Source: Pyrobaculum sp. (GTDB lineage: Archaea > Thermoproteota > Thermoprotei > Thermoproteales > Thermoproteaceae). From it: a stretch of 26,238 nucleotides of DNA. Below the pieces are notes generated by a model, which saw nothing but the letters and a program-made list of their open reading frames with translations, was not told where the DNA came from and did not search any database. The translations under genes and the position numbers were made by a program. The stretch covers positions 12,559 to 38,796 of the forward strand of contig JBKBOT010000005.1 of NCBI GenBank assembly GCA_046293555.1, in the 5' to 3' direction. Shown here piece by piece: positions 1-26,238 of the stretch; position 1 is the first letter of the stretch; each line of letters begins with the position of its first letter.

Positions 1-681
1 ATACTGGCTATGGCTTGGGGGTTTGCCGCAATGCTGTACGTGATATACCTTTTGATATTACGTCTCGGGAGGCCAGAGGCCGTGTTGCCCGGCCTCTTTT
101 TCGGCACGTTGACCGCAGCCCAGTTTATTGCCAACAAGCTTGTTGACTACGGCATCGGCGTGGCGCCTGCAGGCACAGTAATATTTATGACAAATGTTGC
201 CGTGTTAGACGCGTTGGCAATATTCTACGGCAGGGAATTCGCCATGAGGGTCGTGCGGGCGGGCTTTTTCTTCCAGATGGCAGTGGCCTTTGCCGCATGG
301 TCTGCATCTATCCTCCCGCCGCCGGCCTGGTTTGCCGAAAGGGCGGCAGTTGTCAACAGCGTCATAGCCCCCTCCGCCAGGATTGCAACCGCGTCGCTCA
401 TAGCATATATAGTGTCCTCCACGGTGGATGTCTACATTGTGACTAAATGGCCCAAGTTACACATATTGGCGAGAGTATACAGCTCCTCACTCGTCGCTAT
501 GACTATAGACACCGTGTTGTTCATCTCGCTGGCTTTTGGCCCCACGCTAGAGGTGATAACAGGCCAGATATTGGTAAAATGGGCCCAGATACCACTAGAG
601 GCGTTGTTGATATACGGCATGAGGAGATATGTGGGTAACTCACAGCAAGGCCCCTGCCGCCGCCAAAATCCCCACCACTAG
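1..681 (+). CDS. VUT family (YhhQ/COG1738-like) queuosine/archaeosine precursor (preQ0) transporter; possibly 5'-truncated by window edge
   Basis: Hydrophobic multi-TM protein with family motifs 'ANKLV', 'PAGTVIF...D', 'RIATASLIAYIVSSTVDV' and 'SSSLVAMTIDTVLFISLAF'. Frame is open from base 1; first in-window ATG at 10. Confidence 0.85.
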   Translation: MLAMAWGFAAMLYVIYLLILRLGRPEAVLPGLFFGTLTAAQFIANKLVDYGIGVAPAGTVIFMTNVAVLDALAIFYGREFAMRVVRAGFFFQMAVAFAAWSASILPPPAWFAERAAVVNSVIAPSARIATASLIAYIVSSTVDVYIVTKWPKLHILARVYSSSLVAMTIDTVLFISLAFGPTLEVITGQILVKWAQIPLEALLIYGMRRYVGNSQQGPCRRQNPHH

Positions 682-1425
682 GTTTACCAACACGACGTGT
701 TTACTCCTGGCGAATTCGAGCAACGCCCTTATGGTGGCCAGACTTACAACTACCCCCACCGCCGTCGCCAAGAGGGCCTCTGCTGTGGCCACGGCGCCTC
801 TCTCGGCTGAGTAAGCCAATACGGCGGCTCCCAGCCCTGCTATAGGCGCCAGGACAAAAGAGGCCTTGAAGGCCTCGGCGGGGGAGTAGCCAAGGAGGAG
901 GAGTGTGGCAGTAGTGGCGCCAGACCTGCTGACTCCCGGCAGCGCCGACAGGGCTTGCGCCAAGCCTACTAACGCCATGTCTCTTATAGACATGTCGTCA
1001 AACCTCTTAAGCCCCCTGTAAGTCCCGGCCCTCTGAAGTAACAACGCGTTGGCTATAACCATAACGCCGAGGGCTGCCATCAGCAATCTAGCCGTGTTTA
1101 TAGAGAGGGCCTCTCTGGCCAGGAGGTATAGCGGCACGCCGACAGCTCCCGTAACTGCCGTAGTTATGGCCATATATAGTAGCCACCTCCTCCCCTCCAC
1201 GTCGCCTCTAAGCCCCATCAAGGCCTTTAGATACACCCGCCTGTAGTACAGGAGGACAGCTATCACGGAGGCGCTTTCTAAAAACAGCCCGAGGGAGTAG
1301 GCATAAGCCGGATTTACGTCGGCGAGATAGACCGCTGTAAGCATTATCTGCGTCTTACTGCTTATTGGAAACCACTCCGCCACGCCCTGTATTACGCCGA
1401 GTAGTAACGCAAGGGCGAGATCCAT
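640..1425 (-). CDS. uppP: Undecaprenyl/polyprenyl-diphosphate phosphatase (BacA/UppP family)
   Basis: 'LGVIQGVAEWFPISSKT' and 'GLAQALSALPGVSRSGAT' BacA signature motifs; multi-TM. Confidence 0.9.
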   Translation of the reverse strand: MDLALALLLGVIQGVAEWFPISSKTQIMLTAVYLADVNPAYAYSLGLFLESASVIAVLLYYRRVYLKALMGLRGDVEGRRWLLYMAITTAVTGAVGVPLYLLAREALSINTARLLMAALGVMVIANALLLQRAGTYRGLKRFDDMSIRDMALVGLAQALSALPGVSRSGATTATLLLLGYSPAEAFKASFVLAPIAGLGAAVLAYSAERGAVATAEALLATAVGVVVSLATIRALLEFARSKHVVLVNLVVGILAAAGALL

Positions 1426-1461
1426 GGCGTAAATTACATAATCTATTAAACTTAGCCACTT

Positions 1462-1917
1462 GTGTACATAGTGGTGACAAATTGCACCAGGGAAAAGCTA
1501 AGCCGCCCGGCGCCGGCGAGAGAGCTGTATAGAGGCCCCTCTGTGAAAAACGTCGTGAAGGTAGTAGACGAGGTGAGGGCAAGGGGCGTAGATGTACGCC
1601 TATACATAATTTCTGCCAAGTACGGCCTCGTGAGGGAGGATGAAATTTTAGAACCCTACGACGAGACTCTAGGCGGGAGGCCCCTCCCCGAGATAAAGAG
1701 GTGGGCTAGAGAGGTGAGACTTTTAGAAAAGTTTAGAGATCTACGGGGGGTCATCTTTCTGACAGCCTCGAGGAGTTACTACCACGCCGTGGAGGAGGCA
1801 ATCTGCGAGAAGGAGGTATACGTCCTCTCGAGGTTTAGGCCCAGCTGCGGCAAGTGGGTAAAAACGGGGAATTTCGACAAACATAAAGTTTTGAGAAATT
1901 TGTTACAAGGCCTCTAG
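1462..1917 (+). CDS. DUF6884/YaaA-like hypothetical protein
   Basis: 'C-T-x-x-K...PARELYRG' and 'IISAKYGLV...I.PYD.TL' pattern; GTG start with TATTAAA about 18 nt upstream. Confidence 0.6.
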   Translation: MYIVVTNCTREKLSRPAPARELYRGPSVKNVVKVVDEVRARGVDVRLYIISAKYGLVREDEILEPYDETLGGRPLPEIKRWAREVRLLEKFRDLRGVIFLTASRSYYHAVEEAICEKEVYVLSRFRPSCGKWVKTGNFDKHKVLRNLLQGL

Positions 1918-2285
1918 ACGCCAGAAAGCCCACATGAGGACTCTAGCTCCTCCACCTCCCTCTCGTCAAGTCTCTTAATTACGGCAGATCTCCGTAACTC
2001 CACCTGCTTTCTGCAGGGCGTGAGGTTTGTCACCTCAATTATTACTACATGCCGGCTTCTAGCCGCCGTGGGGGGTTCCCCCAGCTTTTGTAACAAGTCG
2101 CCTAAGTTTTCCCTAGGGGCTATGAAGACTATGCCTGCATAAAAACGTCCATAGACTTTACGCCCCGCGGCGAGATATGCCAGCTCTCCAGGCCGTATGT
2201 CAAAAAGGGGCCTTACCAGATGTCGCCTCGCTCCGGACAAAACCTCCCTGACTATTTCTAAGCTGGCCGAAATTAGGTAAGGCAT
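1914..2285 (-). CDS. Hypothetical protein, probable ASCH/PUA-like RNA-binding fold
   Basis: 'IVREVLSGARRHLVR...IRPGELAYL...VYGRFY' resembles the ASCH GxKxxExR pattern. Start set at ATG 2285 to avoid overlap with the upstream gene. Confidence 0.5.
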   Translation of the reverse strand: MPYLISASLEIVREVLSGARRHLVRPLFDIRPGELAYLAAGRKVYGRFYAGIVFIAPRENLGDLLQKLGEPPTAARSRHVVIIEVTNLTPCRKQVELRRSAVIKRLDEREVEELESSCGLSGV

Positions 2286-2302
2286 GGCAGATTGCAAAGT
2301 GG

Positions 2303-2686
2303 TTAGAGGGGCTTGAAAACCATGAGATATAACATGACCACATATATGGCCCCCCACGCGGGCGTTAATTTACCTCCCATATATCTACGTGGGTTGTCTT
2401 TAGCCCTCTCTGTGTTAACTACATGATATACCTCCAAGACCCCTGCCACCAGGGCGACGCCGAGGGCGTAGTGAATCCAGAGGGGGGACTTGGGGAAGTT
2501 ATAAAACAACACGGCTAACGCCAGCCCCGTGGCAAAAAGCGCGACGGCTGAGGCCAGTTGGGTTTTTGCTAGGGCTGTGGGGAGCGGCTGGCCGTTTTTT
2601 CTAGCCACGAGGTAGCCTCCGGTAGATAAGCCGGCCCAACCCACTAGCGACGTTATGTGGAGTGCCAACAGTAGTTCATAAAGCAT
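2303..2686 (-). CDS. Small 4-TM membrane protein (DUF2269/HemJ-CopD-like)
   Basis: Four hydrophobic helices, 'LHITSLVGWAG' in TM1 and C-terminal 'LYLMVFKP'. Confidence 0.55.
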   Translation of the reverse strand: MLYELLLALHITSLVGWAGLSTGGYLVARKNGQPLPTALAKTQLASAVALFATGLALAVLFYNFPKSPLWIHYALGVALVAGVLEVYHVVNTERAKDNPRRYMGGKLTPAWGAIYVVMLYLMVFKPL

Positions 2687-2708
2687 GAACTAGATTCGAG
2701 TTCCATAT

Positions 2709-3602
2709 TTATTCTTCTACGACGTAGTTTCTCAAAACGCCTATGCCTCCAGCCTCTGCCTCTACTACATCTCCTCCTTTTAGAAACTTCCCTTTCGCCA
2801 TGCCGACTCCAGGCGGCGTGCCGGTAAATATCAGGTCGCCGGGCTTTAGAGTTATGCCTTGTGACGCCCAGTGGACTAGCTGCGGTATGTCGAAAATAAG
2901 GTCTCTAGTGTTGCCCTCTTGTTCCACAACGCCGTTTACCCTAAGCCTTAGCGCCACCTGGTGGGGGTCCGGCAGCTCGTCTTTCGTCACTACATATGGC
3001 CCCGTGGGGGCCGCCGTGTCCATAGACTTGGCCCATATCCACTGTGGCCCCAGCGGCGTGGGGCTTTTGGGGAACTGCCAGTCTCTTGTAGATATGTCGT
3101 TTCCCACCATGTAGCCAAATATGTGGCTAAAGGCCTCCTCTGGCTCTATATACTTGCCGGCCTTCCCGATAACCACCACGAGCTCTACCTCCCAATCCAC
3201 CATCTTGGAGACTTTTGGCTTTATTACCCTAGACTCGTGTCCAACAAGGGCGTTGGGGAACTTGGGGAAGAAATAAGGCCTCTCCGGCGGGGGGGTCCCC
3301 GTCTCTTGTGCATGAGCCCTGTAGTTTATAGCTACGGCAAATATCTTCTCTGGGTTGGGGACTGGGGGTTCCCACACAATCTCGCCGGGGGGATAGAGGG
3401 GGCCCTTGGCGTTTTTTATCTTTTCTAAAATCTCTAAGGCGGGTTGCCCCAGGGATATGAGTTTTTTCATGTCGTATAGAAAGTCGGGAGCTGTGTCTGT
3501 ATTAAATATCTTCATGTAGGCCCTCGGGAGGTCTAAAATACGGCCGTCGAGATAAAGCCCAACGCGCGTCACGCCGCCTTTTCTAAATGTTAACAACCTC
3601 AT
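2709..3602 (-). CDS. Fumarylacetoacetate hydrolase family protein
   Basis: 'KIFAVAINYRAHAQE', 'VDWEVEL', 'GNDISTRDWQ', 'AKSMDT', 'LKPGDLIFTGTPPGVG'. Confidence 0.93.
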   Translation of the reverse strand: MRLLTFRKGGVTRVGLYLDGRILDLPRAYMKIFNTDTAPDFLYDMKKLISLGQPALEILEKIKNAKGPLYPPGEIVWEPPVPNPEKIFAVAINYRAHAQETGTPPPERPYFFPKFPNALVGHESRVIKPKVSKMVDWEVELVVVIGKAGKYIEPEEAFSHIFGYMVGNDISTRDWQFPKSPTPLGPQWIWAKSMDTAAPTGPYVVTKDELPDPHQVALRLRVNGVVEQEGNTRDLIFDIPQLVHWASQGITLKPGDLIFTGTPPGVGMAKGKFLKGGDVVEAEAGGIGVLRNYVVEE

Positions 3603-3639
3603 AGAGAGGCCTATATTTCATATATATAAATCCTTTCCG

Positions 3640-3667
3640 ATATCGAAAAATATTTAAGTTTCGATAT
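3640..3667. promoter_or_regulatory. Perfect 9-bp inverted repeat flanking the PadR promoter TATA box; putative autoregulatory operator
   Basis: ATATCGAAA (3640-3648), 10-nt spacer containing TATTTAA (3651-3657), TTTCGATAT (3659-3667). ATG at 3679. Confidence 0.65.
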
Positions 3668-3678
3668 TCTTGAGACAC

Positions 3679-4107
3679 ATGGGTCCACCACCCTGGGCTT
3701 TCCTCGGGAGGCGGGGGCTAAGAGAGGTGGTCCTCTGGCTACTGTCAGAAAGGCCGCTTAACGGGGCTGAGGTGATTAGAGCGGTGGAAGACCTCACCTG
3801 GGGCTTCTGGAGGCCGTCGCCAGGCTCTGTATACCCACTACTACGCCAGCTGGAGACAGGGGGTATGGTTAAAAAGAGGGCAGACGGGCGCTATGAGTTA
3901 ACTGAAGAGGGGAGGGGGGCCTTAAAGCAAATCCCATGGCCGCGGTGGCCTTTTAGATGGGGGCAGCCTAGAACTATAGATGAGGTTTTAGACGAGCTAG
4001 AGAGCTGGGCCCTCTACCTCTCGGACCTGGCGTCTTCCGACCCGGATAGAGTGGCCCCCTATAGGGAGAAAATTAGGCAAATAGGCGAGATCTTACAGAA
4101 GATATGA
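3679..4107 (+). CDS. PadR family transcriptional regulator
   Basis: 'LLSERPLNGAEVIRAVE...WRPSPGSVYPLLRQLE...Y.LTEEG'. ATG 3679 preferred over TTG 3670 because of TATA spacing (leaderless). Confidence 0.9.
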   Translation: MGPPPWAFLGRRGLREVVLWLLSERPLNGAEVIRAVEDLTWGFWRPSPGSVYPLLRQLETGGMVKKRADGRYELTEEGRGALKQIPWPRWPFRWGQPRTIDEVLDELESWALYLSDLASSDPDRVAPYREKIRQIGEILQKI

Positions 4108-4481
4108 CATTAGAGCTACCCCCTAGAGTTAAGGTACTTGAAGCCCTCAGCGCAATTGTCGACAACAGAGTACACGTGATAGCCGACGGGCGTTGTGAGG
4201 TAGTGTCTTCTGAGGGCGATAGGAGATACCACGTGTTTATACAAGGCGCGGAGGCGTATAGTGATGACAACGGCACAGTGTATAGAGGATACGTCGGCTA
4301 TCCCATAGTTGCATGTCTCATGGCTACCGGGAGGCTTCCAGTAGATATAGAGCTAGGGGAGAGGCTAAGGGGAGTCCCCTGGCGGAAGTTAAATCAACAA
4401 TTTAAGAAATATGAAGAGGTAATTAGGTATATCTACGCCGAGAGGAATATAGAGAGACAAAAGGCTGAGCGGTATATATAA
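4104..4481 (+). CDS. Conserved hypothetical protein; C-terminus probably clipped by a frameshift (ancestral end about 4519)
   Basis: ATGA overlap with padR. An out-of-frame tail IMKKLKEMGLRK* (4481-4519) ends in a GTGA overlap with the queE start. Confidence 0.7.
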   Translation: MTLELPPRVKVLEALSAIVDNRVHVIADGRCEVVSSEGDRRYHVFIQGAEAYSDDNGTVYRGYVGYPIVACLMATGRLPVDIELGERLRGVPWRKLNQQFKKYEEVIRYIYAERNIERQKAERYI

Positions 4482-4515
4482 TAATGAAAAAATTAAAAGA
4501 GATGGGGCTTAGAAA

Positions 4516-5138
4516 GTGAGAGTTTTAGAAATCTTCGCCACACTACAGGGAGAGGGAATCAACTTAGGGAAGCCGGCAGTTTTCGTCAGGCTGGCCGGCT
4601 GCCCCATTAGATGTGTCTACTGCGACACAAAACACTCTTGGGACTTCCACGGCGGCGTGGAGATGTCGCCTAGAGAGATCTGGGAGGGGGCAGCCGCCCT
4701 CGGGGCCACGTGGTGATCGCAGGTTGCGAGCCTCTGATATGGGGGGCTGGAGGAAGTTGTATGTATGTTGAAGTCTATCGGCGCTGTGGAGATAGAGACA
4801 AGCGGCGTCTATAGCCCCAGCGAGAGGCTTGACTCCTGTGTGGACCTTTACGACGTCTCCCCAGAGCTATCTAACGCCGGGGTCAAGGCGCCTCTTATTA
4901 CGTCAAGAGCCCAAAGGCCTGGTTTAAGTTTGTAGTAAAAAACCCAGACGATATCAGAGAGGTGATTATATATACGGAAAAAATTGGGATACCTAAAGAA
5001 AGAGTTCTATTAATGCCTATGTCACAAACGATAGAAGAACACACAGAGATTTTAAGAAAGATTTGGGACGTCGCAGTGACGGCGGGACTTAGGGTAACTC
5101 CGAGACTTCACATAGCGGCTGGGCTGTTATCTCGTTAA
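4516..5138 (+). pseudogene. queE: 7-carboxy-7-deazaguanine synthase QueE (radical SAM), frameshifted pseudogene
   Basis: 'EIFATLQGEG...VFVRLAGCPIRCVYCDT' (CxxxCxxC) is followed, in shifted frames, by 'HVVIAGCEPLIW', 'VEIETSG...DVSPELSNAG' and 'WFKFVV...VLLMPM...LRVTPRLHI'. Frame changes near 4704, 4743 and 4896; premature stop at 4714-4716. Confidence 0.9.
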
Positions 5139-5139
5139 C

Positions 5140-5410
5140 ATTAGTTACAGATCTAGAAAACGTTTGACTCTCGACATCTCTAGACGTTTGTTCTTCACGT
5201 CTAGATACTCTGCCTCTCATGAGAGATCCTCCACAGCATATGAAGCCAGACCTAACGTCGCACAGCATATTTAATGGCCTTCGGGATGTTCTTTTGCTAG
5301 AGGCGGGGCTGTGGCTTATAACCCCCAAAGACTCTGAGCCGTTTAGCCCAATGACCTCGCTTCCGAGGCGGCGCCAGGTAGGCAGAAAAAGCCCCGTGAA
5401 AGAAGGTCAT
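5140..5410 (-). pseudogene. Heavily decayed coding remnant, family uncertain (possibly membrane protein)
   Basis: ATG at 5410 with an AT-rich TATA-like element about 25-30 nt upstream. Protein-like fragments in changing frames (FSAYLA; VIGLNG..LGVI; KAIKYAV; EAEYLDVKNKRLEMSRV) are interrupted by stops. Confidence 0.3.
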
Positions 5411-5461
5411 TAACGTCCAGACAGGGTGTGAAAGATAAATAAGTTATGTTAAAATTTAACT

Positions 5462-5599
5462 ATGGTTAAGGAATATGTCAGACGGCTGAGAGATGTTATA
5501 GATCTACTAGAGTCTGCCGTAGAGGAAGGCGACTGTAAGGCCGTGGAAGAGGCTATAGACGAGTTGAGAAATATTGTAGATGAACTCGAAGAGTATTGA
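5462..5599 (+). CDS. 45-aa acidic helical-hairpin small protein (absent from ORF track)
   Basis: MVKEYVRRLRDVIDLLESAVEEGDCKAVEEAIDELRNIVDELEEY*. Purine-rich codons, amphipathic heptad pattern, GAAAGATAAATAA (BRE/TATA) 26 nt upstream, and it fills the gap before dsrE. Confidence 0.75.
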   Translation: MVKEYVRRLRDVIDLLESAVEEGDCKAVEEAIDELRNIVDELEEY

Positions 5600-5634
5600 C
5601 AGTCAAACATTTTTATATGGGCCATATCTTTTTT

Positions 5635-6063
5635 ATGGCGGAGAAGAAAAACAAGCTCTCTATAATTGCGTGGTCTGGTACAGTGGATAAACTATACCCG
5701 GTGGCCATCTTGTCAAGCGCCGCAGCGGCGGCTGGCTGGGACGTAGAGGTGTTCTTCACCTTCTGGGGCCTAAACGCCATTAGAAAAGATGTGTTAAACG
5801 CCCCGCCAAAGATAAGCGGGGACTTTGCCGAATATGCCCCAGCTGTGGCTCAAGCTATCCAACAGATGAACTTCCCGCCGTGGTTTGAGTTATTAAGACA
5901 GGCAAAGGCTATGGGGAACGTGAGAGTATATGCATGTTCTACCACAATGGAGATGTTTGGCATTAAAGACAAGGCGGCTTTGGCAGAATTTGTAGACGAG
6001 GTGGCTGGAGCGGCTACGTTTTTAGAAAGGGCTAAAGACGCCAGTGTAACTCTCTTTATATAA
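5635..6063 (+). CDS. DsrE/DsrF-like (DsrE2-type) sulfur relay family protein
   Basis: 'LSIIAWSGTVDK', 'VEVFFTFWGL', 'VYACSTTMEMFG', 'VAGAATFL'. ATG 5635 preferred over TTG 5596. Confidence 0.85.
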   Translation: MAEKKNKLSIIAWSGTVDKLYPVAILSSAAAAAGWDVEVFFTFWGLNAIRKDVLNAPPKISGDFAEYAPAVAQAIQQMNFPPWFELLRQAKAMGNVRVYACSTTMEMFGIKDKAALAEFVDEVAGAATFLERAKDASVTLFI

Positions 6064-6081
6064 CTAGGTTTTTTTCTCCCT

Positions 6082-6753
6082 GTGAGGCTGCCTGTCTTAA
6101 TTATAAACTTTAAGGCTTATCTCGAGGCCTCCGGCAGGCGGGCGGTGGAGCTGGCAAAGGCGGCGGAGAGAGCTGCTAGAGAGCTGGGGGTAGAAATTGT
6201 GGTGGCTCCTAACCACGTCGACTTGGCTTTAGTGGCCCAGTCTGTCTCCATACCTGTATTTGCGCAGGGAACTGCCGTAGAGAGGGCGGGGGCTTTCACC
6301 GCCCATGTGTCTATAGAGGGGGTAAAAGAGGTGGGGGCCAGCGGGCTTATTTTAAACCACAGCGAGGCGCCGCTCAGGCTAAACGACATGGCGAAATTTG
6401 TGGAGAGAGCCAAATCTCTCGGCCTAGACGTGGTGGCTTGCGCTCCAGATCCACGCACCTCACTAGCCGCGGCGGCCCTCCTGCCGGACGCCGTGGCTGT
6501 AGAGCCTCCGGAGCTCATTGGGACGGGTAGGGCGGTTTCGAAATACAAGCCTGAAGCTATAGTGGAGACAGTGAGACTTGTGGCGTCCCACTTCCCCAAT
6601 GTGGCTGTGATCACTGGCGCCGGCATTGAGAGCGGGGAGGATGTAGAGGCTGCAGTCAAGCTCGGCACAAGAGGCGTCTTGGTGGCCAGCGCCGTGGTTA
6701 AGGCAAAAGACCCCTATCTGAAGATCTTGGAGTTAGCCAGATATCTGAAATAG
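6082..6753 (+). CDS. tpiA: Triosephosphate isomerase (archaeal type)
   Basis: 'IINFKAY', 'LNHSE', '[11 protein letters not shown]', 'GAGI', '[11 protein letters not shown]'. Confidence 0.96.
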
Positions 6754-6755
6754 TC

Positions 6756-6806
6756 GCGGCAGGGCCGCCTCACGTGCCTGCCGCCCACGAGCCCCCGAGC
6801 CGGGGG
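6756..6806. other. Two GC-rich hairpins between convergent genes (3'-end structure or small RNA)
   Basis: GCGGCAGG(6756-63)/CCTGCCGC(6777-84) and CCCCCG(6792-97)/CGGGGG(6801-06). Confidence 0.4.
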
Positions 6807-6820
6807 GACGTTATATATTG

Positions 6821-7099
6821 CTACAAGTTTTTTATATATTCAACCCACAGCTCTAGGTCTTTTAAGTCCACATGTCTCTTTCCAGTAGGCTCTTCTATAT
6901 ATGCCTCTACAAGTCTCGCCACGTCTCTCTCAATGACTCCCCTCACTACGAACTGTCTCCTTTCTCCACTTAGCTCTGGGTGTGATGCCGCATCTGCAAG
7001 AGTGGGGGTTGGGAACACCACCTCTACCTCCTTCCCTAAAATCTTCACCTCGTACCCCCCGGCGCTTAGCTTTTTTAGCTTTTCTATAGGGAGTAACAT
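6821..7099 (-). CDS. Hypothetical protein (92 aa)
   Basis: Clean ORF with typical E/K/V-rich composition; ATG 7099 with a TATA-like element about 20-25 nt upstream. Confidence 0.75.
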   Translation of the reverse strand: MLLPIEKLKKLSAGGYEVKILGKEVEVVFPTPTLADAASHPELSGERRQFVVRGVIERDVARLVEAYIEEPTGKRHVDLKDLELWVEYIKNL

Positions 7100-7127
7100 C
7101 AAAAATTATATATCATTTTTATATTTC

Positions 7128-7481
7128 ATGCTTCCACCAGCTGTATTAAGGCAGCTGTATGTACAAGGCAGCCTGGCCAACACCCCCGACGGCGTCGTGT
7201 TTAAGTTGAAAAACTCTCTAGCTCCAGCCACGGTGGTGGGGCTAGAGGTGGTAGTAGATGGGGCCAAGGTCCCCGAGGACAAGATTTATGTGGTGATGGG
7301 GGGCCAGAAGAGGGGGGCCGCCGAGCTGGCTGCAGCCGGCCAGAAATTCGCCGTTAGAGATGAGGCCACGGTGCTCCTCCACGGCGTGTCGCTACAGCCG
7401 GGGGCGCACAAGATAGAAATAAAGGCTAAGACAAGAGAGTGGGGAGAGCTCTCGTTTGACGTCACCGACACGGTGGAATAG
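7128..7481 (+). CDS. Hypothetical beta-rich protein (117 aa)
   Basis: MLPPAVLRQLYVQGSLANTPDGVVFKLKN... alternating beta-strand pattern. The real start is ATG 7128; the track's extension to 6774 overlaps the opposite-strand gene. Confidence 0.75.
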   Translation: MLPPAVLRQLYVQGSLANTPDGVVFKLKNSLAPATVVGLEVVVDGAKVPEDKIYVVMGGQKRGAAELAAAGQKFAVRDEATVLLHGVSLQPGAHKIEIKAKTREWGELSFDVTDTVE

Positions 7482-8082
7482 GGGCAGACTTGACAAACTC
7501 CTCTAGTTTTTTCCTGATCTCTCTTAATTCTGGCATAAGCTCTGGTGCTGCTTGTGCGAGCAACAACGCCCCTGCTAACGTCCTAATGCCTGCGGAAGCC
7601 ACCTTGACGCCACCCCATTCTACCAACACGCTACCTATCGCCATAACTCTCCCCCTGTTTTCTGCAACAACCACGGCGTCTCGGTATGGATATGCGACGT
7701 AGGTCAACGTGAGGGCGTGACCGCTGTATGGCATATATACCGCCTGTAGAAACTTCCTGACGGTAAAAGGCCCCACCTTGTCTATCAACTTGCCAAACTT
7801 AGCGCTAGCGGAGTCTATAAACCTCACGTGGTGTTTAAGCCAGCTGTAGACCTCCCTACTCTCTGGCCTATACTCCACAGTCAACACCTCCGCAAGCCCC
7901 GCCGCAAGCGTGTCGTAAAGCTCCATATAGGGCGCGAGAATGGTCGCGATTTCTCCCACGTCTATAACTCTCTCGTCGAAACCGGCGGCTGTGCGGCCCA
8001 CCGCGATGACAGAACCCTCCCTTACGATAAATGTGACCTCCTCAAAGTCTCTCCAGCTACATAGAGGTACTATAAACTCCAC
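7462..8082 (-). CDS. Hypothetical protein (206 aa)
   Basis: Long ORF with normal codon composition, divergent from rps6e; no motif recognised. Confidence 0.75.
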   Translation of the reverse strand: MEFIVPLCSWRDFEEVTFIVREGSVIAVGRTAAGFDERVIDVGEIATILAPYMELYDTLAAGLAEVLTVEYRPESREVYSWLKHHVRFIDSASAKFGKLIDKVGPFTVRKFLQAVYMPYSGHALTLTYVAYPYRDAVVVAENRGRVMAIGSVLVEWGGVKVASAGIRTLAGALLLAQAAPELMPELREIRKKLEEFVKSAPIPPCR

Positions 8083-8126
8083 GGGTGGAATGGGAAATGT
8101 TTTTAAACAACTTCCTAAGGCCCGTT

Positions 8127-8546
8127 ATGCCGACCTTTAAGTTAGTGTTGTCAGACCCCATGTCTGGGAAGGCCAGACAATTTGAGGTAAAGGACCCCCT
8201 ATCCCAGAGGTTTACTGGACTAAAAACTGGCGACGAGATTGACGCCATTGTGTTAAAAGACTTTATAGAAATTCCCAAAGGCTTTAAGATCAGGATAACT
8301 GGCGGCAGCGGGGTAGAGGGAGCTCCCATGCATTCCGGCGTGCCGGGCCCCGTGAAGAAATACATACTAGCCGAGGGGCCCCCGGGCTACCGGCCTCCAA
8401 AACGTGGGCTGAAGAAAAAGAAGCTTGTAAGAGGAAACACGGTGTCTGACTCCATAGTACAGATAAACGCAGTAGTTGTGTATCCAAAAGACCACGTAGG
8501 CCCTCCCGTAATACCGCTGGGAGTTAAAGAGGTGAAAAAAGAGTAG
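8127..8546 (+). CDS. rps6e: 30S ribosomal protein S6e
   Basis: 'FKLVLSDP..GKA', 'KIRITGGSGVEGAPM...VPG', 'GYRP...G.KKKKLVRGN...IVQINAVV'. TTTTAAA at about 8101 fits a leaderless ATG at 8127. Confidence 0.95.
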   Translation: MPTFKLVLSDPMSGKARQFEVKDPLSQRFTGLKTGDEIDAIVLKDFIEIPKGFKIRITGGSGVEGAPMHSGVPGPVKKYILAEGPPGYRPPKRGLKKKKLVRGNTVSDSIVQINAVVVYPKDHVGPPVIPLGVKEVKKE

Positions 8547-8789
8547 CTACTTGACAACTGACTTTGCCACAATTAACGTCGTGGTGCTCTTTATTTTAGA
8601 CATTTTTCGAATTTTTTCGCTAATTAGTTTTCTCAAGTTTTCTGCAGTGTCTATCTCGACTTTTATCACCAGGTCGTAGGGGCCGTAGACAACCATAGCC
8701 TCTCTGACTTCTGGCAGCTTGGCTAGAGACTCTAAAACCTCGTCTTCGGCGCCGATTTCTGTGTTTATGAATACAAACGCCTCTACCAT
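8547..8789 (-). CDS. Stand-alone Lrp/AsnC ligand-binding (RAM) domain protein
   Basis: 'AFVFINTEIG.EDEV...L..LPEV.EA..VYGPYDLVIKVE...I..IRKM..IKSTTTLI'; no HTH domain. Confidence 0.9.
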   Translation of the reverse strand: MVEAFVFINTEIGAEDEVLESLAKLPEVREAMVVYGPYDLVIKVEIDTAENLRKLISEKIRKMSKIKSTTTLIVAKSVVK

Positions 8790-8859
8790 GGGTAACTATA
8801 AGGACACTATTTAAAGCTTAGTGGGAAAAACTTAAAAACATAGCCGTAATAAAACACCG

Positions 8860-8944
8860 GCGGGGGTGCCCGAGCCAGGCCAAAGGGGCAGGGCTCAAGA
8901 CCCTGTGGCGTAGGCCTGCGTGGGTTCAAATCCCACCCCCCGCA
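8860..8944 (+). tRNA. tRNA-Leu(CAA), intronless
   Basis: Acceptor GCGGGGG/CCCCCGC; anticodon arm CAGGG-CT CAA GA-CCCTG (CAA 8896-8898); long variable arm; T arm GTGGG-TTCAAAT-CCCAC; BRE/TATA at about 8825-8838. Confidence 0.97.
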
Positions 8945-8967
8945 CCTATAACCACACACGCCTGCTT

Positions 8968-9365
8968 ATGAGGTTATAGTCCAACAGGGGGAGGCAAAAA
9001 GCGAGGTGGAAGACCCCGGGCGACCTCTGACAGAGGGGGGCGAAAGAGGCGAGAAAGGTGGCTTCTCAAAGAGGCTGGAGTTAGGGTAGATATTTCACAG
9101 CGGCAAGCTGAGAGCCCTACAGACAGCTGAAATATTTGCAGAAATGCGTAGAGATAGAAGATGGCCTCGACCCCCTCTCAGACCCCAAGGGCGAGAGGGT
9201 AGAAAAACTCACGTCAGACGTCTAGTGGGGCACCTCCCACATCTAGGCAGGCTGGTACCTGGCGGCAAAAACCGAGGAGTTAAAAATCGTTTAAATACGC
9301 GGGGGTAGCACGAGAGGGGGGCAGGTGGACAGCCATATGGGCCGTGAGATCTGAGCTGTTGCCCC
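8968..9365 (+). pseudogene. sixA: Phosphohistidine phosphatase SixA, multiply frameshifted pseudogene
   Basis: Fragments in order across frames: M R..IVQ(Q)GEAKSEVEDPGRPLTEGG; IFHSGKLRALQTAEIFAE; DGLDPLSDP; LVGHLPHLGRLV; FKYAGV; WTAIWAVRSELL. The catalytic His of the RHG-type motif reads Gln. Confidence 0.85.
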
Positions 9366-9451
9366 CCGGCGATGCAAGCCGCCGGCAGGGAACCCCGCGG
9401 GGCTAAGGCGTTGATTACGCCGAACTCGCCTTTCGCCACATGTCTGGCGTG

Positions 9452-11221
9452 TTAGCGTTTACGGAGTTTGAGATATTCCTCGAGAGTTTTTAGCTCGTCT
9501 TCTCTAAGGTACTGCCTATATCGGAATATCCACTGCCGTGTCTGTTCCTCTGGGATTTGTACATATAGCGTGTCTCCCTCCCGTATCTGGCGGCCTATCA
9601 TCACGTCGCCTTGTATGGAGATGGCCACCTCGTCGCCGGCGGTAGCCTCGTTGACAGGCTTGCCGTGTTTTTGTATCTGCATAACTCTGCCCACCTCCCT
9701 TCCGTCTTTAACTAACGTCACGCCGGGCTTGATGGTGCCTGCAAGCACCTTGACGCCAACTATGGCCGGGTTGCTACGTCTAAACACAAAGCCGGGGAGT
9801 ATCTGTATCTTACCGGGCCTGGCCATTTGGGAGAGTACCTGCTCGATAGACTTGGCCTTCACCTCCTGGGCCCACTTCATGTATTCATCAAATATGCGGT
9901 ATAGTATGTCCCCCCTAACTATCTTGATCTGTGTAGACATGGCCTCTTTTTCTACCTCAGGCGGTATCTTCACATTAAAGGCCAACACCACGCCGTAGGT
10001 GGGGTCTTTCCTCCTGCTTAACGTCGCCTCCACGATGTCTTTATGCGTTGGGGGCCCCACATCTGCCTTCCTCACGGGGACCCCCTGTTGCCTCAAAAAC
10101 AGCACGATGCTTTCCAACGTGCCGAAGGTATCCGCCCTGACTATTACCCCCTCTCTGTCAGACTCTATTTTTATCTCGGCGAGTTCCTCACTTACGTCTC
10201 TAAGCGCCGTGGGGAGCTCCTGTGGGTCCCATATGGCCAACAGGGGGGCTCCCGCCACCACGCCCTCTAGCCCCTCGGCCACTATGCGCACGCCCGCCGC
10301 CGCCTTGACTTCCTCCACAGCCATGTAGCGGTCTTCTGGGTCTCTCATCTCCTCCAGCGGCTTTGGCATTATTAACATCTTGACTCTTGTCTCTCTAGGC
10401 CCGTCTACCCCCGCGGTGACAATCACGTCGCCCTTTCTTAACCTCCCGTCGTAGATAATTACGTCTGCCACCGTACCGAGACCCCTCTCTTCTTTCACCT
10501 CCATCACCACCCCCCTGCCGGGGCCGTCCCCCACCTGAAGTCTCTCTCGTGAGAGAAACCTCTGGCTGACGCCAGCCAAGACCAGCAGGAGGTCTGCAAC
10601 GCCCTCGCCGGTGACGGCGCTTGTGGGGACTATGGGCACCTGTCTAGAGAAGTCTCTAACCCTGTCGTATCTATCTGCCTCCACGCCTAGGCGGAGCAGC
10701 TGGTCTGACAGCCTGCCGACTAGCTCCTCTAGGGTCGCCGCCGCGTGCCACTCCTGCCCCTCTACAGCCGCTAGGAACGGCCTGTTTTCTACAGACTTCC
10801 AGCCGTATATCCTGTCCAGCTTATTTGCGGCAATGACGTAGGGCACCCCCCTGTTTTGTATCAACTTGAGCGACTCCACGCCCTGGTCCTCAAGCCCGGA
10901 GGTTATGTCTACTACCAACACCGCGAGGTCGGCCACAGAGCCGCCCCTCTTGCGGAGGTTGGCAAACGCCGCGTGTCCCGGCGTGTCTATAAAGAGGAAG
11001 CCAGGTATCCACACCTTCCCCCGGAGCTTAAGTCTGTCCACTAGAGGCGCGGCGAATTTCTCCACGGCATGCCAGGGGACTAGAGACATGCCGATATGTT
11101 GTGTGATCATGCCGGGTTCCCTATATGCCACAGACGTGCCTCTAATCTTGTCTAGCAATAGGGTCTTCCCCACGTCTACGTGGCCCATAACCACCACGAA
11201 TGGCGAGCGGACGTGAGACAT
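9452..11221 (-). CDS. infB: Translation initiation factor aIF5B (IF-2)
   Basis: '[16 protein letters not shown]', 'ITQHIG', '[21 protein letters not shown]', 'NKLD', '[22 protein letters not shown]'. Real start ATG 11221. Confidence 0.97.
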
Positions 11222-11273
11222 ATGTTGTCCGGGGCCTCTATTAAAAAATTTATAGATGTGACGCGGTGTCCAC

Positions 11274-11453
11274 GTGGCGGAGGAGATCCTAAATAGGGAA
11301 TATGAGGTGGAGGTAGAGGGGAGGAGGTACATCCTCAAGCCCGTAAAGGCGTGGGTCCTCCAGCCCCCCGGAAGGCCGGGCGTCGTGGTGGCGCAGTTTC
11401 AGCTTCCAGACGGCAGGACTGTGAGAAAAGTTATAATGCGTCTACCGCCGTGA
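11274..11453 (+). CDS. creN7: Chromatin protein Cren7 (59 aa; absent from ORF track)
   Basis: [59 protein letters not shown], with the Cren7 'L.P.K.W.L.P.G+.GV..A.F..P.G+..R' signature. GTG start preceded by GGTG. Confidence 0.92.
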
Positions 11454-11822
11454 TTCAGTAAGGGCGTTTATAAGCATCCTGATTGTGACGTGTGAACGCT
11501 CTAGCGACTTCTCCAGCGCAGAAATTATCTCCAGCTCTATGGGGGTCTTGGCCCCCTCACGTAGTTTTCTCACCTCGGCCAGGTGCCGTTGGTAATGTGC
11601 ACACATGTCCTCCAGCGCCTTTATTACCTCCCCCAAGGGCCTTTTCTCCACGCCCTCGAGAGAGATGTCTGGCACCGCCAAGACGTCTAGTAGCCTTATC
11701 CTCAGGTAGGTCTCCCTAATTATCCCGTCTATAAACTCCTTTAGGTATTCAGACTCGACGGCAGATTTAAGCTGGGCTAGCTCCACAAGGTGGCGAAGCT
11801 CTTCGCCCAACACGCCGGCCAT
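11442..11822 (-). CDS. Hypothetical all-helical protein (126 aa)
   Basis: [18 protein letters not shown]... The track's extension to 12089 overlaps the CBS gene and is rejected. Confidence 0.75.
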
Positions 11823-11868
11823 ATACACGCCGACGTGAAGATATATAACTTTTCCCCCAATCTGGACT

Positions 11869-12294
11869 ATGATTGGAGATTTTGTAAAAACAGATGTGGT
11901 AAAAGCCCTCCCCACTACCCCCATTAGAGAGGTGGCGAGACTCATGTGGGAAAAAAGGGTGGGGCTTGTGGTGTTGGTATCTCCAGAGGACCTATATAGA
12001 GTGGTGGGGGTGGTGTCCGAGCGGGATGTAGTAAGGGCGGCGGCCCACGACGTGGATCTAGACGCCCCCTGCGACGTGATTGCCACCAAAAACGTGATAG
12101 CTCTAGACTATAGAGACGGCGTGTGGAAAGCTGCGGAGATGTTCAGAAGATATGGAATTAGACATGTGGTGGTGACGAGAGAGGGGAGGCTATACGGCGT
12201 GTTGTCCATAAGGGATTTTATCAAAGAGGGGAAGATATTGGGCGAGCTGGCTAGTTACTACGAGTGGACTTTTGAGCCCGGGATGTCTGCGTGA
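11869..12294 (+). CDS. CBS-domain pair protein
   Basis: 'TPIREVARLMWEKRVGLVV...VGVVSERDV' and 'KAAEMFRRYGIRHVVV...LYGVLSIRD'. Confidence 0.92.
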   Translation: MIGDFVKTDVVKALPTTPIREVARLMWEKRVGLVVLVSPEDLYRVVGVVSERDVVRAAAHDVDLDAPCDVIATKNVIALDYRDGVWKAAEMFRRYGIRHVVVTREGRLYGVLSIRDFIKEGKILGELASYYEWTFEPGMSA

Positions 12295-12295
12295 C

Positions 12296-13255
12296 ATGTG
12301 GGCCAAGGTCTTGGGGCTAGGCCCCGCGGGGTCGGCTTTTTTGGCGGCTTACCGTAAGGCATATGGCGTAGATTTATCCCGGCGCTATTTTAAAGCATGT
12401 GGGGAGGCAGTGCCGGTAGAAACCCCGCTGGTGGATTTAAGATATGTGGTAGACAGGGTGAGGAAATTCAAGTTCTACCTCTGGAGGAGAGAGGTGGGCG
12501 AGGTGACGTATACAAAACCCCGTTGGCATATTGTAGACAAGCAGCGGTGGGTAGAATCGCTCCGCCCCCCGGAGCCTCTAGGGGAGAGCCACGAGATATT
12601 AGTCAAAGCGGGGGGCCCCTACCAGAGCCACGGCGTTAAGATCACAGTGGCTAGGGCGTATGTGAGCGGCGTCAAGATGGAGGAAGAGACCGCCCATTTT
12701 ATCTATCCAGAAGATGCGGTGGGGTTTTACTGGGTGTTTCCACATGGCTCTATCTACAACGTGGGGGGCGGGTTTTTGGGGGTAGAAAACCCGGTGCCTT
12801 ACGTCAGGGCCTTTGTGGAGAGGTGGCTGGGGGGAGGCACTGTGGTGGAGATAAGGGGGGCCCCGTTGACTATAGCGCCGAGAGTTATCCTCCACGACGG
12901 GGAGGGCTTTCGGATAGGTGAGGCCGCCGGCCTTGTCTACCCCCTCACGGGGGAGGGCATCAGGCCCGGAGTGCTTTCAGCCCTGGCGTTAGCCAGGGCG
13001 CTCTCCACAAAAAAGCCCCTAGAGGCCTACAGGAGGCAGATAGAGGCTGTGGCTAGGCAGGTGGAGTTTCAAAAACGTCTCCTCTCCCTCGCCAAGAGGC
13101 TTCTAGAAAAGAGGAGGATGGCCATCCTGGAGCTGGCAGATGACGGGGTGTTGAGGAGATACATTGAGGAGAACCTTTCTGCCAGGGTGTTGCTTGCCGC
13201 CCTGGCTAAAAGGCCGGTAGAGGGGGCCAGGCTGGTCGCAGCATTGCTTAAATAG
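12296..13255 (+). CDS. FAD-dependent oxidoreductase, geranylgeranyl reductase-like
   Basis: 'GLGPAGSA', 'KACGEA', 'GFYWVFP', 'IGEAAGLVYPLTGEGIRPG'. Confidence 0.85.
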   Translation: MWAKVLGLGPAGSAFLAAYRKAYGVDLSRRYFKACGEAVPVETPLVDLRYVVDRVRKFKFYLWRREVGEVTYTKPRWHIVDKQRWVESLRPPEPLGESHEILVKAGGPYQSHGVKITVARAYVSGVKMEEETAHFIYPEDAVGFYWVFPHGSIYNVGGGFLGVENPVPYVRAFVERWLGGGTVVEIRGAPLTIAPRVILHDGEGFRIGEAAGLVYPLTGEGIRPGVLSALALARALSTKKPLEAYRRQIEAVARQVEFQKRLLSLAKRLLEKRRMAILELADDGVLRRYIEENLSARVLLAALAKRPVEGARLVAALLK

Positions 13256-13308
13256 TCAGCGGCCTATGTCCACGTCATTTTTCCGGAGACCCGAGTTCTT
13301 CATCACAT
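13254..13308 (-). ncRNA. C/D box 2'-O-methylation guide sRNA
   Basis: Minus strand: C box GTGATGA (13306-13300), AGAACTCGGGTCTC, D' CGGA, AAA, C' ATGACGT, GGACATAGGCCG, D box CTGA (13259-13256). Canonical spacing; intergenic. Confidence 0.85.
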
Positions 13309-13337
13309 GTTAAAGATTTTTAGCTAAGCTAATTTAC

Positions 13338-14192
13338 ATGACTTTTACCGCCCTCCTCCTTGTATCTCTGGCGGTCTTGGCGGCGGTGTCGCCACTATAC
13401 TTCAAGAGGCAGGTGGGGGCGCCTCCCGTCTCTATATCTCCCTATGTCTACGGCGAAGACGTGGGCGCCACTCTACATAACCTTGCGGTGTTTTTTATAC
13501 TTCTTACTACTGCCACAGTCTTTGTGTATGCACTCTTTTCGAGAGGGAAGGCGCTACGTCTATTTCTCTACTTCGCGTGGTTTGTACTATCTACTGGAGT
13601 CCTCCAGTTCTACGCAGTTATTTACTACTGGAGTGGCCTCCTGTCTGAAGAGAGGGCGGTGTGGCTCATATGGGCCTCGCTACCTCTAGGGGGCCTCGTG
13701 GTGTATCTGGTATATAGAAAGACGGGTGACCTCCTTCTGGGTCTTCTCGGCTCTCTGGCCGGCGGCATGTTTGTCTGGCTGCTGCCAGGTATGACCATAG
13801 TGGCGCTTCTATTCGCGTTGCCCATATACGACTACCTTATGGTTGCCCACGGCCTTTTAGGCAAGTTGGTTAAAAAGACGAAAGAGGCCGCCGTCCAGAA
13901 GGGGGGCAGGGGGGATACCCCACTTCTGGGGTTTGTAGTTAGGCTAAACAACCTGTCGCTAGGTGTGGGAGACTTTGTGATATACTCCATGGCCTTAACT
14001 CTGGTAGCTATGAATTTTACAAAACTTGGCGTATTTATCTCACTGGCCTCTATAGCTATAGGCATCGCCTGTATATATATAGGCCTCCGCCTAACTGTCG
14101 AGATTTTTCTCAAACGTTGGGGGTACGGCCCGGCGTTGCCCTTCCCAATACTCGCGTTATCTCCCCTAATTGTCGCGACTTGGCTGATATAA
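13338..14192 (+). CDS. Presenilin/signal-peptide-peptidase family intramembrane aspartyl protease (GxGD)
   Basis: Multi-TM with 'IYD', 'LGVGDF' and 'GPALPF' motifs in the canonical order. Confidence 0.88.
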   Translation: MTFTALLLVSLAVLAAVSPLYFKRQVGAPPVSISPYVYGEDVGATLHNLAVFFILLTTATVFVYALFSRGKALRLFLYFAWFVLSTGVLQFYAVIYYWSGLLSEERAVWLIWASLPLGGLVVYLVYRKTGDLLLGLLGSLAGGMFVWLLPGMTIVALLFALPIYDYLMVAHGLLGKLVKKTKEAAVQKGGRGDTPLLGFVVRLNNLSLGVGDFVIYSMALTLVAMNFTKLGVFISLASIAIGIACIYIGLRLTVEIFLKRWGYGPALPFPILALSPLIVATWLI

Positions 14193-14214
14193 ATACTGGC
14201 GGGAAGTTGGCGAT

Positions 14215-14778
14215 ATGTTTAACGTAAAAAAGCTCTACGAGGAGCTTAGGCGGTATGAAAACGCCAGAGAGGAGGCCATACAGACTTCCATCAAGGCGGC
14301 GAGGCTCTCCAAGGCTGTGGTCTACTCCGCCATCAGGCGGGATTTTGAAGCTGCAGAAAAGGCCTTGAGGGAGCTGGAGAAGGTGGCAGAGGCGTTAAAG
14401 AAGGTACTTGAACAGTGGCCCATGTTTTATAGCAACGCCTCCACTGGCCTACAGGAGTATGTAGAGGCAGCCACGTTGTTTTATTTCTTAAAGGAGGGGA
14501 GAGTGCCCCCAAGAGAGGAGCTGGGGGTCGACGTCTATATCTACCTCATGGGTGTCGCAGAGGTGGCGGGCGAGCTGGGGCGGGCGGCTACAGAGGGGCT
14601 ATTACGTGGAGATGTAGATACAGCCAGGAGGCTTAAAGAGGCTGTAGAACGTCTTTATCTAGACCTATTGGCACTAGAGCCAAGAGATTTCGAGCTTAGG
14701 AAAAAGGTGGATTACGTGGGGTCGCAGGCCAACTGGATTTCAGAAAAGCTCTTTTACGCAACTACATGTAAAAATTAA
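14215..14778 (+). CDS. Translin/Trax (C3PO) family protein
   Basis: 'REEAIQ.S....RLSK', 'GLQEYVEA', 'YLMGVAEVAGELGR', 'ELRKKVD'. Confidence 0.9.
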   Translation: MFNVKKLYEELRRYENAREEAIQTSIKAARLSKAVVYSAIRRDFEAAEKALRELEKVAEALKKVLEQWPMFYSNASTGLQEYVEAATLFYFLKEGRVPPREELGVDVYIYLMGVAEVAGELGRAATEGLLRGDVDTARRLKEAVERLYLDLLALEPRDFELRKKVDYVGSQANWISEKLFYATTCKN

Positions 14779-14799
14779 ATACTGTACCTATTTTGACTT

Positions 14800-14904
14800 G
14801 TGTATGTAAAGAAATTACTCGAGACGTTACAGATCTCTTCTAGCGAGACAGAAGAGGTGGAGAAGCTTGTAGAAAAGATCCTAGAGGGGCTCCAGCTGGT
14901 ATGA
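14800..14904 (+). CDS. 34-aa small protein coupled to the amidase; candidate GatC/AtzG-like subunit (absent from ORF track)
   Basis: GTG start; MYVKKLLETLQISSSETEEVEKLVEKILEGLQLV*. Its stop overlaps the amidase start (ATGA 14901-14904); AAAAATTAAATA about 20-30 nt upstream. Confidence 0.7.
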   Translation: MYVKKLLETLQISSSETEEVEKLVEKILEGLQLV

Positions 14905-16097
14905 ATATAGCACAGAAAGTAGAGGAGGCCAAGAGGTCTACCTACAACTATTTCCTCTACATAAACAAGAGGGCGGCGGAAGAGGTGGAGGCGTTGAGAA
15001 AAGTGGGGAGATGTGGAAAGCTATGTGGCGTCCTGCTGGCCGTAAAAGACAACATAGAGGTGGCAGGCATGCCGATTACCAACGGGGCTCCCTACATGCA
15101 GAAAATTGCCGAAAATACAGCCGCGGCGGTGTCCATGTTTTTAGCCGAAGGCGCCGTGGTTTTAGGGAAGACAAATATGCACGAGCTGGCGTTGGGGGTG
15201 ACAAACATAAATCCCCACTTTGGCCCTACTAAAAACCCCCATGACCCCACGTTGATCACCGGCGGGTCTAGCGGCGGGAGTGCAGGCGCCGTGGCTATAG
15301 GTGTAGCGGATTTAGGTATTGGCACAGACACTGGCGGCTCTGTGAGAATCCCCGCGGCGTTATGCGGCGTGGTGGGCTACAAGCCGCCTTACGGCAGGTT
15401 GCCCACAGATGGGGTAATCCCCCTGGCGCCCACTCTAGACCACGTGGGGTTTATCACGAGGACTGTGGGAGACATGTTGGACATATTGTCTGTAGTGAGG
15501 CTGGCACCTACAGAGCTACAGAGGCCGAAACGGTTTAGATTCGCCATCTTGATGGGTGTGACAGAAAACACTAGACATGTGGAAAAGGCCTTCTGGAAGG
15601 CCGTAGAGAGGCTGGAGGCCATCGGGGGAGCTAGAGACGAGTTGTTTCTAGAGACCTACAGATATTCGGCGGCTAGGGCGGCAATCCTCCTCTCCGAGGC
15701 GGCCGCAAGTTACTACCACCTGCTGAGGGGGGCCGGGGGCCACATGGGGAAAGATGTCTCCACGTTGTTAAGCGCGGGCGTCGCCCTGCCGGCTGTGGCC
15801 TACATAACCGCAATGAGAGTTAAAGAAGAGGTTACAGACTTTTTTAACACGTTGTTTAAGAAATACGACGTGATAGTATCGCCAACTACAGCCACGGAGG
15901 CTGTCCCCATAGAGGAGGCCTCACATCTGGCAGTTAGACCTAAGCTCCTGGCGTATACAGAGCTTTACAACCTGACGGGCCACCCGGCCATAACTGTACC
16001 CGCCCCCACCGGGGGACTCCCGGTGGGGCTACAGATAGCCGCAAGAGACGAGGAGGCCCTGTTTACAATCGCCAAGGCTTATGAAGAGGGTCCGTGA
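14901..16097 (+). CDS. Amidase signature family protein
   Basis: 'AVKDNI', 'GKTNMHE', 'GGSSGGSA', 'GTDTGGSVRIPAALCGVVGYKP', 'GLPVGLQI'. Confidence 0.94.
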   Translation: MNIAQKVEEAKRSTYNYFLYINKRAAEEVEALRKVGRCGKLCGVLLAVKDNIEVAGMPITNGAPYMQKIAENTAAAVSMFLAEGAVVLGKTNMHELALGVTNINPHFGPTKNPHDPTLITGGSSGGSAGAVAIGVADLGIGTDTGGSVRIPAALCGVVGYKPPYGRLPTDGVIPLAPTLDHVGFITRTVGDMLDILSVVRLAPTELQRPKRFRFAILMGVTENTRHVEKAFWKAVERLEAIGGARDELFLETYRYSAARAAILLSEAAASYYHLLRGAGGHMGKDVSTLLSAGVALPAVAYITAMRVKEEVTDFFNTLFKKYDVIVSPTTATEAVPIEEASHLAVRPKLLAYTELYNLTGHPAITVPAPTGGLPVGLQIAARDEEALFTIAKAYEEGP

Positions 16098-16148
16098 TAA
16101 AATTTTTAAACGTGTCACAAAAGTGAGACGCCCCGGACGTCGCGGGGA

Positions 16149-16242
16149 GCCGTAGCCTGCGCTACTCCAGCCGGTAGTCTAGCCCGGTCAAGGATGCGGG
16201 CCTCTCGAGCCCGTGACCCGGGTTCAAATCCCGGCCGGGGCA
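16149..16242 (+). tRNA. tRNA-Glu(CTC) with a non-canonical 19-nt intron at position 3/4 (intron 16152-16170)
   Basis: Anticodon CTC 16204-16206 in CGGGC/GCCCG; T arm CCGGG-TTCAAAT-CCCGG. The 3' acceptor CCGGGGC needs GCCCCGG, obtained by joining GCC(16149-51) to CCGG(16171-74). BHB-like motif: GGAG/CTCC helix with bulges CCG and AGC. Confidence 0.9.
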
Positions 16243-16701
16243 CTTCCTACCAGCCTCAACCTCCAGGAGGGCGTAGTACTGCTCCTGGGAGATTGACATA
16301 TGTGGATTTCTTCTCTCTACCTCTCTCAAGGCCTCCTCGACGTCAAGACACCGTGTCGCAATCAGATAGGCAGCCAACACCGTGGGGGTCCTCCCGATAC
16401 CCCCCACGCAGTGTACCACCACCACGCCTCTAGCGGCCTCCTCTATGATTAACTCCACTAGCTGTAGTAAGCGTCTAGGCGGGTAGCCATCTGGGGTAGG
16501 CCAGTGTATCCACTTGATGCCTTTTTCTAACAACACGCCTTGAAACTGCAGTAGGCCCCACCCACCGTAGTGTTCCATCTCCCAGCTCTCTGCCAGAGTG
16601 ACCACAGTCCTAACCCCCAACCTGCTCCACAGCTCTATATGTTCTCTCTTGGGGAGACAGGAGCCGGCGAGCTTGGGCTCTATGAAGTAGGGACACTCCA
16701 T
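16162..16701 (-). CDS. Dual-specificity/protein-tyrosine phosphatase
   Basis: 'WPTPDGYPP' acid loop and 'VVHCVGGIGRT' CX5R P-loop. Confidence 0.92.
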   Translation of the reverse strand: MECPYFIEPKLAGSCLPKREHIELWSRLGVRTVVTLAESWEMEHYGGWGLLQFQGVLLEKGIKWIHWPTPDGYPPRRLLQLVELIIEEAARGVVVVHCVGGIGRTPTVLAAYLIATRCLDVEEALREVERRNPHMSISQEQYYALLEVEAGRKCPGRDLNPGHGLERPASLTGLDYRLE

Positions 16702-16705
16702 CTCG

Positions 16706-17926
16706 TCAGCCGAAAAACGTGGAGAAGCTACGTAACCCAGCTGCCTCTCCTAGAAGCAATATGCCTATAGAGATGGCAATAATGCCAACTATGTATTCCA
16801 TCCCCCTCCCCCACCTCGCCCACTTGATAGACTGAGTGGCCTTCCGGGTTCCACGTCTCATAAGGTGTACAACTAGGTATATCACCGCCGCGAGGCCTAG
16901 GGCGTATGTGAGCGTTGTGGCAAATACCGCAAAGGCGTTGCCGCTTAAGGCAGACAGCATTATGTTTGCCACCACCACTGTGCCTAATATTGGGGCGATA
17001 CATGGCATCCAGACGGCGCCAAGAGAGAGGCCTAGAGCCACGTCGCCAAAAACGCCCCCCCTGCCTCTTGCGGTCTTAAAGGCTGTCGACTGGAGGCGGG
17101 AGGCCCACATGGCGAAAGACCTGTTTAGCCGCTCTACTACAAGTAGAAGGCCCATGGCCACTAGCATCACCCCGCCGACGCCATATAGCGCAGTCCGCGT
17201 AACGCCGCCGGCCCACCCGGCAACAAAGGTGGTTATGGTAGCTAAAGCCGAAAATGAGGCAACCATGCCTGCCAGTATTGCGGCTATGTTACGCCTACCC
17301 AGGTAGGTAGTGGCGGCGATAGTCAACACGGGAATTACGCAAGGCGAAAAGGCGCTGAGGACACCTGCGGCGAAGGAGATGGCCAGTTGGTATATCTGAA
17401 GCTGCTGGAAGATGTCTGTCCCCACGGTTTTTGGCCCGGGGGTCTCCCCATAGGCGAGTTCTATAAATTTGACAAACTGTGTGGAGTCCACGGGGCCTAC
17501 TATCACAAGCCTGGCGTACATGTCGCCGTTTTTTACATGCCCCACCACCACCACCGGCGTGCCTGGTATGGGTAATGTGTGTCTCCCAGAGGTCTTTACC
17601 TCTCTAAGAGATCCATCATAATATACGTATATAGATCCATCTATATATACATCCAGGCTTGTTAATAAATACTTCTGTATGTCTATAGAGATGAGGTTAA
17701 CTCCAGAAAGTAGTTGCACCACTGTGGGGTCTGTATAGACGTTTGCCTCTAGGTACCTACACCCGGGGCAGTTGGGCTGGTGGAAATAGATAAACACGGG
17801 GCCGTCTCTCAACGCCTTTGTGAACTCCTCTCTTGTGGCCACATCTGTAAAAACCAAGTCGCCCTTCTCTATTACGCCGGCTATGACAACTAGCGCCATC
17901 ACTAACGCCAGAGCCAAGACGCGCAT
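16706..17926 (-). CDS. Thioredoxin-domain plus CcdA/DsbD-TM fusion (thiol reduction, cytochrome c biogenesis type)
   Basis: Signal peptide, 'FHQPNCPGC', 'GTP', then a TM domain with 'AGVLSAFSPCVIP' and 'WMPCIAPILG'. Confidence 0.88.
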   Translation of the reverse strand: MRVLALALVMALVVIAGVIEKGDLVFTDVATREEFTKALRDGPVFIYFHQPNCPGCRYLEANVYTDPTVVQLLSGVNLISIDIQKYLLTSLDVYIDGSIYVYYDGSLREVKTSGRHTLPIPGTPVVVVGHVKNGDMYARLVIVGPVDSTQFVKFIELAYGETPGPKTVGTDIFQQLQIYQLAISFAAGVLSAFSPCVIPVLTIAATTYLGRRNIAAILAGMVASFSALATITTFVAGWAGGVTRTALYGVGGVMLVAMGLLLVVERLNRSFAMWASRLQSTAFKTARGRGGVFGDVALGLSLGAVWMPCIAPILGTVVVANIMLSALSGNAFAVFATTLTYALGLAAVIYLVVHLMRRGTRKATQSIKWARWGRGMEYIVGIIAISIGILLLGEAAGLRSFSTFFG

Positions 17927-17998
17927 AGTGAATACGTGTTTTTACTATATAAACACAGCCGCCGTCTGGATATATTAACTAGACGTTATAGTGCCGTC

Positions 17999-19018
17999 GT
18001 GAGGGTGGTAATTCTCGGCGGCGGCATTGCGGCAGTATTCACAGCCCTCTTTCTAGAGGAGAGAGGATTTAGGGTGGTTAAAATTGGGGGGGAGGTGGCC
18101 TACCCGCTGGCCTCGCTTGTGTTAACCCACTCTATGCCAAATAGAGAAGATGTAGAGCTATCTATAGAGAGTCTTTCAATATATCGGAGGTTTGTAGAGC
18201 CCAGAGAGGTGACGTCTATAGACATCTTGCCAAGATGGGTAGATCTCTCGTCTCTCTCCGGCGTGAGGCATGAAGTTACAGAAAGGATAGAGGGGCTGCG
18301 GCTAAACGACGGCGAAATCGCAGTGATTACAAAAGATTACCTCATCCCCGTGAGAAAGGTGGTCAAGAGGCTGAGGAGAGAGCTTGGCTTTTTGAACGCC
18401 TACGGCCTCCTGAAGGTTAGAGATGGCAGAGCCCACGTGGTGGCAGATGGGGAGAGGGTAGAAGGCGACGTGGTGGTGCTAGCTGCGGGCTATAGAAACA
18501 AGCTCCTTGCCGAAAAGGCTGGCGTCACGATGCCGTTAATGCCCTATGAGTGTTATGCCGCCGTATGTATCGCAAGCCGTAACCTCTGGCGTTATAGCAT
18601 TGGAGATTATATACTCGGCTGGTACGGAAGGCCTGCAGTCCCGCCGCTTTATATAGCCGGAAATGGATGTGGCAAATTTGGCCAAGGCCCCCCGCCTCGA
18701 TACGGCGAGAAGATAGGCAACCTTATCTCCCAAAGGGGCGGCAAGGTCATCCCGCTATATGTAAAAACGGGGTACTGCGAGGTGGGGCCACATGGGGGCC
18801 CCCTATATGGCAGACACCCAGAAGTGGAAAACCTATATGTCATCGGCGGGCTAAACGGATATGGCGGCATGGTGGGGCCAGCGCTGGCGAGAAGGCTGGC
18901 CGACATAATTACAGACAGGGGGAGAGGCGGCGCTTTTAGAATTGAGAACATCCACATGACGGACTTCAACCCCTGTGGCGTCCAGGAGCGTCACGAGTGG
19001 CGGCCGTGGATGGGGTAG
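17999..19018 (+). CDS. FAD-dependent oxidoreductase (DAO/glycine-oxidase-like)
   Basis: 'RVVILGGGIA', 'VVLAAG', 'PLYGRHP...LYVIGGLNGYGGMVGPALA'. GTG 17999 chosen as start. Confidence 0.85.
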   Translation: MRVVILGGGIAAVFTALFLEERGFRVVKIGGEVAYPLASLVLTHSMPNREDVELSIESLSIYRRFVEPREVTSIDILPRWVDLSSLSGVRHEVTERIEGLRLNDGEIAVITKDYLIPVRKVVKRLRRELGFLNAYGLLKVRDGRAHVVADGERVEGDVVVLAAGYRNKLLAEKAGVTMPLMPYECYAAVCIASRNLWRYSIGDYILGWYGRPAVPPLYIAGNGCGKFGQGPPPRYGEKIGNLISQRGGKVIPLYVKTGYCEVGPHGGPLYGRHPEVENLYVIGGLNGYGGMVGPALARRLADIITDRGRGGAFRIENIHMTDFNPCGVQERHEWRPWMG

Positions 19019-19815
19019 CCTCCGCGCTGGCGGCCACGTTGGCTTTTTCCATAAATGCCCCCCTCGCCTATGCTGCCTCCAGGAGGGGAGTAACGCCCAC
19101 AACCCTCGTGGCTATTAGAAACATCGCCGCGTTGGCCATCTTGCTCCCACTGGCAGACTTCAAGATGCCTCCGGGCCTCCTGGCGTTAATTGTCTCCTCC
19201 GCCCTCCTTGGGCCCGGCTTGGGGGATTACGCCTACTTTAAGGCCATGTCGCACGGGGGGGTGCCTACAGCAGTTACGGTGGGGTATACCTACATATTTA
19301 CCGCATATTTCTTCTCCCTAGCCCTCGGCGTGGAGGTACTAAAAGCCCAAGCCCTGGCCGGCGCCCTATTGGCGTTTTTGGGTATATACATTGCGCTTGG
19401 GGGAAGGCCATGGGGGGCCGGCGTCTTGTATGGAGCTGTGGCCTCACTTAGCTGGGGACTTGCGTCAGCTATATTAGGCGTCGTTGCGAAAGACATCTCG
19501 CCGTTTACAATAGCGGCAGTAAGGGCTTTGGCTCTTGCGCCCCTGTTTTTAGCCTTGTCCAGCTTTAAGGCTGTGACAAAAACGGGCGTGTTTTACGCCA
19601 CGGCCTCCGGCCTCGTGGGTATGGCCTTTGGCTCTCTGGCATTTATCTACGCCATTGCCCACATTGGCGTTTCTGCCACTGTGGTCACCACAGCCTTTAC
19701 TCCCCTACTCACACAGATTTTCGACAAGGCGTTAAACAGCACTACAATAAATTTAAAACATGTGGCTGGGGCGTTGTTAGTAGGTTTGGGAGTTATGGCG
19801 GTGATGAGTAACTGA
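19006..19815 (+). CDS. EamA/DMT family transporter
   Basis: About 10 TM helices in two repeats ('LVAIRN', 'GDYAYFKAM', 'IAAVRA', 'FIYAIAHIG'). Start is 19006 or 18997. Confidence 0.88.
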   Translation: MDGVASALAATLAFSINAPLAYAASRRGVTPTTLVAIRNIAALAILLPLADFKMPPGLLALIVSSALLGPGLGDYAYFKAMSHGGVPTAVTVGYTYIFTAYFFSLALGVEVLKAQALAGALLAFLGIYIALGGRPWGAGVLYGAVASLSWGLASAILGVVAKDISPFTIAAVRALALAPLFLALSSFKAVTKTGVFYATASGLVGMAFGSLAFIYAIAHIGVSATVVTTAFTPLLTQIFDKALNSTTINLKHVAGALLVGLGVMAVMSN

Positions 19816-19851
19816 ACGCCAGATTTTTGAAGAGCTGACGACGGGCTGATC
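19799..19851 (+). ncRNA. C/D box guide sRNA (D guide antisense to 16S rRNA h34)
   Basis: C box GTGATGA (19801-07), GTAACTGAACGC, D' CAGA (19820-23), C' TTGAAGA (19827-33), GCTGACGACGGG, D box CTGA (19846-49). Two 12-nt guides. Confidence 0.9.
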
Positions 19852-20153
19852 TATTTCTTGAGCTCAGCCAGCTTTCTGTTTATCTCGTCTAGCAGTTCCT
19901 CTCTCGTCTTCCCCTCTGTGGAGATACCCAGAGATTTCGCCATCTCTACCAGTTTTTTGTCTATCTCTTCCTTCTTCTCCGTCTTTTCTGACCTACGTTC
20001 TTCCTCCACGCCGGCAGCCGCCTTTCTAAACTCTCTAAGGGCCTCCCCCATCCCCTTGGCGAGAGATGGCAGCTTAGAGGGGCCCCAGATCAGAATTATT
20101 ACAATGGCGATCAGTATTACAATCCATTCCTGCCCGCCTATGACTAAATACAT
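19851..20153 (-). CDS. tatA: Twin-arginine translocase subunit TatA
   Basis: 'IGGQEWIVILIAIVIILIWGPSKLPSLAKGMGEALREFRKA'. Confidence 0.93.
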   Translation of the reverse strand: MYLVIGGQEWIVILIAIVIILIWGPSKLPSLAKGMGEALREFRKAAAGVEEERRSEKTEKKEEIDKKLVEMAKSLGISTEGKTREELLDEINRKLAELKK

Positions 20154-20216
20154 GTACACAACTTTTGTGGAGCTATATAACGTTTTCCCCATAAAGATTT
20201 TAATAACTCACGAGTG

Positions 20217-21065
20217 ATGTCCGTGGAGGATAGGCCGCCGCGCGACAGAGAGATGCCTCTTTGGGAGCACTTGAGAGAGTTGGGAGAGAGGATGAAAAAA
20301 GTGGTCATCGCCTTCGTCGTCGTGTTTATAATAATGTGGATGCCGGCGCCAGAGGTAAAAGACGGCGGCGTACTCACGGTGCTTCAGTCTTTTTTCGTCA
20401 CAGGTGAGTACAAGCCATTTGCCTACTGGGCCTTCTACCAGACAATCCAGCCGATGGTAAACGAGCTCAACGGCACCGCCAGGATAAAAATCGCCCTGAT
20501 TGCAGGCGAGGTGTGGAACCCCCTAGCGGCTGTGATGTACGCCGCGGCCTATCTAACCGCACTTGTGGTTTTCCCCCTCTTTATTTACGAGCTGTGGCTA
20601 TATATACAGCCAGCCCTATACCCCCACGAGGAGAGGGCAGTAAGGAAATACCTGGGGCTTGCCCTCCTCCTGTTTTATTTCGGCAACTTCTTTGGGATTT
20701 ACGTCATCTACCCCGTCGTGTTTAAATTCATAGCTGGCCTCTCCAGGCTGATAGATGTGGAGCAGATTTTTAGCATAGCCTCTGTGGTCTCTACGTGGAT
20801 ACAGATGGCCTTTTGGACCGGCGTTATATTCCAGACGCCCGTAGTAGTGGCCATCTTGTCTGAAATATGTCTCCTCAACCCCTGGAGGCTGGCTGAGCAG
20901 AGGCCTCTAGTCTACGCGGCGGCGTTGATACTAATTGCGGTAATTACGCCAGACACCACTCTTGTCTCTACATTCCTCACCTTTATCCCCTTCGCCATAC
21001 TGTTCGAGTTGGGTCTAATCTGGAGCAGGAAAATTGTGAAGAAATGTCCCGAATTTCGTAGATAA
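20217..21065 (+). CDS. tatC: Twin-arginine translocase subunit TatC
   Basis: 'EMPLWEHLRELGER', 'YELWLYIQPALYPHE', 'GVIFQTPV', 'AVITPD', 'P..ILFE'. Confidence 0.94.
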   Translation: MSVEDRPPRDREMPLWEHLRELGERMKKVVIAFVVVFIIMWMPAPEVKDGGVLTVLQSFFVTGEYKPFAYWAFYQTIQPMVNELNGTARIKIALIAGEVWNPLAAVMYAAAYLTALVVFPLFIYELWLYIQPALYPHEERAVRKYLGLALLLFYFGNFFGIYVIYPVVFKFIAGLSRLIDVEQIFSIASVVSTWIQMAFWTGVIFQTPVVVAILSEICLLNPWRLAEQRPLVYAAALILIAVITPDTTLVSTFLTFIPFAILFELGLIWSRKIVKKCPEFRR

Positions 21066-21092
21066 GTTTTATATAGTTGGATTGTTTACGCC

Positions 21093-21458
21093 ATGAGCGT
21101 CGCCGGCATAAGGTTTGACTATATACACGCCGAGCGCCTTGGGCCACCTCCCCAGGGAGCCCAACTACAGATGAATATGCACATAATTATCGAGGGGGAG
21201 CGCTCTGTGAAAAGAGGCGGAATTACCGAGGTCCCCTTTACGGTAAGCATATCCTCCACGCCTAGTGTAGTCACTGTGACAATCAGGGGTGCCGCGGCGG
21301 TGCAGGGAGATGTAGATGTGAAAAACCTCCCGCCGCAAGTGGCCACGCCGATAATGCAGGCCGCGTTTTTTGAGGCAGCGTTAATAATGAGAGAGCTCGG
21401 CTTCCCGCCGCCGCTGCCAGTTCAGCCTCAGTCGCAACAGGCGCCTCACTACGCGTAA
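21093..21458 (+). CDS. Hypothetical protein with SecB-like pattern
   Basis: Four predicted beta strands, then two helices ending 'FEAALIMRELGFPPPLP'; own TATA (TTTTATATA at about 21067). Confidence 0.6.
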   Translation: MSVAGIRFDYIHAERLGPPPQGAQLQMNMHIIIEGERSVKRGGITEVPFTVSISSTPSVVTVTIRGAAAVQGDVDVKNLPPQVATPIMQAAFFEAALIMRELGFPPPLPVQPQSQQAPHYA

Positions 21459-22537
21459 TGTTTTTTCTCGTACTCACCTCCCGCGTGGTATACGCCCTAA
21501 TGTGGTTTTACGTCGCGCCAATGCTCCCACTTATGTTAAAAGACTTCCGGGTGTCTCCAGGAAACGCGGGCCTCCTCCCCGCCGTGTTTATCGCAGGGGC
21601 GGCTTTAACCCAAATACCGGCGGGGTACATGGGGGCGCGGGTTGGTCATAACAAAGCCGCAGGTCTGGGCATGGCGGTTTTCGGAAGCTCAGCCGTATTG
21701 ACGGGCTTGGCTGACAGCTGGGAGAAGACGCTCATCTTTAGGGCGCTGGGCGGCATTGGGGCTGGCCTCTTCTTCTCTACCGCCGGCGCCGTCCTTGTGA
21801 TTTTAAGGCCTAGAGACCCAGCCACGGCGCTGGGGTGGTATAACGCCACTTTTAACCTAGGCGCCTTTCTTGGCTACTACTGGGGATATATAGCTGGCGC
21901 AGTCGGATGGCGGCCAGCCACGGCGCTGCCGGGCATATTCGCCGTGGCGCTAGGCCTTGCCTTAACCCAGGGACCTTCTGTAAGAAGCCCCACGGCCTTT
22001 AGCTGGAGGGCCTTTAGGCTGGGGCTAGCCTCTTTCCCCTTCTGGGGCTCTGTCTACGCGGCCAACAGCCTCACGGCCACCTGGGCCCATCTATACAGAG
22101 GTGTGGGCGAGGAGGTTGCTGGCGCCATCTCCTCCACAGCTATGCTCTCAGGTCTTTTTGCCGGCATTGCGGGGAGGCTATATCGCTTTAAATACACAGT
22201 CCTCCTCGCCCCGCTGGCTGCCTCCGCCGTGTATCTAGCCATACCACATGTCCCCACCTACTTAATACCGCTGCCCGTGTTTATATACGGCCTCTCTTTC
22301 TCTATTTACATCACCGCGGTTTACACCACTGCCTCTAGACGGGCTGAAAACCCCGCCTCGGCTCTTGCGGTAATTAACGTCACAAACATGGCGCTCGGCA
22401 TGCATCTCAGCTATTTTTTCTCCTGGCTGATGGAAATATCGCCTACATACCCCTGGCTGTTTCTCTCCACGCTTGTCCTCACGTCTGCGTTAACCACATG
22501 TAGAGAAAATGCGGGTGGTGGTGGCTTTAGGGGGTAA
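21458..22537 (+). CDS. MFS transporter
   Basis: About 12 TM helices; 'QIPAGYMGARVGHNK' motif-A-like; 'FRALGGIGAG'; TAATG coupling to the upstream gene. Confidence 0.9.
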   Translation: MFFLVLTSRVVYALMWFYVAPMLPLMLKDFRVSPGNAGLLPAVFIAGAALTQIPAGYMGARVGHNKAAGLGMAVFGSSAVLTGLADSWEKTLIFRALGGIGAGLFFSTAGAVLVILRPRDPATALGWYNATFNLGAFLGYYWGYIAGAVGWRPATALPGIFAVALGLALTQGPSVRSPTAFSWRAFRLGLASFPFWGSVYAANSLTATWAHLYRGVGEEVAGAISSTAMLSGLFAGIAGRLYRFKYTVLLAPLAASAVYLAIPHVPTYLIPLPVFIYGLSFSIYITAVYTTASRRAENPASALAVINVTNMALGMHLSYFFSWLMEISPTYPWLFLSTLVLTSALTTCRENAGGGGFRG

Positions 22538-23399
22538 CGCCTTCAGTAGGCCTGGAGAGCCCTTTACGCAAGAGGCACATGTGAGAAACATAAGGCGGGC
22601 GGCAGAAGTGGTGGCGAGAATTGTGGAGGAGGGAAACAACGTGGTGGTGACACATGGAAACGGGCCGCAGGTGGGGTTTTTTGCAGAACTTCAGAAAGAT
22701 AGACAGGTCTTTATGCTAGACGCGCTGACTGCCGCCACGCAGGGGGTTTTAGGTTATTTCATAGCTTCCGCCATAGATAGCCTGCTGGGGCCCGGCAGAT
22801 CTGCCGCGGTGGTGACCCGAGTGGAGGTAGACTGCAGAGATCCGGCAGCCCCCACGAAGTTTGTGGGGCCTCTATACGCCAGGGAGGAGGCAGAGGCCCT
22901 CTCTGTAAAATACCGCTGGGAGTTTAGACAAGATCCGAGAGGCGGCTGGCGTAGAGTGGTCCCCTCGCCCACGCCGCTTAGGATAGTGGAGATAGAGGTG
23001 ATAAAAAAGTTGGTAGATAGCGGCTATGTGGTAGTAGCCGTGGGGGGCGGCGGCGTGCCTATATGCAACGGCGTGGGGGCAGAGGGCGTTGTAGATAAAG
23101 ACCTGGCGTCTGCACTCCTGGCGCTAGAGATAGGCGCCAGCCTCTTCATAATTCTCACAGATGTAGATGGCGTCTATATAAACTACGGCAAGCCCACCCA
23201 GATGAGGCTAGGTAGGGTAAGAGTGGGGGAGCTGGAGAGATATCACGCAGAGGGCCACTTCCCCCCTGGCTCCATGGGGCCAAAAGTACAGGCGGCGATC
23301 CAGTTCGTCAAGCTCTCTAAAAACCGCGCCGCCATAGGCTCAATTGGGGAGGGGTATCAGGTATATAGGGGAAACGCCGGCACTCAGGTATATCCCTAA
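22509..23399 (+). CDS. arcC: Carbamate kinase
   Basis: 'VVALGGNA', 'THGNGPQVG', 'PTKFVGP', 'WRRVVPSP', 'GGGGVP', 'VDKDLAS', 'GSMGPKVQAA'. Confidence 0.95.
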   Translation: MRVVVALGGNAFSRPGEPFTQEAHVRNIRRAAEVVARIVEEGNNVVVTHGNGPQVGFFAELQKDRQVFMLDALTAATQGVLGYFIASAIDSLLGPGRSAAVVTRVEVDCRDPAAPTKFVGPLYAREEAEALSVKYRWEFRQDPRGGWRRVVPSPTPLRIVEIEVIKKLVDSGYVVVAVGGGGVPICNGVGAEGVVDKDLASALLALEIGASLFIILTDVDGVYINYGKPTQMRLGRVRVGELERYHAEGHFPPGSMGPKVQAAIQFVKLSKNRAAIGSIGEGYQVYRGNAGTQVYP

Positions 23400-24649
23400 A
23401 GCTCGTCGATAGCCACCTCGTATTCCACCCGCCTCTCCAGATCTCTGATCTTAACAACCCCCCTCTCTAGCTCCTTTCTCCCAATTAGCGCCAGGTGTCT
23501 AGTGCCCAGCTTTAGGACATATTCAAAGACATCCTTTAGATTTCTCTCCTCTACTTCAATCGCCACGCTGTGTCCCCTGGCCCGTAGCCTCTCTGCCACC
23601 GCCACGGCCTTCTGGTAGGCGCTTTCGTCAAATATGTATATGTAATAATCCAGGGGCTTTTCTAAAGCCTGGAGCCCCACGGCTTCCATCAACCTCTCCA
23701 CCCCAATGGCGAAACCCAAGGCGGGGGTCTTCACGCCGCTATATATCTGCAACAAGTCGTCATACCGCCCCCCGCCCCCCACCGCTAGTTTATACCTGCC
23801 CGCAAAAGCCTCAAACACCACTCCAGTGTAGTAATCAAGCCCCCTCACCACGGAGAGGTCAAATGTTATCTTTTCTAGCGGGACAGCTGCCTCTAGGTAT
23901 CTCACGAGGCGGCTATAGAAGGCGGCTAGGCTTGGGTCCAGCTTTGCCATGAGATCTACAGCGTCTTGAAGCGGGGACTCTGTGGCCATGTCGTAAATCC
24001 TCTCTGCCTTCTCCGTCGGGACGCCGCCGTCAGTCATAATTTTCACCACCTCCCCTCTGGCAAGTTTTAGCTTTTTGTCCAGCGCCCTATATATCACATC
24101 TCTGTAAGGCTCCACCTCCAGCTCTCTGAGGAGTCTGTCTACTGCCCGCCTGTCGTTTAGCCTTATCACAAAGTCCCCAGCCCCCGCCGCCTTGAGGGCT
24201 TCAGACAGTAGGTATAACACCTCTGCATCTGCGCGGGGGCTAGAGGAGCCGATTAGCTCTACGCCAAATTGATAAAACTCTCTATACCGCCCATGTTGGG
24301 GCTCGTCATAGCGGAAGACCTTTGTGAAGTAGTACCACCTCACGGGCTTGGGGAGATCTAGGCTGTAAGACAGCACCCTGGCTATAGGCACGGTCATGTC
24401 AAACCTCAGCCCGAGCTCCCGGCCCGCCTTGTCTCTAAAGAAATATATCTCGTTTATCACCTCTCTCCCGGCTTTTTTCGCCAAGACGTCGAAATGCTCC
24501 ACCACGGGCGTCTCCACGGGCCTGTATCCAAAAGACTCCGCCACTTTACACAAGACGGCCTCCATATGTCTCAACGCGTAGAACTGCTGCGGCAGCCAGT
24601 CCCGCATCCCTCTTACAGGTCGCCTCAAGTGGTCCGGCAGGCTAGTCAT
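23396..24649 (-). CDS. hisS: Histidine--tRNA ligase
   Basis: 'RGMRD', 'LRFDMTVPIAR', 'FRYDEPQHGRYREFYQFGVE', 'RGLDYYTG', 'GGGRYD', 'GFAIGVERL'. Confidence 0.97.
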   Translation of the reverse strand: MTSLPDHLRRPVRGMRDWLPQQFYALRHMEAVLCKVAESFGYRPVETPVVEHFDVLAKKAGREVINEIYFFRDKAGRELGLRFDMTVPIARVLSYSLDLPKPVRWYYFTKVFRYDEPQHGRYREFYQFGVELIGSSSPRADAEVLYLLSEALKAAGAGDFVIRLNDRRAVDRLLRELEVEPYRDVIYRALDKKLKLARGEVVKIMTDGGVPTEKAERIYDMATESPLQDAVDLMAKLDPSLAAFYSRLVRYLEAAVPLEKITFDLSVVRGLDYYTGVVFEAFAGRYKLAVGGGGRYDDLLQIYSGVKTPALGFAIGVERLMEAVGLQALEKPLDYYIYIFDESAYQKAVAVAERLRARGHSVAIEVEERNLKDVFEYVLKLGTRHLALIGRKELERGVVKIRDLERRVEYEVAIDEL

Positions 24650-25676
24650 AACGGTATGCCACCTCTTGTATCTTTACCCCATGTTGTCTCACCACAGAGA
24701 CAAGGCGTGGAAACAGCTTGTTTGACATGCCCACATGTTCTGGCGGCGTCATGCCTGGCTCTAGGTCTTTTATTATATAGGCCAGACCTACAGCCACGCT
24801 GCCTGTAGCTATCTGCATGGCGCTCCAGCCGCCTTGAGGTCTTGTCAACACCTCATACCGCACCTCCCTCCCCCCTCCCAGCCCCACCACCCTCATATAT
24901 ACCACATCTGGCACGTCGTATTTAAGCCTCGAGAGGAGCCTCGCCGTTATTAACCTCGGCGGGGGGTCACCCTCTTCAGAAAAGAGGCCCAAGTCGCGGA
25001 GGAGGCGAATCTTCTCTATATGTCCAGGCCACCTCAACGTCTTTTCATACATGTTTCTAACCCTCAGGGTTTTTAACAACGTCCTAAGGCCGTCTGTGTA
25101 GAAAGCCTCCAGAAGGCCTAGAGGCGTCTGTACTAACTCCACCTCGCCGAGGACATCTACTGAAACCACCTCGCCGTCTTTCACCACGCGGGCCGGCCTG
25201 GTATATTCTTCAATCAGGTCCATGGGGCTCCAGGTCACAGAGTACCCCAAAGGCCCTATGGGCCTCTCGGGGATGCCGCCGACGTAAATAGCCAGGGTGT
25301 CCACAGCCCCCAGCTCGGCCACAATTCTGCCCGCCAGGATGTTACTAAGACCTGGCGCCACCCCGGCGTCTGGGACGTACCGAGCGCCACTTGACGCCGC
25401 TACCTCCTGAAGGGCAAGAGGGTCTTCTGGATAGAAAGACACGTCGATAGTGTCCAAGCCCGCTCTTAGAGCCCTCTCGCTGGCTTTAAACCCGATGGAG
25501 CCCGGCAGGGCGTTTATCGCTAGGTCAAAACCGCCGAGAGAGGCCTCCAACGCGTCGCCCACCACGCCTCCTGGACACGGCGTGGACTTATCTACAGAGG
25601 CCACCTCATGTCTAGGAGATAGCGTGAAGTAGATATATCTCCCAATGTGGCCACAGCCAAGCAGCAAAATTCTCAC
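24642..25676 (-). CDS. Saccharopine dehydrogenase / lysine 6-dehydrogenase family protein
   Basis: 'LLGCGHIG', 'INALPG', 'DAGVAPGLSN', 'YVGGIP...PLGY.VTWSP.DLIEEY.RPA', 'EKTLRWPGH'. Confidence 0.9.
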   Translation of the reverse strand: MRILLLGCGHIGRYIYFTLSPRHEVASVDKSTPCPGGVVGDALEASLGGFDLAINALPGSIGFKASERALRAGLDTIDVSFYPEDPLALQEVAASSGARYVPDAGVAPGLSNILAGRIVAELGAVDTLAIYVGGIPERPIGPLGYSVTWSPMDLIEEYTRPARVVKDGEVVSVDVLGEVELVQTPLGLLEAFYTDGLRTLLKTLRVRNMYEKTLRWPGHIEKIRLLRDLGLFSEEGDPPPRLITARLLSRLKYDVPDVVYMRVVGLGGGREVRYEVLTRPQGGWSAMQIATGSVAVGLAYIIKDLEPGMTPPEHVGMSNKLFPRLVSVVRQHGVKIQEVAYRYD

Positions 25677-25760
25677 AAACTAACGGCACTTTGGATTATA
25701 TATACTTACCCACAAGCCGGTAACGGCGTAAGGCATATTTAAACACACGTATTGACCCAC

Positions 25761-26238
25761 GTGGCCACTGTGGTGGTGCCCACATATAACGAGGCTGAGA
25801 ACTTGCCGGAGCTTGTGGAGAGGCTCCACAGGGCTTTGGGCGGCGGGTATGAGGTGGTGGTTGTTGATGACAACAGCCCTGACGGCACGGGGGAGGTGGC
25901 CAGGCGGCTTGGAGAGAGATATCCCGTGAGGGTGGTGGCAAGAGAGAGGCGGCTTGGCCTCTCCACGGCGGTGGTGGAGGGGGCCAGGGCCGCGGGGGGC
26001 GAGGTGGTGGTTGTGATGGATGCGGATTTACAACACCCCCCAGAGCTCGTGCCGGAGCTTATAAGACACGCGAAAAACGGCTGTCTAGCCATCGCCTCGA
26101 GATATGTCAGAGGAGGGGGCATAAGGCGCTGGCCGTTTGTCAGACGGGTTATATCTAGAGGCGCGGTGATGTTGGCAAGGTTGTTACTGCCAGAGGCTAG
26201 GCCAATAAGAGACCCCGTCTCCGGCTTTTTTGCATATA
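25761..26238 (+). CDS. GT2 polyprenol-phosphate glycosyltransferase (DPM1-like), 3'-truncated by window end (absent from ORF track)
   Basis: MATVVVPTYNEAENLPELVERL...VVVDDNSPDGT...GLSTAVVEG...VMDADLQHPPE...ASRYVRGG...DPVSGFFA. Confidence 0.93.
   Translation, partial: MATVVVPTYNEAENLPELVERLHRALGGGYEVVVVDDNSPDGTGEVARRLGERYPVRVVARERRLGLSTAVVEGARAAGGEVVVVMDADLQHPPELVPELIRHAKNGCLAIASRYVRGGGIRRWPFVRRVISRGAVMLARLLLPEARPIRDPVSGFFAY

Follow-up and report, generated by a model that had tools for sequence, protein, structure and literature searches.

QueE is needed for making preQ0, a precursor for tRNA modification, and a queE gene with a disrupted reading frame raises the question of how its host could still obtain this compound. 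The question arises in a 26,238-bp stretch of Pyrobaculum DNA (the window), where an initial annotation noted a broken queE near an intact gene for a putative preQ0 transporter and suggested that the lineage might have switched from synthesis to salvage. Our account is that queE is a recent pseudogene, that an ordinary transporter has been kept, and that salvage is the most likely consequence. Judged from these 26 kb of genome, we give this account a probability of roughly one half.

Reading frame and motifs of the queE gene

Homology to QueE extends over the whole length of the gene. Searches (tblastn) with P0001, the intact QueE of a Pyrobaculum sp. MAG, return E values of 1e-71 and 7e-49 for two sets of frames, and together with a three-frame translation they place the homology in frames 1, 3, 1 and 3 in succession (Table 1). 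We aligned the gene at the DNA level with seven intact queE genes from Pyrobaculum and Thermoproteus (alignment A1, eight rows). The column map of this alignment locates deletions of 7 bp after position 4703, 8 bp after 4741 and 7 bp after 4897, which agrees with the three frameshifts proposed in the initial annotation, and all three breaks are absent from the seven intact relatives. The gene measures 623 bp versus 651 bp in these relatives. Another gap, of 6 bp near the 3' end, is also found in P0001 and is therefore a lineage trait rather than damage.

Table 1. Features of the window discussed in the text
Feature	Position	Strand	Description
VUT/COG1738 (YhhQ-family, TIGR00697) transporter	1..681	+	226 open codons; ATG 10-12, stop 679-681
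Codon AAC, Asn119 (226-aa numbering)	355..357	+	Lone change at an Asp invariant in 41 close homologues
PadR-family regulator	3670..4107	+	Pfam PadR 51.7 bits; 3' end overlaps the orf125 start (ATGA)
orf125, intact, uncharacterised	4104..4481	+	Directly upstream of queE
queE pseudogene (7-carboxy-7-deazaguanine synthase)	4516..5138	+	tblastn, DNA alignment A1
queE segment A	4516..4703	+	Frame 1; GTG start, LQGEG, CPIRCVYC
queE segment B	4704..4741	+	Homology solely in frame 3 (GHVVIAGCEPLI)
queE segment C	4742..4897	+	Frame 1 again (GLEEVVCML...SPELSNAGVKAPL)
queE segment D	4898..5138	+	Frame 3 (YVKSPKAWFKF...RLHIAAGLLSR); TAA 5136-5138

When translation begins at the native GTG, segment B is out of frame and a stop at 4714-4716 ends the ORF at 66 aa, the longest that is available from this start. 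The uninterrupted frame of about 210-220 codons that marks a member of the QueE family is absent. Because the deletions break the frame and leave this 66-aa ORF, we file the gene as a pseudogene rather than an enzyme, and its sequence makes it very probably a genuine one. When the pieces are scored separately, the N-terminal piece matches the NCBIfam models TIGR04349, TIGR04322, TIGR03365, TIGR03963 and TIGR04508, and no NCBIfam QueE cut-off is reached (the best score of the 66-aa piece is 68.9 bits versus 300). The other two pieces have no NCBIfam matches when scored in the same way, without read-through.

Segment A keeps both the CxxxCxxC 4Fe-4S motif and the LQGEG substrate motif. These align with C31/C35/C38 and Q13/E15 of E. 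coli QueE, whose roles we take from PMC11142719. Among 17 homologues, 74 alignment columns are invariant; in these columns the window copy has four substitutions and two deleted residues. The alignment confirms the changes from GGEP to GCEP and from SPK to SPE that had been read from the sequence earlier: VVITGGEP has become VVIAGCEP (TGGEP to AGCEP), and SPKLSNAG has become SPELSNAG (VSPK to VSPE). There is also a Y to H change in CDTKYSWD. Both TGGEP and VSPK are invariant in the 17 homologues and occur in the E. coli and B. multivorans QueE structures (6nhl, 4njg), and neither is found in the window copy; B. subtilis QueE has SGGNP, and its alignment stops before the VSPK region. Counted along the 6nhl alignment, the Gly to Cys change aligns with E. 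coli G94 and the Lys to Glu change lies two residues after S136. The sections of PMC11142719 used here list G94 and S136 as predicted SAM-binding residues and report that overexpressed G94A and S136A variants had a negligible effect on Q-tRNA. E. coli QueE natively has His at the third position (CDTKHTW). Taken alone, the motif substitutions prove little about inactivity.

Identity between the window QueE and P0001 is 82% across the 205 residues that can be compared. Nineteen residue changes are derived in the window and 13 in P0001, a difference that is not significant, and the transporter is similarly skewed (13 versus 8). The decay of queE appears to be fairly recent. Like the intact proteins of the MAG (P0001), P. 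oguniense TE7 (P0012), P. calidifontis (P0227) and P. aerophilum (P0251), the window copy lies downstream of orf125 and carries CxxxCxxC and LQGEG; its short AAGLLSR C-terminus recurs in P0001. Unlike these open genes of 214-222 aa, it is frameshifted three times, meets a stop after codon 66, and has altered TGGEP and SPK motifs.

The transporter and its relation to queE

The transporter scores 91.1 bits against Pfam Vut_1 (cut-off 27.2) and 62.2 bits against TIGR00697, "queuosine precursor transporter" (cut-off 50.95). In this respect it resembles E. coli YhhQ (Zallot et al. 2017, PMC5372724). Unlike YhhQ, however, it is a distant family member that scores 18.9 bits against the E. coli-specific YhhQ model NF008406 (cut-off 252), and its substrate is predicted from its sequence family. 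It keeps 70 of the 71 columns that are invariant in 41 close homologues and 13 of the 14 positions at which at least 80% of 129 distant homologues agree, and it retains the family-conserved K46, D70, G77, R127, R158, D170, F174 and K193. The sole exception among the family positions is Ile in place of Glu at position 74, where the three relatives compared (P0030, P0035 and P0040) also lack Glu. The change to Asn119 is probably harmless because this position varies among the 129 distant homologues (E 30, A 23, N 14, T 11 and D 10). The closest orthologue is P0030 (89% identity), and those of other Pyrobaculum are 70-83% identical. As a clade the Pyrobaculum proteins stand apart, with no more than 38% identity to the next representatives.

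The 5' end of the gene coincides with the edge of the window. The frame is open at the first base and the proteins of relatives begin two residues further upstream, which puts the start codon and promoter out of view. The stored protein (P0029) begins ILAMAW, and the ATG in Table 1 could also serve as a start, as it is annotated in P. arsenaticum P0041. The earlier description of an intact transporter therefore holds for its open frame and conserved residues, with its 5' end at the window edge and its start out of view. From these sequence features the protein is probably functional.

The distance of about 4 kb that had been given between the two genes is accurate (3.8 kb, from 681 to 4516), but this proximity is uninformative. 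Opposite-strand genes sit between the transporter and queE in the window, none of 80 queE loci compared has a transporter relative within 10 kb, and the transporter has orthologues throughout the genus. The two genes are not an operon and are transcriptionally unlinked. A homologue of orf125 lies directly upstream of queE in six Pyrobaculum loci (L001, L002, L003, L004, L005 and L007). PadR homologues are found upstream of queE in L002, L003 and L004, and a remnant is found in L007. The copy of Pfam that was searched gives no match for orf125; an Atlas feature search suggests UCP014422 (PF27709; 0.96), with SWIM as a weak second candidate (0.83).

Intact QueE proteins of 216-222 aa occur in P. 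aerophilum, P. calidifontis, P. islandicum, P. neutrophilum, P. oguniense, P. arsenaticum, P. ferrireducens and sp. 3827-6, and queE is also open in WP30. Because every named Pyrobaculum examined has an intact QueE, loss of the gene appears to be rare and recent. Orthologues of the transporter are known from P. aerophilum, P. calidifontis, P. neutrophilum, P. oguniense and P. arsenaticum, so that five or more named species have both it and an intact QueE. The two probably also occur together in the nearest relative, as P0001 and P0030, the closest QueE and transporter proteins, are each on a 14,788-bp contig. The transporter is thus an ordinary genus-wide orthologue, and not a lineage-specific or newly recruited partner of the dead queE. 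These results sustain part of the proposed change from synthesis to salvage, namely the death of queE beside a functional-looking transporter, and not its lineage-specific pairing, given that the transporter accompanies intact QueE across the genus. To call the change a switch overstates it, as the capacity for uptake would have been there before and only the loss of queE is new.

Other explanations for the loss

It is possible, although unlikely, that the organism is not auxotrophic at all and has a second working QueE (a paralogue, or a protein of the Vulcanisaeta/Thermoproteus type gained by horizontal transfer), which would have left the window copy redundant and free to decay. Two QueE lineages do exist in the Thermoproteales; the second comprises Vulcanisaeta-type proteins and "Thermoproteus sp." P0111 and is 42-45% identical to P0001. 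Our view is also limited to 26 kb of the genome. However, the dead copy occupies the ancestral position after orf125 that is common to the six Pyrobaculum loci, and there is no other queE within the window. In the cluster look-ups, which were not designed for finding paralogues, the members from P. aerophilum are distinguished by length alone (216 or 222 aa), and each of the other named isolates appears once.

Somewhat less likely still is that the entire archaeosine pathway is dispensable or being lost, with queE as its first visible casualty and the transporter either kept for other reasons or not yet decayed. According to the parts of PMC3017900 used here, an H. volcanii tgt deletant is viable and cold-sensitive, and archaeosine is non-essential in that organism. 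The decay is recent, so other genes might not yet show damage. Against this, the transporter has preserved almost all of its clade-invariant and family-conserved positions (70/71 and 13/14), and the presence of QueE in every named Pyrobaculum examined suggests that the modification is of value to these hyperthermophiles. By our own reading of the sequence, both tRNA genes of the window still have G at position 15, which is a weak argument in the same direction.

An artefact or a minority variant is improbable. The deletions could have arisen during sequencing or assembly, or a defective allele could have entered the consensus while most cells have an intact gene. The 77,217-bp contig that contains the window is probably metagenome-assembled, the deletions are known from the assembly alone, and an environmental QueE (P0011) also has a frameshift-like C-terminus. 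Yet indels of 7, 8 and 7 bp are not single-base homopolymer slips, and they are clustered in one gene, whose 623 bp contain three frameshifts. A scan of 34 further ORFs of the window detected no frameshift and no other family divided between neighboring ORFs, so the damage is local to queE. Indel errors would also not produce the four substitutions at otherwise invariant residues. Finally, programmed recoding, in which queE would be expressed through ribosomal frameshifts, can be dismissed almost entirely, as nothing favors it beyond the continuation of homology across the breaks and it would require three shifts, would have to tolerate the loss of 22 bp of conserved codons (including residues invariant in 17 homologues), and would rely on breaks that occur in none of the seven relatives, all of which are intact.

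Archaeosine and the supply of preQ0

A recent loss of queE with the transporter retained remains our preferred reading. Three small deletions destroy the queE frame after codon 62, so that the window queE cannot serve to convert CPH4 to CDG, and de novo synthesis of preQ0 is blocked unless another queE copy exists. The lineage would already have been able to take up 7-deazaguanine bases, and this pre-existing uptake could have made the loss of queE tolerable. Archaeosine at tRNA G15 would now rely on preQ0 from the surroundings or from tRNA turnover. The locus can fairly be read as one in which preQ0 is no longer made de novo but could still be taken up. That the organism presently depends on salvage is a more tentative proposal when it is drawn from 26 kb. 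More doubtful again is the strongest version, in which this uncultured Pyrobaculum population is a natural preQ0 auxotroph that keeps archaeosine only by importing 7-deazaguanine bases from its neighbors or from tRNA breakdown, a "Black Queen" loss within a hyperthermophile community.

Several elements of this proposal have precedents in the sections of the literature used here. E. coli YhhQ imports preQ0, and archaeal COG1738 homologues have been proposed to salvage it (PMC5372724). The idea that Archaea salvage preQ0 by way of COG1738 has already been predicted in print (PMC5372724, PMC5699537), and our literature search found no archaeal COG1738 protein with an assay. Deamidation of archaeosine as a free base yields preQ0 (PMC5699537). 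An H. volcanii queE (HVO_1717) deletant is without archaeosine in defined medium (Blaby et al. 2010, PMC3017900), and salvage of preQ0 from rich medium was suspected for queE and queC deletants (PMC3017900). The window resembles the HVO_1717 deletant in being from an archaeon whose queE is lost, but here the inactivation is natural and in a hyperthermophile lineage, whereas HVO_1717 was deleted in the laboratory, in a halophile.

The closest bacterial parallels are salvage-only species with TGT and a COG1738 or ECF transporter and without preQ0 synthesis genes (PMC5372724, PMC5699537). As in these bacteria, a de novo step is missing and an importer is kept. Unlike them, this organism is an archaeon in which the loss is caught as a pseudogene, known here from 26 kb with the TGT signature gene out of view; arcTGT, QueF-like and other archaeosine synthase genes are absent from the window. 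The precursor would serve archaeosine at G15 in this host rather than queuosine at position 34. No new mechanism is involved, as loss of a biosynthetic gene with retention of an importer is well known and has been described for bacterial queuosine precursors.

If our reading is correct, then this locus would be a natural test case for the predicted function of archaeal COG1738 proteins and would support the prediction that they salvage preQ0. It would also suggest that 7-deazaguanine bases circulate in hot-spring communities. If arcTGT has been kept and there is no second queE, then this Pyrobaculum would be a documented natural example of an archaeon that has stopped making preQ0 and lives on what it scavenges.

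Disruption and age of the queE remnant

Three-frame translation of the queE remnant, together with tblastn (E = 1e-71) using the nearest intact QueE as query (P0001, a 214-aa protein recorded as "MAG: QueE [Pyrobaculum sp.]"), follows homology through frames 1, 3, 1 and 3. We aligned its DNA with the seven intact genes of related Pyrobaculum and Thermoproteus loci (L001-L007, including P. oguniense TE7 and Pyrobaculum sp. WP30). The column map bears out the three frameshifts of the initial annotation and resolves them as losses of 7 bp after position 4703, 8 bp after 4741 and 7 bp after 4897; none of the seven relatives has a break at these places. Read from its native GTG, the frame continues for 66 codons and then reaches a stop at 4714-4716. 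P0001 shares a further gap of 6 bp close to the 3' end, and both sequences end in AAGLLSR, so this gap is a lineage feature. The QueE step, from CPH4 to CDG, is not possible from this locus.

The remnant deviates at six of the 74 columns that are invariant in 17 homologues, a count that is reduced in the last third of the protein by the aberrant C-terminus of one of the 17 (P0011). Two of these columns fall within the deletions and four carry substitutions: Y to H in CDTKYSWD, T to A and G to C in VVITGGEP, and K to E in SPKLSNAG. The GGEP to GCEP and SPK to SPE changes named previously are thus present. When counted along an alignment to structure 6nhl, the Gly to Cys change corresponds to G94 of Escherichia coli QueE and the Lys to Glu change lies two residues past S136. 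G94 and S136 are given as predicted SAM-binding positions in PMC11142719. The same source reports, for proteins overexpressed from a plasmid, that G94A and S136A have a negligible effect on Q-tRNA formation, and E. coli QueE naturally has His where the Y to H change falls. We therefore downgraded the substitutions as proof of inactivation: they indicate relaxed constraint on a gene that was killed by its frameshifts.

The remnant and P0001 are 82% identical over 205 comparable residues. Polarizing the residue changes against 15 other homologues assigns 19 to the window sequence versus 13 to P0001, a small and non-significant excess that resembles the skew in the transporter (13 versus 8). Judged by these comparisons, the decay of queE is recent. 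P0011 (198 aa, a metagenome record on two contigs) is itself a Pyrobaculum-type QueE that no longer resembles its relatives beyond about residue 157, and its Arg/Gly-rich, early-ending tail looks like the product of one frameshift, reflecting either another queE decaying in nature or a sequencing error.

Genomic context

The window, annotated from an ORF listing and Pfam and NCBIfam scans, is an ordinary archaeal chromosome stretch. Identities of 60-90% to Pyrobaculum proteins and the Rfam match to asRNA3 put its source within or beside Pyrobaculum. The stored copy of the window transporter, P0029, starts at the first codon of the window and is encoded on a 77,217-bp contig; the window probably begins where a contig of a draft or metagenome assembly ends.

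Features of the window and counterparts in related queE loci
Feature	Position	Strand	Basis or remark
VUT/COG1738 transporter	1-681	+	Pfam, NCBIfam
UppP/BacA	640-1425	-	ORF listing, Pfam/NCBIfam scans
DUF6884 protein	1462-1917	+	Pfam, 66.6 bits
Uncharacterized ORF	1914-2357	-	ORF listing
Uncharacterized ORF	2303-2686	-	ORF listing
FAA-hydrolase-family enzyme (FAH)	2709-3602	-	ORF listing, Pfam/NCBIfam scans
PadR	3670-4107	+	ORF listing, Pfam/NCBIfam scans
orf125, uncharacterized, 125 aa	4104-4481	+	ORF listing
queE remnant	4516-5138	+	Homology to intact queE
Acidic ORF, 45 aa	5462-5599	+	
Triose-phosphate isomerase	6082-6753		Downstream of queE remnant
DsrE2-like gene, ribosomal protein S6e, aIF5B, HisRS, others			Downstream of queE remnant
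Pyrobaculum asRNA3 (RF02793)	6751-6807	+	Rfam, 50.7 bits (gathering score 46)
tRNA-Glu(CUC)	16130-16241	+	Extends beyond ARAGORN (16169-16241) and Rfam (16170-16242) calls
orf125 in L001	1558-1932		
orf125 in L002	9319-9693		
orf125 in L003	9576-9950		
orf125 in L004	9552-9920		
orf125 in L005	499-873		
orf125 in L007	8659-9033		
Two extra genes in L002	6251-8114		Between PadR and orf125
Two extra genes in L003	7722-9579		Between PadR and orf125
Two extra genes in L004	5936-7793		Between PadR and orf125
Acidic ORF counterpart in L001	~3449-3814		Antisense-frame match
Acidic ORF counterpart in L007	~10599-11072		Antisense-frame match

The order FAH-PadR-orf125-queE is retained in L002 and L007 (WP30), the latter with a PadR remnant alone (53 residues matched). 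FAH, orf125 and queE are also present in L001, which begins inside FAH and gave no PadR match. Six Pyrobaculum loci have orf125 immediately before queE, but no copy was found close to queE in the remaining 74 of 80 loci, so we rejected it as a broad queE partner. It is intact in the window despite the dead queE and has no match in the Pfam copy searched; its Atlas features suggest UCP014422/PF27709 (0.96) and, weakly, SWIM. The two extra genes of L002, L003 and L004 are an ABC-ATPase-like P-loop ORF and an ORF of about 400 aa; the window is without them, and there PadR overlaps orf125. The short acidic ORF and its counterparts lie downstream of queE. Farther downstream, the window order (DsrE2, TIM) is unlike that of the relatives.

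The transporter had been placed about 4 kb from queE. The spacing is indeed 3.8 kb, but this proximity has no meaning: with the window transporter as tblastn query, none of the 80 loci gave a relative less than 10 kb from queE, and four opposite-strand genes intervene in the window. A functional tie by proximity is thus rejected, and the arrangement is chance synteny and not an operon.

Three other features of the window deserve description. The stand-alone DUF6884 protein contains CTREK and ISAKYG, which fit the family motifs CxxxK and LSAxxG. The Pfam 2024 paper ties this family to YaaA, with a suggested function in DNA repair. We therefore rejected the gene as queuosine-related, and no tie to deazaguanine metabolism was found for it. 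The asRNA3 match sits at the 3' end of the triose-phosphate isomerase gene. Finally, the 3' acceptor strand of tRNA-Glu(CUC), CCGGGGC (16235-16241), finds nothing to pair with immediately ahead of U8 and is perfectly complementary to GCCCCGG at 16130-16136. The intervening segment of about 38 nt (~16137-16174), with exact edges that are ambiguous because of CCGG repeats, resembles a non-canonical acceptor-stem intron. The acceptor stem made with 16130-16136 and the T arm both form in the MFE fold, and 16130 is preceded, at a distance of about 25 nt, by an A/T-rich box. Non-canonical acceptor-stem tRNA introns are known in Thermoproteales.

The transporter and its coexistence with QueE

The transporter matches Pfam Vut_1 at 91.1 bits and, with 62.2 bits, exceeds the cut-off of 50.95 for TIGR00697, "queuosine precursor transporter"; it falls below the cut-off of the E. 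coli YhhQ-specific model NF008406 (18.9 versus 252). A scan of 1.84 billion representatives returned 379 relatives at E <= 0.001, and just one of these is both full length and more than 50% identical. Among 71 columns invariant in 41 full-length close homologues, the sole exception is Asp to Asn at residue 119 (codon 355-357). We rejected this change as a mark of decay, since the position varies among 129 distant homologues (E 30, A 23, N 14, T 11, D 10). The alignment with those homologues has 14 positions with at least 80% conservation; the window transporter keeps 13 of them, and the fourteenth is also non-Glu in all three Pyrobaculum relatives compared (P0030, P0035 and P0040). A PDB sequence search gave no solved structure for the family, its lone match (E = 0.1) being an unrelated protease. 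The gene therefore looks functional from its sequence, subject to the caveat that its first codons and promoter lie outside the window.

Orthologues of the transporter are on record for P. neutrophilum, P. oguniense, P. arsenaticum, P. calidifontis, P. aerophilum and many other Pyrobaculum records. Intact QueE (216-222 aa) is on record for the same five species and for P. islandicum, P. ferrireducens and sp. 3827-6, and the queE frame of WP30 is open. At least five named species therefore have both. The nearest relative very probably has both as well: P0001 (intact QueE) and P0030, the transporter 89% identical to that of the window, each lie on a 14,788-bp contig, very probably the same one. 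These co-occurrences indicate that the importer is ancestral and usually coexists with de novo synthesis, which weakens the inference of a switch to salvage. The notion that many Pyrobaculum lack queE was rejected, because cluster look-ups gave intact QueE in six species (P. aerophilum, P. calidifontis, P. islandicum, P. neutrophilum, P. ferrireducens and P. arsenaticum). Absence from the 80-locus set does not mean absence of queE, as P. ferrireducens has a QueE with the peptide patterns of the scan and is not among the loci. What is special to the window lineage is the loss of queE alone, which is common to no named Pyrobaculum examined.

Possible dependence on preQ0 salvage

Salvage dependence after queE loss is plausible. 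Published work describes preQ0 uptake by E. coli YhhQ (PMC5372724), insertion of preQ0 at G15 by archaeal TGT and its conversion to archaeosine by QueF-like in Pyrobaculum calidifontis (PMC5485725), deamidation of free archaeosine base to preQ0 (PMC5699537), and suspected preQ0 salvage from rich medium by Haloferax volcanii queE and queC deletants (PMC3017900).

A second queE elsewhere in the genome is an unlikely alternative that is favored by the occurrence, in Vulcanisaeta and one "Thermoproteus sp." record, of another QueE type 42-45% identical to P0001. Loss of the whole archaeosine pathway seems somewhat less likely again. An artefact, or a mixed population of which a defective allele was captured, is the least probable of these three. 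A sequencing or assembly origin is unlikely, as each indel spans several bases, unlike a homopolymer slip, and the indels are restricted to one 623-bp gene (no other family is split over adjacent ORFs among 34 other window ORFs scanned) and are accompanied by replacements at otherwise invariant residues.

Archaeal preQ0 salvage via COG1738 has already been proposed in print (PMC5372724, PMC5699537), and a limited literature search turned up neither a described queE pseudogene in Pyrobaculum nor an archaeon naturally auxotrophic for preQ0. The loss of queE with the importer kept is a fresh instance of a known pattern, and the salvage idea is conceptually not new. If salvage dependence is the correct reading, then the apparently intact COG1738 importer encoded near the dead queE would have provided uptake that was already in place, making the loss tolerable, and archaeosine formation in this lineage may now depend on imported or recaptured preQ0.
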